Shown here one piece after another: positions 1 to 64,000 of a DNA stretch of 64,000 nt. Origin of the DNA: Methylobacteriaceae bacterium (GTDB taxonomy: Bacteria > Pseudomonadota > Alphaproteobacteria > Rhizobiales > Beijerinckiaceae); the NCBI GenBank assembly GCA_947444195.1, contig CANEZL010000007.1:4235-68234 (forward strand). Direction: 5' to 3'. How positions within the stretch are numbered: the first letter of the stretch is position 1; each line of letters begins with the position of its first letter. Position numbers and translations under genes: made by a program. The notes under the pieces are model-generated. The model was not told the origin of the DNA. It made no database searches and saw nothing but the letters and a program-made list of their open reading frames with translations.

Positions 1-2
1 TG

Positions 3-929
3 AACGGTCAGTTGGTGCACCACTCCGTCCTGCGGCGCGCGCATGTCGACCCGCTTGAGATGATCCTCGGCCGCGATCCGCTTCTCCACAAGTTCCGACC
101 ATTTGCCGCGAATCTCGCCGAGATCCTTGCCGACCTCCGCCTGCATGTTCTGGTCGATCTGCAGGATCTGCAGTTCCGTCTCCGCGATCCGGCCATGCGC
201 CGATGCCGTCGCGGCGATCAATTGCCCGCGCTCGCCCTCCAGCCGGGCGGCGTCGCGCTCGAGGGCGGTCAGGCGCTGCAGCTGTATCAGGTTCTTGGCG
301 TAGAGCTCTCGCACGCCTTTCAGCTCGCTGCCGATCAGGACGATCTCGCGCTCCTTGGCGCTGGCCTGACGGGTCAGGCCCTCGATCTCCTGGCCGAGCT
401 GGCGCACGCGCTCGCGCAGCTGCGCTTTCTGACCGGCCCGCGCCCGGACCCGGGCGTTGAACAGATGCGTCTCGCCGTCGATCAGGTGCGCGATCACCGG
501 GTCGACGGCGCGGCGCGCCATCAGCGCAGTCGGGAAGGTGATCTCCGCGACCTCGTCGCGCTCGGCCTCGTCCCGCACGCGGCGCACGGCGAGTTCGTCC
601 AGTGCCTTGAGCACGATGTCGAGGTTGGCCCGGGTCTGGGTCTCGTCGAGCTGGATCAGCACGTCCCCGGCCCGCACGGAATCCCCGTCCCGCACCCGCA
701 ACGTCCCGACGACGCCGCCGGTGGGATGCTGGACCTTCTTCACCTCCGACTCGACCACGAGCTGGCCCGGCGCGATCACGGCGCCCGCGATCTGCGTGGT
801 GGCCGCCCAGCCGCCGACTCCGCCGACGAGGGCGATGCCGATGAAGAGAGCGACCAATCCGTGCCAGCGGATGGCGACGAGCGCCGGGTTTCCCGCCGGC
901 GCGACGGAAGCCTGCGAGACGCCGGTCAT
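3..929 (-). CDS. HlyD-family type I secretion membrane-fusion protein (PrsE/AprE-like), 3'-truncated by the window edge
   Basis: Manual translation from ATG at 929 gives a TM segment then GGWAATTQIAGAVIAPGQLVVESEVKKVQHPTGGVV...VRDGDSVRAGDVLIQLD (HlyD signature). The start overlaps the upstream stop (ATGA). Confidence 0.9.
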   Translation of the reverse strand, partial: MTGVSQASVAPAGNPALVAIRWHGLVALFIGIALVGGVGGWAATTQIAGAVIAPGQLVVESEVKKVQHPTGGVVGTLRVRDGDSVRAGDVLIQLDETQTRANLDIVLKALDELAVRRVRDEAERDEVAEITFPTALMARRAVDPVIAHLIDGETHLFNARVRARAGQKAQLRERVRQLGQEIEGLTRQASAKEREIVLIGSELKGVRELYAKNLIQLQRLTALERDAARLEGERGQLIAATASAHGRIAETELQILQIDQNMQAEVGKDLGEIRGKWSELVEKRIAAEDHLKRVDMRAPQDGVVHQLTV

Positions 930-2689
930 TGCGCCGCTCCCTGCTGGAGTTCCACGGCCGCCGCCCCTTGCGCGGCTCTCGCCGCGGCGGGCGCCCCCGG
1001 GCGGCCCTGCCCGGCGACGGGCTGGATCACGCGCTTGAGCACTTCGTCCTTCGGGCCGAAGGCGCGCGCGGCGCCCTGATCCATGATCAGAACGAGATCG
1101 ACGGCGGCCAGAGCGCTCGGGCGATGGGCCACCACCACGCAGATGCCGCCGCGCTGGCGCACCCCCACCATCGCCTGCGTCAGGGCCGCCTCGCCCTCGC
1201 TGTCGAGATTCGAGTTGGGCTCGTCGAGGACCACCAGGAATGGCCTGCCGAACAGGGCACGCGCCAGACCGATGCGCTGGCGCTGGCCCGCGGAAAGGCC
1301 CGCGCCGCTCTCGCCGACCGGCGTGTCGTAGCCGTTGGGCAGGGCCACCACCATCTCGTGGACGCCCGCCATCCGGGCCGCCTCCACGATCTCCGCGGAA
1401 TCGGCGTCCGGCCGGAAGCGGGCGATGTTCTGCGCCACGGTTCCGGCGAACAGTTCGACCTCCTGAGGCAGGTAGCCGACATGGGTGCCGAGGGTGGCGC
1501 TGCCCCACTGGTCGAGGGCCGCGCCGTCGAGACGCACCCGTCCGCGCAGGCATGGCCAGACCCCCACGAGCGCGCGGGCCAGCGTCGACTTGCCCGAGGC
1601 GGAGGGACCGATGATCCCGAGCCCCTGGCCCGCCTTCAGGGGGAACGAGACATCCCGCACGACGGCCCGCGAGGTGCCGGGCGGCGCGACGCTGATGCTC
1701 TCGACGACGAGACTGGCGGAGGGCGGCGGCAGAGCCAGGGTCTCGGATTCGGCCGGAATGCGCAGGCACAATTCGTTGAGCCGCTGCCAAGCCTGACGGG
1801 CCTGGACGAAGCTCTTCCAGTTGGCGATGGCGAGTTCCGCCGGGGCCATGGCGCGGGCGGTCAGGATCGAGGCGGCGATGATGACGCCCGCCGTGGCTTG
1901 GTTCTCGATGACGAGATAGGCGCCGAGCGCCAGCACGATGGATTGCAGGCTGCCCCGGAACGCCTTCGCCACGGCGCCGAACCCGTTGACCACGTCCGAG
2001 GCGTAGAGCTGCTCGCCCATGTAGGAGCGGTTGGCCTGCGCCCAGCGCCCGGCCTGGTGACCCTGCATGCCCATGGCGGCGAGGGTCTCGGCGTTGCGGC
2101 TCGCGGCCTCAGCCATTCCGCTGCGGATCATGCCCTGTTCCATGGCGACGCGCGTGGCGCGGCTCGTCATCCGATCGGTGGTCCAGGTGAAGACGACCAG
2201 CACGAGCGTCCCCACCAGGGCAGCCAGCCCGATCCATGGATGGAACAGCACGCAGATGGCGAGGTAGATCGGCATCCAGGGCAGGTCGAACAGGGCGACG
2301 GGCCCGCTCCCGCTCAGGAACGAGCGAACCGCGTCGAGATCTCGGAGCGGGCGCGTGCGGTCGGCGGTCGCGAGTCCCTTCAGGGGGGCGCGGGCGATGA
2401 GATCGAACAGGCGGGGCGCCAGCGTGTGGTCGAGGGCCATCCCGAAGCGGGCCAGGATGCGGCTCCGGATCAGATCGAGCAGGCTCTGGAACGCGTAGAG
2501 GGTCAGGGCCAGGACGAGCAGCCCCACGAGGGTCTGCAGGGACCGGCTCGGAAGGACGCGGTCATAGACCTGCATCATGAAGAACGAGCCGGTCAGGTAG
2601 AGCACGTTGACGAGGCCGCTGAGGACCCCGACCACCAGAAAACCCGAGCGACAACTGCGGAGAGCTGCTCTCAACTCCAGGGCGGTCAC
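926..2689 (-). CDS. Type I secretion system permease/ATPase (PrsD/AprD-like)
   Basis: YMMQVYDRVLPSRS-type N-terminus (FMMQVYDRVLPSRS), DLPWMP, Walker A GPSASGKST, LSAGQRQRIGLARA, LDEPNSNLD. GTG at 2689 preceded by GGAG. Confidence 0.92.
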   Translation of the reverse strand: MTALELRAALRSCRSGFLVVGVLSGLVNVLYLTGSFFMMQVYDRVLPSRSLQTLVGLLVLALTLYAFQSLLDLIRSRILARFGMALDHTLAPRLFDLIARAPLKGLATADRTRPLRDLDAVRSFLSGSGPVALFDLPWMPIYLAICVLFHPWIGLAALVGTLVLVVFTWTTDRMTSRATRVAMEQGMIRSGMAEAASRNAETLAAMGMQGHQAGRWAQANRSYMGEQLYASDVVNGFGAVAKAFRGSLQSIVLALGAYLVIENQATAGVIIAASILTARAMAPAELAIANWKSFVQARQAWQRLNELCLRIPAESETLALPPPSASLVVESISVAPPGTSRAVVRDVSFPLKAGQGLGIIGPSASGKSTLARALVGVWPCLRGRVRLDGAALDQWGSATLGTHVGYLPQEVELFAGTVAQNIARFRPDADSAEIVEAARMAGVHEMVVALPNGYDTPVGESGAGLSAGQRQRIGLARALFGRPFLVVLDEPNSNLDSEGEAALTQAMVGVRQRGGICVVVAHRPSALAAVDLVLIMDQGAARAFGPKDEVLKRVIQPVAGQGRPGAPAAARAAQGAAAVELQQGAAQ

Positions 2690-2749
2690 CGATCCACTCC
2701 GTCCCAAACGACCGGCTGACCGGTCCGATAATCCTGTCGGGTGCGACAT

Positions 2750-3310
2750 CGATAGGACGTCGTCGAAACCCCGTGCGTTTCGTCTGGGGTAATTTTAGGG
2801 CCGCCCATATCCGGGCCATTACCAAATTTTTTTCCGCTCTCAAAGTGTTCGGATTACCATACCGGGACATAAACTCTGCACCCGTCGCGCTCCGGAGGAC
2901 ATCGCTTCGGTATCGAGCAATCTCCGTTGCCGATTGACAACAGAGGCGCGACCAGAGATCGCTGCATCCCGCGCAGCGGGCCGCATATGTAGAACCGCAG
3001 AATTGAACAGCGCACAATTAAATATTGCAATTACTTCGATCAGGATCTCGCTCTTACGATTTTATGCAAAATCAATTACATTCCCGATTATCGTCTTGTG
3101 AGCCGGTACAGCTCACAGGAAAATCTCTCGACGTCAAATCCCGCCCCGGAGCAGACCGCCCTTGGGCTGCGTCAGGCCCTGTGTGCGACAGCGCACAAGC
3201 GCGTCGCGCAGGCGGGATCCTGACCCTGGTGCCCGGATCGGGACGAGCCACCTAGACGGCCGAAGGGGCAATCGGCGCGTCGAGCGCGCCCGCTATCGCT
3301 GCACGGGGTT
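2750..3310. promoter_or_regulatory. AT-enriched divergent intergenic region with two palindromes
   Basis: GATTTT-ATGC-AAAATC (3058-3073) and TGTGAGC-N7-GCTCACA (3097-3117). Confidence 0.4.
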
Positions 3311-3313
3311 TCC

Positions 3314-4402
3314 ATGCCGTCACTGTTTGATCCGATCCAGATCGGCGCCATCGCGGCGCCGAACCGCATCTTCATGGCGCCGCTCACCCGCGGTCGGGCG
3401 ACGCGGGAGCACGTCCCGACGCCGATCATGGCCGAGTACTACGCGCAGCGCGCGGGCGCCGGGCTGATCCTGTCGGAGGCCACCGGGATCAGCCAGGAGG
3501 GCTTGGGCTGGCCCTTCGCCCCGGGCATCTGGTCGGACGCGCAGGTGGAGGCCTGGAAGCCGGTGGTGAAGGCGGTGCACGACCGGGGCGGGCGCATCCT
3601 CTGCCAGCTCTGGCATATGGGGCGCATCGTCCACCCGGATTTCCTGGGCGGCGCGAAGCCGGTCTCGTCCTCGGCGACCACCGCGCCGGACCAAGCCCAC
3701 ACCTATGGCGGCAAGAAGCCCTACGCGGAGGCCCGCCCGCTCGCCCTCGACGAGATCCCGCGGCTGCTCTCCGACTACGCGCGGGCCGCGCGCAACGCCG
3801 TAGCCGCCGGCTTCGACGGGGTGCAGATCCACGCGGCGAACGGCTACCTGATCGACCAGTTCCTGCGCGACGGCGCCAACTTCCGGGACGACGCCTATGG
3901 CGGCCCGGTGGAGAACCGCATCCGCCTCCTGCGCGAGGTCACGCAGACCGTCGCCGACGTGGTGGGCCGGGACCGCACCGGCGTGCGCCTGTCGCCCAAC
4001 GGCGCCATCCAGGGCGTCGACGATTCGGATCCGGACGCGCTGTTCGGGGCGGCCGCCGCGGCCCTCGACGAAATCGGCATCGCCTTCCTCGAGATGCGCG
4101 AGCCCGGCCCCAACGGCACCTTCGGCACCGCCAACCACCCGCCGGTGGCGCCGGTGATGCGCCGGCACTTCAAGGGCCCGCTCATCCTCAACTCGGATTA
4201 CGACCGCCGCAGCGGGCAGGCCGCCCTCGATTCGGGGGTCGCCGACGCCATCGCCTTCGGCCGCACCTTCATCGCCAACCCCGACCTGCCGGAGCGCTTC
4301 GCCGCCGATGCGCCCCTGAACAGGGACGATGCGAAGACCTGGTACAGCCAGGGGCCGGAAGGCTACGTGGACTACCCGCCGCTCGCGGCCGCCGCGGCCT
4401 GA
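3314..4402 (+). CDS. Old yellow enzyme family alkene reductase (NemA-like)
   Basis: NRIFMAPLTR, EYYAQRAGAGLILSEAT, GFDGVQIHAANGYLIDQFL, DAYGGPVENR. Confidence 0.93.
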   Translation: MPSLFDPIQIGAIAAPNRIFMAPLTRGRATREHVPTPIMAEYYAQRAGAGLILSEATGISQEGLGWPFAPGIWSDAQVEAWKPVVKAVHDRGGRILCQLWHMGRIVHPDFLGGAKPVSSSATTAPDQAHTYGGKKPYAEARPLALDEIPRLLSDYARAARNAVAAGFDGVQIHAANGYLIDQFLRDGANFRDDAYGGPVENRIRLLREVTQTVADVVGRDRTGVRLSPNGAIQGVDDSDPDALFGAAAAALDEIGIAFLEMREPGPNGTFGTANHPPVAPVMRRHFKGPLILNSDYDRRSGQAALDSGVADAIAFGRTFIANPDLPERFAADAPLNRDDAKTWYSQGPEGYVDYPPLAAAAA

Positions 4403-4495
4403 GCGGAACGACGCCCCTCGACGGCGCGAAAACGGGGGATCTTGCGCGCGGCGTCTGTTCGACGGCCGTGCGCGCCCTTAATTGATACCGCGACC

Positions 4496-6403
4496 ATGGA
4501 TGCGTTCAACCAACCCGTGACAGGGCCCGCGCCGACGGGCCGGCCGAGCCCGGAGGAGCGGATCGCCGCCCTTCACGCGGCGCGGATCCTGGATACGCCT
4601 CCGGAGACGGCCTACGACGACCTCGCCCAGGTGGCGGCCTATGTCTGCCGGACCCCGATCGCCCTCGTCAGCTTCGTGGACACGGCGCGCCAGTGGTTCA
4701 AGGCCGAGGTCGGCCTGGGCTGCCGCGAGATGCCGATCGACCGGGCGATCTGCGCCTACGCCATCGAGGAGGAGGATCTCCTCGTCCTCCCGGACCTCAC
4801 CCGCGACGACCGCACCGCGCGCAACCCGCTGGTCACGGGGCAGGACCATTTCCGGTTCTATGCCGGCGCGGTGATCCGCTCGCAGAACGGCCTCGCCCTC
4901 GGCTCCCTCTGCGTGCTCGACAGGACGCCCCGTCCCGAAGGGCTCACGCCCGAGCAGGCCGCGACGCTGCGGACGCTCGCGCACCAGGTCTCCACCCTGA
5001 TCGAGCACCGCCGCATCCTCCACGAGGTGGCCCTGCGCGAGGTGGAGCTCGCCGCGAGCGAGCGCCGCTTCCGCGTGATGACCTCGGCCATACCGCAGAT
5101 GGTCTGGACCACCCTGCCCGACGGCTTCCACGACTACTACAACGACCGCTGGTACGAGTTCACCGGGGTGCCCTACGGCTCGACCGACGGCGTGGGCTGG
5201 AACGACATGTTCCATCCCGAGGATCAGGAGCGGGCCTGGACCCGTTGGCGCCACTCGCTCGCCACCGGCGAGCCCTACGAGATCGAGTACCGGCTGCGCC
5301 ACCACAGCGGCGCCTACCGCTGGACGCTGGGCCGGGCCATGCCGATCCGCGACGGCGACGGCCGGATCGAGCGCTGGTTCGGCACCTGCACCGACATCGA
5401 CGACCTGAAGCGGACGGAGACGGAGGCGCGCCAGCTCGCGGCCATCGTCGAGACCTCGAAGGACTTCATCGGCCTGCTCGACGAGGCGGGCCGCACCATC
5501 CACCTGAACGCGGCGGCGCTCGCCCTCGTCGGCCTGCCCGATCTTGCGGCCGCGCGCGCCCTGGCGATGGGCGAGTATTTCACGCCCCAGAGCCGCACGG
5601 TCTTCGAGGAGACGGCGATGCCGGCGGTGCGCCGGTCGGGCTGGTGGGAGGGCGAACTGGCCTTCCGCCGCCAGGACACGGCCGAGGCGGTCCCGGTCCT
5701 GTTCAACGTCTTTCCCGTCAGCGATTCGAACGGGCAGCGGGTCGGCTACGGCACCGTGACCCGCGACCTGCGCGAGGCCAAGCGCTCCGAGGAGGCGCGC
5801 GACCTCCTGATCCGCGAGCTGTCCCACCGCATCAAGAACATCTTCGCGGTGGTCGGCGGCATCGCCGCCCTGTCCGCGCGCGGCCATCCCGAGGCCAAGC
5901 CCTTCGCCGATGCCTTCCGCGAGCGCCTCGGCGCCCTGGCGCGGGCCCACGAATACGTCCGGCCCCACAGCCCCGACAGCGCGCCCCCCGTCTCCGGCCA
6001 GACCGTGCTCGGGCTGATGCGCCTGATCATGGCCGCCTACAGCCAGGACGGGCGCGACCGCGTCGCGATCACGGGCGACGACACGGAGATCGGCGAGCGC
6101 ACGGCGACGGCGCTCGCCCTCATCATGCACGAGCAGGCGACCAACGCCGTGAAGTATGGCGGCCTCTCGACGCAAGGGGGCAGCGTGACCCTCACGGGCG
6201 AGCGCGACGGGGATCAGTACCGCCTGATCTGGAGCGAGGCCGGCGGCCCCACTGTGGCCGAGGCGCCGACCCGCAAGGGCTTCGGCACGGTGCTCGCCGA
6301 GCGCAGCGTCGCCGGCCAGCTCGACGGGGTGCTGGAGCACGATTGGGCGCCGGGCGGCCTCGTCATGCGCCTGGGCGTGCCGGTCGCCAATCTCCGGCTC
6401 TGA
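4496..6403 (+). CDS. GAF-PAS-PAS HWE-family sensor histidine kinase
   Basis: GAF (RFYAGAVI...LGSLCVLD), PAS (HPEDQER...YEIEYRLRHHSGAYRW), HWE box ELSHRIKN, HEQATNAVKYG, WSEAGGP, RKGFGT. Confidence 0.9.
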   Translation: MDAFNQPVTGPAPTGRPSPEERIAALHAARILDTPPETAYDDLAQVAAYVCRTPIALVSFVDTARQWFKAEVGLGCREMPIDRAICAYAIEEEDLLVLPDLTRDDRTARNPLVTGQDHFRFYAGAVIRSQNGLALGSLCVLDRTPRPEGLTPEQAATLRTLAHQVSTLIEHRRILHEVALREVELAASERRFRVMTSAIPQMVWTTLPDGFHDYYNDRWYEFTGVPYGSTDGVGWNDMFHPEDQERAWTRWRHSLATGEPYEIEYRLRHHSGAYRWTLGRAMPIRDGDGRIERWFGTCTDIDDLKRTETEARQLAAIVETSKDFIGLLDEAGRTIHLNAAALALVGLPDLAAARALAMGEYFTPQSRTVFEETAMPAVRRSGWWEGELAFRRQDTAEAVPVLFNVFPVSDSNGQRVGYGTVTRDLREAKRSEEARDLLIRELSHRIKNIFAVVGGIAALSARGHPEAKPFADAFRERLGALARAHEYVRPHSPDSAPPVSGQTVLGLMRLIMAAYSQDGRDRVAITGDDTEIGERTATALALIMHEQATNAVKYGGLSTQGGSVTLTGERDGDQYRLIWSEAGGPTVAEAPTRKGFGTVLAERSVAGQLDGVLEHDWAPGGLVMRLGVPVANLRL

Positions 6404-6408
6404 AGGCG

Positions 6409-7080
6409 GTGCCCGCCGAAGCCGCGTCCGGAGCGCCGGCCTTCCGGCTCGCGGTGCTCGATTTCGACGGGACGCTCGCCGACAGCTTCGGCTGGTTCTG
6501 CAGCGTCCTGAACGGCGTGGCGGAGCGCTACGGCTTCCGCCCGGTCGAACCGGGGGAGATCGAGGACCTGCGCGGGCTGCCCGCGGGCGAGATCGTGCGC
6601 CGTTTGCGGGTGCCGCGCTGGAAGCTGCCGGCGATCGCGGCCCACATGCACGCCCTGGCCGCCCGCGACATCGAGCGGATCCGCCTCTTTCCCGGCGTGC
6701 CGCGCATGCTCGACGAGCTCGCCGCGGGCGGGATGACGCTGACCATCCTCAGTTCCAACACGCGGGCGAACGTCGTGCGGGTGCTAGGAGTGGAGAACGC
6801 GGCCCGGATCGACCGCTTCGCCTGCGGCGCCTCGCTGTTCGGGAAGGCGCGGCGGCTGGAGAGGCTGGTGGCCCGGTGCGGGGTGGCGCCCGCGCAGGTG
6901 CTCTGCCTCGGTGACGAGCTGCGCGATCTCGACGCGGCGCGCAGCGTCGGCTGCGCCTTCGGCGCGGTGGCCTGGGGCTATACCCGGGCCGAGGCCCTGG
7001 CGGCGGCGGGGCCGGACTTCCTGTTCCCGGAGCCCGGCGCGGTGGCGCCGATGCTGGAGCTCGAACGGAGCCCGGCCTGA
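6409..7080 (+). CDS. HAD-family hydrolase (phosphoglycolate phosphatase-like)
   Basis: LDFDGTLADS motif I, LSSN motif II, GDELRD motif IV. GTG start inferred. Confidence 0.85.
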   Translation: MPAEAASGAPAFRLAVLDFDGTLADSFGWFCSVLNGVAERYGFRPVEPGEIEDLRGLPAGEIVRRLRVPRWKLPAIAAHMHALAARDIERIRLFPGVPRMLDELAAGGMTLTILSSNTRANVVRVLGVENAARIDRFACGASLFGKARRLERLVARCGVAPAQVLCLGDELRDLDAARSVGCAFGAVAWGYTRAEALAAAGPDFLFPEPGAVAPMLELERSPA

Positions 7081-7113
7081 AGCCCGGGGGCGGCGCACCG
7101 CCCCCGCGGCCGG

Positions 7114-7611
7114 TCACATGCCGCGGTTGGCGCCCGGGATGATGCTGGTGCCGGAGCCGCTGCCGAAGGGCTCGTAGCGGGTCAGGCCGCGGAAGAGCTG
7201 GCTGAGGAAGGCGCGGTCGGCGCCGCTGGTCGGCGTGGTGCGCTCGATGAAGTCGAACACCTTGCCGTCCTGCAGGCCGTAGAGGGCCACGCGCTCCACC
7301 TTGAAGGCGGGGGTGAAGTAGACCGCGGTGACCTTCTGGTCGTCCACGCGCTCGCCGAGGAACATCACCGTGCGGCTGGTGTTCTGCGAGATGTAGTACC
7401 AGGACTTGTTGCCCACCGTGGAGACGGTGGACGGCGAGCCCAGGGTCTGGAGAACCTGCTCGGCGCTCATGCCGGGCTTCACGCTCGCGAGCGCGGCCTG
7501 GTCGATCTGATAGCCGTGACGCAGCTCCTCGCCGATGCAGCCGGAGAGGGCGACGCCGAGCGCGGCGACGACGGCGCCACGCGCCAGAAACGAGACGAGA
7601 CGGCGCGGCAT
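7114..7611 (-). CDS. bamE: Outer membrane protein assembly factor BamE (SmpA/OmlA) lipoprotein
   Basis: Lipobox LSGC; VKPGMSAEQVLQTLGSPS...WYYISQ. Confidence 0.88.
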   Translation of the reverse strand: MPRRLVSFLARGAVVAALGVALSGCIGEELRHGYQIDQAALASVKPGMSAEQVLQTLGSPSTVSTVGNKSWYYISQNTSRTVMFLGERVDDQKVTAVYFTPAFKVERVALYGLQDGKVFDFIERTTPTSGADRAFLSQLFRGLTRYEPFGSGSGTSIIPGANRGM

Positions 7612-7795
7612 CGGCCCCCCGGTTGAAACGATCGTGTTGACGGAGGGCCGCACCGCGGGACCCGCGCGAAGTGGACGCGTGCCGGCGGCGCTTGCACCTT
7701 GACCGTGGGTTGCCGTACCGCGGGGTTATGGCTTTGACAAGGCAAGCCCGGCCACAGCGCCGGGGAGAAGGCGCGCCGCTGCCGCGGAGGCTTCC

Positions 7796-8362
7796 ATGAT
7801 CGCCCGGTTCTTCCGCCGCGGGAATGCCCGCCGCAGCGTGATCGAGGCGCTGCACCTGCGCGTCAACGCGGCCTCGCGCGAGGCCGCGTTGTACGAGGTC
7901 CTCGCCGTGCCGGACACGGTGGAGGGCCGCTTCGAATCCCTCGTGCTGCACACCGTGCTGATGCTGCGCGCCCTCGACCGGCTGCCCGCGCCCGCGCCGG
8001 ACGTGGCCCAGGACCTCGTGGACGCGGTCTTCCTGCAGCTCGACGCGGCCTTGCGGGAACTCGGCGTCGGCGACATCTCCGTGCCCAAGCGCATGAAGAA
8101 GCTCGGTGCCGCCTTCTACGGCCGCGCGGGCCAGTACGGCCCCGCCCTCGACGCCCGCGACGGGCCGGCCCTGCGCGCGGCGCTCGCCCGGAACGTGTTC
8201 GGCCGCGAGACGGTGGGACCCGACGCGCCGGAGGCCGCGGGCCTTGCCGCCTACGTCCAGGCCGCCGACGACGCGCTGGCCCGGGCCGATCTCGACGGCC
8301 TGCTCGGCGCAGGGCCGGCCTTCCCCGATCCTGCCGCATCCGCCCCAGGAGAGAGAGCATGA
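7796..8362 (+). CDS. Ubiquinol-cytochrome c chaperone (Cbp3 family)
   Basis: VPDTVEGRFE..LH, LRELGVGDISVPKRMKKL..AFYGR, ALARNVF. Confidence 0.85.
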   Translation: MIARFFRRGNARRSVIEALHLRVNAASREAALYEVLAVPDTVEGRFESLVLHTVLMLRALDRLPAPAPDVAQDLVDAVFLQLDAALRELGVGDISVPKRMKKLGAAFYGRAGQYGPALDARDGPALRAALARNVFGRETVGPDAPEAAGLAAYVQAADDALARADLDGLLGAGPAFPDPAASAPGERA

Positions 8363-8868
8363 GCGATCCCGGCAAACCCGGCCCCCTCTCGCGCGTCGTC
8401 AACGTCGAGCGCCTGCCGCCGGGGCGGGGCGCGGTCACCGTGGAGGCGACGCCGGCCGAGGCCGAGGCGCTCGCCAGGGATTTCGGCATTCCCGCGATCC
8501 GCGACCTCGTCGGCCGCTTCGCGGTCTCCGGCCCCACGAGCCGCCTCCTCGTCACCGGCACCGTGGAGGCGCTGGTCACGCAGGTCTGCACGGTGAGCCT
8601 CGAGCCGTTCGAGGCGCGGGTCTCCGAGCCCGTGGAGGTGACCTTCACCGACACCGACCGACTCGCGGGCACCGATGCGGAGGATGCCGACGTGCCCGAC
8701 CCGATCGTCGGCGGGCGCCTCGATTTCGGCGTCCTCACGGCCGAGTTCCTGGCGCTCGGGCTCGATCCCTATCCGCGCAGGCCCGGCATCCAGTTCGAGG
8801 AGGTCGAGGTCGGCGCCGGGGTCAAGCCGTTCGAGGCCCTGCGCACCCTGCGCGACCCTGAGGGCTGA
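8359..8868 (+). CDS. DUF177/YceD family protein
   Basis: [27 protein letters not shown]; located upstream of plsX. Confidence 0.85.
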
Positions 8869-9062
8869 GCGCCCCCGGTCGCCCCGGCGGGAGGGGGCAG
8901 GAGGCCGCGGCGGGGGCGCCCGCGGGCATGGGGACGAGAAATCGTTTGCCCGAACGGCCCGGATCGCTATTTTCCGCCGCGCTCCACGACCCCATCCGCA
9001 CCGACGGGCCGGCCCCCGCCGCAGCCCCGCCGACGCCCCAGAGGCCGCAACCCGCGATCACC

Positions 9063-10100
9063 ATGTCCCAACCCGTGTGCATCTCGCTCGACGCCATGGG
9101 CGGCGATCATGGGGCCTCGACCGTGGTGCCCGGCGCCGCCATCGCCCGCGAGCGCCATCCCGAGACGCGCTTCCTGATGTACGGCGACGAGGCCGTCATC
9201 GCCCCCCTCGTCGAGGCCGAGCCGCGGCTCAAGGGCGCGGTGGAGATCCGGCACACCACCGTCTCCGTCGCCATGGACGACAAGCCGAGCCAGGCGGTGC
9301 GCCAGGGGCGGGGCAAGTCCTCCATGTGGCAGGCGATCCAGGCGGTGCGCGACGGGCAGGCCCAGGCCTGCGTCTCGGCCGGCAATACCGGCGCGCTGAT
9401 GGCGATGTCGAAGATCTGCCTGAAGACGATGGCGGGCATCGAGCGGCCGGCCATCGCCTGCCTCTGGCCCACCGTGCGCGGCGAGAGCGTGGTGCTCGAT
9501 GTGGGCGCCACCATCGGCACCGATGCCGAGCATCTCGTGGAGATGGCGGTGATGGGCTCGGCCATGGCTCGCATCGTGCTTGATCTCGAGCGCCCGACGG
9601 TCGGCCTGCTCAACGTCGGCACCGAGGAGATGAAGGGCAACGAGGCGGTGAAGGAGGCCGCCCGCCTCCTGCGCGAGCACGACGCCGTGAACTTCGCCTA
9701 TCACGGCTTCGTCGAGGGCACCGATCTCGGCCGCGGCACCGTGGACGTGGTGGTGACGGAGGGCTTCACCGGCAACATCGCCCTGAAGACCGCCGAGGGC
9801 ACCGCCAAGCAGATCGGCACCTACCTGCGCGCCGCGATGACGCGCACGCTCTCGGCCAAGATCGGCGCGCTGTTCGCCCGCCAGGCCTTCAAGGCGCTGA
9901 AGGACAAGATGAATCCCAGCCGGGCCAATGGCGGCGTCTTCCTCGGCCTCGAGGGCATCGTCATCAAGAGCCACGGCTCGGAGAACGCGCAAGGCTTCGC
10001 CGCGGCGATCGACCTTGCCCACGACATGGCGCGCCACGACCTCATGCGCACGATCCGCGACATGCTGGACGAGACGCCGACCACGATGGCCCGCGTCTGA
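9063..10100 (+). CDS. plsX: Phosphate acyltransferase PlsX
   Basis: [54 protein letters not shown]. Confidence 0.96.
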
Positions 10101-10206
10101 GCACGGTGCCGGCGCGCCAGCCCCGTTCCAGGAACGGGATCGAGACCGGCGCCCCCGGATCCGCGGCCCCGCGCCGCGCGTTCCAGGCGTCACGGGAAGG
10201 ATTGCG

Positions 10207-11181
10207 ATGACCAACCTGCGTTCCGTCGTCGTCGGCACGGGCTCGAGCCTGCCCGCGCAGGTGGTGACCAATGCCGCGCTCTCCGAGCGCGTCGACACCT
10301 CGGATGACTGGATCGTGCAGCGCACGGGCATCCGGCAGCGCTACATCGCCGGGCCGGACGAGACGACCTCCGTGCTCGGCGCCCGCGCGGCCCGGGCGGC
10401 CCTCGACGATGCGGGGCTCGGTCCCGACGACATCGACCTCGTCATCTGCGCCACCGCCACGCCCGACCACACCTTCCCGTCGACCGCCACGCAGATCCAG
10501 TCGGCGCTCGGCATCCGCCAGGGCGCGGCCTTCGACCTGCAGGCGGTCTGCGCCGGCTTCGTCTTCGGGGTCTCGACGGCGGACCGCTTCCTGCGGACGG
10601 GGGGCGCCCGCCGCGCCCTCGTCGTCGGGGCAGAGACCTTCTCGCGCATCCTCGACTGGGAGGACCGCACCACCTGCGTGCTGTTCGGCGACGGCGCCGG
10701 CGCCATCGTCCTGGAGGCCCGCGAGGCCGAGGCTGCGGAGGGGCGCGGCGTGCTCTCGGCGAGCCTGCGCTCGGACGGGCGCCACCGGGAGAAGCTCTAC
10801 GTGGACGGCGGGCCGGGCTCCACCGGCACCACCGGGCGCCTGCGCATGGAGGGACGCGAGGTCTTCCGCTTCGCCGTGGGCTCCGTCACCGACGTCATCG
10901 TGGAGGCGCTGGAGCGCGGTGGGGCGACCGCCGAGGATCTCGACTGGTTCGTGCCCCACCAGGCCAACCGCCGGATCATCGAGGCCTCCGCCGACAAGAT
11001 CGGCATCGCCCGCGACAAGATCGTGCTCACGGTGGACCGGCACGGCAACACCTCGGCCGCATCGATTCCACTGGCCCTCGACGTCGCCCGCAGGGACGGG
11101 CGCATCCGCGAGAACGACCTCGTGATGATCGAGGCGATCGGGGGCGGCTTTACCTGGGGTGCCGCCCTGATCCGCTGGTAG
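10207..11181 (+). CDS. fabH: Beta-ketoacyl-ACP synthase III
   Basis: [41 protein letters not shown]. Confidence 0.96.
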
Positions 11182-11223
11182 GACGCCGTCCAAGAATTTG
11201 CGCCGGGCTTCGCCGGGCTCGGG

Positions 11224-11252
11224 TTGACCCGCGCACGGACGCCGATTAGCGT
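11224..11252 (+). promoter_or_regulatory. Putative sigma70 promoter for ihfA
   Basis: TTGACC-N17-TAGCGT about 60 bp upstream of the ATG. Confidence 0.5.
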
Positions 11253-11314
11253 GCCGGATCATAGAGATACGTCGTTATCGACGGTCCGGGAACGTCGCTG
11301 ACGAGGGGGCAGGC

Positions 11315-11641
11315 ATGGCAGGCAAGACGGTCACACGCGCCGATCTGAGCGAGGCCGTCTACCAGCAGGTCGGGCTGTCGCGGACCGAGTCGGCCGCCCT
11401 CGTCGAGACCGTGCTCTCCGAGATCTGCACCTGCCTCGCCGAGGGCGAGACGGTGAAGCTCTCCTCGTTCGGCTCCTTCGTGGTGCGCAGCAAGGGCCGG
11501 CGAGTCGGCCGCAACCCGAAGACCGGTGTCGAGGTGGCTATCGAGCCGCGTCAGGTCATGGTGTTCAAGCCCTCGAACGTGCTGAAGGCCCGCATCAACG
11601 GCGTCGCCAACGGCGCCGACGAGGAGGCCGACGACGACTGA
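11315..11641 (+). CDS. ihfA: Integration host factor subunit alpha
   Basis: [34 protein letters not shown]. Confidence 0.96.
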
Positions 11642-11671
11642 GCGTCCCCGCCGGCCCGGCACAGACCGGCG

Positions 11672-11953
11672 TCAGCAGCCCCGGCAGATCGAGCCGAGGG
11701 TGCTGCGCATCTTGGCATCCCAGGCCTTGTTGCGCGCGGCCGTCTCCTGCTGGGCCTTGAGCATCTGCGCCTCGGTGGTGGGCTTCAGCGGCGTGCCCGT
11801 GTTGGAGGGCGGCTTAGTCTGGCCCGTCGCCGTGACGGACCGGCCCCCCTTCGGCGCGGCGCCGGGGACGGCCTCGGGCGCGGCGGGCTGCGCCAGGGCG
11901 CTACCGCCCGTGAGCGCGCCGCCGAGGAGGAGGGCGGTGAGCATCTGACGCAT
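11672..11953 (-). CDS. Small secreted hypothetical protein ending in ICRGC
   Basis: Signal peptide MRQMLTALLLGGALTGGSALA-Q, host-like codons, C-terminal CxxC. Confidence 0.65.
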   Translation of the reverse strand: MRQMLTALLLGGALTGGSALAQPAAPEAVPGAAPKGGRSVTATGQTKPPSNTGTPLKPTTEAQMLKAQQETAARNKAWDAKMRSTLGSICRGC

Positions 11954-12085
11954 GGTGTGGGACTCCGGGCCTCTCCTGCGATCCGCAGCGGACGCGCCGC
12001 GCGGGCCGATCCGGATTATGACAGGGTGGCCGGGGCTTGGGAAAGGCCGGGGGACGGGATGGGCGGCGCGCGCGAGACGGCGGGG

Positions 12086-12391
12086 ATGAATCGTCGCGAG
12101 GCCGTGGCCGCGGCGCTGCACCGGATCGCGCCGCGCCTGCCCGCGTTCGAGGCCGAGGCGGCCCTCGACCGGGCCCTGGCGAGCCCGGGCCTGCGCGGGG
12201 CCGCCCCGGAAACGGCCGCGCGCCTCGCTCTCGTCGCCTATGCCCGCCACGTCTTCACCGATTACGACGACCTGCTGGCGGACGGCTACGACCGGGACAG
12301 CGCGCGGCATTTCGTCCTCGACGACCTGAACGCCGTGCTGGCCGGCTGGGGTGCGCGGCCGGTCCCGGAGACGGAGGAGGAACCGGACTGA
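12086..12391 (+). CDS. DUF2293 domain-containing protein
   Basis: LVAYARHVFTDYDDLLADGYDRDSAR...VLAGWG. Confidence 0.75.
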   Translation: MNRREAVAAALHRIAPRLPAFEAEAALDRALASPGLRGAAPETAARLALVAYARHVFTDYDDLLADGYDRDSARHFVLDDLNAVLAGWGARPVPETEEEPD

Positions 12392-12460
12392 GCTCGCCGC
12401 CCGCCGCACGCGTCCTATAGAAGGAGGCACCGCCGGCGCGGCCGGTTCCGGGAACCCGCC

Positions 12461-12670
12461 ATGAAGATCAGCGCGCGCAACGTGCTCAAGGGCAAGATCG
12501 TGTCCGTCGAGAAGGGCGCCACCACGGCCCACGTGAAGATCGAGATCGCCCCCGGACAGGTCGTCACCGCCGCGATCACCAACGATTCGGTGGACGCCCT
12601 GAAGCTCGCCCCCGGCGCCGACGCCTACGCCGTCGTCAAGGCCTCGGACGTGATGGTGGCCGTGGACTGA
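12461..12670 (+). CDS. TOBE/Mop molybdate-binding protein
   Basis: MKISARNVLKGKI...AAITNDSVDALKL..G..AYAVVKASDVMV; followed by a TGAGC-TTCG-GCTCA hairpin. Confidence 0.92.
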   Translation: MKISARNVLKGKIVSVEKGATTAHVKIEIAPGQVVTAAITNDSVDALKLAPGADAYAVVKASDVMVAVD

Positions 12671-12910
12671 GCTTCGGCTCATCGGTTTCCGGCCGTTCGA
12701 GAGGCCGATCCGGCCGCGTCCCGAGGCGAGGGGTTCCAACGGCCAGGCGAGCGGATGGCGGTTCGGTGCGCGCTCGTGCGCCGAATCGTGTTGGGGGCCG
12801 TGGACGCTCGCGGCCCGATCGGGCACGGCTCCCGCGTTGCGATCCGGCCGGCGGCCCGGATACAAGGGGCACCCGCCAGGCCCGCCCGCGCCCAGGACTT
12901 TCACGCGTCC

Positions 12911-13963
12911 ATGAACATCCTCGGTATCGAGACCACCTGCGACGAGACCAGCGCGGCGATCGTCGGCCTCGACGGGGAAGGCGGCGCCGTCATCCGCGCC
13001 AACGAGGTCCTGAGCCAGATCGCCGAGCACGCGGCCTATGGCGGCGTGGTGCCCGAGATCGCCGCCCGCGCCCATGTGGAGGTGCTCGACCGGCTGATCG
13101 AGCGCGCCCTGGAACAGGCGGGCACCGGCCTCGACGATCTCGACGGCATCGCGGTGGCGGCGGGACCCGGCCTCATCGGCGGGGTGCTGGTGGGGCTGGT
13201 CACCGCCAAGACCCTGTCCCTGGTGACCCGCAAGCCGCTCCTGGCCGTGAACCACCTGGAGGCGCACGCGCTCACCGCGCGCCTCACCGACGGGCTCGCC
13301 TTCCCCTACCTGCTCCTCCTCGCCTCGGGCGGGCACACCCAGCTCGTGGCGGTGAAGGGCGTCGGGGACTATGTCCGCCTCGGCGGCACCATCGACGACG
13401 CCATCGGCGAGGCCTTCGACAAGGCGGCCAAGCTCCTCGGACTCGGCTATCCGGGGGGCCCCGAGGTCGAGCGCATGGCCGAGGCCGGCGATGCCGAGCG
13501 CTTCGCCCTGCCGCGGCCGATGCTGGGGCGGCGCGAGGCCGATTTCTCCCTGTCGGGCCTGAAGACGGCCCTGCGCGTGGAGGCCGAGCGCATCGCGCCG
13601 CTGGCCGAGCGGGACGTCGCCGATCTCTGCGCGAGCTTCCAGGCCGCGGTCACCGACGTGGTGGTGGACCGGGCCCGGGTGGCGCTGCGCGCCTTCTCGG
13701 GGGTGGCCGGGCATCCCACCGCCCTGGTGGCGGCGGGCGGCGTCTCGGCCAACGGGGCCATCCGCCGGGCGCTCGCCGCCCTGGCGGGCGAGGCCGGCCT
13801 CGCCTTCGTGGCGCCGCCCCTGGCTCTGTGCGGCGACAACGGCGCCATGATCGCCTGGGCCGGGCTGGAGCGCCTGCGCCTCGGCCTGACCGACGACCTC
13901 ACCGCCCCCGCCCGCGCCCGCTGGCCCTTCGCGGAGAGGCCGTCCGCCGCGGTCGCCGGGTGA
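12911..13963 (+). CDS. tsaD: tRNA N6-threonylcarbamoyladenosine synthase subunit TsaD
   Basis: [60 protein letters not shown]. Confidence 0.96.
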
Positions 13964-14910
13964 GGGCCCCGCGCCTCGTCCTGCCGCGCGGCAACTTCCC
14001 CGCGATCCGTGCCGAGGCGCCGGTCCCGGCCCGGCCCGCGGCGGCGCCCGCGGACCTCCAGGCCCGCTGGCGCGACCTCGTGGACCGGCGCCTGCCCGAG
14101 GCCGCGCGGGGGCAGGGGGGCTGGACCGTGCGCTCGAACCACGGCTTCGCCCGCGTCCTTCTCGACAATGCCTGCAACGGGCCCTGGCGCGAGAGCGTGC
14201 GCCCGCCGGCCTGGGCCAACATGCCCCCCGAGCGCCTGTCCGCCGCCGTCGCCCTCGGGGAGGCGGTGCTCGCGGGCGCGGCCGACCTCGCCCTCCTCGA
14301 CCGGCGCTCCCTGCTCTGGCGGGGCCGGCGCCCCGTGCCGCCCGCGCCCGAACTCCTGACCTGCGGCGACCTCGTTCTGCGCCGCTGGCGCCGGAGCGAC
14401 GACGAGCCCTTCGCCGCCCTGAACGCCGACCCGGCCGTGATGGCCCATTTTCCGGCCCTGCGCAGCCGCGCGGAGAGTCTCGCCGAGGCCCGCGCCCTCG
14501 ACCGGCGCTTCGAGGCGGACGGGTTCGGGCCCTGGGCGGTGGAGGAGGCCGGCCGGTTCGTGGGCTTTGCCGGCGGCATGCGGGTGATGCGGCCGATGCC
14601 GTTCCCCGGCGGCGCGCAGCCCGGCACCTGCGTCGAGATCGGCTGGCGCCTCGCGCGCGCGGCCTGGGGGCGGGGCATCGCCACCCGCGCGGCGCGCGTG
14701 GCCCTCGCCGACCTGTTCGGGCGTTGCGGCATCGGGGCGGTTCTGGCCTATACCGCCAGCGGCAACCACCCCTCGCGGCGGGTGATGGAACGGCTCGGCA
14801 TGGCGGCGGACGGCACCTTCGCTCATCCGCTGCTGCCCGCCGGGCATCCCCTGAGCCTGCACGCGCTCTATCGTCTGGAAGCCGAGGCCGTTCCGGGAGG
14901 ATGCGCATGA
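13960..14910 (+). CDS. Fusion of a small uncharacterised N-terminal domain and a RimJ/RimL-type GNAT acetyltransferase
   Basis: GTG overlaps the tsaD stop. N-terminal [15 protein letters not shown]...PPAW; C-terminal [50 protein letters not shown]. Confidence 0.75.
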
Positions 14911-15902
14911 GCGAGAGCGAAGCGGTGGCCGTCGTCGGCGGCGGCTCCTGGGGCACCGCCCTGGCCAATGCCGTCGCCGTGCGCCGTCCCGTCACCCTGT
15001 GGCTGCGCGATGCCGCGGCGGCGGAGCGGATCGAGGCCGCCCGGGAGAACGCCCGCTACCTGCCCGGCGTCCCCCTGCATCCGCGCATCCGCGCCACCGC
15101 CGAGCCGGCGGCCCTGCGGGGCGCGGGCGCGGTGCTCCTCGTCACCCCGGCCCAGACCGCGCGGAGCGTCCTCGGCGCGCTCGGGCCGGACCTGCCGGAG
15201 GGCGCGCCCGTGGTGCTCTGCGCCAAGGGAATCGAGCGCGGCAGCGACGCCTTCATGAGCGACGTGGCCGCCGCCGTCCTGCCGCCCGGCACGCCGGTGG
15301 CCGTCCTCTCGGGACCGAGCTTCGCGGCGGACGTCGCCCGCAACCTGCCCACCGCGGTGACGCTCGCCGCCGCGGACGGGGAACGCGCCGCCGCGCTCGC
15401 CCGCCTGCTCTCGGGGCCGGCCCTGCGCCTCTACCACACCGACGACGTGCGCGGCGTCGAGATCGGCGGCGCGGGCAAGAACGTGCTCGCCATCGCCTGC
15501 GGCATCGTCGCCGGGCGCGGCCTCGGCGAGAGCGCCCGGGCCGCCCTCGTCGCCCGCGCCTTCGCCGAGCTGATGCGCTTCGCCCGCGCCTATGGCGGCC
15601 GGGCGGAGACGCTGATGGGTCTGTCGGGCCTCGGCGACCTCGTCCTCACCGCCGCCTCGCCGCAATCGCGCAATTTCGCCTTCGGCGAGCGCCTGGGCGC
15701 CGGCGCCTCCCCGGAGGAGGCGGCCGGCGGAAAGCTCGCGGAGGGAGCCTTCACCGCCGCCGCCCTCGTGGCGCTCGCCCGCGCCCGCGACGTGGAGATG
15801 CCCATCGCCGAGGCGGTGGCGGCCATCGTGTCCGGTGCGGCGCAGGTCGAGGAGATGGCGGCCCGCCTGCTCGCCCGGCCGCTCAAGGGGGAGGCCGAGT
15901 GA
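14907..15902 (+). CDS. gpsA: NAD(P)H-dependent glycerol-3-phosphate dehydrogenase
   Basis: VVGGGSWGTALA, CAKGIE, SGPSFA, GGAGKNVLAIA, GLGDLVLT..SPQSRN. Confidence 0.95.
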   Translation: MSESEAVAVVGGGSWGTALANAVAVRRPVTLWLRDAAAAERIEAARENARYLPGVPLHPRIRATAEPAALRGAGAVLLVTPAQTARSVLGALGPDLPEGAPVVLCAKGIERGSDAFMSDVAAAVLPPGTPVAVLSGPSFAADVARNLPTAVTLAAADGERAAALARLLSGPALRLYHTDDVRGVEIGGAGKNVLAIACGIVAGRGLGESARAALVARAFAELMRFARAYGGRAETLMGLSGLGDLVLTAASPQSRNFAFGERLGAGASPEEAAGGKLAEGAFTAAALVALARARDVEMPIAEAVAAIVSGAAQVEEMAARLLARPLKGEAE

Positions 15903-16360
15903 GCGGGCCGATCCACGCCTTCCTCGCCGGCACGGGGCGGGACGGCGCCGGCCGCTGCCTCGCCGACGTGCTCGCCTTCGACGACGTCCGCATCGAGGGC
16001 GTGCACGACTTCATCCAGTGGTGCTTCCCCCTGGCGCAGGCGAGCCGCGCGGTGCCCGGCGCGCCGGTGCTGACGGCGGCGGAAGCCGCGGCGATCCGGG
16101 CCGACCCGCAGGCGCTGGCGGGGCTCTCGGCCGCCCGGGACCGGATGCGGCGCTTCTACGCGGAGACCGGGTTCTGGCTCTGCGCCCACGACCACAACCA
16201 CCTGCGCATCACCCGCATCCTCACCGCCCTGCGCGACCTTCTCGGAGCCCCGGAGGCCGAGGCGTTCCACGCCTTCGTCACCGCGCGCAACGCGGAGGCC
16301 GGCGCCCCGATCAACCCGGACAGCCTGCGGTTCTGGCGGGCCGCGCTCGGCAGCGCCTAG
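15899..16360 (+). CDS. Opioid growth factor receptor (OGFr) conserved-region-like protein
   Basis: HDFIQWCFPL and DHNHLRITRIL motifs; GTG overlaps the gpsA stop. Confidence 0.7.
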   Translation: MSGPIHAFLAGTGRDGAGRCLADVLAFDDVRIEGVHDFIQWCFPLAQASRAVPGAPVLTAAEAAAIRADPQALAGLSAARDRMRRFYAETGFWLCAHDHNHLRITRILTALRDLLGAPEAEAFHAFVTARNAEAGAPINPDSLRFWRAALGSA

Positions 16361-16500
16361 AGCACGATGCGGAAAAGTGGAATCCGGTTTTCCGACATCA
16401 TCGTGCGACCAAAAAGAGATAGAGCATGCTGCTGTTTCCGTGAAAAAGCAGCATGCTTTAGAGCACGACGCGGAAGCGGGATCCGGTTCCTCGAAATCAC
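16358..16500. repeat. Cluster of Rhizobiales-type hairpin repeats (MITE/REP-like)
   Basis: Three TAGAGCA-headed units: a 46-bp hairpin (16361-16406), AGCATGCTGCT-loop-AGCAGCATGCT (16423-16457) and a degenerate copy from about 16462. Confidence 0.75.
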
Positions 16501-16687
16501 CCCGTTCCCACGATGACATGGCCCGGCCCGCCGCTCGCGTGAGCGGGCGCCCCGGCCCGGGGCCTCGGTCATCGGCCGTTAAGCATGTTCGCACATGACA
16601 TCACGGGCGAGGGGAGGCAGGCTTTCGTCCGCGGACGGATGTCCGCCTCGCCGTGACGTTCCTCATGACCGTGCAGGGGTTCCGACC

Positions 16688-16996
16688 ATGCCCAAGCAGA
16701 TCGTCGTCACCGTGCCGCACGCCCTCGGCGCCGCCGAGGTGCGCCGCCGGCTCGACAAGCACACGGACTGGGCCAAGACCCGTCTGGAGAAGGACAACAT
16801 CGCCGTCTCCATCTCGGAGTGGGACGGCGACGCGCGCAGCTTCGCCGCGACCGCCCTGGGGCAATCCGTGAGCGGCAGCCTCGGCGTCGCCGAGGACAGC
16901 CTGCGCTTCTCGGCCTCGCTGCCCTGGACGCTCGGCATCTTCTCGCCCGCGATCGAACTCGCCGCCCGGCGCTACGCGGCCGATCTCCTGGCCTGA
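16688..16996 (+). CDS. Putative polyhydroxyalkanoic acid system family protein (PHA_gran_rgn-like)
   Basis: IVVTVPHALGAAEVRRRL...W.GD...F.A.ALGQSVSG.L.V....LPW.L. Confidence 0.7.
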   Translation: MPKQIVVTVPHALGAAEVRRRLDKHTDWAKTRLEKDNIAVSISEWDGDARSFAATALGQSVSGSLGVAEDSLRFSASLPWTLGIFSPAIELAARRYAADLLA

Positions 16997-17016
16997 TCCC
17001 CGCGCCGGATCGACCG

Positions 17017-17044
17017 CCTCGCGGGGAGGGGCCGGAGGTGGGGT
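17017..17044 (+). repeat. REP-like GC-rich element, copy 1
   Basis: CCTCGCGGGGAGGGG-ccgga-GGTGGGGT; near-identical to 21994-22022. Confidence 0.5.
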
Positions 17045-17059
17045 CTGGATCGGGCGGCG

Positions 17060-17962
17060 CTACGAATCGGCGCCGTCCAGGATCGCGGCGCGCAGAGCCG
17101 GCAGGCAGGGATTGACCGTGTCCCGCCGCCACGCGAGCAGCAGTTCCGGCCGGGCGCTCGCCGGCAGACCGATGGCGCGCAGGGTCACGTCCGCGAGGCG
17201 GAGCGCGCGGGCGCCCTCCGGCACCAGGGCGACGCCGAGACCGGCCCCGACGAGGGCCAGCATCGCGTGCACCTGGTTCACCCGCTGCACGATGCGCGGG
17301 CGCACGCCGCCGCCCTCGAACAGGGTGTCGAGGAGGTCGATGAAGTAGCGCCCACCCCGCGGCGACCACGTCACGAAGGCTTCCCCGTCGAGGTCCTTCA
17401 GGATCGGCGCCCGGCCGGTGGCCAGGGCGTGGCCGCGCGGCACCGCCAGCAGCAGGCGCTCGCGGACGAGGGGGGCGGTGACGATGAGGCCGTCCTCGGC
17501 GCGCAGCGCCGGGGCCGGGCGCAGCAGGGCCAGATCGATCCGGTTGCCGTCGAGCGCCTGGATCTGCTCGTCGGAGACCATCTCCTCCAGCACGAGGTCG
17601 ACCTCCGGCAGGCTCGCACGGATCTGGGCGACGAGGCGGGGCAGGGTGCGGAAGGCCGAGGCCGCGGTGAAGCCGAGGCGGACGAGCCCGCTCTCGCCCC
17701 GCGCGGCGCGGCGGGTGATCCGGGCCGCGCTCTCGGCCGCGCCGATCACCCGGTAGGCCTCGGCGAGGAAGGTGCGCCCGGCCGGGGTGAGCCGCACGGC
17801 GCGGGTGCTGCGCTCGAGCAGCGTCACGCCGAGCGTCTGCTCCAGCATCTGGATCTGCCGGGAGAGGGGCGACTGGGTGAGGTTGAGGCGCAGGGCCGCC
17901 CGGCCGAAATGCATCTCCTCGGCGACGGCGATGAAGCTGCGGGCGTGGCCGAGATCGAACAT
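17060..17962 (-). CDS. LysR-family transcriptional regulator, divergent from the glucarate genes
   Basis: FIAVAEEMHFGRAALRLNLTQSPLSRQIQMLE...LLERSTRAVRLTPAG. Confidence 0.95.
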   Translation of the reverse strand: MFDLGHARSFIAVAEEMHFGRAALRLNLTQSPLSRQIQMLEQTLGVTLLERSTRAVRLTPAGRTFLAEAYRVIGAAESAARITRRAARGESGLVRLGFTAASAFRTLPRLVAQIRASLPEVDLVLEEMVSDEQIQALDGNRIDLALLRPAPALRAEDGLIVTAPLVRERLLLAVPRGHALATGRAPILKDLDGEAFVTWSPRGGRYFIDLLDTLFEGGGVRPRIVQRVNQVHAMLALVGAGLGVALVPEGARALRLADVTLRAIGLPASARPELLLAWRRDTVNPCLPALRAAILDGADS

Positions 17963-18070
17963 TGATGCAGGATCCGGGATAATCCAGCTAAAATCAACGT
18001 TGGACGCACAAACGGGGTCCGCTTAACCCACTCCCCAACGCCGGAAAGGCGTATCCAGGGAGTGAAGCAG

Positions 18071-18985
18071 ATGTCCAACATGACCCCCGCCGAGATGGCC
18101 CGCGTGCTGGGCTCCGGCCTCCTCTCCTTCCCCGTCACCCATTTCCGCGACGATTTCAGCTTCGACGAGAGCGCCTACCGGGACAATCTCGGCCGCCTCG
18201 CGGACTTCAAGGTCGCCGGCCTGTTCGCCGCCGGCGGCACCGGCGAGTTCTTCGCCCTCACCCCCACCGAGGTCGACACGGTGGTGCGCGCCGCCGTCGA
18301 GGAGACCCGCGGACGCGTGCCGGTGATCGCGCCGTCCGGCCAGGGCACGGCCCAGGCCGTGGAATACGCAAAGGCCGCCGAGGCCGCGGGCGCCGACGGC
18401 ATCCTGCTCCTGCCCCCCTACCTCGTCGGCTCCGAGCAGGCGGGCCTCGCCGCCCATGTGGAGGCCGTCTGCCGCGCCACCTCCCTCGGCGTCATCGTCT
18501 ACAACCGCGCCAACGCCCAGCTCAACGAGCACACCCTGGCGGGCCTGTGCGAGCGCTGCCCGAACCTCGTCGGCTTCAAGGACGGCGTCGGCGACGTGGA
18601 ACTGATGACCCGGATCTACGCCGGGCTCGGCGACCGCCTCACCTATGTCGGCGGCCTGCCCACCGCCGAGACCTTCGCGCTGCCCTATCTCGAGATGGGC
18701 GTGACCACCTATTCCTCGGCGATCTTCAACTTCCTGCCCGAGTGGGCGCTGTCCTTCTACGACTCCGTGCGCCGCCGCGACCGCGACGCCGTCTACCGCG
18801 AGCTCTCCGCCTTCGTGCTGCCCTACATCGCGATCCGCAACCGGAAGCGCGGCTACGCGGTCTCGATCGTCAAGGCCGGCATGACCGCCGTCGGCCGCCA
18901 CGCCGGCCCGGTGCGCCTGCCGCTCACCGACCTGGACGCATCCGAGATCGCCGAGCTCAAGGCCCTGATCGGCGACCGCCGCTGA
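18071..18985 (+). CDS. kdgD: 5-dehydro-4-deoxyglucarate dehydratase
   Basis: [57 protein letters not shown]. Confidence 0.93.
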
Positions 18986-19127
18986 GCCCTGCCCGGAGCC
19001 GTGCCCGATCGGGCGCGGCTCCGCTCGCCGTTCCGGCGCCCCCACGAGAACAGGCACGCCGACCCATCGGCGGCTCGAACCGGCCGCCCGCGCAAGACCG
19101 GCGGCACACAAACCAGGGAGAACGTTC

Positions 19128-20477
19128 ATGAGTGCCACCACGAGCGGCACGACGAGCCCTGCGCTCGCCGTGGATGCCGCGCGCCGGACCCGGGTCCGGC
19201 TGCTGATCGTGCTGATGCTGTTTGCGGCCACCACGATCAACTACGCCGACCGGGCGACCATCTCCATCGCCGGTCCCGACATGGCCAAGGAACTCGGCCT
19301 CACGCCGGTCCAGATGGGCTACGTCTTCTCGGCCTTCGCCTGGTCCTACGTGCTCGCCCAGATCCCGGGGGGCTGGCTCCTCGACCGCTACGGCGTGAAG
19401 TGGGTCTACGCGGCGGCGATCGCCCTGTGGTCGGCCTTCACGCTCGTGCAGGGCGCGGTGGGCTTCTTCACCGGCATGACCGCGGTGGTCCTGCTCTTCG
19501 CCCTGCGGCTCGCGGTCGGCCTCACGGAGGCGCCGGTCTTCCCGGCCAATGCCCGCATCGTCGCCGCGTGGTTCCCCACCCGCGAGCGCGGCATGGCCTC
19601 GGCCTTCTTCAACTCGGCCCAGTACTTCGCCACCGTGCTGTTCACGCCGCTGATGGCCTGGATCGTCCACACCTTCGGCTGGCACCACGTCTTCACCAGC
19701 ATGGGCGTGCTCGGCATCGCCTTCGCCGTGCTCTGGCTGCAGGTCATCCACAGCCCCAAGACCCATCTGTCGATGAACCAGGCCGAGCGCGAGTACATCG
19801 AGGCCGGCGGCGCCCTGCTGGAGATGGACGGCGTCGGCGGGAAGAAGCAGGCCGATGCCGGCAAGACCCTGCGCCAGCTCCTCGCCAACCGGATGCTGCT
19901 CGGGATCTATATCGGCCAGTACTGCATCACGGTGCTGACGTACTTCTTCCTGACCTGGTTCCCGGTCTACCTTGTGAAGGAGCGCGGCCTCTCGATCCTC
20001 CAGGCCGGTTTCGCGGCCGTGATCCCGGCGCTGTGCGGCTTCATCGGCGGCATCCTCGGCGGCGTGATCTCCGACATGCTGCTGCGGCGCGGCTACTCGC
20101 TCACCGTGGCCCGCAAGGTGCCGATCGTCGGCGGCATGCTGCTCTCCATGAGCATCATCGGCTGCAACTACGTCCAGGCGGACGCCCTGGTGGTGGGCCT
20201 GATGGCGCTGGCCTTCTTCGGCAAGGGCATCGGGGCGCTCGGCTGGGCCGTGGTGTCCGACACCTCGCCGCGGGAGAGCGGCGGCCTCTCGGGCGGCCTG
20301 TTCAACACCTTCGGCAACACCGCCGGCATCACCACCCCGATCGCCATCGGCTACATCGTGCAGCAGACGGGCTCGTTCAACGGCGCCCTGGTCTTCGTGG
20401 GCCTGAACGCCCTGGTGGCCTGTTTCTGCTACCTCGTCGTGGTCGGCGAGATCCGCCGTGTCGAGCTGAAGCCCTGA
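19128..20477 (+). CDS. gudP: MFS D-glucarate/D-galactarate permease (GudP/GarP-like)
   Basis: [55 protein letters not shown]; operon context. Confidence 0.85.
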
Positions 20478-20587
20478 GCCGAGGTTCCGCGGGCCGGCTC
20501 CGGCCGGCCCGCCCCCGGACGCCTTGCGCACCCGCTCCGCCGAAGAGCCTCCAGGCCCGGCCCCGAGAACAATCACAGGAGGACGCC

Positions 20588-21937
20588 ATGACCACGGATA
20601 CCCGCCACGCCGCCCGCAACACGCCCACCGTCACCGAGCTGAAGGTCGTGCCGGTCGCCGGCCACGACAGCATGCTCCTGAACCTCTCGGGCGCGCACGG
20701 CCCGTTCTTCACCCGCAACCTCGTGATCCTCACCGATTCCACCGGCGCCACCGGCCTCGGCGAGGTCCCCGGCGGCGAGGGCATCCGCAGGACGCTGGAG
20801 GATGCCCGCGACCTCGTGGTCGGCCAGCCCATCGGCGCCTGGAACGCGGTGCTCAACACCATGCGCACCCGCTTCGCCGACCGGGATGCGGGCGGGCGCG
20901 GCCTCCAGACCTTCGACCTGCGCATCACCATCCACGCGGTGACCGCGATCGAGTCCGCCTTCCTCGACCTGCTCGGCCAGTATCTCGACGTGCCGGTGGC
21001 CGCGCTCCTCGGCGAGGGCCAGCAGCGCGACGCCGTCGAGATGCTGGGCTACCTGTTCTACGTGGGCGACCGCACCAGGACCGATCTCAATTACCGCGCG
21101 CCCACCGCCCGCGACGGCTGGTTCCGCCTGCGCGACGAGGAGGCGCTGACGCCGGAGACCGTGGCCCGCCTCGCGGAGGCGGCCTACGACCGTTACGGCT
21201 TCAACGACTTCAAGCTGAAGGGCGGCGTGCTGGCGGGCGAGGCGGAGATCGCCGCCGTCACCGCGATCCACGAGCGCTTCCCCAAGGCCCGCGTGACGCT
21301 CGACCCGAACGGCGCCTGGTCGCTCGCCGAGGCGATCCGCCTGTGCAAGGGGCGCGGTGACGTGCTCGCCTATGCGGAGGATCCGTGCGGGGCCGAGCAG
21401 GGCTTCTCCGGCCGCGAGATCATGGCGGAGTTCCGGCGCGCGACGGGCCTGCCCACCGCCACCAACATGATCGCCACCGACTGGCGTCAGATGAACCACG
21501 CGATCCAGCTCGGCGCCGTCGACATCCCGCTGGCCGACCCGCATTTCTGGACGCTGGCCGGCTCGGTGCGCGTGGCCCAGCTCTGCCGCGACCACGGCCT
21601 CACCTGGGGCTCGCACTCGAACAACCACTTCGACGTGTCGCTCGCCATGTTCACCCACGTGGCGGCGGCGGCTCCCGGCAACGTCACGGCCATCGACACC
21701 CACTGGATCTGGCAGGACGGCGAGCGCCTGACCAAGGAGCCGCTCCAGATCCGCGGCGGCCTCGTGCGGGTGCCGGAGCGGCCGGGCCTCGGGATCGAGC
21801 TCGACTGGTCGGCCGTGGAAGAGGCGCACGCCCTCTACCGCGATCACGGCCTCGGCGCCCGCGACGACGCGGCGGCGATGCAGTACCTGATCCCCGGCTG
21901 GACCTTCGACAACAAGAAGCCCTGCCTCGTGCGCTGA
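20588..21937 (+). CDS. gudD: Glucarate dehydratase (enolase superfamily)
   Basis: [76 protein letters not shown]. Confidence 0.93.
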
Positions 21938-21951
21938 GGCGGGGTGCGCGC

Positions 21952-22022
21952 CTCGGACCACCTCGGTGGTCCGAGAGGCTCCTGTCCCCTCGCCCTCGCG
22001 GGGAGGGGTTCGGGGTGGGGGT
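21952..22022 (+). repeat. Hairpin plus REP-like element, copy 2, after gudD
   Basis: CTCGGACCAC-CTCG-GTGGTCCGAG perfect stem, then CCCCTCGCCCTCGCGGGGAGGGGTTCGGGGTGGGGGT. Confidence 0.55.
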
Positions 22023-22136
22023 GGTGCAGACGGCACCGAGGCGATCGACCGGAAACGGTATCAGACCAACGGTCCGACGGACGCGGAGCTGAGCGCCGGT
22101 CCCGAAGACCCAGCAATTCCCGAACCGGAGACGAGC

Positions 22137-23708
22137 ATGACCTTGAGCAGCGACAACCTGATCGGCGGCGCGCGGATCCCCGGCGGCGGCGCGCCCTGGC
22201 GCGGGGTGGAGGCGGCCACCGGCGCCGCCCTGGAGCCCGCCTTCGCCAGCGCGACCTCCGAGATGGTGGATCAGGCCTGCCGCCTCGCGGCGGAGGCCTT
22301 CGACAGCTACCGCGAGATGGCGCTGTCCGCCCGCGCCGACTTCCTGGAGCGGATCGCGCACAACATCCTCGATCTCGGCGACGACCTCGTCGTCCGCTGC
22401 ATGAGCGAGACCGGCCTGCCGCGCCCCCGCATCGAGGGCGAGCGCGGGCGCACGGTGGGGCAACTGCGCATGTTCGCGGAGGTAGTGCGCGCCGGCGCCT
22501 TCCTCGGCGCGCGGGTCGATCCCGCCCAGCCGGAGCGCAAGCCCCTGCCGCGGCCGGACCTGCGCCTCCGCCAGGTCGCGGTGGGGCCCGTCGTGGTCTT
22601 CGGCGCCTCGAACTTCCCGCTCGCCTTCTCGGTGGCCGGCGGCGACACCGCCTCGGCGCTCGCCGCCGGCTGCCCGGTCATCGTCAAGGCGCATCCGGCC
22701 CATCCCGGCACCTCGGCCCTCGTCGGCGCCGCGATCGCTGACGCGGTCGCCGCCTGCGGCCTGCCCGCGGGCACCTTCGCGCTCCTGTTCGATTCGGGGT
22801 TGGCTGTCGGCCAGCAGCTCGCCGCCGATCCGCGGGTGGCGGCCATCGGCTTCACCGGCTCGCGCCGGGGCGGCACCGCGCTGATGCGCATCGCCGCCGA
22901 GCGCGCGGTGCCGGTGCCGGTCTACGCCGAGATGAGCAGCATCAACCCCGTCGTGCTGTTCCCGGAGGCGCTCGCGGCGCGCGGGGCCGAGATCGGGCGC
23001 GCCTTCGTCGCCTCGCTGACGCTGGGCTCCGGCCAGTTCTGCACCAATCCCGGCCTCGTCCTCGCCGTGGACGGGCCGGGCCTCGACGCCTTCGTGGAGG
23101 CAGCCGCCGCCGCGCTTCCCGAGGTGGCCGCCGCCACCATGCTGACACCGGGCATTCACCAGGCCTATTGCACGGGCGTCGCCGCCCTCACGGAGAACGC
23201 GGCGGTGACGGTGCTGGCGCGGGGCAAGGCCGGGGGCACCAACCAGGGCCAGCCGATCCTGTTCGGCACCACGGGCGCGGCCTTCCTGGCCGACCACGCG
23301 CTGGCCGAGGAGGTCTTCGGCGCCACCTCCCTCGTCGTGCGCTGCCGGGACGAGGCCGAGCTGCGCGCGGTGCTGGAGGGGCTGGAAGGCCAGCTCACCG
23401 CCGCCCTCCACATGGATGCGGGCGACCACGGGGCGGCGCGCGCCCTGCTGCCCCTTCTCGAGCGCCGGGTCGGGCGCATCCTCGTCAACGGCTTCGGCAC
23501 CGGCGTCGAGGTGGGCCACGCCATGGTCCATGGCGGTCCCTACCCGGCGACCTCGGACGGGCGCACCACTTCGGTCGGCAGCCTCGCCATCGACCGCTTC
23601 CTGCGGCCGGTCTCCTACCAAGACCTGCCCGACGCCCTGCTGCCGGACGCCCTGAAGGAGGCCAACCCCCTGGGTCTTCCGCGCCGGGTCGACGGCAAGC
23701 CGGCCTGA
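22137..23708 (+). CDS. NADP+-dependent aldehyde dehydrogenase (alpha-ketoglutaric semialdehyde dehydrogenase type)
   Basis: [67 protein letters not shown]; completes glucarate to 2-oxoglutarate. Confidence 0.92.
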
Positions 23709-23733
23709 GGCCGGTCCCCGCGCGCCGATCCTG

Positions 23734-23762
23734 TTGCCTCGCGGGGCGGGGACGGGCTAGGC
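23734..23762 (+). promoter_or_regulatory. Putative sigma70 promoter of tRNA-Leu
   Basis: TTGCCT-N16/17-(G)CTAGGC just upstream of the tRNA. Confidence 0.4.
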
Positions 23763-23774
23763 ACGCGGGGCGCG

Positions 23775-23859
23775 GCCCGCGTGCTGAAACTGGTAGCCGG
23801 ACCGGACTTAAAATCCGGGGCCTTCGGGCGTGGGGGTTCGAGTCCCCCCGCGGGCACCA
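23775..23859 (+). tRNA. tRNA-Leu(UAA), class II
   Basis: Acceptor stem GCCCGCG/CGCGGGC-A-CCA; anticodon arm CCGGA-CTTAAAA-TCCGG; variable arm GCC-TTCG-GGC; T arm GGGGG-TTCGAGT-CCCCC. Confidence 0.93.
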
Positions 23860-23870
23860 CGCGGCTCCGA

Positions 23871-23970
23871 AGCATCGTCCCGAAAGGTGGATGCCGAATT
23901 TCGGGAAAGACGATGCACGAACGATGGAGCATCGTTCCGGCAGGTGGATGCCGGCCTTCGGGAAGGACGA
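23871..23970. repeat. Two tandem copies of the ~46-bp hairpin repeat downstream of tRNA-Leu
   Basis: AGCATCGTCCCGAAAGGTGGATGCCGAATTTCGGGAAAGACGATGC (23871-23916) and a degenerate copy (23928-23970). Confidence 0.75.
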
Positions 23971-23983
23971 GAGCCGGCGGAAT

Positions 23984-25165
23984 TCAGGCGCCGTCCGGGG
24001 TCCAGCCGTAGAGCCAGTCGTAGCGTCGGCGCATGCCCTCGGGGCCGAGGCGGCCCATCACGAGGTTGCGGGCATAGGCGGTGAGCGCACCCGCATGGTA
24101 GGTGCGGCCGTTGGAGCGGGCCGCCCGCTGGACGCGCCGCACCCGTCCGGCCCGGATCTCGGCGTAGCGGCCGAGCGCGTCCGGCACCGGGGCGGTCCCC
24201 AGGCAGCCGGTCAGGACGGCCGCGTCCTCGATCGCGAGCGCCGCCCCTTGGGCGAGATAGGGCAGGACGGGATGGCCCGCATCGCCCAGGAGCGCCACCC
24301 GGCCGCGGGCGAGTGGCCGCGCCGCGGGCCGCTCGGCCAGTGTCCAGACCAGCCACGAATCGGGCAGGGCGAGCAGGTCGCGCAGGGGGCCGGCGGCGTC
24401 CCGGAAATGGGCGCGCAGCACGGCGGGCTCGCCGAGGCGGCCCCAATCCTCGTCGCCCTGGCGCTCGGGAACGATCGCGACGATGTTGAGATCGCGCCCG
24501 CTGCGGATCGGGTAGTGCACCACGTGCCGGTTGCGGCCGAGCCAGAGCCCCGTCTGGAGGCCGGAGACGGCCTCCGGCACGCTCTCGCGGGGCACGATGG
24601 CCCGCCACGCCGCGGCGCGCCCGGAGCGCAGGGGGGCGTCGTCGAGATGGGCGCGCAGGCGCGAGCGCAGGCCGTCCGCCCCCACCGCCAGATCGGCCCG
24701 CAGGGTCTCCTCGCGGCTCTCCCCCGCGCAGACGAGGCGCACGCCCGCGTCCGCCTCGGCGAGGCCGGTGACGTCCCGCCCGACGAGGAGGCGGATGTTC
24801 GGGCGGCTGCGCACCGCGTCGAGCAGCACGGTCTGCAGGTCGGCCCGGTGGATGACGTAGTAGGGTGCCCCGTAGCGGTCCCGCGCGGCGGGCCCGAGGG
24901 CGACGGCACCGATGGCGCGGCCGGTCGCGAGGTCGCGCACCGCGACGCCCGGCGGCTCGCTCGCCGCCCGTCGCAAGGGAGCCGAGAGGCCGAGGCCCGC
25001 CAGGATCCGGCTCGCGTTCGGGGAGAGCTGGAGGCCGGCGCCGACCTCGCTGAAGCCGGTGCGCCGCTCCAGGAGCGTGATCCTGTGCCCCGCATCGTGC
25101 AGGGCGAGGGCCGCCGTCAGGCCGCCGATGCCGGCGCCGACGACCGCGATGTCGAGACCGGCCAC
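23984..25165 (-). CDS. FAD-dependent monooxygenase (salicylate hydroxylase-like group A)
   Basis: IAVVGAGIGGL, EVGAGLQLSPNA, IHRADL, GADGLRS, LLGDAGHPVLPYLAQGAALAIEDA. Confidence 0.9.
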   Translation of the reverse strand: MAGLDIAVVGAGIGGLTAALALHDAGHRITLLERRTGFSEVGAGLQLSPNASRILAGLGLSAPLRRAASEPPGVAVRDLATGRAIGAVALGPAARDRYGAPYYVIHRADLQTVLLDAVRSRPNIRLLVGRDVTGLAEADAGVRLVCAGESREETLRADLAVGADGLRSRLRAHLDDAPLRSGRAAAWRAIVPRESVPEAVSGLQTGLWLGRNRHVVHYPIRSGRDLNIVAIVPERQGDEDWGRLGEPAVLRAHFRDAAGPLRDLLALPDSWLVWTLAERPAARPLARGRVALLGDAGHPVLPYLAQGAALAIEDAAVLTGCLGTAPVPDALGRYAEIRAGRVRRVQRAARSNGRTYHAGALTAYARNLVMGRLGPEGMRRRYDWLYGWTPDGA

Positions 25166-25182
25166 CGCCGGGGCGGGCCCGC

Positions 25183-25440
25183 CTAGGCGGCCGCGGCCGG
25201 GGCGTGGTCCTCCCACAGGCAGGCGGCGGGATCGGATTCCGTCGCCTTCAGCCCGGGCTTGTGGCGGTAGAGCGTCGAGCAGTACTGGCAGATGATCTCG
25301 TCGTCCGCGCCCATGTCGAGGAAGACGTGCGGGTGGTCGAAGGGCGGGCGCGCGCCGATGCACATGAACTCGCGCGCACCCACATGGATGACCGACACGC
25401 CCAGGTCGTTGTGGAAGTGCGGAACCGCCTTGTCAGCCAT
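25183..25440 (-). CDS. Zinc-finger (zf-CHCC) domain protein
   Basis: FMCIG..PPFDHPHVFLDMG..DEIICQYCSTLY. Confidence 0.88.
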   Translation of the reverse strand: MADKAVPHFHNDLGVSVIHVGAREFMCIGARPPFDHPHVFLDMGADDEIICQYCSTLYRHKPGLKATESDPAACLWEDHAPAAAA

Positions 25441-25602
25441 CCTGCCGTCCTGCCTCTCGCGGGGGCGCCCGCGCCGGTGAGGCGGGGAGCCGGGTCCTGC
25501 GGGCGCTCGCCGAGGCCCGTCCGTGGCCCGCTTATGCCGCCGCCCACGCCACCGGCGCAAGCCTCGCCGCTGTCATCGCGGCCCGATCCCTCACGCGCGG
25601 CT

Positions 25603-25640
25603 TGCGCGCGATCTGCGCGCGATCTGCGCGCGACCTGCGC
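25603..25640. repeat. Tandem 11-bp repeat (TGCGCGCGATC) x3.5 in a divergent promoter
   Basis: Read directly from the sequence. Confidence 0.7.
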
Positions 25641-25700
25641 TTGGCGCGCCGGGCGCGGCACCGTACAACGGGCCATACCGACCTCCAGCCCCGCCCGTTC

Positions 25701-26522
25701 ATGACCCAGCAAGACCAAGCCGGCGCGCGCCGCGCACCCGAGGCGCCGATCCACGGGCCCGAGGGCTTCGAGGGCATGCGCCGGGCCGGGCGCCTCACCG
25801 CGGAGGCCCTCGACCTCCTGATGGAGGCCACCCAACCCGGCGTGACCACCGAGGCCCTCGACAGGCTCGCCTACGAGTTCGCCATGGACAACGGCGCCTA
25901 TCCGGCCTCGTTGCTCTATCGCGGCTATCCGAAGTCGATCTGCACCTCGATCAACCACGTGGTCTGCCACGGCATCCCCAACGACAAGCCGCTGCGCGAG
26001 GGCGACATCGTCAACCTCGACATCTGCCTGATCCTCGACGGCTGGCACGGTGATTCGAGCCGGATGGCCTATGTGGGCGAGGTGCCGCGCAAGGCCGCCC
26101 GCCTCTGCGAGATCACCTACGAGGCGCTGATGCGGGGCGTGGCCGCGGTGAGGCCCGGCGGCTCCACCAACGATATCGGCCGGGCGATCCAGACCTTCGC
26201 CGAGGCCGAGCGCTGCTCCGTGGTGCGGGATTTCTGCGGCCACGGCCTCGGCCGCATCTATCACGACGCGCCGACCATCCTGCACTACGTCGAGGCGAGC
26301 TACGACGTGCCGCTGCGGCCGGGACAGTTCTTCACCATCGAGCCGATGATCAATCTCGGCCGGCCCGCGGTGAAGGTGCTCTCCGACGGCTGGACCGCCG
26401 TGACCCGCGACCGCTCGCTCTCCGCCCAGTTCGAGCACACGGTGGGCGTCACAGAGACCGGCGTCGAGATCTTCACGGTCTCGCCGAAGGGGATGCACCA
26501 GCCCGTCGATATCGGCGCCTGA
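25701..26522 (+). CDS. map: Type I methionine aminopeptidase
   Basis: [50 protein letters not shown]. Confidence 0.96.
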
Positions 26523-26524
26523 GC

Positions 26525-27280
26525 GTGGCCCGCCGGCGTCCCGCCTCCGATCCGGAGGGCGCTCCCGCGGAGGGCACCCTTGCGGAAGGGCCGCCCGCGC
26601 CGGCGGAGGCGCCGCACTATCTCGGGCACCGGGACCGCCTGCGCGCCCGCTTCGCGCAAGTCGGCCCCGACGCGCTGCCCGATTACGAGCTGCTCGAGCT
26701 CGCCCTGTTCCGGGCGATTCCCCGGCGGGACGTGAAGCCCCTGGCCAAGGCCCTGATCCGCCGCTTCGGCAGCTTCGCCGAGGTCATCAGCGCCGAGCCC
26801 GCGCGTCTCGCCGAGGTGGAGGGCGTCAGCGCGGGCGTGGTCGCCGACCTGAAGCTCATGGAGGCCGCCGGCCGCCGCCTCGCCCGCGGCGCCATCACGG
26901 AGCGCCCGCTCCTCACCGCGTGGCCGGCGGTGCTCGAATATTGCCGGGCCACCATGGCCTTCGCCGCGCGCGAGGAGTTCCGCATCCTCTTCCTCGACAA
27001 GCGCAACCACCTGATCGCCGACGAGGTCCAGGGCCGCGGCACCGTCGACCACACCCCCGTCTATCCCCGCGAGGTCGCGCGGCGGGCGCTGGAACTCTCG
27101 GCCACGGCGATCATCCTCGTCCACAACCACCCGTCCGGCGATCCCGCGCCCTCGGCCGCCGACCTGCGCATGACGCGGGAGGTGATCGGCGTGCTCGATC
27201 CCCTCGGCATCGTGGTGCACGACCACCTGATCCTCGGGCGCGCGGGCCATGCGAGCCTCAAAGGTCTGAAGATGATCTGA
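26525..27280 (+). CDS. radC: RadC-family JAB-domain protein
   Basis: [50 protein letters not shown]. Confidence 0.93.
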
Positions 27281-27366
27281 GGCTTGTCGCGCGGATCGCC
27301 CTATATGGCGGCGGGTACGGCTTGGCATGGCGCGTCTCTTGCCTCTAGCCTGCCGTAACGGGGGGC

Positions 27367-28806
27367 ATGTGGATGGCGGGCGTGGCGTTCGACGAGATGA
27401 CCGGCAGGGGCGGTCCCGCGGCGGCGGATATCCGCGAAGCCTACGGCCAGCTGAAATCCTGGCTCGACGCGACGCCCACCGAGCATTTCAACACCCGCCG
27501 CAGCCAGGCGGAACTGCTGTTCCGGCGCATCGGCATCACCTTCGCGGTCTACGGCGACAACGAATCCACCGAGCGCCTCATCCCCTTCGACATCATCCCG
27601 CGGGTGATCACCAAGCCCGAGTGGAGCTTCCTGGAGCGGGGCCTGAAGCAGCGGGTGACCGCGATCAACGCCTTCCTCAAGGACGTCTACGGCCCGCAGG
27701 AATGCATCAAGGCCGGCATCATCCCCGCCGACCTCGTCTACCGGAACGCCCATTACCGCATGGAGATGCGGGGCTTCCGGGTGCCGCACGACCTCTACGT
27801 CCACATCGCCGGCATCGACATCGTCCGCACCGGCGAGAACGACTTCTTCGTGCTGGAGGACAATGCCCGCATCCCGTCCGGCGTGTCCTACATGCTGGAG
27901 AACCGGGAGGTGATGCTGCGCCTCTTCCCGGACCTGTTCTCCCGCCACCGGGTCGCGCCGGTGGAGAACTATCCCGACGCGCTGCTGGCGACGCTGCGCA
28001 GCCTCGCCCCGGCCACCGCCACGCGCGATCCCACCTGCGTGCTGCTGACGCCGGGCCGCTACAACTCGGCCTTCTACGAGCACTCGTTCCTGGCGGACAA
28101 GCTCGGCGTGGAACTGGTGGAGGCCACCGACCTCTTCACCAAGGACGACGTGGTCTACATGCGCACCACGGAGGGGCCGCGGCGCGTCGACGTGATCTAC
28201 CGCCGCCTCGACGACGACTTCCTCGATCCCCTGGTCTTCCGCCCCGATTCGGTGCTGGGCGTGCCGGGGCTGATGAACGCCTACGAGCGCGGCACCGTCA
28301 CCCTCGCCAACGCGGTGGGCACGGGGGTCGCCGACGACAAGGCGGTCTACAGCTACATGCCGGAGATCGTGCGCTTCTTCACCGGCGAGGAGCCGATCCT
28401 GCACAACGTGCCGACCTATCGCTGCCGCGAGAAGGACGCCTTCGCCTACGTGATGGACAACCTGAAGGACCTCGTGGTGAAGGAGGTCAACGGCTCGGGC
28501 GGCTACGGCATGCTGGTCGGCCCGCACGCGACCAAGCGCGAGATCGAGGAGTTCGGCCGGCGCCTGCGGCACGCGCCGGACGGCTTCATCGCCCAGCCGA
28601 CCCTGTCGCTCTCCACCTGCCCGACCTTCGTGGCCTCGGGCGTGGCGCCCCGCCACGTGGACCTGCGCCCCTTCGTGCTCTGCGGCGCGGACGAGATCCG
28701 CATCGTGCCGGGCGGCCTCACCCGCGTCGCCCTGAAGGAGGGCTCCCTCGTGGTGAATTCGAGCCAGGGCGGCGGCACCAAGGACACCTGGGTGCTCGAC
28801 GCCTGA
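27367..28806 (+). CDS. Circularly permuted type 2 ATP-grasp protein
   Basis: GITFAVYG...ERLIPFDIIPR, VLEDNARIPSGVSY, DVIYRRLDDDFLDP, GVADDKAVY, VVKEVNGSGGYGM, GLTRVAL..GSLVVNSSQGGGTKDTWV. Confidence 0.92.
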   Translation: MWMAGVAFDEMTGRGGPAAADIREAYGQLKSWLDATPTEHFNTRRSQAELLFRRIGITFAVYGDNESTERLIPFDIIPRVITKPEWSFLERGLKQRVTAINAFLKDVYGPQECIKAGIIPADLVYRNAHYRMEMRGFRVPHDLYVHIAGIDIVRTGENDFFVLEDNARIPSGVSYMLENREVMLRLFPDLFSRHRVAPVENYPDALLATLRSLAPATATRDPTCVLLTPGRYNSAFYEHSFLADKLGVELVEATDLFTKDDVVYMRTTEGPRRVDVIYRRLDDDFLDPLVFRPDSVLGVPGLMNAYERGTVTLANAVGTGVADDKAVYSYMPEIVRFFTGEEPILHNVPTYRCREKDAFAYVMDNLKDLVVKEVNGSGGYGMLVGPHATKREIEEFGRRLRHAPDGFIAQPTLSLSTCPTFVASGVAPRHVDLRPFVLCGADEIRIVPGGLTRVALKEGSLVVNSSQGGGTKDTWVLDA

Positions 28807-28873
28807 CGCCGGCGCGCGCCCTTCCTCCCACGCGGTCCCGCCCTCGGGCCGGGACATACCCAGCGAAGACATC

Positions 28874-29818
28874 ATGCTGTCCAGGACCGCCGACAACCTC
28901 TACTGGCTCTCGCGCTACGTCGAGCGCGCCGAGTTCGTGGCGCGCATCCTCGACGCCGCGCACCGCCTCGCCTCGCTCCCCACGAGCTACGGGGGCGGCG
29001 AGACCAACGAGTGGGCCTCGGCCCTCGCCTCCGCGGGCGATCCGGAGACGTTCAGGCTGCACTACGACGGGGTGAACAGCCACACGGTCTGCGACTTCCT
29101 CGCCTTCAGCCCCAAGAACCCGTCCTCGATCCGCACCTGCATCGAGACCGCGCGCGAGAACGCCCGCAGCGTGCGCACGGCGCTCACCACGGAGATGTGG
29201 GACACGATCAACGGCGCCTGGCTCGAACTGCGCGCCTACGAGGGCCGCGACCTGACGCGCGACGAGTTCTCGCGCTTCCTCGACTGGGTGAAGGGCATCT
29301 CGCTCACCTTCGACGGCTCGGCCTACCGCACGATGCTCAGGAACGACGCCTACTGGTTCACCCGGCTGGGCACCGCGATCGAGCGCGCCGACAACACCGC
29401 CCGCATCCTCGACGTGAAGTACAAGATCCTGCTGCCGGCGAGCGAGAAGGTCGGCGGCAGCCTGGACTACTTCCAGTGGACCACGATCCTGCGCGAGGTC
29501 TCGGCCTTCAACGCCTATCACTGGGTCTACCGGGAGAGCATCAAGCCGCTGCTGGTGGCCGACCTCTTGATCCTCAACCGGCAGATGCCGCGCTCCTTCG
29601 CGAGCTGCTACGGCATGCTCGTGGAGCATCTCGACCTCGTCGCCGACGCCTACGGACGGCGGGGACCGAGCCAGCGGCTCGCCAGCAACATGCTGGCGCG
29701 GCTCGAGGGCGAGGACATCGACCGCATCTTCGCCGCCGGCCTCCACGAGTTCGTGACCGCCTTCATCGGCGAGAACAACCGGGTGGGGGCGGCGATCGCC
29801 GAGCAATATCTGGTCTGA
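28874..29818 (+). CDS. Alpha-E domain-containing protein (DUF403)
   Basis: MLSRTADNLYWLSRYVERAE and IERADNTARILDVK (ER motifs), PRSF. Confidence 0.92.
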   Translation: MLSRTADNLYWLSRYVERAEFVARILDAAHRLASLPTSYGGGETNEWASALASAGDPETFRLHYDGVNSHTVCDFLAFSPKNPSSIRTCIETARENARSVRTALTTEMWDTINGAWLELRAYEGRDLTRDEFSRFLDWVKGISLTFDGSAYRTMLRNDAYWFTRLGTAIERADNTARILDVKYKILLPASEKVGGSLDYFQWTTILREVSAFNAYHWVYRESIKPLLVADLLILNRQMPRSFASCYGMLVEHLDLVADAYGRRGPSQRLASNMLARLEGEDIDRIFAAGLHEFVTAFIGENNRVGAAIAEQYLV

Positions 29819-29845
29819 CCGGGCGGCGAGGGGATAGACACGCGC

Positions 29846-30673
29846 ATGCGCATCTCCGTGGTCCACGAGACCCTCTACACCTACGAGCAGCCGGCCCGCG
29901 GCCTGATCCAGGTCCTGCGCCTGACCCCGCGCGACCACGACGGGCAGTATGTCCGGCGCTGGCGGATCGACACCTCCGTGGACGGCCGCCTCACCGAGCG
30001 CGAGGACGGGTTCGGCAACGTCGTGCACTGGTTCACGCCCGACGAGCCCGCCGACGCCCTGACCATCCGCGTCGCCGGCGAGGTCGACACCTTCGAGACC
30101 CACGGCATCGTGCGCGGCGCCGTCGAGCGCCTGCCCGACCTGTTCTACCTGCGCGAGAGCGAGTTCTGCGTCGCGGATACCGGCATCCAGGGCTTCGCCG
30201 AGGCGGTGGCGGCGGCGGGCGAACCCAGCACGCTGCCCCTGCTGCACCGCCTCCTCAGCGCCGTGCACGAGAAGGTCGCCTTCGTGCGCGGCCCGGCGAG
30301 CCAGGCGGTGCCGGCCGCCCGCGCCTTCGAGGCGGAGACCGGCAACTGCCAGGACGTCGCCCACGTCTTCATCGCCGCCGCCCGCCATCTCCAGATCCCG
30401 GCCCGCTACGTCTCCGGCTACCGCGGGCGCGACGACGAGGCGGAGGGGAGCGAGACCCCGCACGGCTGGGCCGAGGCCCTGGTGCCCGATCTCGGCTGGG
30501 TGGCCTTCGATCCCGCCCACGGCACCGGCACCTCGGAGGCCTATATCCGGGTCGCCGCCGGGCTGGACTATCTCGGCGCCGCGCCCATCCGCGGCAGCCG
30601 CACGGGCGGGGGCACCGAGACCCTGGACGTGCGCCTCAAGGTGGAGCAAGCCCAGGCCGCCAGGCAATCCTGA
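29846..30673 (+). CDS. Transglutaminase-like protein
   Basis: Catalytic triad GNCQDVAH / HGWAE / WVAFDP; ARYVSGY. Confidence 0.92.
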   Translation: MRISVVHETLYTYEQPARGLIQVLRLTPRDHDGQYVRRWRIDTSVDGRLTEREDGFGNVVHWFTPDEPADALTIRVAGEVDTFETHGIVRGAVERLPDLFYLRESEFCVADTGIQGFAEAVAAAGEPSTLPLLHRLLSAVHEKVAFVRGPASQAVPAARAFEAETGNCQDVAHVFIAAARHLQIPARYVSGYRGRDDEAEGSETPHGWAEALVPDLGWVAFDPAHGTGTSEAYIRVAAGLDYLGAAPIRGSRTGGGTETLDVRLKVEQAQAARQS

Positions 30674-30737
30674 CCGGGACCTGATTCCAGCGATCTTGAG
30701 CCCGCCGCCCCGCCGCGCGGGCGGGGGCGATTCTTCG

Positions 30738-31490
30738 ATGACCTACTGCGTCGGTGTTCTCGTCGAGGAAGGCCTCGTCATGGTGGCCGACACCCGCACC
30801 AATGCGGGGCTCGACGACATCTCCACCTACCGCAAGCTGCACCACTTCAACGTGCCGGGGGAGCGGGTGATGATGCTGGCCTCGGCCGGCAACCTCTCCG
30901 TGACCCAGTCGGTGCTGAGCCTGCTCACGGAGGGCGTGCCGGGCGAGGAGGGCGAGCCGGCCCAGCGGCTGATCGAGGCGCCGACCATGTTCCAGGCGGC
31001 CCAGCTCATCGGCCGCGCGATCCGCCGGGTGCGCGCCATCGAGCGGGCCGGCTTCGACGCGGCCCAGATCCGCTTCTCGATCTCGCTGCTGTTCGGCGGC
31101 CAGATCGGCGACGAGCCCATGCGGCTGTACCTGATCTACTCGGCCGGGAACTTCATCGAGTGCTCCACCGACGCGCCCTTCCTGCAGATCGGCGAGCACA
31201 AATACGGCAAGCCGATCCTCGACCGGGCGGTGCGGTTCGAGACCGACCTCTACGACGCCCTCAAGATCGGCCTCGTCTCGATGGACTCGACCATGCGCTC
31301 GAATCTCGGCGTCGGCCTGCCCATCGACATCGCCGTCGTCCGCCGCAACGCCCTCAATCTCGAGGTGAACCACCGGATCGAGGCCGGCGAGAGCTATTTC
31401 CACGACCTGCGCGAGCGCTGGTCCGCCGCGCTCCGTGCCGCTCACCGCGCCATCCCGCGCCCGCCCTACGGGCCGGCACAGAAATCGTAG
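30738..31490 (+). CDS. Anbu-type proteasome-like Ntn peptidase
   Basis: MTYCVG (Thr1 nucleophile after Met removal), ADTRTNAGLDDISTYRKL, GNFIE, QIGEHKYGKPILDR, STMRSNLGVGLPID. Confidence 0.9.
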   Translation: MTYCVGVLVEEGLVMVADTRTNAGLDDISTYRKLHHFNVPGERVMMLASAGNLSVTQSVLSLLTEGVPGEEGEPAQRLIEAPTMFQAAQLIGRAIRRVRAIERAGFDAAQIRFSISLLFGGQIGDEPMRLYLIYSAGNFIECSTDAPFLQIGEHKYGKPILDRAVRFETDLYDALKIGLVSMDSTMRSNLGVGLPIDIAVVRRNALNLEVNHRIEAGESYFHDLRERWSAALRAAHRAIPRPPYGPAQKS

Positions 31491-31518
31491 GTCTCTCCGG
31501 CGGACGGCCGGGCGACGG

Positions 31519-33282
31519 TCAGGCCGGCATCGGCTCGGCCTCGCCGTGCGCGGTGATCGAGCGCGTGTAGTCCGCCCAGAGCGCCGCGTAGACCGGCACG
31601 TCGCGCAGGAGCTCTTCGTGGCAGCCGCTGCCGAGGAGGCGGCCCTCGTCGAGGACGAGGATCCGGTCGGCGTGGCGCGCGGCCGCGAGGTGATGCGTCA
31701 CGAGGATCAGGAGCCGGTCGCGCCCCCAGGCCGCGAGCTTGCGCTCCAGCGCCAGAGCGGCCTCCGGATCGAGGAAGGCGGTCGGCTCGTCCAGGATCGC
31801 GATGGCGGGGTCGCGAAGCACCGCGCGGGCGACCGAGAGGCGCTGGCGCTGGCCGCCGGAGAGGGCGCGACCGCTCTCGCCGAGATCCGTCTCGGAGCCC
31901 TCCGGCAATCCCTCGACGAAATCGAGGGCCTCCGCGAAGCGGAGGGCCGCGCGGACGCCGTCCGGATCCTGCCGCAGGCCGGCGAGGTTGTCGCGCACAC
32001 TGCCGGAGAACAGCACGGTGTCCTGATCCACGGTGCCGATCCGGCCCCGCAGCCAGCGCGGATCGTAGTCCTTGAGATCGGCTCCGCCGAGGGTGACGCG
32101 GCCCGCATAATCCCGCTGGAGTCCGAGCAGGATGCGCAGCAGCGTCGATTTGCCCGAGCCGTTGCGCCCGACGATCGCCACGAGTCCGCGTTCGGGAAAC
32201 GTCGCATCGACCTCCCGCAGGGCGGGCCGCATCGCGCCCGGATAGGTGAGCGAGACCCCCTCGAACCGGATCCCGCCCGGCGCGATGCGGCGCAGGGGCG
32301 GTCGGCGGTCCGCCCGCTCGCGCGGCAGCGCCAGGAAACCGCCGATCTGCCGGATGGCGACGTTCACCTCCTGGGTGAGCCGCAGGATGTCGGCGCTGCC
32401 GAGGAGCGGCCCGGTGATCCGGACGGCGACGACCTGGATCGCCAGGAACTCGCCGACGGTGAGATGGCCGCCATACATCCGCCAGCAACCGACGCCGATG
32501 ACGAGCAGCGTCATGCCGCGCGAGACCGCCTGCGAGCGCAGGCCGTAGCGCCGCTGGAGGTCCATGACCGCGCGCAATTCGGCCAGCATGCCGTCGGTCA
32601 CGGCGTTCCAGCGCCGGGTCCGCGGCGCCTCCAAGGCGAGCGCCCGCACGGTGGCGAGCCCGGCCACGGTCTCGGCCAGCGCCCCTTCGCGGGCCGCGAT
32701 CGCCTTGTAATAGGCCTCCGCCGACTTCCAGATGCCGCTGATCTGGTTGCTGGCGACCAGCACGATCACCGGCGCCGACACGATCAGGGCGGCACCGACC
32801 GCGATGTCGTAGTAGAGGACGAGCCCCAAAGCCACGAGGGCGCCGCCCGCATCGATCACGCTGTGCGGCAGCTGGTGCAGGACGAAGTCGCGGACCTTTC
32901 CGATCTGCTTGAAATGGTTCAGCACCTCACCCGTCCGGAAGGCCGCGCCGTCGATCCGCACCCGCATGAGATGCGCGAAGGCGAGCCGCGAGACCCTCCG
33001 GTCGAGGAAGGCGCCGAGGTCGATGACGAGGCTCTGCCGGTAGGAGGACAGCGCGACCTCCGCGACGATGAAGGCGACCGCGAGCACGGCGAGACCGAGG
33101 AGCGGCAGGTCGGCCCGGCCAGCCACGATGGCGTCGACGATGCGCTGGGTCGCGACCGGGAAGACGAGGGCGGCACCGTACCCGGCGGCGATCGCCAGCA
33201 GCAGGCGGACGAGCCGGTCCTGCCGCAGGCGCAGGGTGCGCCCGATCCAGCGCCAGCCGAAGGATGAACCGGCGGTTCCCAT
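31519..33282 (-). CDS. ABC exporter (TMD+NBD), HlyB/peptidase-ABC-like but lacking a C39 domain
   Basis: TM region with QRIVDAIV, Walker A GRNGSGKST, LSGGQRQRL, LDEPTAFLD. Confidence 0.85.
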   Translation of the reverse strand: MGTAGSSFGWRWIGRTLRLRQDRLVRLLLAIAAGYGAALVFPVATQRIVDAIVAGRADLPLLGLAVLAVAFIVAEVALSSYRQSLVIDLGAFLDRRVSRLAFAHLMRVRIDGAAFRTGEVLNHFKQIGKVRDFVLHQLPHSVIDAGGALVALGLVLYYDIAVGAALIVSAPVIVLVASNQISGIWKSAEAYYKAIAAREGALAETVAGLATVRALALEAPRTRRWNAVTDGMLAELRAVMDLQRRYGLRSQAVSRGMTLLVIGVGCWRMYGGHLTVGEFLAIQVVAVRITGPLLGSADILRLTQEVNVAIRQIGGFLALPRERADRRPPLRRIAPGGIRFEGVSLTYPGAMRPALREVDATFPERGLVAIVGRNGSGKSTLLRILLGLQRDYAGRVTLGGADLKDYDPRWLRGRIGTVDQDTVLFSGSVRDNLAGLRQDPDGVRAALRFAEALDFVEGLPEGSETDLGESGRALSGGQRQRLSVARAVLRDPAIAILDEPTAFLDPEAALALERKLAAWGRDRLLILVTHHLAAARHADRILVLDEGRLLGSGCHEELLRDVPVYAALWADYTRSITAHGEAEPMPA

Positions 33283-33426
33283 GCGTCGAACCCCTCGAAT
33301 CGTGGGGGCGCATAGAGGCACGGTTCGGCCGGAGGGGCGACCGCATCCCGTGCGGGGCGGACCCGACTACCCCGTGTTCCGGTGCCGCGTTAGGCTGCCC
33401 GCGTCGCGAGACAGCGGGCGGACACC

Positions 33427-33945
33427 ATGCGGCGCCTCCTCAAATTCCTCCACACGATGGGGGCGATCGGGCTCATGGGAGCGATGGCCTCGCTCCTCGT
33501 GCTGCTGAGCCTCGTGCCCCCACCCGGCGAGCTTGCCGGCTACGCGCTGATCCGCGGCGCGATGGGTGCCATCGCGACCTGTGTCTTTCTTCCCGCCCTC
33601 GCGCTGACGCTCCTCGCGGGCCTCCTGGCCATCGCCTTCAACCGCGCCTTCCACAATGCGGGCTGGGCGCTCCTCAAGCTCGCCACCGGCATCCTGGTCT
33701 TCGAGGGCGGGTTCGTCGGCGTTCAGGGACCCATGCAGGAGGAGGCCAATCGAAGCGCCGCCGCGCTGGCGGGGCAGGTCGATCCGGCGACGCTGGCGCA
33801 GTCCCTCGGACCGGAGCGGGGCACTCTCTGGGTCCTGCTCGCGGTGGCGACCCTCAACGTCGTGCTGGGCGTCTGGCGGCCCCGCCTCATCCGGCGTCGC
33901 GCCACGCCCGCAGCAGGCGGCGCGTCTCCGCGGCGGGATCCGTGA
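33427..33945 (+). CDS. DUF2269-like integral membrane protein
   Basis: KFLHTMGAIGLMG, GWALLKL, VLGVWRPR; four hydrophobic segments. Confidence 0.7.
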   Translation: MRRLLKFLHTMGAIGLMGAMASLLVLLSLVPPPGELAGYALIRGAMGAIATCVFLPALALTLLAGLLAIAFNRAFHNAGWALLKLATGILVFEGGFVGVQGPMQEEANRSAAALAGQVDPATLAQSLGPERGTLWVLLAVATLNVVLGVWRPRLIRRRATPAAGGASPRRDP

Positions 33946-34522
33946 CCTGCATCAGGCCGCCCATCACCGCGACGGCCGCCGCCCCCGCCGCGCGGCAGGG
34001 GCCCAGCGTCTCGGCCGTGACGCCGCCGAGGGCCACGACGGGCAGGCCGGTGGCGGCGGCCGCGGCGATGGCCTCGGTGCCCAGTGCCGGCCCGTAACCG
34101 GGCTTGCTCGCAGTGGGGAAGATCGGGCTCAGCGTGGCGTAGTCGGCGCCCCTGCGCGCAACCGCTTCCACCTCGGCCACGGAATGGGCCGAGACGCCGA
34201 CGAGGGCGCGCGCGCCCAGCCGCGCGCGCGCCTCGGCGATCAGGGCCGCCTGCCCGCCGCCGAGATGCACGCCGTCCGCGCCGAGATCGGCGGCGAGCGC
34301 GATGTCGCCCCCGACGACGAGGGTGCCGCCCTCGGCCCAGACGCGCTCGGCGAGGGCCTCGCCCAGACGCCGGCGCGCCGTCGCCGAGAGGTCCTTGTCG
34401 CGCAGCCAGACCCAGTCCCCGCCGCCGGCGAGGAAGGCCTCCACGCCTTCCACGACGGGCCGCGGGCTGCCCTGCCGGTCCGCCACCAGCAGGAGAGAAC
34501 CGGGCAACCTACGAGCCGGCAA
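33887..34522 (-). CDS. thiE: Thiamine phosphate synthase (ThiE/TenI fold)
   Basis: VWLRDKDL, ADGVHL, VGVSAHS, SPIFPTASKPGYGP, VALGGV. TTG start at 34522 or 34507. Confidence 0.85.
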   Translation of the reverse strand: MPARRLPGSLLLVADRQGSPRPVVEGVEAFLAGGGDWVWLRDKDLSATARRRLGEALAERVWAEGGTLVVGGDIALAADLGADGVHLGGGQAALIAEARARLGARALVGVSAHSVAEVEAVARRGADYATLSPIFPTASKPGYGPALGTEAIAAAAATGLPVVALGGVTAETLGPCRAAGAAAVAVMGGLMQVTDPAAETRRLLRAWRDAG

Positions 34523-34532
34523 CCTACGAGCC
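34503..34532. repeat. Perfect 15-bp tandem duplication GGCAACCTACGAGCC spanning the thiG stop and thiE start
   Basis: Copies at 34503-34517 and 34518-34532. Confidence 0.9.
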
Positions 34533-35330
34533 GACGAGGCCGAGCTGCGGGCTGGAGGGCTCCGCCCGGCCCCGGCGCGGGATCCGGCCCGCGAGATGCG
34601 CGTCGCGGCCCGCCTGCACGGCGCGGCCCATGGCGCGCCCCATCCGCACCGGGTCGTCCGCCTTGGCGACCGCGGTGTTGACGAGGCAGGCGCTCGCCCC
34701 GAGCTCCATGGCGATCACCGCGTCGGAGGCGGTGCCGATGCCGGCATCCACCACCACCGGCACCCTGGCCCGGCGGCAGATGAGTTCGAGGTTGGCGGGA
34801 TTGGCGATGCCCATGCCGGAGCCGATCAGCGAGCCCATCGGCATCACCGCGGCGCAGCCGATATCCTCCAGGCGCTGGCAGACGATGGGGTCGTCGTTGC
34901 AGTAGGGCAGCACCACGAAGCCGTCGTCCACCAGATGCCGGCAGGCCTCCAGGAGTTCGGTGACGTCGGGATAGAGCGTCTCGCGGTCGCCGATGACCTC
35001 GACCTTGATCCAGTTGGTGTCCAGCGCCTCGCGGGCGAGTTCGGCGGTCACGATCGCGTCGCGGGCGGTCTCGCAGCCGGCGGTGTTCGGCAGGAAGCGC
35101 TTGCCCTTGAGGATGCGCACGGTGTCGGAGCCGTGCCCCTGGAGCGAGACGCGGCGGATCGAGGCAGTCACCACCTCGGCGCCGCTCGCCTGCACCGACT
35201 CGCGCAGGATCGCCTGGTTCGGGTAGCCCGCCGTGCCGATGAACAGGCGCGAGGCGAGAGGCACCCCCGCGATGACGAGGGCGTCCTCGGGCTCCCCCCG
35301 CAGCGGGGTGACGGTGGTGGGGTCGCTCAT
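34524..35330 (-). CDS. thiG: Thiazole synthase
   Basis: [53 protein letters not shown]. Confidence 0.96.
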
Positions 35331-35333
35331 GGG

Positions 35334-35546
35334 CTAGCCTCCCTGCATGGCGCGGACGATCTCGACGCGATCGCCCTCGTTGACGGGTGTCGAGGCCCAG
35401 TCGCGGCGGCGCACGACGCGGCCGTTGAGGGCGATGGCGATGCCCTCCGGGCTCTCGATGCCGGTCTCCTCGGCCTCCGCCTGGAACAGGCCCTCGACGG
35501 TGGCGGCGGCGCAGATCCGCGCCTCGCCGTTGATCGTGAGGTTCAT
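35334..35546 (-). CDS. thiS: Sulfur carrier protein ThiS
   Basis: MNLTING...AIALNGRVVRR..W...L/V.EGDRVEIVRAMQGG (C-terminal GG). Confidence 0.95.
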   Translation of the reverse strand: MNLTINGEARICAAATVEGLFQAEAEETGIESPEGIAIALNGRVVRRRDWASTPVNEGDRVEIVRAMQGG

Positions 35547-36766
35547 GCGGAGGCTCGCGCGTCGCGCCGGAAGCGCGCCAGGGTGAAGGGACGGGCAACG
35601 TCCGGCAGGGCGCCGCCGGCCACGAGATCGGCCACGGCGTCGGCCGTCACCGGCGCCAGCAGGTAGCCGTTGCGGTGGTGGCCGGTGGCGGCCACGAGGC
35701 CCGGGGCCAGGGTGTCGATGATCGGCGCGTCGTCGTCGGAGGTCGGGCGGTAGCCGCTCCAGACGGCCTCCACCGCCATCTCCTCGATACCGGGCATGAC
35801 CCGGCGCGCCCCTTCCAGCAGCGCGTAGAGGCCGCCCGCGGTGACGCCGGGCTGGAAGCCGCAATCCTCCACCGTCGCCCCGACGATGAGGTGGCCGTCG
35901 CCCTTGGGCGCCATGTGCACCTGCTCCGTCCAGACCATGCCGGAGAGCGTGCCGGTCCGGCGCGTGGTGCGCAGGGCCAGGGACTGGCCCTTCAGCGGGC
36001 GCACGGGCAGGCTGAGATGATCGGGCAGGAGCCCGCTCTCGCCGCTCCAGGCGCCGCTCGCCAGGATCACGGTGCCGGCCGCGATCGTGCCCTGCTCCGT
36101 GTGCAGGCCCGTGACCCGGCCGCCCGTCCAGTCGAGGCCGGTGGCGGCGCAGGATTCGACGATCGTCACCCCGGCCGCGCGGCAGGCGGCGGCGAGGGCG
36201 CCCATCACGCGGCGCGGATCCACCTGATGGTCGAGGGGGCAGTGCACGCCCGCCGCGATGGAGGGGCGCAGGCACGGCTCGCGGCGGCGCACCTCCGGAC
36301 CGGCGAGCCACGCGGCGGCGACGCCCGAGCGGCGCTGCAACTCGTAGCGGAAGCGCAGCCGCTCGACCTCGTCGCGGCCGATGGCGAGCACAAGGGTGCC
36401 GTCCGTGCGGTAATCGATATCGTGGCCGGAGGCCGCCTGGAGATCGTCGCGAAAGCCCGGCCAGCGGGCGAGCGATTCGAGGGCGAGGGGCAGGAGCATG
36501 TCCGAGCCCGGCTCGTGCTCGGCGGCGGGCGCCAGCATGCCGGTGGCGGCGAGGCTCGCCCCCGCGCCCAGGGTCTCGCGCTCGAGCACGGTCACCGCGA
36601 GGCCGGCCCGCTGCGCGAGGCGCCAGGCGGTGGCGAGGCCGATCAGCCCGCCGCCGACGACGACGGCATCCGCGCGGCCGGGAAGCGCCCCGGCAGGGCC
36701 GGCCTCGGCGAGACCGCGGCGTTGTCCGATGGGGGAAGGCGCAAAAGGCGGCGCGCTCTGTGCCAC
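35543..36766 (-). CDS. thiO: Glycine oxidase ThiO
   Basis: VVGGGLIGL, ASLAATGMLAP, VRPLKGQ, IVGATVE, ATGHHRNGYLLAP; thi operon context. Confidence 0.93.
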   Translation of the reverse strand: MAQSAPPFAPSPIGQRRGLAEAGPAGALPGRADAVVVGGGLIGLATAWRLAQRAGLAVTVLERETLGAGASLAATGMLAPAAEHEPGSDMLLPLALESLARWPGFRDDLQAASGHDIDYRTDGTLVLAIGRDEVERLRFRYELQRRSGVAAAWLAGPEVRRREPCLRPSIAAGVHCPLDHQVDPRRVMGALAAACRAAGVTIVESCAATGLDWTGGRVTGLHTEQGTIAAGTVILASGAWSGESGLLPDHLSLPVRPLKGQSLALRTTRRTGTLSGMVWTEQVHMAPKGDGHLIVGATVEDCGFQPGVTAGGLYALLEGARRVMPGIEEMAVEAVWSGYRPTSDDDAPIIDTLAPGLVAATGHHRNGYLLAPVTADAVADLVAGGALPDVARPFTLARFRRDARASA

Positions 36767-36853
36767 GTTGCAGGATCTCCGCGTCTCTATCGCAGGGATC
36801 GGTGGCCTCGCCGCTTCCTTCGAGAAGCTGTGGCTCCGTCGCGGAGCCCACGG

Positions 36854-36966
36854 TCCAATCCCTACGCCGGTGTGAACCGGATCAGGTTCGAAGGATTTCC
36901 GCGCCGCAGGCCCATCACGGGCGTGCCAGCGGTTTCTCAGCCCCTTGCCGGGGATCTCCCTGGAAC
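36854..36966 (-). ncRNA. TPP riboswitch
   Basis: Minus strand reads CCCC-GGCAA-GGGG-CTGAGA ... CCTTCGAACCTGATCCGGTTCACACCGGCGTAGGGA, directly upstream of thiO. Confidence 0.93.
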
Positions 36967-37064
36967 AGGCGAGATGTGGACCCGGCCGCGCGGCAGGTCA
37001 AGGGCGTCGGCGGCAGCAGGGGCCCCGGACCGGGGCCGATGTCACGGGGCCTGCCGCCGTCCCG

Positions 37065-37835
37065 TCAGCTCTTCAGCCGGTAGCCGGTGCGGAAGATGTA
37101 GGCGACGAGCCCGAGGCAGATCGCCAGGAACAGCAGCGTCATGGCCAGGCTGACGCCGATGCCGACGTCGGCCTGTCCGAAGAAGGCCCAGCGGAAGCCG
37201 CTGACCAGATAGACGACCGGGTTGAGCAGGCTCACCGTGTGCCAGAAGGGCGGCAGCATCTCGATGGCGTAGAAGCTGCCGCCGAGGAAGGTGAGCGGGG
37301 TGATGATGAGCAGCGGCACCAGTTGCAGCTTCTCGAACCCGTCCGCCCACAGGCCGATGACGAAGCCGAACAGGCTGAAGGTGACGGCGGTGAGCACGAG
37401 GAACACCACCATCCAGACCGGATGGTCGATGCGAAGCGGCACGAACAGGGCGGCGGTGGCCAGGATGATCAGGCCGATCAGGATCGATTTCGAGGCCGCC
37501 GCGCCCACGAAGCCGAGCACCACCTCCACCGGCGAGACGGGGGCGGAGAGGATCTCGTAGATCGTGCCGGCAAAGCGCGGGAAGTAGATGCCGAAGGAGG
37601 CGTTGGTGATGCTCTGCGTCAGGAGCGAGAGCATCATCAGGCCGGGCACGATGAACAAGCCGTAGGGCACCCCGTCGACCACGTTCATCCGCGAGCCGAT
37701 CGCGGCGCCGAACACCACGAAGTAGAGGGTCGTCGAGATCACCGGCGCAAGGATGCTCTGCGTCGCCGTGCGCAGGAAGCGGCTCATCTCGAACACGTAG
37801 ATCGCCCGCACGGCGGGCCAGTTCATCCCGGTCAT
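37065..37835 (-). CDS. ABC-2 type transporter permease (YadH-like)
   Basis: [62 protein letters not shown]. Confidence 0.92.
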
Positions 37836-37903
37836 GTCCACTCCGTGCGGAAGAGGCCCCGGCCCGAGGTATCCGCGGTTCAATCTGTGCGCTGGTCGGG
37901 TTC

Positions 37904-38830
<927 letters not shown>

Positions 38831-39045
38831 CGGGGGCTTGCGTGCGGCGGGCCGGCGCCGGGCCTATAGCACCGGGCGCACGGCAACCGAAGGACGAAGC
38901 GGGACGGGGAGGGGGCCGGCGGGGCGCGGGCGCCACGCGCGGTGCCAAATGGCACTTCGGGACCCCCGAAGGCATGCCCGAGAACGCGAAGAGCCGCCCG
39001 GGGGCGGCTCCGCTGGTCGGCGGCTGCTCGGTCGCGCGCGGGCGA

Positions 39046-39534
39046 TCAGGCCCGGAGACGGGTCCGGACCTCGCCGAGGCTCGCGCGCAGGAGGCCCTGG
39101 GCGGCCTCGCCCTGCATGCGCTCGCGCAGGATGGTCTCGGACACCTTGACGGCGGCGTCGGCCGCGGCGGCGCGGACCTTGGCCTCGGCCTGCGTCTCGG
39201 CCTGGGCGATCTTCGTCTCGGCCGCCTTGGTGCGGCGGGCGACGAAGTCGTTCAGGCGCTGGTGACCCTCGTCGGCGATGCGCTGGGCCTCCTCGCGGGC
39301 CCCGGCCACGATGGCCTCGGCCTCCTTCTCGGCCTCGGCGCGGCGGCGCTTGTAGTCGGCCAGCACGGCGGCGGCCTCCTCGCGCAGGCGCTTGGCCTCG
39401 TCGAGCTCGTGGCGCACGCGCTTGGCGCGGCCGTCGAGGCCCTTGGTCATCATGCTGAAGGCGCCGGCCTTCCCGGCGAGCGCCAGGAAGATGACGAAGG
39501 CGGTGGCGACCCAGAATTCCGCTGTGAGCAACAT
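39046..39534 (-). CDS. atpF: F0F1 ATP synthase subunit b
   Basis: [11 protein letters not shown] anchor followed by a coiled coil; operon position. Confidence 0.9.
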
Positions 39535-39550
39535 GTGTCCCTGTCCCGTC

Positions 39551-40132
39551 TCAGTGCGCCGTCGCGGTCCGGTCGAGGGCGCGGTCGAGGCTCGCCTGGT
39601 CCGGCGCCTTGCCGGTGAGGCGCTCCACGATCGCGGCGGCCGTCTCGCCCGCGATGGCGCGGACGTTGCCCATGGCCTGCTCGGTGCGGTCGCGCAGGGT
39701 CGCCTCGGAGGCGGCGAGCTTGGCGTTCAGCTCGGCCTCGAGGGACTTGCGCTTGGCCTCCGCCTCGGCGGTGAGCTGGTTGCGCGTGGTCTGCGCGATC
39801 TCGCGGGCGGAGGCCTGGGCGTCCCGCAGGGACTTCTCGTAGGCCGCGCCCGCCGCGTCGGCCTCGGCCTTCATGCGCTGCGCCTCGTCGAGGTCGCTCG
39901 CGAGCCGGCTGGCGCGGTCGTGCAGGATGCCCTGGATGCGCGGCAGGGCGACCTTGGACATCAGGTAGTAGAGCAGGCCGAAGGCCAGGGCGAGCCAGAC
40001 GAGCTGGGCCAGGAAGGTGTGGCTCTCGAAGGGCGGGAAGGCGTGCTTCTCGGCCGGGTGCAGGATCTCGCCCTTACCCGCGTAGACGTCGGTTCCGGGC
40101 GGCGGGGTGGTGAGGATGTTCTGCTGCGCCAT
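39551..40132 (-). CDS. F0F1 ATP synthase subunit b'
   Basis: [30 protein letters not shown]. Confidence 0.9.
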
Positions 40133-40301
40133 GATCCCGTCCGTGCGGTACCCTGAACTCTGGATTCGGGCGCCGTCCGCGTCGTGCGGGGCGCCCGGAG
40201 CGTCTCGCGGAACGCCCGCGGCGCGGACGTTTCAGAAGAGGCTCGCGGGTGCTGGAGCGCCGCCGCGGCCGGGGGGCCGCGGCGACGGAGCGTCGTTCGC
40301 C

Positions 40302-40529
40302 TCAGACGGCGAAGAGCAGGAGCAGCGCGACGAGCAGCGAGAAGATGCCGAGCGCCTCGGTGAGCGCGAAGCCCAGGAGCAGGTTGGTGCGCTGGCTGTC
40401 GGCGGCCGAGGGGTTGCGAAGCGCGCCGGCGTAGAACTGGCCGAACAGGTTGCCGAGGCCGATGCCCGCGCCCGCCATGCCGAGGCAGGCGAGACCGGCG
40501 CCGATGTACTTCGCAGCGACGGGATCCAT
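40302..40529 (-). CDS. atpE: F0F1 ATP synthase subunit c
   Basis: [26 protein letters not shown]. Confidence 0.97.
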
Positions 40530-40592
40530 GGTAAACTCCTGACGTTTCGAACGATTTATTCGTTGCAGCGGAGGGAGGCCGGCCGAGGGGTC

Positions 40593-41348
40593 TCAGTGGC
40601 CGGGGTGAAGCGCGTCGGCGAGGTAGACCGCCGTGAGCGTCGCGAAGACGTAGGCCTGCAGGGCCGCCACCAGGAATTCCAGTGCGGTCAGCGCGATCGT
40701 GAGGAAGAGGGGCAGCGGCGCGAGCACGCTCCAGGCGCCGGCGAGCAGGAGCTGCGCGACGAAGAAGGCGAAGATCTTGAGCGCGATGTGGCCGGCCAGG
40801 ATGTTGGCGAACAGACGCACCGAGAGGCTGATCGGCCGCGAGATGAAGGACACGATCTCGATCGGCACCATGATGAGCAGCAGGGGCTTGGGCACGCCCG
40901 CCGGGATGAACAGGCCGAGGAAGTGGCTGCCGTGCTTCATCACGCCGTAGACCACCACCGTGGAGATCACCAGGAAGGCGAGGCCGAAGGTGATGATCAG
41001 GTGGCTGGTGACGGCGAAGGCGTAGGGGATCATCCCGAACATGTTCAGCACGAGCACGAACATGAACAGCGAGAACACCAGCGGCAGGAAGCGCTGCTCC
41101 TTGTCGCCCGTGGCCTGATGCACCGTGTCGGCGATGAATTCGTAGAAGATCTCGGCCAGCGCCTGCATCCGGCCCGGGACGACCGAGCGGCCGGCGGTGC
41201 CGACGATGGTGATGAGGGCGATGACGCCCACCGCGGCGAACATGTAGAGCGCCGACTGCGTGAAGGCGATCTGCTGGTTGCCGATATGGCCCAGCGAGAC
41301 GAGCGGCTGCAGCTCGAACTGATGGATCGGGTCGATGCTGGCCGCCAT
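40593..41348 (-). CDS. atpB: F0F1 ATP synthase subunit a
   Basis: IDPIHQF, RPISLSVRLFANILAGH, LQAYVF. Confidence 0.97.
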   Translation of the reverse strand: MAASIDPIHQFELQPLVSLGHIGNQQIAFTQSALYMFAAVGVIALITIVGTAGRSVVPGRMQALAEIFYEFIADTVHQATGDKEQRFLPLVFSLFMFVLVLNMFGMIPYAFAVTSHLIITFGLAFLVISTVVVYGVMKHGSHFLGLFIPAGVPKPLLLIMVPIEIVSFISRPISLSVRLFANILAGHIALKIFAFFVAQLLLAGAWSVLAPLPLFLTIALTALEFLVAALQAYVFATLTAVYLADALHPGH

Positions 41349-41427
41349 GCTACGCTTCTGCTCCCACCATGACCCGGGCCGCCTCGTTGGCCGGCCCCGC
41401 GCCGCTAACCCGAATAGCTACCGACCC

Positions 41428-41796
41428 TCAAGGGTCCTTCCGGTTTTTTGCTCCGGAGAACCCGGACAGGCGCAAGATGTTGTAGACGCCCGTCACGAAG
41501 CCCAACATCAGGAACACGATCATCCCCCAGGGCTTCGTCCCGAGGAAATGGTCGAAGGTCCATCCGAGGATCGCACCCGCGATGACGCCGGCGATGAACT
41601 CCGTGGAGAGCGTCATCGCCTGCCCGAGGGAGGATTGTGCACCGGACGATCCCGGACGCGGCGAAGGATCGGGAGCAGCGGGAGGCCGCTTCCGGTCGAT
41701 CTGCGTCTCGAGACGTCTGAGCCTCGCGGAGAGTTCGCTGTCCGTGGCCATCGCCCGGTTTCCCTGGTTCTCGTCCTGTCGGTCGTTGCCGTTCAA
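41428..41796 (-). CDS. atpI: AtpZ/AtpI family protein
   Basis: LSTEFIAGVIAG..LGW..D..LGTKPWGMIVF..LGF..G..N; TTG at 41796 with a GGAGG RBS. Confidence 0.85.
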   Translation of the reverse strand: MNGNDRQDENQGNRAMATDSELSARLRRLETQIDRKRPPAAPDPSPRPGSSGAQSSLGQAMTLSTEFIAGVIAGAILGWTFDHFLGTKPWGMIVFLMLGFVTGVYNILRLSGFSGAKNRKDP

Positions 41797-42008
41797 GGCT
41801 ACGGCCTCCCGTTCGCGAGAGCATGGAAACCTTGGCTTGCCCCCTTCAAGCGCGGCGCACCATAGTTTCGCCCCCATGGCGTGTCAAGGCATCGTGAAGA
41901 GCGGGCAAAGCCTTGATTTCATTCGGATTTCCCCGCTGTCAAGCTCTCTCCCGCCAGCTTTCCGGTATGCCAGCGGGAAATGCCGCGGCGGCCGTTCCCG
42001 GCGCGCCC

Positions 42009-42653
42009 TCAGGCGCCGAGCAGCGGCTTGATGACCTTCTCCATGCCGTCGATGGTCATCTCGCCCTTGTAGCGCTCGCCGTTGATGAAGAAGGTCGGCG
42101 TCGAATCCACCTTGAAGGTGTCGAGCCCGCGGCTCTTCACGGCGTTCACGCCCGCGTAGAGCTTCTGGTCCTTCAGGCAGGCCTCGAACTTCTCCTTGTT
42201 GAAGCCCGCCTGGCGCAGCATCTGCTCCAGGGCGTCCACTGGCTTCTGCTGGAAGGCCCAGGCCTGCTGCTGGTCGAAGAGCAGGTCGGTGATCGGGTAG
42301 TACTTCGCCTCCCCGTCGCAGCGGGCGAGCATGAAGGCCGCGGTCGCCAGGGGATCGAGGGGGAACTCGCGCAGGGTGAAGCGCACCTTGCCCGTGTCGA
42401 CGTAGCGCTCCTTCAGGGCCGGCCAGGTGGTGCGGTGGAAGGCGGCGCAGTGCGAGCAGGTCATCGAGGCGTACTCGATGATCGTGACCTTGGCGTCGGC
42501 GGGCCCGAGCCAGACGTCGCCGAGGGGGCCGGGCTGCATCAGCGCGGCGGTGTCGGCGTTCTGGGCCCAGGCCGGCAGGCCGAGCTTGGGCAGGATGACG
42601 GCCGCGCCGACGGCGAGACCGGTGAGTTTCAGGGCGTCGCGCCGCGTGATCAT
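42009..42653 (-). CDS. DsbA-family thioredoxin-fold protein with Tat-like leader
   Basis: TRRDALKL leader; TIIEYASMTCSHCA, REFPLD, TPTFFING. Confidence 0.92.
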   Translation of the reverse strand: MITRRDALKLTGLAVGAAVILPKLGLPAWAQNADTAALMQPGPLGDVWLGPADAKVTIIEYASMTCSHCAAFHRTTWPALKERYVDTGKVRFTLREFPLDPLATAAFMLARCDGEAKYYPITDLLFDQQQAWAFQQKPVDALEQMLRQAGFNKEKFEACLKDQKLYAGVNAVKSRGLDTFKVDSTPTFFINGERYKGEMTIDGMEKVIKPLLGA

Positions 42654-42864
42654 CTCGGGACTGGCTCCGCACTCCGGAGCGCTCCTCAGGCCGGACCGGG
42701 TGCCGGTCGGGCGTGAGGGCGCGTCAAGACAGGCATCCCAGGATCTCGCCCCGGGAGGATCTCCGATTGCGGTAGCCGCGCGGCCCTCCGCTGGCAAGGC
42801 GGCCCTTCGGCGTCGGAGCACGCCGGCGACGCGATCGGTGACGGCGCTACGGCTCGCGCGGGGC

Positions 42865-43341
42865 TCAGTTCCGGTCCGCCACCACGGCGATGCCGAGCCG
42901 GTCGAGGGCCTCGCGCAGGCCGTCATCGGCGATGGGCCCCACCGCCCGCGCCACCTCGCCGCGCCGGGCGGGATCGAGGGCCGCCGCCCGCCGCTTCGCC
43001 TCGGCGCGGGCCACCCGGTCCTGCTTCATCACGATGCGGCCGATGCAGGCCCAGCCGTAATGGGCGTTGATGCGCTGGATCACCACGGGCGCGAGGTGCT
43101 GCAACTCGATCGCGAACACGCTCTCCACCTGCACGACGAGGGTGCCGGAATCGGGCGCGTCCGTGCTCTTGCGCCGCCGCCGCGGCCATTCGATGCGGGC
43201 GGGCCGGCAGTAGCGCGCGAGGCGCGCGCCGACGATGTCGGGCCAGGCGGCCAGGATGTCGGTGGAGGCGAAGCCCTGGGCGGCGAAGGCCGGGCCGATG
43301 CAGCCCTCGATCAGTTCCGCCAGCGGTTTGACCCGTGCCAT
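42865..43341 (-). CDS. DciA/DUF721 family protein
   Basis: GFASTDILAAWPDIVG, ELQH....IQRINAHYGW; divergent from mutY. Confidence 0.82.
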   Translation of the reverse strand: MARVKPLAELIEGCIGPAFAAQGFASTDILAAWPDIVGARLARYCRPARIEWPRRRRKSTDAPDSGTLVVQVESVFAIELQHLAPVVIQRINAHYGWACIGRIVMKQDRVARAEAKRRAAALDPARRGEVARAVGPIADDGLREALDRLGIAVVADRN

Positions 43342-43436
43342 GGTCCTCGTCCCTCGAACGCACCTGAGTCCTAACGCCTGAGCCCGTTCGCCGGGAGCCC
43401 TTTGAAGCGCCCGCGGCAAGGGCTATCACCCCGGCG

Positions 43437-44768
43437 ATGCCAGCGTCCGCCCCCCAAGAGCCGGTCGAGCCCCCGCGCCCCGCCGCCCCGGTGTCGGCGG
43501 CCGTCCTGCTGGCGTGGTACGACCGGCACCGCCGCGTCCTGCCCTGGCGGGCGCCGGCCGGGGCGGTGGCGGATCCCTACCGGGTCTGGCTGTCCGAGGT
43601 GATGCTGCAGCAGACCACGGTCGCCGCCGTGCGCCCCTTTTTCGAGCGCTTCCTCGAACGCTTTCCCGATGTGGAGGCGCTCGCCGCCGCCCCCGATGCC
43701 GCCGTGATGGCGGCCTGGGCCGGCCTCGGCTACTACTCGCGGGCGCGCAACCTGCACGCCTGCGCCAAGCTCGTCGCGGCGTCCGGGCGCTTCCCGGACA
43801 CGGCCGAGGGCTTGCGCAAGCTGCCCGGCATCGGCGCCTACACCGCAGGCGCCATCGCGGCGATCGCCTTCGAGCGCGCGGAAGCCGCCGTCGACGGCAA
43901 TGTCGAGCGGGTGATGAGCCGCCTCTTCGCGGTGGAGGCGCCCCTGCCGGGCAGCCGGCCGGAGATCCGCCGCCTGACGCAAGCGATGGTGCCCGACGCC
44001 CGGCCCGGCGATTTCGCGCAAGCCCTGATGGATCTCGGCGCCACGATCTGCACGCCCAAGCGCCCGGCCTGCGCCCTCTGCCCCTGGATGGAGCCCTGCC
44101 GCGCCCGCGCCGCGGGCACGCAGGAGACGTTTCCGCGAAAGATCCGCGCGGCGAAGGGGGCCCTGCGCCGGGGCGCGGCCTTCGTGGTGGTGCGGGCGGG
44201 CGACGAGGCGGTCCTCCTGCGCACGCGCCCGGCGGAAGGGCTCCTCGGCAACATGGCCGAGCCGCCGCAGAGCGCCTGGGAGCCGGATTACGATCCGGCC
44301 GGCGCGCTCCTCGACGCGCCCCTCGACGCCCGCTGGAAGCGCCTGCCCGGCCTCGTCCGTCACGGCTTCACGCATTTCCCCCTCGAACTCACCGTCTTCC
44401 TGGCGCGCGTCGCCCTGAACACGCCCGCGCCCGCCGGCATGCGCTTCACGCCCCGGCGCGACCTCGCCGAGGAGCCGCTGCCCGGCCTGATGAAGAAGGT
44501 GATCGCCCACGCCTTCGATCCCGCGCCGGAGCCCGCGAAGGCGCCGCGGGGGCGCCCCCGCAAGGAGCCGCCGCCGATGCCGCTCCTGAGCTTCGCGGAG
44601 GCCGAGACGGTCTCCGTGCCCGAGCCGCCGCGCTTCCGCCCGGTGCCGAAGCCGGCCCCGCGCCCGGCGGCGGTCCCGCCCGCGGAGGAGGGATTCGCGG
44701 AGGAGGGAGCGCCCGAGGCGCCGCCGCCCCGGCGGGCGGGGCGCCCGGCGGGACGGCGCAAGCGGTAG
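43437..44768 (+). CDS. mutY: A/G-specific adenine glycosylase MutY with a Pro/Ala-rich C-terminal extension
   Basis: WYDRHRRVLPWR, VWLSEVMLQQT, GLGYYSRARNL, LPGIGAYTA, VDGNVERV, CTPKRPACALCPW...C, HGFTHF. Confidence 0.95.
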   Translation: MPASAPQEPVEPPRPAAPVSAAVLLAWYDRHRRVLPWRAPAGAVADPYRVWLSEVMLQQTTVAAVRPFFERFLERFPDVEALAAAPDAAVMAAWAGLGYYSRARNLHACAKLVAASGRFPDTAEGLRKLPGIGAYTAGAIAAIAFERAEAAVDGNVERVMSRLFAVEAPLPGSRPEIRRLTQAMVPDARPGDFAQALMDLGATICTPKRPACALCPWMEPCRARAAGTQETFPRKIRAAKGALRRGAAFVVVRAGDEAVLLRTRPAEGLLGNMAEPPQSAWEPDYDPAGALLDAPLDARWKRLPGLVRHGFTHFPLELTVFLARVALNTPAPAGMRFTPRRDLAEEPLPGLMKKVIAHAFDPAPEPAKAPRGRPRKEPPPMPLLSFAEAETVSVPEPPRFRPVPKPAPRPAAVPPAEEGFAEEGAPEAPPPRRAGRPAGRRKR

Positions 44769-44786
44769 GGGCGGGACCCGCCGGCC

Positions 44787-45992
<1,206 letters not shown>

Positions 45993-46451
45993 TTACGCGA
46001 CTAACCCGGGCACCATGCCCGCTTCACGGTAAAGGCCGCGTTCTCCGTTTCCCCGCGGGTCCGTTCCGATTTGGGGCTGCAGTTTTTGCCGGGTGCCTCC
46101 CGGACGCCCGCCCGCGCCCCGTGCCCTCCCGCTCCGCCGCCCGCGCATCCACGGCCACGGTCCCGCCCGGCGGGATCCAGCCCTTCGCGGAATGCAGGGC
46201 TCGCGCGCCCATAGGCGTATTTTCAGCCACATTCGCGACTTCGAGAATTCAGTGACGGCATGCAACCCGTCTCCAAGGCCAAGTCGTGCGAAAGTAAACA
46301 ATACTTGCAGAGCTAGGCCGTTAACGAAACCTGAGGCTCTGTGGCAGGTGATGCCAAAAATGTGGCATCGCACCCGAAAAACAGCGTGCCTTATTTTGGT
46401 CCGCAACGGTCTCGATTGGCCGCGCCGTCGCAAACAACAAAGGGAATGCGA

Positions 46452-46805
46452 ATGGCCATCAAGCCTGTCTGCCGGACCGTCGCCGCCATCCTGGGCACCG
46501 CCGCGACCCTCGTCGCCAGCGTCCCGGCTTCCGCACAGAGCGGAGCGGCCTCCTGGTACGGCAGCGGACACCGGACCGCGAACGGCGAGCGCTTCAACCC
46601 GAACGGGATGACGGCCGCCCACCGCAGCCTGCCCTTCGGCACGCAGGTCCGGGTTTCCGACCGCCGCACCGGCCGCTCCGTGGTGGTGCGCATCAACGAT
46701 CGCGGCCCCTTCGTGCGCGGGCGCATCATCGATCTCTCCCGCGGCTCGGCCCGGGCCCTCGGCATGGGCGGCGTCAGCTACGTCTCCCTCCAGGTCATGC
46801 GGTAA
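46452..46805 (+). CDS. RlpA-family septal lytic transglycosylase (DPBB), short form
   Basis: Signal peptide, ASWYG, TANGERF, TAAHRSLPFG, VRINDRGPF, IIDLS. Confidence 0.92.
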   Translation: MAIKPVCRTVAAILGTAATLVASVPASAQSGAASWYGSGHRTANGERFNPNGMTAAHRSLPFGTQVRVSDRRTGRSVVVRINDRGPFVRGRIIDLSRGSARALGMGGVSYVSLQVMR

Positions 46806-46934
46806 CCCGCGTGAGCGCCCGCCGGCCGCGCCGGCCGCCCGGTGGGGAGGCCGGACGGGGCTTGCGGCGCGGCCGTTGCCGCGGCCGGCGGGCGCACCCA
46901 TCTTGAGGTCTCCCCGCAGGAGACCCCCGGCCTC

Positions 46935-47249
46935 ATGGCGAAACCTCTCATCGTCGACATTCCGCACGATCTCGGGCTCGTCGAGGCGCGGCGCCGGATC
47001 GAGACCGGCATCGACCAGGGCAAGGGCATGCTCGCCAAGAGCGGGATCGCCATCGACAACCTCGCCTGGACCGGCGACCGCCTCGATTTCGCGCTCTCCG
47101 CCCTCGCCCAGAAGGTCGAGGGGGCCATCGATGTCGGCGCCGAGAGCGTGCGCGTGGAGGTCAAGCTGCCCTTCCTGCTGGCCCTCTTCGCGGAGAAGAT
47201 CCAGAAATCGCTCGGCCGCGAGGGCACGCTGCTCCTCACCAAGAAGTAG
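46935..47249 (+). CDS. Second putative polyhydroxyalkanoic acid system family protein
   Basis: LIVDIPHDLG..EARRRI...WTGDRLDF..SAL.Q.V.G.IDV....VRVEV.LP.LL. Confidence 0.72.
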   Translation: MAKPLIVDIPHDLGLVEARRRIETGIDQGKGMLAKSGIAIDNLAWTGDRLDFALSALAQKVEGAIDVGAESVRVEVKLPFLLALFAEKIQKSLGREGTLLLTKK

Positions 47250-47337
47250 CGCCCCCGGAACCGCGCCGGAGACACCTCCGTTGGCTCGGTCGGCGCCGCA
47301 CGGTGGCGGCGCCCGCGCGTGGAGGAGTGTTCGCGTC

Positions 47338-47550
47338 ATGGCCAATCCCGGCGGGATCCCCGAGGTGCCGGACCAGCCCGGTCCCGTTCCCGACACTCCC
47401 TACGAGCCGCCGACCGTGCCGGCGCCGGGCCCCGGCCCGGAAGCTCCCGGCAACGTGCCCACCGAGGCGCCGGACGAGCGGCCGCTGGAGATCCCCGTGA
47501 GCGATCCGGTCTCGCCGACGCCCACAGGCCCGGCGAACCCGACCGCCTGA
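47338..47550 (+). CDS. Small proline-rich hypothetical protein (70 aa)
   Basis: GGAGGAG RBS upstream, host-like codons, Pro/acidic composition. Confidence 0.55.
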   Translation: MANPGGIPEVPDQPGPVPDTPYEPPTVPAPGPGPEAPGNVPTEAPDERPLEIPVSDPVSPTPTGPANPTA

Positions 47551-47602
47551 GGGCGGCGACGGGCGTTTGTGAAGGCCGGCGCGCGCTGTCATAAGCCCGC
47601 GC

Positions 47603-49417
47603 ATGGCCGCCCCACCGCTTCTCACCCTTCAGGACATCGCGCTGACCTTCGGCGGAACGCCGCTGATCGAGCGCGCCGAACTCACGGTCGCGCCCGGCGA
47701 GCGCACCTGCCTCGTCGGCCGCAACGGCTCCGGCAAGTCGACGCTGATGCGCATCGCCGCGGGCCTCGTGGAGGCGGACCGCGGCAAGCGCTTCGTCCAG
47801 CCCGGCACCACCATCCGCTACCTCGCCCAGGAGCCCGACTTCACGGGCTTCTCCACCACGCTCGCCTTCGTGGAAGCCGGCCTCGCGCCGGGGGATGCCA
47901 GCCACCGCGCCCGCTATCTTCTGGAGAGCCTCGGCCTGACGGGCGCGGAGGATCCGACCCGGCTCTCCGGCGGCGAGGGCCGGCGCGCGGCCCTCGCCCA
48001 GGCGCTGGCACCGGAGCCCGACGTGCTCCTCCTCGACGAGCCGACGAACCATCTCGACCTCCCCGCGATCGAGTGGCTGGAGAGCGAGCTGCGCGGCAGC
48101 CGCTCCGCCCTCGTCCTCATCAGCCACGACCGGCGCTTCCTCTCGGCCCTGTCGCGCGCCACCGTCTGGCTCGACCGCGGCGTGTCGCGGCGGATCGACC
48201 AGGGCTTCTCCGCCTTCGAGGCGTGGCGCGACGCCTTCTTCGAGGAGGAGGAGCGCGACCGGCACAAGCTCGACCGCAAGATCGCCGCGGAGGAGGACTG
48301 GCTGCGCTACGGCGTCACCGCCCGGCGCAAGCGCAACGTGCGGCGGCTGGGCAACCTGCACGCCCTGCGCCAGGCCCGGCGCGAGGCGCGCCGGCCGGTG
48401 GGCACGATCAGCATGCAGAGCGGCGAGGCGGAGGGCTCCGGCACGCTCATCGTGGAGGCCAAGGAGGTCGCCAAGAGCTACGGGGAGCGCCGGATCGTCG
48501 ACCGGCTGTCCCTGCGCGTCACCCGCGGCGACCGCCTCGGCGTCGTCGGCGCCAACGGCGCCGGCAAGACCACGCTCCTCAACCTGCTGATGGGCAGCCT
48601 CGCCCCCGATTCCGGCGCGGTGACCCTCGGCACCAACCTGAAGCCGGTGGTGCTGGACCAGACCCGCGCCACCCTCGAACCCGCCATGACCGTGACCGAG
48701 GTGCTCACCGGCGGACGGGGCGACACGGTGACGGTGGGCGGCCAGAACCGCCACGTGATCGGCTACCTCAAGGACTTCCTGTTCACCCCCGAGCAGGCCC
48801 GCACCCCCGTGCGCGTGCTGTCGGGCGGCGAGCGCAACCGGCTGCTCATCGCCCGGGCGCTGGCCCAGCCCTCGAACCTGCTGGTGCTCGACGAGCCCAC
48901 CAACGACCTCGACCTCGAGACCCTCGACCTGCTCCAGGAGATGCTCGACGACTATCCCGGCACCCTGATCCTCGTGAGCCACGACCGCGACTTCCTCGAC
49001 CGGGTGGTGGGCAGCGTGCTGGTCTCGGAAGGGGAGGGGCGCTGGGTGGAATATGCCGGCGGCTACAGCGACATGGTCGGCCAGCGCGGTGCCGGCGTGC
49101 AGGCCCGCAGCGCCGAGAAGGCGCCGCGCGCCGAGAAGGCCGAGCCCCGCGAGCGCGCGGCCCCCGCGCCGGTCGGCAAGGCCAAGCTCGGCTTCAAGGA
49201 CCAGCACGAGTTGAAGACGCTCCCCGAGCGCATGGGCAAGCTCGAGGCGGCGATCACGCAGTTGCGCGCGATCCTCGCAGATCCCGATCTCTACGCCCGC
49301 GACCCCGCCCGCTTCGAGAAGGCCACCGCCACCCTGGCCCAGGCGGAATCGGAGCTCGCCAAGGCCGAGGACCGCTGGCTCGAACTGGAGATGCTGCGCG
49401 AGGCGGCCGGCGCCTGA
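47603..49417 (+). CDS. ABC-F family ATP-binding protein (Uup-like)
   Basis: Two NBDs (GRNGSGKST/LSGGE/LDEPTNHLD; GANGAGKTT/LSGGERNR/LDEPTNDLD), no TMD, C-terminal coiled coil ending RWLELE. Confidence 0.93.
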   Translation: MAAPPLLTLQDIALTFGGTPLIERAELTVAPGERTCLVGRNGSGKSTLMRIAAGLVEADRGKRFVQPGTTIRYLAQEPDFTGFSTTLAFVEAGLAPGDASHRARYLLESLGLTGAEDPTRLSGGEGRRAALAQALAPEPDVLLLDEPTNHLDLPAIEWLESELRGSRSALVLISHDRRFLSALSRATVWLDRGVSRRIDQGFSAFEAWRDAFFEEEERDRHKLDRKIAAEEDWLRYGVTARRKRNVRRLGNLHALRQARREARRPVGTISMQSGEAEGSGTLIVEAKEVAKSYGERRIVDRLSLRVTRGDRLGVVGANGAGKTTLLNLLMGSLAPDSGAVTLGTNLKPVVLDQTRATLEPAMTVTEVLTGGRGDTVTVGGQNRHVIGYLKDFLFTPEQARTPVRVLSGGERNRLLIARALAQPSNLLVLDEPTNDLDLETLDLLQEMLDDYPGTLILVSHDRDFLDRVVGSVLVSEGEGRWVEYAGGYSDMVGQRGAGVQARSAEKAPRAEKAEPRERAAPAPVGKAKLGFKDQHELKTLPERMGKLEAAITQLRAILADPDLYARDPARFEKATATLAQAESELAKAEDRWLELEMLREAAGA

Positions 49418-49695
49418 TACGACCCCCGCTCGATCGAAGCGTGGGTCGTATCGACCGAGCCCGCGCGGCGCATGAGCGAAGCCCGGATCCGCCATCCCGA
49501 AGGGATCGATCGGATCTGGCATGAGAGCCTGCTTGCGGGATCGTCCCCGGGGCTCGACCTCATACCGAAGGTCCCGCGTCGGCGGCCTTCAAGAAGCCGG
49601 AAATCCCGGTTGAACTGGTGCCCCGCTCCGTATGGTCGCGCGATGCGGCAGCGTGCCGTTCCTCCGCACCGCGCCCGAGACGATGACCTGACGCC

Positions 49696-51606
49696 GTGCC
49701 CCTGCCCGCGCCGATAGCCCCCGTCCTGCGCCGCCTCGGCTGGCTCGCCGGCCTGCCGCCCCTGGTCCTCCTCTGGGCCGGGGTCACCCTGCTCGCCGCG
49801 CCCGGGATCGGCGGGCGCGTGGCGGAGGAGGGGGAGGCGGTGGCGCGCACCACGCAGGATCCCGGCGGCGAGCCCTGGCTGCGGGTGAGCGCGCGGGGGC
49901 GCGACCTCCTCGCCCGCGGCGAGGCCCCGGGCGAGACGGAGCGCGCGGCCGTGCTCGCGCGCCTCGCCGCGCTGCCGAGCCCGCGCCGCATCGTCTCCGA
50001 GCTCGGCCTGATCGAGGCGGCGGCCCCCTTCGCGTGGTCGGCCGAGATCACCGGCGCGGGCGTCGCCATCGCCGGCAGCCGGCCCGCCGAGATCGGACGG
50101 CGCGCCTTCGACGAGCCGGTGGCCGCCGCGCTGCCGGGCCGCGCCCTCGACGACGGGGCCCGGGCGGCCCGCGGTGCCCCGCCGGACTTCGCCGGTGCGG
50201 TGGCCTATGCCGCCGCGCGCCTCGGCCGGCTCGCCCCGGGGGGCCGGGTGAGCGTGACCGACACGGTGATCGCGGCCTCGGGCGAGGCGGTGGACGTGGC
50301 CGCCTACGATGCCCTGCGCGGCGCCTTCGCCGAGCCGCCGCCGGGCTACAGCATCGGCCGCGTCGCGATCCTGCCGCCGACGATCGGGGATTTCCGCTTC
50401 ACCGTGGAGCGGGTGGCGGGGGGCGGCCTCGTGCTCAGCGGCTACACCGTGTCGGAGGCGGCGCGGGCGGAGATCCGCCGGGCGGCCGAGGGGGTGGCGG
50501 ACGGCGCCTTCGTGGACGACCGCACCCAGACCGCGCGCGGCCTGCCCAAGGGCGTGGAGCCGCAGGCCCTGGCCAACGCGATGCTGCAGGTGGCCGGCCT
50601 GATGGCGCGGGGCCGGGTCGCCTTCGCGGACGGCCGGGTCTCGGCGGAGGGCGACGCCCTCGACGGGCAGGCGGTGGGCGAGGCGAGCGCGATGGTGCGC
50701 ACGCGCATGCCCGCGGGCGTCGCCGCGGGCCGGGTCGATCTCGCCGTGGTGCCCCTCTCGCCCTACCGGGTCAGCATCCGCCGCGAGGGCGAGCGCGTCA
50801 GCCTCGGCGGGCACCTGCCCGATGCCGAGGCGCGGGCGCGGGTGCTGGGGCTGGTGGAGCCCCGCTTCTTCCGCGAGCCCATCCTCGACCGGACCCGGCT
50901 GGCGGCGGGCGCGCCGGCGGACCTGAACGCCGCCCTCGGGGCCGCCCTGCCGGTGCTGGCGGGCCTCGCCGAGGGGGAGATCCGGGTGGCCGACCGCAGC
51001 CTGACCCTCACCGGCACCAGCCTGTACCGGGAGAGCGCCGCGCGGGCGGGGGAGGCCCTGCGCCGGGGCCTGCCGCCGGGCTGGAGCGCCACGGTGGCGG
51101 TGGAGCCGCGCGATCCCGGCCCCCGCCAGGACGCGCAGGGCTGCCGGGCCGGCGTCGAGGCGGCCCTGGCGAAGGCCCGGCCGAGCTTCGCCCCCGGCAG
51201 CATCGCCCTCGACCCCGGCATGTACCCGACCCTCGACGCGGTGGCGGCCCTCGCTCGGGCCTGCCCCGGCCTCCGCATCGCCGTCTCCGGCCATGCCGAC
51301 CCGCCGGGGGCCAAGCCCGCCAGGGTGGAGGAGGCCAAGCCCAGCGAGACCAAGCCCGCAGAGGCGGCGGAGCCGAAGCCCGCGCCCTCCAGGCCGAAGG
51401 GGGCGAAGCCCGCCGCCAGCCCCGCCGCCAAGCCCGCACCGAAGCCCGAGGCCCCCGCCGAGCCGGCGCCGGAGGAACTTGCCCGGCTGCGGGCGCAGGC
51501 GGTGGCGGAGTACCTGTTCCAGGCGGGGGCTGGGCTCGATCAGGTCAGCCTCGCCGAGGAGCCGCCGGGGGAGCGGCGCAGCGTGGCCCTCGCCCTGAAA
51601 CCCTGA
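49696..51606 (+). CDS. Multi-BON-like repeat protein with a C-terminal OmpA-like domain
   Basis: N-terminal anchor, three P(F/Y)xxxxxR...LxG repeats, then F..GS..L...LDAVA...C....VSGHAD...RAQAV..YL...RRSV. Confidence 0.7.
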   Translation: MPLPAPIAPVLRRLGWLAGLPPLVLLWAGVTLLAAPGIGGRVAEEGEAVARTTQDPGGEPWLRVSARGRDLLARGEAPGETERAAVLARLAALPSPRRIVSELGLIEAAAPFAWSAEITGAGVAIAGSRPAEIGRRAFDEPVAAALPGRALDDGARAARGAPPDFAGAVAYAAARLGRLAPGGRVSVTDTVIAASGEAVDVAAYDALRGAFAEPPPGYSIGRVAILPPTIGDFRFTVERVAGGGLVLSGYTVSEAARAEIRRAAEGVADGAFVDDRTQTARGLPKGVEPQALANAMLQVAGLMARGRVAFADGRVSAEGDALDGQAVGEASAMVRTRMPAGVAAGRVDLAVVPLSPYRVSIRREGERVSLGGHLPDAEARARVLGLVEPRFFREPILDRTRLAAGAPADLNAALGAALPVLAGLAEGEIRVADRSLTLTGTSLYRESAARAGEALRRGLPPGWSATVAVEPRDPGPRQDAQGCRAGVEAALAKARPSFAPGSIALDPGMYPTLDAVAALARACPGLRIAVSGHADPPGAKPARVEEAKPSETKPAEAAEPKPAPSRPKGAKPAASPAAKPAPKPEAPAEPAPEELARLRAQAVAEYLFQAGAGLDQVSLAEEPPGERRSVALALKP

Positions 51607-51640
51607 TCCCGCCCGCGGGGCTTGCGCGCGGGCGCCGGGG

Positions 51641-51940
51641 ATGGTCTTGGCCCCCGGGTCAATCCGGAGATCGTGGTTCACCGTGGTGGCACTGCTCGCC
51701 GGCCTCTGGCCGGGACTGGCCGGAGCGCTGCTCCTCGGCCTCGCCGTGGGCGCCCTGGCCGGATGGCCGCGGGGCTACGCGGTGCCCGTCGGCCTCGGCG
51801 CGGCGTTGGCCGGGCTCGGCGGGCTGGCGCTCACGGGCCTCGTGCCGGGGGTGGGCGGGGTCTGGATCGAGAGCGCGGCGCTGATGCTCGCGGCCTACGG
51901 GGCGGGCTGCGGCCTGGGCAGCCTCGCCCATCCCCGCTGA
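51641..51940 (+). CDS. Small hypothetical membrane protein
   Basis: Three hydrophobic segments, LWPGLAG, W.ESAALMLAAYG.GC.LG. Confidence 0.6.
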   Translation: MVLAPGSIRRSWFTVVALLAGLWPGLAGALLLGLAVGALAGWPRGYAVPVGLGAALAGLGGLALTGLVPGVGGVWIESAALMLAAYGAGCGLGSLAHPR

Positions 51941-52033
51941 GGATCAAGGAACCGCGGCCCCCCGTCCCCGCGTTCTGTCCGGCAAGGGGCCGCCCGCGCG
52001 GCCCGTCCCGACAACCGGCACAGGAAGCGTCCC

Positions 52034-52351
52034 ATGCCCCACCGGAAGCTGCGCCACGCCGCCTTGCGCCCCCGCGCCGGCGGCCCCGCCACCGCCCTTT
52101 TCCTCGGCGGCCTCGCCCTCTCGGGCTTCACCGCCCTCGGCATGGACTGGATCGAGCCCGCCGCCGCCCAGACCGCGGGCGGCACCGTCGAGCGGCCCGC
52201 CGCGGCGCGGGCGGACCGGCGGGTGGACGATCCGGCCGCGGCCGCCATGCCCACGGGCACCGGCAGCGTGCGGGACGTGCCCCGCGGAGACGGGACCGGA
52301 CGTCCGAGCCAGAGCCGCATCGACAACGCGGCGCCCGCCCCGGCCCGCTGA
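52034..52351 (+). CDS. Hypothetical protein with one TM segment
   Basis: RBS-like AGGAAG, hydrophobic ALFLGGLALSGFTALG, host-like codons. Confidence 0.5.
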   Translation: MPHRKLRHAALRPRAGGPATALFLGGLALSGFTALGMDWIEPAAAQTAGGTVERPAAARADRRVDDPAAAAMPTGTGSVRDVPRGDGTGRPSQSRIDNAAPAPAR

Positions 52352-52435
52352 CCCCCGCCTCCGGCCCGCGACGCAACCGCGGCGCCCTCCCGCCCGTTAG
52401 CGGGCGGGGGCGCCCGGTCCCCGCGGGAGGATGCC

Positions 52436-53110
52436 ATGGGTCTGCTCGATTCGGTGATCGGCGGCGTGCTCGGTCAGGTGCTCGGCGGCGGGCAGCGGGG
52501 GGGCGCAGGCGGCGCCATGTCGCCCCTGGTCAAGGCGCTCCTCATGCTGCTCCTCGCCAAGGGCGCGAGCGGCGGCTTCGGCGACATTTTTGGGCGCGGC
52601 CATGGCGGGGAACCCGGCCCCGAGGCCGACCGGTCGGACCGCTCCCCCGGCGCCGGCCCCTACGGCCGCGACGGCACCGGCGGCTGGGACCAGGACGGCG
52701 CCCGCCGCGACGCCCCGCTGCCCCCCGGCGATTTCAGCGATCTCTCCGGCATGCTCGACGGCCCCGGCGGCCCCGACCGCTCCCCCGGCGCCGGCCCCTA
52801 CGCCCATCTCGACCACGAACAGGGCGAGCGGCCCGATCTCGGCGGCCTCGACGGGCTGATCGACGGCTTCCGCAAGGGCGGCCTCGGCGAGGTGATCGAG
52901 TCCTGGATCGGCCCCGGCCAGAACCACCCCGTCCAGCCGAACCAACTCGCCCAGGCGCTCGGCCCCGACACCATCGACACCCTGGAGCGTGCCACGGGGA
53001 TGAACCGCGACACGCTGCTCGCCCAACTCGCCCAGGTGCTCCCGCAGGTGATCGACGGGCTCACGCCACAGGGACGGGTGCCGGGTGAGGGGGAGCGACG
53101 GGGGTGGTGA
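52436..53110 (+). CDS. YidB/DUF937-family protein with an internal low-complexity insertion
   Basis: MGLLDSVIGG, GLDGLIDGFRKGGLGEVIESWIGPGQNHPV, LAQVLPQVIDGLTPQG. Confidence 0.85.
   Translation: MGLLDSVIGGVLGQVLGGGQRGGAGGAMSPLVKALLMLLLAKGASGGFGDIFGRGHGGEPGPEADRSDRSPGAGPYGRDGTGGWDQDGARRDAPLPPGDFSDLSGMLDGPGGPDRSPGAGPYAHLDHEQGERPDLGGLDGLIDGFRKGGLGEVIESWIGPGQNHPVQPNQLAQALGPDTIDTLERATGMNRDTLLAQLAQVLPQVIDGLTPQGRVPGEGERRGW
52637..52802 (+). repeat. 28-bp perfect direct repeat inside the yidB-like gene (encodes DRSPGAGPY twice)
   Basis: GACCGCTCCCCCGGCGCCGGCCCCTACG at 52637-52664 and 52775-52802. Confidence 0.85.
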
Positions 53111-53402
53111 AAATTTTTTAAGTCAAATAAGTTGTCTCCTAAATATTTTGGTTCCTACGCGCGCTATCATTTTGCGGCGTAATTTATTGGGGTTAATTTT
53201 TCACATGCAGATATATTTTGGGCGATCTTATATTAATCAAGATGTATCGGTATCTGTATTATCGTGATTTGAGATTCCACCATGCAGTAAATCCTAATTT
53301 CTGCCTCCCAGTTGCATTTTTGCTTCAACGTAAGCCTATTCGAAATCAACCTAAGGCAGTAACTTGCGCTCGTAGGCGTGAGGCGCGTTAGGGAGAGCAA
53401 TT

Positions 53403-54779
53403 ATGCCATTAAGTGAATTTCTTATACAAGAGCTAAATCTCGATTTGCTGAATATTCGCATTGGAAGGCAAACAGATCAAAGATCAGCAATCCAGGCGAT
53501 GATCGCGGATCAAAAGCAAAAGCTCGTAAATTTGGCTTTGGACATAATTGATATGGGCGGCCTTAGTCCGGGCGAACCCATTTGGGTCACTGTGGATACA
53601 GACAATCCTGGCAAACAGATTGTCCTCGAAGGTAACAGGAGAATTGCTGCTTTAAAAATCATGGAGAATCCTAGATTGGCCGAAGGAACAGAAGTATACA
53701 CTTCATTCGTCCAGCTTGGAAAAGACTTTACTGAAAAACCCATTCGTAAAATTGAGGGTCAAGTGTTTGCTTCCCGTGAAGAAGCTTGGCCTTGGATAGA
53801 GCGAAGGCATATGGGCGCGGCATCAGGAGTCGCGCTCCAGAGATGGCGTTCGCTTGCCAAAGAGCGTTCTCGCGCCGGTGGAACCGGATCGGTTCGGCGC
53901 TCTCTTTTGGTGCTCGACTTCCTCGACGACGGCACAGACGAATTTGGTGATGTTGGCGATGTTATTGAAGCCAAATCAACTACGGTAGATCGTGTTTTAA
54001 ATAATCCGAACATAAAAGATCTGCTAGGAATCACGATCAATAGAACAGATCGTAAAATATCATTCGACAATGGGGATGAATTAGCGGGCCGCAGGCTCTT
54101 ACGTAATTTGATCGCGGAGATGGCAAAACCCGATTTTAAGTTTAGCAAGATTAGAGATGAAACAGACAGATTGAATTTTATCCGCGGGTTTGCAGATCAA
54201 TCAGTGCATGGGAGCGGTACTGCAGAAAATCCTGAAACAAAAAGTCCGGCCCCCCAAGAAATGCCTCAGTCAACTTCATCGCGGAAATCACGTTTAACCG
54301 ATCCTATTCGGAGCACGCTTGCGCCTCGAACAGGACCTCGCACAATTGCAAACGTTCAGGGGCTTCGTCTGAATAGAATTTATCGTGAGTGCCGCGAAAT
54401 AAAGCTTGATGGCAATGAGAACGCCGCTGCATTTTTATTACGCGTGTTCTTAGAGTTGAGTAGCGAAGCTTTTCTTATAGAAAAATCTATATCGATACCG
54501 GCCAAACATTCTGGCAAGAAGGTGTATTGGGGTGAATTTGGAATAACTTTAGAAGATAAAATCAACGCGGTAATGCCGATTATAGATACGACGCCGAAAA
54601 CTAAACAACAGCTCAAACCTGCACGGATCGCGATTGCAGATAAAGAGCGAGAAGGGTCAATCGATACGCTGCATGCATATCTTCATAATCTCAATCTGAC
54701 ACCATCTCCTGAGGCTCTGCGGGCAGCCTGGGACACGTGGGAAATGTATCTCACTTTGCTTCACACGGCTCGCCGCTAG
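53403..54779 (+). CDS. ParB/Srx-like N-terminal domain protein with a putative HEPN-like C-terminal domain
   Basis: L.LD..N.R...LA.DI...G..P.E..V...IVLEGNRRIAALK (ParB/Srx motif); C-terminal NAAAFLLRVFLELS...SIDTLHAYLHN...WD. Confidence 0.7.
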   Translation: MPLSEFLIQELNLDLLNIRIGRQTDQRSAIQAMIADQKQKLVNLALDIIDMGGLSPGEPIWVTVDTDNPGKQIVLEGNRRIAALKIMENPRLAEGTEVYTSFVQLGKDFTEKPIRKIEGQVFASREEAWPWIERRHMGAASGVALQRWRSLAKERSRAGGTGSVRRSLLVLDFLDDGTDEFGDVGDVIEAKSTTVDRVLNNPNIKDLLGITINRTDRKISFDNGDELAGRRLLRNLIAEMAKPDFKFSKIRDETDRLNFIRGFADQSVHGSGTAENPETKSPAPQEMPQSTSSRKSRLTDPIRSTLAPRTGPRTIANVQGLRLNRIYRECREIKLDGNENAAAFLLRVFLELSSEAFLIEKSISIPAKHSGKKVYWGEFGITLEDKINAVMPIIDTTPKTKQQLKPARIAIADKEREGSIDTLHAYLHNLNLTPSPEALRAAWDTWEMYLTLLHTARR

Positions 54780-54836
54780 TGCTGGCCAGCATGCAATAAA
54801 ATCGCTAGATGCTTGGTCGAGTCTGGAGACCCACAG

Positions 54837-55691
54837 ATGTTTGATAGCCCGCTACGATACCCTGGGGGCAAGGGGCGGCTTACGCAATATGTTATTGATT
54901 TGATTGAAATGAATGATTTAGGGGGAGGGCATTATGTGGAAACGTATGCTGGGGGTGCCGGCATAGCTGTCACGCTTCTGTATCTAGAATATGTGTCTCA
55001 CGTCCATCTCAATGATATAGATAAGGCTGTATATTCATTTTGGAAGGCGGCCATTGAGAGTACGGATAGTTTTGTAAAGCTTATCCATGAGACTCCACTA
55101 AATATAGATGAAAGACTACGACAGAAAGCGATATATAAGGACTGCAATTCAAGTTTTCTGGATTTAGGATTTGCTACGTTTTACCTTAATCGCACTAACC
55201 GCTCAGGCATTATACACGGCGGTGTGATTGGCGGAAGCAAACAGGATGGCGTTTACAAGATAGATGCTCGTTTTAATAGGAAAGAACTTGCTCGTCGTGT
55301 CGAGAAGCTAGCTAGTTATAAATCGCGCATAAGTTTATACAATAAAGACGCGGCAGATATAATTGCTTGTGATCTGTCCAATATTCCAAAAAAAACATTG
55401 GTTTATCTGGACCCGCCATACTACGCCAACGGAAGTAGACTTTACAGAAACACCTACAAGCATAAAGACCATGCACAAATAGCCGATTTGACGCGCACTA
55501 TTGAGCAGCCCTGGATTGTCTCGTATGATGACGCTCCGGAAGTATGCAGTTTATATAAGGAATATCGACAACAAAAATTCGGCCTTGGATATTCCGCTAA
55601 TTCTAGATACAAAGGTACTGAAGTTATGATCTACAGCGATCAGGTGAAAATACCAGGCCTTGTAGAGCCTTTTAGAGGTTTTGCAGCCTAA
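54837..55691 (+). CDS. Dam/D12-class N6-adenine DNA methyltransferase
   Basis: SPLRYPGGKGRL (motif X), YVETYAGGAG (I), LNDID (II), FYLNRTNRSG, VYLDPPYY (IV), WIVSYD; GGAG RBS before ATG 54837. Confidence 0.93.
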   Translation: MFDSPLRYPGGKGRLTQYVIDLIEMNDLGGGHYVETYAGGAGIAVTLLYLEYVSHVHLNDIDKAVYSFWKAAIESTDSFVKLIHETPLNIDERLRQKAIYKDCNSSFLDLGFATFYLNRTNRSGIIHGGVIGGSKQDGVYKIDARFNRKELARRVEKLASYKSRISLYNKDAADIIACDLSNIPKKTLVYLDPPYYANGSRLYRNTYKHKDHAQIADLTRTIEQPWIVSYDDAPEVCSLYKEYRQQKFGLGYSANSRYKGTEVMIYSDQVKIPGLVEPFRGFAA

Positions 55692-55763
55692 AAATCTAAA
55701 GTTTCATGTATGTATTTTATATTCTGTGAATATTATTGAAAATCCGACTGGTGATGCGCCGGG

Positions 55764-57023
55764 TTACACCCGCCGCATCACCAGCGACGCATTCGTCCCG
55801 CCAAACCCAAACGAGTTCGACAAAGCCACGTCCACCCGCTTGCGCTTGGCCTCGTGCGGCACGAGGTCGATCTTGGTCTCGACGCTGGGGTTGTCGAGGT
55901 TGAGCGTCGGCGGGAGGACGCCGTCGCGGATGGTGAGGATGGAGAAGATCGCCTCCACGGAGCCGGCGGCGCCCAGCAGGTGGCCGATGGCCGACTTGGT
56001 GGAGGACATGGAGGCTTGTGGAGCCGCGTCGCCGAGCAGGCGCTCCACGGCCTTCAGCTCCAATTCGTCGCCCATGGGCGTCGAGGTGCCGTGGGCGTTG
56101 ATGTAGTCGATCTGGGACGGGTCGATGCCCGCGCGCTTCACGGCGGCGCTCATGCAGCGGAAGGCGCCGTCCCCGTCCGGCGAGGGGGAGGTGATGTGGT
56201 AGGCGTCCCCCGAGAGGCCGTAGCCGATGATCTCGGCGTAGATCTTGGCGCCGCGGGCCTTGGCGTGCGCGTACTCCTCCAGCACCACGATGCCGGCGCC
56301 CTCGCCCATGACGAAGCCGTCGCGGTCGCGGTCGTAGGGGCGCGAGGCCTGGACCGGGCGGTCGTTGAAGCCGGTGGACAGCGCCCGGCAGGCGGCGAAG
56401 CCCGCCAGCGACAGGCGGTTCACGGGGGATTCCGCGCCGCCCGCCACCATCACGTCCGCGTCGCCGAAGGCGATGAGGCGGGCCGCGTCGCCGATGGCGT
56501 GGGCGCCGGTGGAGCAGGCGGTGACGACCGCGTGGTTCGGGCCCTTCAGCCCGTGGGCGATGGAGATCTGCCCCGAGGCGAGGTTGATGATGCGGCCGGG
56601 GATGAAGAAGGGCGAGACCCGGCGCGGGCCCTTCTCGTGCAGGGTGATCGAGGCGTCGTAGATGCCGCCGATGCCGCCGATGCCGGAGCCCACGAGCACG
56701 CCCGTGGCGCACTGGTCCTCATGGGAGGTCGGGTGCCAGTCGGCGTCGTCCAGCGCCTCCTTGGCGGCGGCGATGGCGTAGACGATGAAGGGATCGACCT
56801 TGCGCTGCTCCTTCACCTCCATCGCCGCGTCGGGGTTGAAGGTGCCGTTCGTGCCGTCGCCGAGGGGAATCTGGCAGGCGATCTTGCAGGCGAGATCGTC
56901 GGTCTCGAAGGAGGAGACCCGGGCCGCGCCGCTGTCCCCGGCGATCAGACGGCTCCAGACGTGCTCGACACCGCTGCCGAGCGGCGTGACCATGCCCAGA
57001 CCCGTGACGACCACACGCCGCAT
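55764..57023 (-). CDS. fabF: Beta-ketoacyl-ACP synthase II
   Basis: MRRVVVTGLG, VTACSTGAHAIG, YINAHGTST, KSAIGHLLGAAG, SNSFGFGGTN. Confidence 0.97.
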   Translation of the reverse strand: MRRVVVTGLGMVTPLGSGVEHVWSRLIAGDSGAARVSSFETDDLACKIACQIPLGDGTNGTFNPDAAMEVKEQRKVDPFIVYAIAAAKEALDDADWHPTSHEDQCATGVLVGSGIGGIGGIYDASITLHEKGPRRVSPFFIPGRIINLASGQISIAHGLKGPNHAVVTACSTGAHAIGDAARLIAFGDADVMVAGGAESPVNRLSLAGFAACRALSTGFNDRPVQASRPYDRDRDGFVMGEGAGIVVLEEYAHAKARGAKIYAEIIGYGLSGDAYHITSPSPDGDGAFRCMSAAVKRAGIDPSQIDYINAHGTSTPMGDELELKAVERLLGDAAPQASMSSTKSAIGHLLGAAGSVEAIFSILTIRDGVLPPTLNLDNPSVETKIDLVPHEAKRKRVDVALSNSFGFGGTNASLVMRRV

Positions 57024-57049
57024 CGCTCAATCCCGTCCGCGAATCCAAA

Positions 57050-57100
57050 AACGAATAACGGCGCGCGGGGCGAAAATGCCCCGTCCGCGCCGCACTTTTT
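57050..57100. terminator. Hairpin between acpP and fabF with T-tracts on both strands
   Basis: GCGCG-CGGGGC-GAAAAT-GCCCCG-TC-CGCGC flanked by TTTTT runs. Confidence 0.5.
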
Positions 57101-57121
57101 CGAGGGTCGAACCCCGCGCCC

Positions 57122-57361
57122 TCAGGCGGCGGTGTTCTTCTCCAGGAACTTCACGGCGTCGCCCACCGTCTGGATGGTCTCGGCGGCGTCGTCCGGGATC
57201 TCGACGTTGAACTCCTCCTCGAACGCCATCACGAGCTCGACGGTGTCGAGGCTGTCGGCGCCGAGGTCGTCGATGAAGTTGGCGCTCTCGACCACCTTCT
57301 CGGGCTCGACGCCCAGGTGCTCGACGACGATCTTCTTCACGCGCTCAGCGATATCGCTCAT
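57122..57361 (-). CDS. acpP: Acyl carrier protein
   Basis: [32 protein letters not shown]. Confidence 0.98.
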
Positions 57362-57625
57362 CGTTTCCGGTCCTCGTCTTCTTGTCTTCGTCGTGTTGAG
57401 TGGTGAAGGCGTGTCGAGCCTCGGAGGCCCTGCCGAACCGGCGGAGCGCCTGCACGGAGCGTCGAGGCCCGCGCAAACACTCCCCATGCCCGCGGGGATG
57501 TTTGGACTGGTATCCCGCTGAGCCGTCAACCCCTTGCCCGGCTGGGGCGGGTGTTAACACAGGGTTCCCGCCCTGGCGAGGGGCGGTTCAGGGGCCGTTC
57601 ATCCGCATTCGCGCGGGTGTTGTCG

Positions 57626-58363
57626 TCAGACCATGGCCATGCCGCCGTTGACGTGGAGCGTCTGCCCGGTGACGTAGGCGGCCTCGTCGGAGGCGAGGTA
57701 GACCACCGCCGCGCCGATCTCGGCGCCGGTGCCGAGGCGGCCCGCGGGCACCCGGCCGAGGATGCCCTCGCGCTGCTTCTCGTTCAGCACGTCGGTCATG
57801 GGCGAGGTGATGAAGCCGGGGCTGACGCAGTTCACGGTGACGTTGCGGGAGGCGACCTCCGCCGCGAGCGCCTTGGTGAGGCCGACGAGCCCGGCTTTCG
57901 CCGCCGCGTAGTTGCCCTGGCCGGGATTGCCGGTGGTGCCCACCACCGAGCCGATATTGACGATGCGGCCGGCACGGCGGCGCATCATGCCCTTCACGGC
58001 CGCCCGCGAGAGGCGGAAGGCGGCGGTGAGGTTCACCGCGAGCACCTGATCCCACTCCTCGTCCTTCATGCGCAGGAAGAGGTTGTCGCGGGTGATGCCG
58101 GCATTGTTGACGAGGATGTCGAGGCCGCCGAGCGCCGATTCCGCGGCCGGGACCAGCGCCTCGACCGAGGCGGCCTCGCCAAGGTTGGCCGGCACCACGT
58201 GGGCGCGCGCGCCGAGTTCAGTGGCGAGGCTCTCCAGGGCCTCGGCCCGGGTGCCGGAGAGGGCGACGCTCGCCCCCTGCGCGTGCAGCGCCCGGGCGAT
58301 GGCGTTGCCGAGGCCGCCCGTGGCGCCGGTGACGAGGGCCTTGCGGCCGCTGAGGTCGAACAT
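57626..58363 (-). CDS. fabG: 3-oxoacyl-ACP reductase
   Basis: ALVTGATGGLG, LVNNAGITRD, NYAAAKAG, VNCVSPGFI. Confidence 0.96.
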   Translation of the reverse strand: MFDLSGRKALVTGATGGLGNAIARALHAQGASVALSGTRAEALESLATELGARAHVVPANLGEAASVEALVPAAESALGGLDILVNNAGITRDNLFLRMKDEEWDQVLAVNLTAAFRLSRAAVKGMMRRRAGRIVNIGSVVGTTGNPGQGNYAAAKAGLVGLTKALAAEVASRNVTVNCVSPGFITSPMTDVLNEKQREGILGRVPAGRLGTGAEIGAAVVYLASDEAAYVTGQTLHVNGGMAMV

Positions 58364-58383
58364 GCGGGTTCCGTCCTGTCTGT

Positions 58384-59319
58384 TCAGAGCGCGAAGGCGG
58401 CCACGTCCTCGGGGGTGCCCACCGTCGCGGCCGTGGCGCCGGGGGCGATCCGCTTGACGAGGCCGCTGAGCACCTTGCCCGAGCCGACCTCGTGGAAACT
58501 GGTGACGCCCGCGGCCGCCATGGCGGCCACGCTCTCGCGCCAGCGCACGGTGCCGGTGACCTGGGCCACGAGGTTCTCGCGGATCGCCGCCGGATCGGTG
58601 ACGGGGGCCGCCGTCACGTTGGCGTAGAGGGGCACAGAGGGCGCCTTCAGGGGCACGCTGGCCAGCGCAGCCCGCATGGCCTCGGCGGCGGGCGCCATCA
58701 GCCGGCAGTGGAAGGGGGCGGAGACGTTGAGCATCACCGCGCGCTTGATGCCGCGGCCCTGCGCGATCGCCACCGCGCGCTCCACCGCCGCCCGGTGGCC
58801 GGAGAGCACGACCTGGCCGCCGCCGTTGTCGTTGGCCACGTCGCAGACCTCGGCCCCCGCAGCCTCCTCGGCGATGGCGTGGGCCGCCTCGATCTCGGCG
58901 CCGATCAGCGCGGCCATGGCGCCGGCGCCGGGCTGGACGGCCTCCTGCATGGCCTCGCCCCGGATGCGCAGGAGCCGGGCGGCGTCGGCCACCGTCAGGC
59001 TGCCGCCGGCGGCGAGGGCCGCGTACTCGCCCAGCGAGTGGCCGGCGAGGCAGGCGACGTCGCGGGCGATGTCGAGGCCGCGCTCGGCCTCCAGCACGCG
59101 CAAGGCCGCGAGGCTCGCCGCCATCAGGGCGGGCTGGGCGTTGGCGGTGAGGGTCAGCTCCTCGGCGGGGCCCTCGAACATCAGCCGGGACAGGTTCTGG
59201 CCGAGCGCCGCGTCGACCTTCTCGAACACGGCGCGCGCCTGCGGGAAGCCCTCGGCCAGGGCCTTGCCCATGCCCACCGCTTGGCTGCCTTGCCCCGGAA
59301 AGATGAGTGCGCGCGCCAT
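58384..59319 (-). CDS. fabD: Malonyl-CoA:ACP transacylase
   Basis: FPGQGSQ, NAQPAL, GHSLGEY, VSAPFH, VRWRES, EVGSGKVL. Confidence 0.96.
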   Translation of the reverse strand: MARALIFPGQGSQAVGMGKALAEGFPQARAVFEKVDAALGQNLSRLMFEGPAEELTLTANAQPALMAASLAALRVLEAERGLDIARDVACLAGHSLGEYAALAAGGSLTVADAARLLRIRGEAMQEAVQPGAGAMAALIGAEIEAAHAIAEEAAGAEVCDVANDNGGGQVVLSGHRAAVERAVAIAQGRGIKRAVMLNVSAPFHCRLMAPAAEAMRAALASVPLKAPSVPLYANVTAAPVTDPAAIRENLVAQVTGTVRWRESVAAMAAAGVTSFHEVGSGKVLSGLVKRIAPGATAATVGTPEDVAAFAL

Positions 59320-59408
59320 GCTCGTGCCGTCGTTCCACCGTCTCGGAAAGGGACGGCGCACTCGCATCGCGGGGCGGTGAAGTCAATCTTGCGGCGCGAA
59401 ACGGCCCC

Positions 59409-59452
59409 GCCGAGCCGCAGCCAAGTCGCGGCCAAGTCGCGGCCAAGCCGCA
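59409..59452. repeat. Tandem 11-bp repeat (GCCAAGTCGCG) x4 in the divergent fabD promoter
   Basis: Two perfect and two degenerate units. Confidence 0.7.
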
Positions 59453-59548
59453 TGGGACTTGCGCGAACCGCCCGCAAAGGCCGCCGCGCTGTCCCAGAAC
59501 GTTCCAGAACGGAACGTTCAGCCGCGGAGACCGAGGAGCCGTCCCGCG

Positions 59549-60805
59549 ATGAAGCAGCTCGATACCCCCGACCCTGTCCCGGAAGCGGACGCCCCCCCCG
59601 CCGACCGGGGCGCCGCCGCCGACACGCCCTATGACATTCTCGTGATCGGCGCCGGCATCGCCGGCCTCAGCCTCGCCGCCGCGGTGGCGCGCGAGGGCCG
59701 CCGCGTGCTGCTGGTGGCCGCCCGCGACGCGCATCCCCGGGAGTTCCGGGCCGAGAAGTTCTCGGGCCACGAGATGGACATCCTCGACCGCCTCGGCCTC
59801 GGCGCCGGCGCGCGCACGGTGGCCACCGAGATCCAGACCGTGGTCGAGGGCCGCTGGGGCCGGCTCATCAAGCGCGTGCCCTCGCGGGAATACGCGGTGC
59901 GCTATCCCGACTTCGTGGACGCGGTGCGCGCCGTGCTCCCGCCGACGGTGGAGAGCGTGACCGGCCGCGTGGTCGAGACCGAGACGGGCGCCGACCGGCA
60001 GACCCTCGTGCTCGCGGACGGACGGCGCTACACGGGGCGGCTCCTCGTGGTGGCCACCGGGCTCGGCGAGACGATGCTGCGCGCGCTCGGCTTCGAGCGG
60101 CGCACGGTGAGCCGCGATCACGCCCTGGTCTACGGCTTCAACACCGCCTGCAGCTACGCGGTCTTCGCGGGCGAGCAGCTGATCTGGAACGCGGAGGCCG
60201 GCGGCGACGGCGTGGCCTACCTGACGCTGTTCCCCCTCGGCACCACGATCCGCGCCAACCTGTTCACCTACTGGCCGAAGGGGAGCGCGGCCGCTGAGGC
60301 CTTCATCGCCGACCCCTCCGGCACGCTCGCCCGGCTGATGCCGGGGCTGACCAAGACCTTCGGCCGGATCGAGGCCGTGAGCAGCCTCCAGCAGCGGCCG
60401 ATCGACATCGTGGAGATCAGCAACCCCGTGCGCGACGGCGTGGTGGTGATCGGCGACGCCTTCTGCACCACCTGCCCCGGCTGGGGCACCGGCATCACCA
60501 AGGCCCTGTCCGACGTGATGGTGCTCAACCGGCTGCTGCCGGGCTGGCTCGAGACCCCCGGCATGGGATCGGCGAAGATCGCGGCCTACTACGCCGATCT
60601 GGAGAAGAAGACGGCGGACGAGGCCTCGGTGGGCAAGAGCCTGCGCCTGCGCCGGATGAAGATGGACCGCGATCTCGCCTCGCGCTTCATCAGCATCCGC
60701 AGCACCGTGTACCGGCGCGGGGAGCAGGCCCTCAAGGACGCGGCCGCCGCCCTGCGCCGCCTCGCCGAGCGCGTCCGGCCGGGCGCGCCCGCCCAGAACG
60801 CCTGA
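59549..60805 (+). CDS. FAD-dependent oxidoreductase/monooxygenase (UbiH-like fold)
   Basis: [36 protein letters not shown]. Confidence 0.8.
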
Positions 60806-60843
60806 TCCGATCCCGGCCCCGGTGCCGAGCGGGGCCGGGGCCG

Positions 60844-61566
60844 CTACCCCTCGTTGAAGAAGTCGACGCTGCCGGTGTCGAGGCTGTAGGCGGCACCCAC
60901 CGCCCGGAGCCGGCCGGCCTTCAGGGGATCGAGGAGGGCGGGCTCGGAGGCCGTGCGCAGGCGGTCGACGATGCGGTCGACATTGGCCCGCACCGCGTTC
61001 TCCACGAAGTCGCCCGGCTTGTCGCGCACCGAGAGCGCGGCGGGCACGATCGGCTCGACCATCCGGCCGATGGCGCCGGGGAACTGGGCGTTGTCCTTGA
61101 CCACGCTGCAGGCGGCCGCCACGGCGCCGCAGCGGCTGTGGCCCATCACCAGGATCAGGGGCACGCCGAGTTGCGAGACGGCGTACTCGATGGAGCCGAG
61201 GGCGACGGTGTCGATGGTGTTGCCGGCATTGCGCACGATGAACAGCTCGCCGAGGCCGCGCCCGAACAGGATCTCCGGGGAGACGCGGGAATCGGAGCAG
61301 CTCACCAGCACGCAGAACGGGGTCTGCCCGAGGGCGATCTCGATGCGCCGCTCGCGGCCCTGCACGGCGCGCACCGGCGAATCGGTGGCGAACCCCCGGT
61401 TGCCGTCCTTCAGGGCCTGGAGGGCCTCGTCCGGGCTCATGCTGGTGCGCTTGGACGAGGGCGCGGCGGCGCGGGCGGACCCCGGCAGCGCGGTGGCCGC
61501 GAAGGCCGCCGCGCCCATGTGGCAGGCGCAGCCGAGAAGGGCGCGGCGGCTCGGACGCTCGATCAT
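60844..61566 (-). CDS. Beta-class carbonic anhydrase with a Tat signal
   Basis: SRRALLG leader; [20 protein letters not shown] zinc ligands. Confidence 0.92.
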
Positions 61567-61857
61567 CGGTCTTTCTCCCGGTTCCGGTCGCGCCGGCCCC
61601 GTGCACGGTCCGGGACAAGGTTCCGGATCCGGGAGCGGGGCCGCGCGAATCGAAGATGCGCTGCATTTGAGCACGCGCCGGGCGATCGGTGCGGCGCCGG
61701 CATCCGGCCAAGCCGCTGTGCTTGTTGCAGAACGGGTTCGGGTGTAAGACCCTGCCTCCAATCCGTCGGAGTTGGACGAGGACGTGCGAGCCGTGAGGCC
61801 GCGCCGCCGCGCCTCCGGCGTTCAGATCCCGCACCGTCCTGCCAGGAAGGAGCCGCC

Positions 61858-62268
61858 ATGGCTCGCGTCACCGTCGAAGACTGCATCGAGAAGGTCGAGA
61901 ACCGCTTCGAACTCGTCCTGCTCGCCAGCCACCGGGCCCGCCTGATCGCCGCCGGCGCGCCGCTCACCATCGACCGCGACCGCGACAAGAACCCCGTCGT
62001 GGCGCTGCGCGAGATCGGCGACGAGACGATCACGGCCGACGACCTCAAGGAGCAGCTCATCCACTCGATGCAGAAATACGTCGAGGTGGACGAGCCCGAG
62101 GCTGAGACGGTGCCGCTGCTGTCGAGTTCGCCCGCCGCCGCCGCGGTCGCCCCGCAATCCTCCTCCGACGACAGCGCGGTCCAGTTCGACCGGATGAGCG
62201 AGGAGGATCTCCTGCGCGGCCTCGAGAATCTCGCGCCCCCGGTGGAGACCGAGGAAGAGGGGGAGTGA
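61858..62268 (+). CDS. rpoZ: RNA polymerase omega subunit
   Basis: [32 protein letters not shown]. Confidence 0.97.
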
Positions 62269-62292
62269 TTCTCCCGCACGGATGAGGGTTCG

Positions 62293-62322
62293 GGCCCGGC
62301 GGCGACGCCGGGCCTTTTCTTT
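62293..62322 (+). terminator. Rho-independent terminator after rpoZ
   Basis: GGCCCGGCG-GCGA-CGCCGGGCC-TTTTCTTT. Confidence 0.8.
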
Positions 62323-62503
62323 GGGCGTTGCGGCAGAATCCGGCCTGTTGCGACGACGCGGATCTGGCGTGGTCGCGCGCGATGCGGAAAACTCATCCCT
62401 CGTCCCGGCATCGTCCCAGGCGCTCGCGCCCCGGGACGGTCGCGGAACCGGAAACCGCCGGCCCGGCCGGACCAAGCGAAGGGTGAAGGGTCTGTCTCGC
62501 GTT

Positions 62504-64000
62504 ATGATGCGCCAGTACGAACTCGTGGAGCGGGTCAAGCGCTACAACCCGGCCACGGACGAGGCCCTGCTCAACCGAGCCTACATCTACGCCATGCGCG
62601 CCCACGGCACGCAGAAGCGGGCCTCGGGGGATCCGTTCTTCGCCCATCCCCTGGAAGTGGCCGCGATCCTCACCGATCTGCGCCTCGACGACGCGACCAT
62701 CGTGGCCGCCGTCCTGCACGACACGGTGGAGGACACCGCGGCGACGCTGGACGAGATCCGCGAGCTGTTCAGCCCCGAGATCGGCGTCCTCGTGGACGGG
62801 CTGACCAAGCTCAAGCGCCTCGATCTCGTCTCGAAGCGGGCGGCCCAGGGCGAGAACTTCCGCAAGCTCCTGCTGGCGGTGGCGGCGGACGTGCGCGTGC
62901 TCCTCGTCAAGCTCGCCGACCGCCTGCACAACATGCGCACCCTCGGGCACATGCCGGCCGAGAAGCGCGCCCGCATCGCGCAGGAGACCCTCGACATCTA
63001 CGCGCCGCTCGCCGGCCGCATGGGCATGCAGGAACTGCGCGACGAGCTCGAGGACCTCTCCCTGCGCAACCTCAAGCCCGAGATCTACGCCACCATCACC
63101 CAGCGCCTGACCCAGCTCTCGGCCAAGTCCGAGCAGCTCGTGGAGAGCATCGAGCGCGACCTCACCGCCAAGCTCGCCGCGCAGGGCATCGTGGCGAGCG
63201 TCACCGGGCGCCTGAAGAAGCCGTTCTCGATCTGGTCGAAGATGGAGCGCAAGTCCGTCGCCTTCGAGCAGCTCTCGGACATCTTCGGCTTCCGCGTCGT
63301 GGTGCAGACCCTGCCCGAATGCTACGCGGCGCTGGGCGTCGTGCACACGAGCTGGCCGATGGTGCCCGGCCGCTACAAGGACTACGTCTCGACGCCGAAG
63401 CAGAACGACTACCGCTCGATCCACACCACGGTGATCGGCCCCAAGAGCCAGCGCGTCGAGCTCCAGATCCGCACCGAGGCGATGGAGGAGATCGCCGAGT
63501 ACGGCATCGCCGCCCACGCCCATTACAAGGAGGCGTCCGGCGGACGCGAGGAGGGCGGCATCCACCCCAGGCTCGCCACCGAGAGCGGCGCCTACCAGTG
63601 GCTGCGCCGCACCATCGAGCTCCTCGCCGAGGGCGACAGCCCGGAGGAGTTCCTGGAGCACACCAAGCTCGAACTGTTCCAGGACCAGGTCTTCTGCTTC
63701 ACCCCGAAGGGCCGCCTCATCGCCCTGCCACGGGGGGCCACCCCCATCGACTTCGCCTACGCGGTCCACACCGATGTCGGCAACTCGGCGGTGGGCGCCA
63801 AGATCAACGGGCGCATCGTGCCCCTCCTGCACGAGCTGACCAACGGCGACGAGGTGGAGATCGCCCGCTCCGACGGGGCGGCGCCCCCCGCGGCCTGGGA
63901 ATCCCTCGTCGTCACCGGCAAGGCGCGCGCGGCCATCCGCCGGGCGACGCGCTCGGCGGTGCGGCGGCAATATGCCGGCCTCGGCCGCCAGATCCTCGAC
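62504..64000 (+). CDS. spoT: Bifunctional (p)ppGpp synthetase/hydrolase (RelA/SpoT), truncated by the window edge
   Basis: Not in the ORF track (no stop in the window). Manual translation: MMRQYELVERV, AHGTQKRASGDPFFAHP, LHDTVED, KLADRLHNMR, GRLKKPFSI, YRSIHT, VFCFTPKG..DFAYAVHT. Confidence 0.96.
   Translation, partial: MMRQYELVERVKRYNPATDEALLNRAYIYAMRAHGTQKRASGDPFFAHPLEVAAILTDLRLDDATIVAAVLHDTVEDTAATLDEIRELFSPEIGVLVDGLTKLKRLDLVSKRAAQGENFRKLLLAVAADVRVLLVKLADRLHNMRTLGHMPAEKRARIAQETLDIYAPLAGRMGMQELRDELEDLSLRNLKPEIYATITQRLTQLSAKSEQLVESIERDLTAKLAAQGIVASVTGRLKKPFSIWSKMERKSVAFEQLSDIFGFRVVVQTLPECYAALGVVHTSWPMVPGRYKDYVSTPKQNDYRSIHTTVIGPKSQRVELQIRTEAMEEIAEYGIAAHAHYKEASGGREEGGIHPRLATESGAYQWLRRTIELLAEGDSPEEFLEHTKLELFQDQVFCFTPKGRLIALPRGATPIDFAYAVHTDVGNSAVGAKINGRIVPLLHELTNGDEVEIARSDGAAPPAAWESLVVTGKARAAIRRATRSAVRRQYAGLGRQILD

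Follow-up and report, generated by a model that had tools for sequence, protein, structure and literature searches.

The segment at positions 27367-31490 of the window analysed here (the whole 64,000-nucleotide stretch of DNA) carries four consecutive, co-oriented open reading frames on the + strand (27367-28806, 28874-29818, 29846-30673 and 30696-31490), and we are virtually certain that they constitute a canonical, intact Anbu (ancestral beta subunit) operon of a Methylobacterium chromosome. Published accounts of Anbu operons go back to 2008-2009 (Valas & Bourne 2008; Iyer et al. 2009), and this copy is an ordinary one: a typical, vertically inherited member of a well-described operon, and as such already known. 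The only functional clue that it adds is a conserved sigma-54 promoter. Taken as a whole, our best explanation, an Anbu operon under sigma-54 control that works by a ligase mechanism, stands evenly balanced between being right and being wrong.

Gene content and catalytic residues

The following features were recognised.

27328-27343, + strand: sigma-54-type -24/-12 element, TGGCGCGTCTCTTGCC (TGGCGCGTCTCTTGC at 27328-27342)
27373-28806, + strand: circularly permuted ATP-grasp ligase, 477 amino acids (Pfam PF14403/PF04174, PDB 3N6X)
28874-29818, + strand: Alpha-E protein, 314 amino acids (Pfam PF04168, E 2.5e-95, positions 1-313)
29846-30673, + strand: transglutaminase-like protein, 275 amino acids (Bact_transglu_N and Transglut_core, PF08379 and PF01841)
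30738-31490, + strand: Anbu, 250 amino acids, Anbu-1 subtype (PDB Anbu structures)

In the preliminary description, four genes with intact catalytic features had been recognised, which was borne out by Pfam and PDB sequence searches and by direct checking of the catalytic codons. The extents given for the reading frames fitted in their coordinates, except that two starts had to be shifted: the first frame opens at 27367, whereas the ATP-grasp start conserved among relatives is ATG 27373, and Anbu starts at ATG 30738 (MTYCVG) and not at the upstream TTG 30696 where its frame opens. GC3 was 0.95-0.97 across the four genes, indicating that all of them are real genes.

The ATP-grasp protein was matched by the Pfam families CP_ATPgrasp_2 and CP_ATPgrasp_1 (E 2.9e-165 and 4.6e-152), over its full length and with 550 bits against a cut-off of 32, and by PDB 3N6X in a sequence search (E 7e-200). 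Its AF2 model superimposed on 3N6X with a TM score of 0.87-0.92, and 97% or more of the 81 orthologues compared share 170 of its residues. The two ER motifs of Alpha-E, Glu17-Arg18 (28922) and Glu170-Arg171 (29381), were invariant in 78 sequences; the AF2 model of this protein is all-helical (pLDDT 86.6), and no solved relative was found by sequence or by fold. The transglutaminase-like protein contains Bact_transglu_N (E 2.3e-22) and Transglut_core (E 2.4e-19) and aligns to PDB 3ISR across the triad Cys168 (30347), His206 (30461) and Asp222 (30509), the codons of which were verified.

As Anbu we accepted a proteasome-beta-like Ntn hydrolase with a Thr directly after the initiator Met, Asp17 and Lys32/33, all of which are present in the fourth protein (Met 30738, Thr1 30741, Asp17 30789, Lys32 30834); Thr1, Asp17 and Lys32 recur in no fewer than 97% of the 57 Anbu orthologues compared. 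The protein matched Pfam Proteasome (E 1.3e-05) and, with high sequence identity, the crystallised Anbu proteins 5LOY, 5NYJ, 5NYF, 5LOX and 5NYW (E 5e-81 to 2e-59), the best match being, over the full length, the Anbu-1 consensus structure 5LOY (E 5e-81). Judging by its residues (T20/Y30/S48/L52/T55 versus the published T20/F30/T48/L52/S55), the S1 pocket is of the amphiphilic Anbu-1 type and not of the basic Anbu-2 type, as these are defined in PMC5666114.

The Anbu operons of Pseudomonas aeruginosa, Yersinia bercovieri and Hyphomicrobium (Fuchs et al. 2017, PMC5666114; Piasecka et al. 2018, PMC6376114) comprise the same four families in the same order, with an Anbu-1-type active site (Thr1/Asp17/Lys32, amphiphilic S1) and without an AAA+ partner, as here. 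Nothing essential differs in the present copy, which shows conservative S1 changes (Y30, S48 and T55 for F30, T48 and S55), map-radC upstream, an ABC exporter downstream and a recognisable sigma-54 promoter; thi genes also lie in the neighbourhood. One copy of the operon was found in 25/25 genomes sampled from the genus, and the genome collection holds at least 596 related loci. In 80 loci the order ATP-grasp, Alpha-E, transglutaminase was invariant, with Anbu fourth in most, while in the Methylorubrum clade a gene for a ProP-like metabolite/H+ symporter is inserted within the operon.

Transcription and a probable sigma-54 promoter

The four genes most likely form one transcription unit, which would be driven by the sigma-54 promoter just 5' of the ATP-grasp gene, since the order of the first three is invariant with Anbu fourth in most loci, the gene 3' of Anbu is convergent, and the gaps between them (67, 27 and 64 nt, in gene order) are free of significant hairpins, their folding not exceeding that of shuffled sequence, and of predicted terminators and sigma-70 promoters. 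The candidate element lies about 30 nt 5' of the ATP-grasp start, with its -24 GG at 27329-30 and its -12 GC at 27341-42. It matches 9/10 specified consensus positions, as does just one other site in the 64-kb window. All 10 of the 10 relatives from the genus retain TGGC-N7-CTTGC, including those with a different upstream flank. When diverse loci were compared, 37/77 had a match of at least 9/10 upstream of the orthologous gene, versus 0/77 on the reverse strand and 0.4 in shuffles (Fisher 5e-14 for the enrichment); a -24/-12 match was missing in about one third of the sampled loci (Brevundimonas, Microvirga, some Bosea).

The genome encodes rpoN and six enhancer-binding proteins (EBPs), the activators needed by sigma-54. 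Since a sigma-54 promoter lies upstream, EBP-dependent switching would be expected, and an enteric-type NtrC box was not enriched upstream of the operon. The homologous cluster I35_5080-5083 of Burkholderia cenocepacia (DUF404/407, DUF403 and two transglutaminase-domain proteins) shares the ATP-grasp/Alpha-E/transglutaminase core, has a large transglutaminase-domain protein in place of Anbu, and is dependent on NtrC and sigma-54 (PMC5491218); the sigma-54 dependence measured there agrees with what we infer from the promoter motif here. According to the papers that cite this result (PMC5666114, PMC6376114), Anbu of Pseudomonas putida is raised under nitrogen limitation, and in marine metagenomes the domains of the operon co-vary with urea metabolism (PMC3597751). 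The -24/-12 motif, together with rpoN and the EBPs, is consistent with the published NtrC/sigma-54 control and with induction by nitrogen limitation. By analogy with Burkholderia and Pseudomonas, the operon is probably turned on by an EBP, NtrC under nitrogen limitation being the foremost candidate.

A proposed two-part ligase and competing readings

A ligase-plus-hydrolase logic is the best general reading of the operon. In the mechanism that we tentatively propose, and which we hold to be quite possible if short of probable, ATP-grasp and Alpha-E would act jointly as a two-part ATP-dependent carboxylate-amine ligase. Its product would be small and amide-linked, either a short peptide or a conjugate of an amino acid or a polyamine, and the papain-fold transglutaminase-like protein would hydrolyse or transfer the bond made by the ligase, following the logic of glutathionylspermidine synthetase/amidase. 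Anbu would be an optional add-on, supplying or trimming peptides, and the four proteins together would constitute a nitrogen-economy module, the substrates and direction of flux of which we infer. Against this mechanism stand published pull-downs, which revealed no complexes among the four operon proteins, and the lack of activity of Anbu on standard peptides (PMC6376114).

As judged from the predicted structure, the nearest characterised folds of the ATP-grasp protein are those of small-molecule or peptide ligases. After 3N6X came the (homo)glutathione synthetases (E 1e-13 to 2e-15), and other neighbours were E. coli glutathionylspermidine synthetase/amidase, trypanothione synthetase-amidase, YgiC/YjfC and the E-64 pathway ligase Cp1B, with no protein-modifying ATP-grasp among the best 50 fold matches; such kinship follows from the descent of the permuted ATP-grasp clade and does not pin down the substrate. 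Phosphate release from ATP is the sole activity reported for the Yersinia orthologue (PMC6376114). The ligase fold of E. coli Gss (PDB 2IO8) is a related ATP-grasp (Foldseek E ~1e-11, TM 0.47-0.49), and in Gss and trypanothione synthetase-amidase a papain-like Cys-His amidase accompanies the ligase and breaks the bond that it forms, just as a ligase and a papain-fold protein occur together here. However, the amidase of these enzymes is a fused CHAP domain, whereas the transglutaminase-fold protein is separate, and they have no counterpart of Alpha-E or Anbu. Membership of the glutathionylspermidine synthetase family was rejected, since the likeness is at fold level only: Pfam families beyond CP_ATPgrasp gave no match even at E 10, and a profile search of the PDB returned only 3N6X.

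Contig C19 of the same genome carries a paralogous 'large' amidoligase system in which ATP-grasp and Alpha-E are fused in one polypeptide; in the Anbu-type loci the two genes adjoin wherever the contig allows. The fusion suggests that ATP-grasp and Alpha-E are partners functioning as one unit, and not enzyme and substrate. With its fusion and a transglutaminase-DUF2126 protein, the paralogous system shares three domain families with the Anbu operon; it differs in its fused proteins, an extra DUF2126 amidoligase-like domain, a divergent Peptidase_Mx gene and the lack of Anbu, and no sigma-54 motif was found upstream of it. The three-gene core can do without Anbu: in seven genomes it occurs with no Anbu anywhere, and in others 2 to 210 kb separate Anbu from the trio. 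In 18/72 orthologues of the transglutaminase-like protein the catalytic Cys has been lost, with A, S, P or G instead. The fusion, the fold neighbours, the dispensability of Anbu and this loss of Cys tip the balance towards Alpha-E being a partner of the ligase, and away from its being a substrate that is tagged.

The preliminary description had instead suggested that the ATP-grasp enzyme attaches amino acids to Alpha-E or a small peptide, a modification that the transglutaminase and Anbu would reverse or process. In the form that goes back to Iyer et al. 2009, amino acids would be joined to a glutamate residue in Alpha-E or in other proteins, in the manner of RimK or tubulin ligases, and the transglutaminase-like peptidase and Anbu would strip the tag or degrade the tagged protein, as a ubiquitin-independent analogue of pupylation plus proteasome. 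Such tagging is in keeping with the combination of one ligase with two amide-bond hydrolase folds and with published hypotheses (summarised in PMC6376114). Moreover, Anbu forms a dodecameric, proteasome-like assembly and has a proteasome-like active site, the Thr1 of which is attacked by proteasome inhibitors of the peptide type (PMC5666114); this speaks for polypeptides as substrates and against metabolites, and so also against the small-product mechanism above. Nevertheless, we consider such tagging unlikely. The tagging of Alpha-E gained no support and is in difficulty because the invariant ER glutamates sit, in the AF2 model, within long, confidently modelled helices and not in a flexible tail, and because of the fusion, the ligase-type folds, the Anbu-less cores and the loss of Cys.

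A comparable set of carboxylate-amine ligase, amidase and proteasome-family hydrolase is found in the Pup-proteasome system of Actinobacteria (PafA, Dop, Mpa, 20S). That system is linked to nitrogen starvation and amino-acid recycling, a role paralleled by the nitrogen-starvation link of the Anbu operon, which counts in favour of tagging. In contrast to it, the Anbu operon has neither a small tag gene nor an AAA+ unfoldase, its ligase has an ATP-grasp and not a glutamine-synthetase-like fold, and Anbu forms open rings and can be dispensed with. A Pup-like tag-and-degrade system was rejected for this locus, since the gaps of 67, 27 and 64 nt are too small for a tag ORF and no AAA+ unfoldase gene was found near the operon. 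A reading in which the ATP-grasp/Alpha-E pair is a ligase under sigma-54/NtrC control that labels proteins or peptides during nitrogen starvation, so that the transglutaminase-like protein and Anbu can process them, is improbable; it would amount to another tag-and-degrade route in bacteria, one that needs neither ubiquitin nor Pup and occurs widely among Proteobacteria.

It is similarly doubtful that Anbu is a stand-alone, activator-independent bulk protease for nitrogen starvation, with the trio merely co-regulated and serving an unrelated metabolic role. The distant positions of Anbu and the Anbu-less trios would fit such a role, and Fuchs et al. argue for protein degradation and deem peptide synthesis less likely (PMC5666114). 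However, in most of the 80 loci, which span two proteobacterial classes, Anbu follows directly behind the trio, and this long-range conservation of gene order argues for a functional link between them. In addition, Anbu showed no peptidase activity in vitro (PMC6376114). Finally, a larger cluster that includes the type I methionine aminopeptidase Map and the RadC/JAB protein, or the convergent ABC exporter, is very improbable: map and radC lie directly upstream on the same strand, recur in Methylobacterium, Bosea, Bauldia and one MAG, and exposure of the Anbu Thr1 requires Met removal, but the arrangement is missing in most loci (Bradyrhizobium, Xanthobacteraceae, Brevundimonas, Burkholderiales), the gap to the operon varies up to 1.5 kb, the sigma-54 promoter sits between radC and ATP-grasp, and the exporter is beside Anbu in only a few Methylobacterium genomes.

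Implications for Anbu operons

The system had been characterised beforehand as described but functionally open, and this assessment holds: papers of 2017, 2018 and 2021 report no function or substrate, none was found in the literature up to 2026, and a 2026 preprint included the M. tuberculosis ATP-grasp homologue as a negative candidate and in no other role. Among the widespread relatives of the proteasome, Anbu is understood least, and its operon partners have been without an assigned reaction since 2008-2009. Being typical and vertically inherited, the copy studied here leaves that picture unchanged. The by-products of the comparison, namely the sigma-54 promoter conserved in many Alpha- and Betaproteobacteria, the ATP-grasp-Alpha-E fusion, the kinship with the glutathione/glutathionylspermidine synthetase fold, the dispensable Anbu and the recurrent loss of the transglutaminase Cys, could aid the design of decisive experiments on Anbu operons.

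Gene content and catalytic residues of the cluster

At 27367-31490, the window (GC about 72%) carries four successive open reading frames on the plus strand with GC3 values of 0.95-0.97, which were assigned as follows.

Gene 1, plus strand: circularly permuted ATP-grasp protein (PF14403, E 2.9e-165; PF04174, E 4.6e-152)
Gene 2, plus strand: Alpha-E protein (PF04168, E 2.5e-95, covering model positions 1-294 of 294)
Gene 3, plus strand: transglutaminase-like protein (Bact_transglu_N, E 2.3e-22; Transglut_core, E 2.4e-19)
Gene 4, plus strand: Anbu (weak match to Pfam Proteasome, E 1.3e-05; identity taken from the PDB sequence search)

In the PDB sequence search, gene 1 matched the structural-genomics entry 3N6X (E 6.6e-200), and Anbu matched the consensus Anbu-1 structure 5LOY (4.8e-81), the Hyphomicrobium entries 5NYJ/5NYF (~1e-70) and P. 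aeruginosa 5LOX (1.9e-62); no solved relative of Alpha-E was found by sequence. No specific NCBIfam model was found for genes 1-3. The four reading frames given in the preliminary description are real, while two of their starts had to be moved: that of the ATP-grasp gene shifts to ATG 27373, the one kept in relatives, and Anbu begins at 30738 and not at the TTG at 30696 that opens its reading frame.

Codons were checked directly for Anbu, which starts with Met-Thr (ATG 30738, Thr1 at 30741) and has Asp17 and Lys32, for the two ER motifs of Alpha-E, E17-R18 and E170-R171, and for Cys168 (GNCQD), His206 and Asp222 of the transglutaminase-like protein, which also align with the triad region of PDB 3ISR. 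When 57-81 orthologues encoded at related loci were compared, conservation reached 97% or more for the Anbu triad, the two ER motifs and 170 positions of ATP-grasp. The codon check, the Pfam and PDB matches and these orthologues thus confirm the earlier claim of a four-gene cluster with intact catalytic features. The S1 positions of Anbu, also read from the codons, are T20/Y30/S48/L52/T55, resembling the Anbu-1 pocket of the literature (T20/F30/T48/L52/S55) and differing from the basic one of Anbu-2.

Predicted promoter and transcription unit, and flanking genes

Between radC and the ATP-grasp gene lie 86 nt, which hold TGGCGCGTCTCTTGC at 27328-27342. Of the 10 positions that the sigma-54 consensus TGGCAC-N5-TTGC specifies, 9 agree with it, and the GG/GC spacing is correct. 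There are just two matches of that quality in the 64-kb window; the other, at 39655-39669 (plus strand), lies within a minus-strand gene and is probably due to chance. All ten genus relatives keep TGGC-N7-CTTGC at a similar distance to the start codon, and the element is kept even in four relatives with an unrelated upstream flank. When the 250 nt preceding the ATP-grasp gene were searched in 77 diverse loci, a match of at least 9/10 was present in 37, compared with 0 on the reverse strand and 0.4 in shuffles (Fisher 5e-14), and one of at least 8/10 in 51 versus 6 on the reverse strand; these loci span several families and two classes (Alpha- and Betaproteobacteria) and are related by descent, so that the counts are not independent events. 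Among them, the element was not seen upstream in Brevundimonas or Microvirga. The host has RpoN and six clear activators of sigma-54 among its genes. Enteric-type NtrC boxes upstream of the -24 element did not exceed their frequency in shuffled sequence, nor did any 8-mer stand out as shared.

Inside the operon, neither sigma-70-like promoters nor terminator-like sites were found, and internal terminators or attenuators were rejected since hairpins between the genes are no more stable than those of shuffled sequence (z -0.4 to +0.6). Together with the conserved sigma-54 element and the convergent orientation of the gene after Anbu, this supports the prediction that the operon is one sigma-54-driven transcription unit. 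The genes flanking it are:

25602-27280, plus strand: map (type I methionine aminopeptidase) and a RadC/JAB-domain gene, directly upstream
31519-33321, minus strand: HlyB-like/type-I-secretion ABC exporter gene, converging on Anbu with a gap of 28 nt

Map and RadC were rejected as members of the system because their pairing with the Anbu operon is lineage-limited, recurring only in Methylobacterium, Bosea, Bauldia and one MAG, and because the sigma-54 promoter lies downstream of both. Likewise, the ABC exporter was rejected as the exporter of the operon product, being found beside Anbu in few Methylobacterium genomes only. Farther along the window, a low-GC islet was observed at 53000-56000 (0.46-0.63 versus ~0.72 elsewhere).

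Distribution and variation of the cluster

The related loci place the host in the genus Methylobacterium, M. oxalidis NBRC 107715 being the closest among the matches listed (94% identity in ATP-grasp). Exactly one Anbu per genome was present in 25 of 25 sampled genomes of the genus, the host included, with 78-92% identity to that of the window, and within the order Anbu was found in only 5 of the 17 genera sampled. The genome collection contains at least 596 confirmed ATP-grasp relatives. Eighty loci were fetched, belonging to Rhizobiales, Caulobacterales, Sphingomonadales and Burkholderiales; the genes for ATP-grasp, Alpha-E and transglutaminase keep this order throughout, and Anbu comes fourth in most. 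The cluster is thus a common and vertically inherited one. At L043:9539-11167, a locus from a Pseudochelatococcus MAG, the order is ATP-grasp, Alpha-E, Anbu, transglutaminase, and that transglutaminase-like gene is divergent (28% identity).

In the Methylorubrum clade, a co-oriented gene for a ProP-like MFS metabolite/H+ symporter lies between the Alpha-E and transglutaminase genes; it scored 493 bits against the ProP model, under the cut-off of 544. The insertions in three of the fetched loci are:

L022:4957-6432, minus strand: ProP-like symporter gene
L026:3001-4647, plus strand: ProP-like symporter gene
L036:9810-11312, plus strand: ProP-like symporter gene

Seven genomes have the three-gene core without Anbu anywhere, and in some others Anbu lies 2-4 kb or 210 kb from it; by gene content, Anbu is accessory to the core. 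On contig C3 of genome G038 (locus L023), where Anbu is 210 kb from the ATP-grasp gene, no partner gene of the three lies within 8 kb of Anbu. Of 72 orthologues of the transglutaminase-like protein, 18 have Ala, Ser, Pro or Gly in place of the catalytic Cys and retain His and Asp (loci L037-L042, L044, L049, L053, L056, L057, L066, L068, L069, L071, L072, L088 and L091). This set includes Methylobacterium oryzihabitans and Bosea, and the proteins concerned may be pseudo-enzymes or may serve some purpose other than catalysis. Five of six Anbu-less genomes belong to this set, though they represent few independent events.

Fold comparisons and possible function

The AF2 model of the ATP-grasp protein (pLDDT 80.9) superimposes on 3N6X with a TM of 0.87-0.92. 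The next matches were (homo)glutathione synthetases (E 1e-13 to 2e-15, TM 0.55-0.65), followed by E. coli glutathionylspermidine synthetase/amidase, trypanothione synthetase-amidase, YgiC/YjfC and the E-64 pathway ligase Cp1B. All the neighbours after 3N6X are ligases of small molecules or short peptides, and two of them naturally come fused to a papain-like amidase that reverses the reaction they catalyse; at the sequence level, membership of the ATP-grasp protein in these families was not found. The host genome encodes a second, 'large' system on its contig C19, in the fetched locus L109:

L109:4019-9927, plus strand: genes for a 1130-aa Bact_transglu_N/Transglut_core/DUF2126 protein and, after it, a CP_ATPgrasp-Alpha-E fusion
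L109:2696-3952, minus strand: divergent Peptidase_Mx/zinc-ribbon gene

A search upstream of this system gave no sigma-54 motif. Its gene fusion argues that ATP-grasp and Alpha-E would act as one unit.

Alpha-E is all-helical in its AF2 model (pLDDT 86.6, pTM 0.87) and had no fold relative in the PDB (best Foldseek E 0.43, TM at most 0.22). Both ER motifs lie within long, confident helices, whereas protein-modifying ATP-grasp enzymes use flexible acceptor tails. The C-terminus is a near-invariant ...QYL-x across orthologues (window 29804-29818), and QYL docking tails are known from Mpa and Bpa, partners of the mycobacterial proteasome. An Anbu-docking motif was rejected since QYL is equally conserved in the seven genomes without any Anbu, and a free docking tail since it ends a packed helix (H290-313) of high pLDDT.

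PMC5666114 and PMC6376114 attribute the description of the operon to Valas & Bourne (2008) and Iyer et al. (2009), and Anbu is reported to be up in P. putida under nitrogen limitation. The same papers solved Anbu structures, and found neither peptidase activity of Anbu on standard substrates nor stable complexes among the four operon proteins. A homologous ATP-grasp/Alpha-E/transglutaminase cluster of B. cenocepacia depends strongly on NtrC and sigma-54 (PMC5491218), and in marine metagenomes the operon's domains co-vary with urea-metabolism domains (PMC3597751). A 2021 survey still gives no known function (PMC8665760), and no later assignment was found in the literature on Anbu, DUF403/404/407 or M. 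tuberculosis Rv2411c/2410c/2409c; in a 2026 preprint, Rv2411c served solely as a negative candidate. The preliminary description was thus right to call the system described but functionally open.

The reading that we favour, albeit tentatively, is that the ATP-grasp/Alpha-E ligase would form a small amide-linked product, that the transglutaminase-like protein would act as a papain-fold amidase on this product or its precursors, and that Anbu, where present, would do likewise, the module being controlled by sigma-54, probably in a nitrogen-dependent way. What speaks most strongly against a role confined to small molecules is the proteasome-like architecture of Anbu. Protein tagging, as first proposed, in which ATP-grasp would ligate amino acids onto Alpha-E or a peptide and transglutaminase and Anbu would reverse or process the modification, appears unlikely: the cluster has neither a tag gene nor an unfoldase, and the helix-embedded ER motifs, the ATP-grasp-Alpha-E fusion, the small-substrate fold neighbours, the dispensable Anbu and the Cys losses also speak against it. 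The system is already known and the copy in the window is ordinary; the comparative side-results may aid the design of experiments to assign its function.

Follow-up and report, generated by a model that had tools for sequence, protein, structure and literature searches.

The AT-rich islet at 53111..55747 of the window (the whole 64-kb stretch of DNA that we analysed) carries two genes, A and B, and we are almost certain that this pair is a homologue of the PD-lambda-5 anti-phage system. The HMM E-values, 1e-135 for A and 1e-115 for B, rule out a chance resemblance, and the pair is another copy of the known family, not a new system. The original prediction had pointed to a resemblance to PD-lambda-5, and the PADLOC check agreed, with very strong matches of both proteins to its models. 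The novelty implied at that stage is removed by this match to a described system, which leaves the function in place. As judged from their sequences, both genes are intact, and they keep all family-wide conserved residues save two substitutions shared by their subclade. Overall, we favour, with some reserve, an intact, horizontally acquired PD-lambda-5 anti-phage system in which B marks self and A is the effector. The islet and its parts are:

53111..55747, no strand: AT-rich islet, the whole inserted cassette (GC, GC3, junction sequences)
53111..53402, + strand: AT-rich leader of 292 nt upstream of A, the presumed promoter region (sequence)
53403..54779, + strand: gene A, PD-Lambda-5_A homologue of 458 aa with an ATG start (PADLOC PDLC04009)
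54837..55691, + strand: gene B, PD-Lambda-5_B homologue, a D12-class DNA methyltransferase of 284 aa (PADLOC, Pfam)
55748..55784, − strand: GC-rich hairpin of 17 bp, 94% complementary, with a 3-nt loop; an inverted repeat overlapping the fabF stop codon

The islet measures 2.6 kb and sits between a yidB-like gene and fabF. Its GC content is 0.39–0.50 (from about 53111 to 55747) versus 0.63–0.83 on both flanks and about 0.72 in the rest of the window, and a scan of the 64 kb showed no second low-GC tract. GC3 is 0.41 for A and 0.38 for B versus 0.91 for YidB and 0.96 for FabF. The islet is of foreign origin and was acquired horizontally by a high-GC, alphaproteobacterium-like host. Besides A and B, no credible gene, integrase, tRNA or Rfam match was found within it, and the view that two co-oriented genes with foreign codon usage (GC3 0.38–0.41) are its sole cargo holds.

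The left edge lies 1 nt past the stop codon of the yidB-like gene (53108–53110), and the right edge is the GC-rich hairpin that overlaps the fabF stop codon. On the fabF strand, the hairpin is followed by a T-rich tract inside the islet, and it is likely the fabF terminator. The leader contains a near-palindrome (53138–53151) and a Shine-Dalgarno sequence, AGGGAGAG, at about 53390–53397, 5 nt upstream of the ATG of A. The promoter of the islet was not located, since a sigma-70 consensus scan of the leader gave no strong site; a promoter and terminator scan of the islet, together with an Rfam search, gave nothing above background.

The genes flanking the islet encode OmpA-like, YidB, FabF, ACP and FabD proteins, so that its surroundings are housekeeping genes rather than a defence island. 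No integrase or phage genes were found in the flanks within the 64-kb window, and prophage carriage was not seen. Both junctions carry the 6-nt sequence TGGTGA, and other repeats there are at chance level; a target-site duplication is not claimed on this basis. We searched for an empty site by exact-protein look-ups, which returned one 1-kb contig for the YidB-like protein and nothing for FabF. A metagenome scan with FabF yielded 80 loci, none with YidB, A or B adjoining fabF, and no empty site among them. At the closest of these loci (L162, FabF 91% identical), homology stops exactly at the fabF stop codon, the distal arm of the hairpin is missing and unrelated low-GC DNA begins; the insertion site therefore looks variable.

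The prototype of the family is PD-lambda-5 of E. coli ECOR7 (RCQ13837.1 and RCQ13838.1), described by Vassallo et al. 2022 (PMC9519451). According to the available text of that paper, it is labelled ‘ParB/HEPN, methyltransferase’, is viewed by its authors as a compacted RM+Abi system, and protects against 9 of the 10 phages tested, most strongly against T-even phages. It was cloned only in an mrr-deleted host, for which the available text gives no reason; to us this suggests that B modifies DNA in vivo. HHpred analysis by the same authors gave ParBc at 96.4%, DUF4145 at 35.6% and HEPN_RiboL-PSP at 8%. The window pair shares with the prototype a protein with a ParB N-terminus and a helical C-terminal half, followed by a co-oriented D12-class methyltransferase, and both give a strong ParB call beside a weak one for HEPN. 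The two differ in host (a genome of about 72% GC, alphaproteobacterium-like, versus E. coli) and in location, the window pair lying on a chromosomal 2.6-kb islet without phage or mobility genes and the prototype in a prophage. They also differ in the length of A (458 aa, whereas the authors’ HHpred match reaches residue 498 of the prototype) and in the PADLOC subfamily model, here PDLC04009. Against the alignable enterobacterial members, which do not include the ECOR7 pair itself, identity is about 25% for A and 42% for B. A distant DNA search of an E. coli collection with a Kosakonia pair retrieved only a B-like methyltransferase beside a different partner. Protection is demonstrated for the ECOR7 pair only, whereas the window system is known from its sequence; the literature that we searched reports no biochemical activity or mechanism for any PD-lambda-5 protein.

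The A protein matches PADLOC PDLC04009 over its full length in two stretches around a linker (E 7.7e-135, 448 bits). It also matches 25 other PD-Lambda-5_A models in PADLOC, and phrog_9592 with an E-value of 2.7e-55. There is no Pfam match at E ≤ 1 and no NCBIfam family. Close homologues number 320, and at E ≤ 1e-3 the homologues form 4698 representative clusters. The protein consists of the following segments:

53403..53810, + strand: residues 1–136, ParB/Srx (ParB-CTPase) fold (AF2 pLDDT 90–98; Foldseek; conservation)
53811..53897, + strand: residues 137–165, flexible yet conserved at S141, G142, W148 and R155 (pLDDT 59–71; conservation)
53898..54188, + strand: residues 166–262, helical domain with a β-hairpin (secondary structure; Foldseek)
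54189..54302, + strand: residues 263–300, disordered linker rich in Pro, Ser, Thr and Gly (pLDDT 41–54)
54303..54779, + strand: residues 301–458 and the stop codon, all-α C-terminal domain (AF2, Foldseek, conservation)

Using Foldseek, we identified Noc, ParB and KorB as matches of the N-terminal fold with probabilities of 0.99–1.0 and E-values of 1e-3 to 2e-2; sulfiredoxin and SbnI are likewise among the matches. The alignments span 270–290 columns and reach the NTD+HTH constructs of ParB, Noc and KorB. The P-motif GxxR (Box II, as defined in PMC12704722) corresponds to G77-N78-R79-R80 (nt 53631–53642) at the start of helix 78–88. All 115 close homologues keep it unchanged, and across 72 cross-phylum homologues its conservation is 90% or higher. 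With these fold matches and the invariant GxxR, the ParB/Srx assignment made from the sequence is upheld; nucleotide specificity in ParB/Srx proteins is not predictable from sequence (PMC12704722). Further N-terminal residues conserved family-wide are N17, R19, Q26, E76, K85, W131 and H136. The motifs VLEGNRR (residues 74–80) and LHAYLHN (residues 423–429) are present as originally read, although two residue assignments needed correction: the glutamate is E76 and not E77, and the histidine conserved family-wide is H428 and not H424.

The helical domain (residues 166–262) contains the TTVDRVLN helix, R197 and G209. Its position in the protein is that of the DNA-binding HTH domain in ParB, Noc and KorB, and it may bind DNA. 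The linker that follows varies in length, shows large indels in the alignment and is the least conserved part of the protein. Within the flexible segment, G144A had been suspected to be a lesion; A144 occurs in the window protein and its three closest relatives, with G in all other aligned sequences, and it is no defect.

The C-terminal domain was modelled alone with a pLDDT of 96 and a pTM of 0.90. Residues R303, E329, N340, R347, E351, H428 (nt 54684–54686) and W443 are conserved family-wide. The most conserved stretch of the whole protein, residues 341–360, lies in this domain, a pattern that a catalytic or otherwise essential module would be expected to show. HEPN toxins head its Foldseek list (7ae6, 4nqf, 2q00, 6m6w and 5yep; E 1.1–6, probability ≤0.44, TM 0.34–0.51). 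A BFVD fold search gave nothing significant and one non-significant HEPN match, and a search against a large protein set gave just 5 short fragments. The Rx4-6H motif is not present in A: no arginine lies 5–7 residues before H428, and the conserved R347 is on another helix. The domain thus resembles HEPN, a four-helix up-and-down fold, weakly and is at best HEPN-like. The original description of this tail was correct on the missing Rx4-6H; the HEPN label itself is weak, with E > 1 and probability ≤0.44. We found no PD-(D/E)xK, HNH, GIY-YIG, PLD or half-pipe nuclease in A with Pfam, NCBIfam, PDB sequence and profile searches or Foldseek, and the sequence and profile searches against the PDB returned spurious matches only. 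The earlier failure to recognise a restriction-nuclease motif in A is in line with these empty Pfam, NCBIfam and PDB searches.

The B protein matches PADLOC PDLC04018 over residues 10–283 (E 1.4e-115), the PADLOC Type II methyltransferase model MTase_II (E 4.8e-102) and Pfam PF02086 (E 1.3e-16). Against the NCBIfam model TIGR00571 (Dam) it scores 47.3 bits, under the cut-off of 114.85, and these scores place it as a D12-class enzyme but no Dam orthologue. The methyltransferase motifs that had been read from the sequence were all located, with PGGK at residues 9–12 (nt 54861–54872), YAGGAG at 37–42 and DPPY at 192–195 (nt 55410–55421; 284-aa numbering), and are conserved family-wide. An in-frame TTG at 54813, proposed earlier as the start, would lengthen B to 292 aa. 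This start is less likely than the ATG at 54837, which has GGAG 8 nt upstream, where the TTG has none, and which gene callers use on identical metagenomic contigs. The two genes lie on the same strand with a gap of 57 nt (33 nt from the TTG). The suspected lesion W93R in B is common to the closest relatives and is no defect. The closest solved structure is 7M6B (M.CbeI, E 2.6e-16). M.CbeI is an N4-cytosine methyltransferase, whereas the DPPY of B is adenine-type, and because of this closest solved relative the base modified by B is not certain. B is a SAM-dependent alpha-group methyltransferase that most likely makes N6-methyladenine at a fixed short motif.

B follows A directly downstream on the same strand at about 70 of 77 genome loci. 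The paired loci span Alphaproteobacteria, Bacteroidota, Bacillota, Actinomycetota, Chloroflexota, Gemmatimonadota and one archaeal MAG. In 73 of 74 loci, B shows the higher conservation of the two (mean identity 49% versus 32% for A), and the two reading frames often overlap among related loci. The GC content of the cassette is more than 5 points below that of its flanks in 55 of 72 loci. Family members also occur on a temperate Paracoccus phage, a P2-like Vibrio phage and plasmids, and some others are solitary in chromosomes. Intact-looking A genes without a neighbouring B were found at a locus in which B is fragmented (L011), at a Bdellovibrionales locus with no B within 8 kb (L030) and on p4 of Azospirillum argentinense. 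As intact A occurs without B, the lack of an adjacent B does not always make A lethal, unless a methyltransferase from another place in the genome stands in for it. The A homologue at L030 adjoins a complete dndBCDEA cluster that has its own DndB (PF14072, E 1.2e-129). A split A gene, a solitary A gene and the A gene beside the dnd cluster are natural variants that may prove informative.

ParB, Noc and KorB are the best structural matches of A in the PDB, and these CTP-dependent DNA clamps share its domain order, in which the NTP-binding fold with GxxR precedes a central helical domain, with the flexible linker and the C-terminal domain behind it. A differs from them in having no Pfam ParBc or HTH match at the sequence level, a methyltransferase instead of ParA as its partner, and a larger, helical C-terminal domain with invariant R, E, N and H in place of a small dimerisation domain. 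A role of A in partition (ParABS) was considered and rejected, as no ParA-like gene lies beside the islet and A has a methyltransferase for its partner. GmrSD, BrxU and SspE are DUF262 ParB/Srx NTPases fused to an HNH/DUF1524 nuclease. Together with DndB, they resemble A in having a ParB/Srx NTP-binding domain with a [DE]G[QN]x-R type motif within systems that read or regulate DNA modification. A has no DUF262 (PF03235), DndB (PF14072), HNH or DUF1524 match, and whereas those proteins attack modified DNA or sense phosphorothioate, its pairing with a methyltransferase implies that modification protects. The ParB-HEPN systems of a 2013 survey (PMC3710099) are similar in architecture and operon type as listed, and the folds nearest to the C-terminal domain of A are HEPN toxins; the difference lies in Rx4-6H, of which A has just the invariant H428, with R347 on another helix. 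We looked for a link to Saro_3948, a ParB-HEPN fusion from that survey, and found no Novosphingobium match by tblastn at E ≤ 5; the old locus tags are absent from the plasmid record. Type II RM systems with an alpha-class methyltransferase (M.CbeI) are likewise composed of a small methyltransferase and one partner gene inherited as a unit, but A is without any known restriction-nuclease fold.

For the mechanism, we give about even chances to methylation acting as a self mark. B would mark the resident genome as self by DNA methylation, and A, built like ParB, would be the effector that binds DNA without this mark. NTP binding at the ParB domain may then lead to dimerisation or clamping and switch on a damaging activity. 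Either the ParB-type module would nick or block DNA, or the HEPN-like C-terminal domain would cleave RNA, ending the infection at the cell’s cost. We infer all of these assignments, namely methylation as the self mark, A as its reader and the domain that does the damage. Several observations count against the main account: no nuclease domain is recognised in A, the HEPN call lacks statistical support and Rx4-6H is absent, intact A genes occur without a neighbouring B, the base modified by B is not certain, and strong protection of E. coli against T-even phages is not what simple cutting at unmethylated sites would readily explain.

The prediction of an RM-like or abortive-infection module agrees with the annotation of the prototype as RM+Abi by its authors (PMC9519451, available text), and both halves of this reading also exist as rivals. 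Were this a plain Type II-like RM system, A would be a sequence-specific DNase that cuts the unmethylated sites of B through its ParB/Srx domain, with a C-terminal domain that only dimerises. The methyltransferase partner, called obligate, at about 70 of the 77 loci fits this, as do the nicking or DNase activity ascribed to the ParB/Srx fold in the literature (RK2 ParB, Osa), the match of B to the PADLOC Type II methyltransferase model (E 4.8e-102) and the islet itself, which, as many RM units do, stands alone with two genes and carries no mobility genes. We nevertheless regard it as improbable: A has no PD-(D/E)xK, HNH, GIY-YIG or PLD domain, its C-terminal domain holds the most conserved block and invariant charged residues beyond the needs of dimerisation, and intact A persists at loci in which B has decayed or is missing. 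Moreover, B is uniformly conserved across phyla whereas Type II specificities diversify, and the T-even phages, against which the prototype works best, withstand most RM systems. A guard, or abortive-infection, role would make A a latent HEPN-type RNase or toxin and B its antitoxin, through genome methylation or contact, rather than a marker of self and non-self; inhibition or outrunning of the methyltransferase by a phage would trigger A, and the cell would be killed or arrested. This would accord with the RM+Abi reading by the authors of the prototype and with its activity against glucosyl-hmC phages (both from the available text of PMC9519451), with HEPN proteins as the nearest folds to the C-terminal domain, and with the 2013 survey, whose lists include ParB-HEPN fusions as well as operons that combine a HEPN gene with genes for a ParB nuclease and a DNA methylase (PMC3710099). 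The order of effector then methyltransferase, often with overlapping frames, also recalls toxin-antitoxin operons. Given the absence of Rx4-6H, HEPN fold matches that are not significant and intact A without B in some genomes, we hold this role to be unlikely, though conceivable; the available text of Vassallo et al. 2022 is silent on whether PD-lambda-5 scored as Abi.

The islet might also have no role in defence here, with B an orphan epigenetic methyltransferase and A its ParB/DndB-like regulator, or with the pair a purely selfish addiction cassette. DndB, a ParB/Srx protein, is described as regulating a DNA-modification operon negatively and under modulation by ATP, one A homologue adjoins a dnd cluster, and the islet lies among housekeeping genes outside any defence island. 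Yet that dnd cluster has a DndB of its own, Pfam gives A neither a DndB nor a ParBc match, ParA is not encoded nearby, and the cloned E. coli homologues do confer protection against phage. Temperate phages and plasmids also carry the cassette, and in most hosts its base composition is foreign, as is typical of defence cargo; we consider the absence of a defence role highly improbable. Beyond the self-mark account that we prefer, A may differ from conventional nucleases and from RNases alike and be a ParB-like DNA clamp, gated by NTP, whose loading is restricted to DNA without the host modification. It would then silence or damage this DNA via the conserved C-terminal domain and would be portable between modification chemistries. 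The modification would usually be N6-adenine methylation by B, possibly phosphorothioation at L030, and possibly the product of a housekeeping methyltransferase for the solitary Azospirillum A genes. We offer this extension as a tentative and rather doubtful one.

Two ‘hypothetical’ genes can now be named as a PD-lambda-5 defence cassette gained by horizontal transfer. Of interest to biology is the family more than the window copy: it is widespread, protects E. coli broadly even against T-even phages, and has an effector without a recognisable nuclease. The targets for mutation are G77–R80 in the ParB domain and R303, E329, N340, R347, E351 and H428 in the C-terminal domain. If the effector is indeed a modification-sensitive ParB-type switch, it would link the field of CTP/NTP clamps with the biology of restriction-modification.

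The AT-rich islet between the yidB-like gene and fabF carries two co-oriented genes, and the pair belongs to a known family of defense systems. The features of the islet and its left flank are as follows.

49696–51606: Ala/Pro-rich protein of 636 aa with a weak OmpA-like C-terminal match
51600–53100: Gly-rich YidB-like protein
53111–55747 (approximate): AT-rich islet
53403–54779, forward strand: gene A, 458 aa
54813–55691, forward strand: gene B, 292 aa if the TTG start is used
55748–55784: GC-rich hairpin (17 bp, 94% complementary) at the right border of the islet, overlapping the fabF stop codon

When searched against the PADLOC library, A matched PD-Lambda-5_A (best model E 7.7e-135, with 25 more A models also matching), and B matched both PD-Lambda-5_B (E 1.4e-115) and a model named 'Type II methyltransferase' (E 4.8e-102). 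PD-lambda-5 is operationally defined by matches to the two models in adjacent genes, and by that definition the pair is a PD-lambda-5 system. The likeness to PD-lambda-5 noted in the original prediction was therefore right. That prediction had also stated that a match to a described system would remove novelty and leave function unaffected, and by this criterion only the novelty is lost. What differs here is the host, the setting, and the subfamily. PD-lambda-5 was discovered through functional selection in E. coli ECOR7, using an mrr-deleted cloning host. It is labeled 'ParB/HEPN, methyltransferase' in a supplementary table, and its protection is strongest against T-even phages (PMC9519451). 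The window pair is thus a member of a family with proven anti-phage activity. The prototype resides in a prophage, whereas the window pair forms a solitary chromosomal islet in a high-GC, alphaproteobacterium-like host and belongs to another subfamily. In later literature on PD-lambda-5 we found the description repeated or occurrences counted, and no mechanistic study. Other libraries were less informative: A has no match in Pfam or NCBIfam and falls into a PHROGs family of unknown function. The sole Pfam/NCBIfam family of B is the D12-class N6-adenine methyltransferases (PF02086, E 1.3e-16), with a score under the NCBIfam Dam cut-off.

The A and B tract is the sole low-GC tract of the 64-kb window. 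The GC content of the islet is 0.39–0.50, against 0.63–0.83 on both sides and approximately 0.72 overall. Third-position GC is 0.41 for A and 0.38 for B, compared with 0.91 for the yidB-like gene and 0.96 for fabF. Beyond A and B, no integrase, tRNA or Rfam family was found in the islet, which bears out the earlier claim that the two genes are its only cargo. The neighbors are housekeeping genes (OmpA-like, YidB, FabF, acyl carrier protein, FabD). As a separate observation, GC content reaches 0.78–0.83 over the 3.5 kb that precede the islet, unusually high even for this genome. The left border is sharp, with AT-rich DNA starting one base past the yidB-like stop codon. At the right border, one arm of the hairpin is made of the last fabF codons and the stop codon, and the other arm adjoins the islet. 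Read in the direction of fabF, T-rich islet DNA comes next, and the hairpin is likely to be the fabF terminator. The distal arm is absent from the nearest available relative, metagenome contig Ga0325401_1072232 (L162), in which FabF is 91% and the DNA 87.6% identical to the window. Similarity to this contig ends exactly at the fabF stop codon and is followed by approximately 1 kb of unrelated, lower-GC DNA (L162:877–1900, GC 0.47–0.56) encoding a 138-aa membrane-protein-like reading frame. The 3′ flank of fabF therefore looks like a variable insertion spot in this lineage. A search for an empty insertion site found none, and no convincing target-site duplication flanks the islet.

The AlphaFold2 model of A, built from 115 homologues, has a mean pLDDT of 89.5 and is confident except at residues 278–298. 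In the model, residues 1–136 adopt the ParB/Srx fold, with Noc, ParB, and KorB as the top PDB matches (probability 0.99–1.0) ahead of sulfiredoxin and SbnI. The alignments to ParB-family structures span 270–290 columns and thus also cover the helical domain 166–262, which is predicted to occupy the position of the helix-turn-helix DNA-binding domain in these matches. Residues 263–300 form a disordered linker of variable length. The predicted order of an NTP-binding ParB domain, a central domain, a flexible linker, and a C-terminal domain is that of ParB itself. G77-N78-R79-R80 begins the helix 78–88 and equals the Box II 'GxxR' phosphate-binding motif, the arginine of which is required for NTP binding across the ParB/Srx fold (PMC12704722). 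No member of the close family departs from this motif, and its conservation among 72 homologues from many phyla is at least 90%. A thus has a ParB-type module with its phosphate motif intact, and is predicted to bind NTP. Residues conserved across phyla are N17, R19, Q26, E76–R80, K85, W131, H136, G142, W148, and R155 in the first part of the protein, and R197, G209, and R256 in the middle.

Residues 301–458 form a seven-helix domain (pLDDT 96 and pTM 0.90 when modeled alone). Its residues conserved across phyla are R303, E329, N340, R347, E351, H428, and W443, and 341–360 is the most conserved 20-residue block of the whole protein. The domain is probably catalytic or otherwise essential. In Foldseek, HEPN toxins dominate the top matches (7ae6, 4nqf, 2q00, HepT 6m6w, 5yep), all of them weak (E 1.1–6, probability ≤0.44, TM-scores 0.34–0.51); a viral structure library gave nothing significant. 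The HEPN-defining motif Rx4-6H is absent from the domain, as the original prediction had noted, and canonical HEPN fails on this point. H428 is invariant, and the conserved R347 is located on another helix. For the E. coli prototype, the authors' HHpred gave 96.4% for ParBc and, in the C-terminal half, 35.6% for DUF4145 and 8% for HEPN_RiboL-PSP. No tie could be established between the A family and the ParB-HEPN architectures and operons of the 2013 HEPN survey. Because the fold matches and the HHpred values are weak and Rx4-6H is missing, we treat 'HEPN-like' as an unproven label for the modeled domain. Of the ParB/Srx-HEPN assignment originally made for A, the first half is thus borne out by the fold and GxxR, and the second is not. 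Of the two histidines of the proposed HxxxH, H424 is conserved among close relatives only. The motifs originally listed are all present: A has VLEGNRR (74–80) and LHAYLHN (423–429), and B has PGGK, YAGGAG, and DPPY. The motif glutamate is corrected from E77 to E76.

Both predicted reading frames are real, though the TTG start of B is less favored: gene callers start B at ATG 54837 on identical metagenomic contigs, and this codon has GGAG upstream, whereas the TTG does not. B most likely starts at ATG 54837 and has 284 aa. Its motif order is that of the alpha group (PGGK; YAGGAG, SAM-binding; a conserved LNRTNRSG region; DPPY), and 60 positions are at least 90% identical among 67 homologues from many phyla. 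The closest solved relative is 7M6B, M.CbeI, an adenine-specific DNA methyltransferase by PDB entry name and an alpha-class N4-cytosine methyltransferase according to its depositors. DPPY argues for adenine as the target base of B. We read the mrr deletion in the prototype's cloning host, for which PMC9519451 states no reason, as a sign that its methyltransferase modifies DNA in vivo.

At E ≤ 1e-3 the A family comprises 4698 representative clusters, and at E ≤ 1e-30 it comprises 1047, almost all of them 440–500 aa long. A scan with one genome per species gave 282 relatives. The analysis covered 77 loci, drawn from Alphaproteobacteria, Betaproteobacteria, Bdellovibrionota, Bacteroidota, Bacillota, Actinomycetota, Chloroflexota, Gemmatimonadota, Acidobacteriota, Patescibacteria, and one archaeal MAG. 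The methyltransferase is the obligate partner of A: a B homologue lies directly downstream on the same strand in approximately 70 of the 77 loci, often with overlapping reading frames, and is convergent to A in two. In 73 of 74 loci (L004–L080), B is the better conserved of the two proteins (mean identity to the window proteins 49%, vs 32% for A). The conservation of B is even over the full length and takes in the stretch that separates motifs III and IV, which hints at one specificity common to the whole family, unlike typical Type II systems. The cassette GC is more than 5 points under that of the flanks in 55 of 72 loci, so the cassette behaves everywhere as AT-leaning, mobile cargo. Its carriers include a temperate phage of Paracoccus, Pkon1 (p76/p75), and plasmids from Vibrio, Kosakonia, and Mesorhizobium. 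On a 9.6-Mb contig, a pair stands alone with secB on one side and pyruvate dehydrogenase genes on the other, a setting much like that in the window. In the P2-like Vibrio phage ValB1MD-2 (L083:1449–3888), A is split at the linker into a 252-aa ParB half and a 265-aa C-terminal half, both matching PDLC03995, followed by B. This split is consistent with two separable modules in A.

Of the positions conserved at 85% or more, the window proteins deviate only at G144A (protein A) and W93R (protein B), and more mildly at K198N and I236V. A144 is glycine in all more distant relatives, and R93 is tryptophan in 97% of relatives; the segment DERLRQKA(I/V)Y is also found in the related loci L005 and L010. 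Since the closest relatives share G144A and W93R, these are subclade traits and not lesions. L005 and L010 are 69–70% identical to the window in B and only 45–48% in A, a mismatch that may reflect partner shuffling.

Some loci depart from the pairing. In an alphaproteobacterial MAG (CAVPFZ010000007.1; L011:7977–10100), A is intact (465 aa) and the downstream B lies in several short reading frames, either because the methyltransferase gene has truly decayed while the effector was kept or because of long-read assembly errors. On plasmid p4 of Azospirillum argentinense Az39 (L167:5001–6305), a solitary A-like gene that looks intact lies among genes of sugar metabolism and has no methyltransferase as a neighbor; the protein keeps DGNRR, RRH, R347/E351, H428, and W443. 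A Bdellovibrionales MAG (OZ253553.1; L030:2925–15631) encodes a bona fide PD-Lambda-5_A homologue (8001–9290, PADLOC E 1.3e-120) with no D12 methyltransferase found within 8 kb. These three variants weaken a strict version in which A kills any cell lacking B; they could also stem from assembly errors or from a methyltransferase gene at another place in the genome. On an A. ramasamyi plasmid (NZ_CP029831.1, 315561–317708), the A-like gene is broken by an IS5-family element.

The Bdellovibrionales homologue is convergent to a complete dndBCDEA phosphorothioation cluster and directly adjoins the dndA-like gene. Besides its own DndB (PF14072, E 1.2e-129), the cluster encodes a PAPS reductase resembling DndC, a DndD-like ATPase, DndE, and a desulfurase resembling DndA. 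Just upstream of the A homologue, on its strand, come an SF2 helicase and another SMC-like ATPase. The spot beside a Dnd modification module is the usual place of its restriction partners (PMC10853773). This single locus suggests that A may act as reader and effector for more than one kind of DNA modification, for example phosphorothioation in place of methylation; the arrangement could also be mere adjacency inside a defense island. Two further pairs were observed. On an integrative conjugative element in the chromosome of E. coli IDR1900005638-01-02 (L170:1930–4579), a 'DNA adenine methylase', found by a short DNA match (68.5% identical to the Kosakonia B homologue), lies directly downstream of a 573-aa 'ATP-dependent nuclease', which is not an A protein. 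If this methylase belongs to the B family, the family would also pair with another kind of effector. The P2-like Yersinia phage HQ103 (L169:227–2327) encodes, beside the replication gene gpA, a 373-aa protein whose first ~150 residues are 32% identical to the A ParB domain, and then a 329-aa protein; no B match was found in the phage. This is probably a different system with a ParB N-terminus in a phage accessory region.

The pair would work most like a modification-guarded, ParB/Srx-based defense. B would mark the host genome, and A would use its central domain to recognize unmarked DNA. Binding of NTP by the ParB domain would then drive dimerization or clamping, which would switch on a damaging function. 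The ParB-type module might nick or block the DNA, since RK2 ParB and Osa have been reported to act as nucleases. Alternatively, the HEPN-like domain might cleave RNA, leading to abortive infection. T-even phages withstand most RM systems; the strong T-even protection by the prototype speaks against simple site-specific cleavage and favors a cytosine-free recognition site, or an RNA- or host-directed arm. A classical Type II system has a methyltransferase too and fails at A, where no known restriction-nuclease fold is present. A ParABS partition system would fit the ParB fold and fails without ParA. The original prediction would have been overturned had A been a type II restriction enzyme or a partition protein, and neither a known restriction-nuclease fold in A nor a ParA gene beside the islet was found. 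DndB and DUF262 proteins fail for lack of a family match. GmrSD, SspE, and DndB-type systems are conceptually near and follow the opposite logic, whereas in the window pair modification would protect. This copy of PD-lambda-5 would not surprise a specialist; the conserved residues and the natural variants make the mechanism of the family directly testable.
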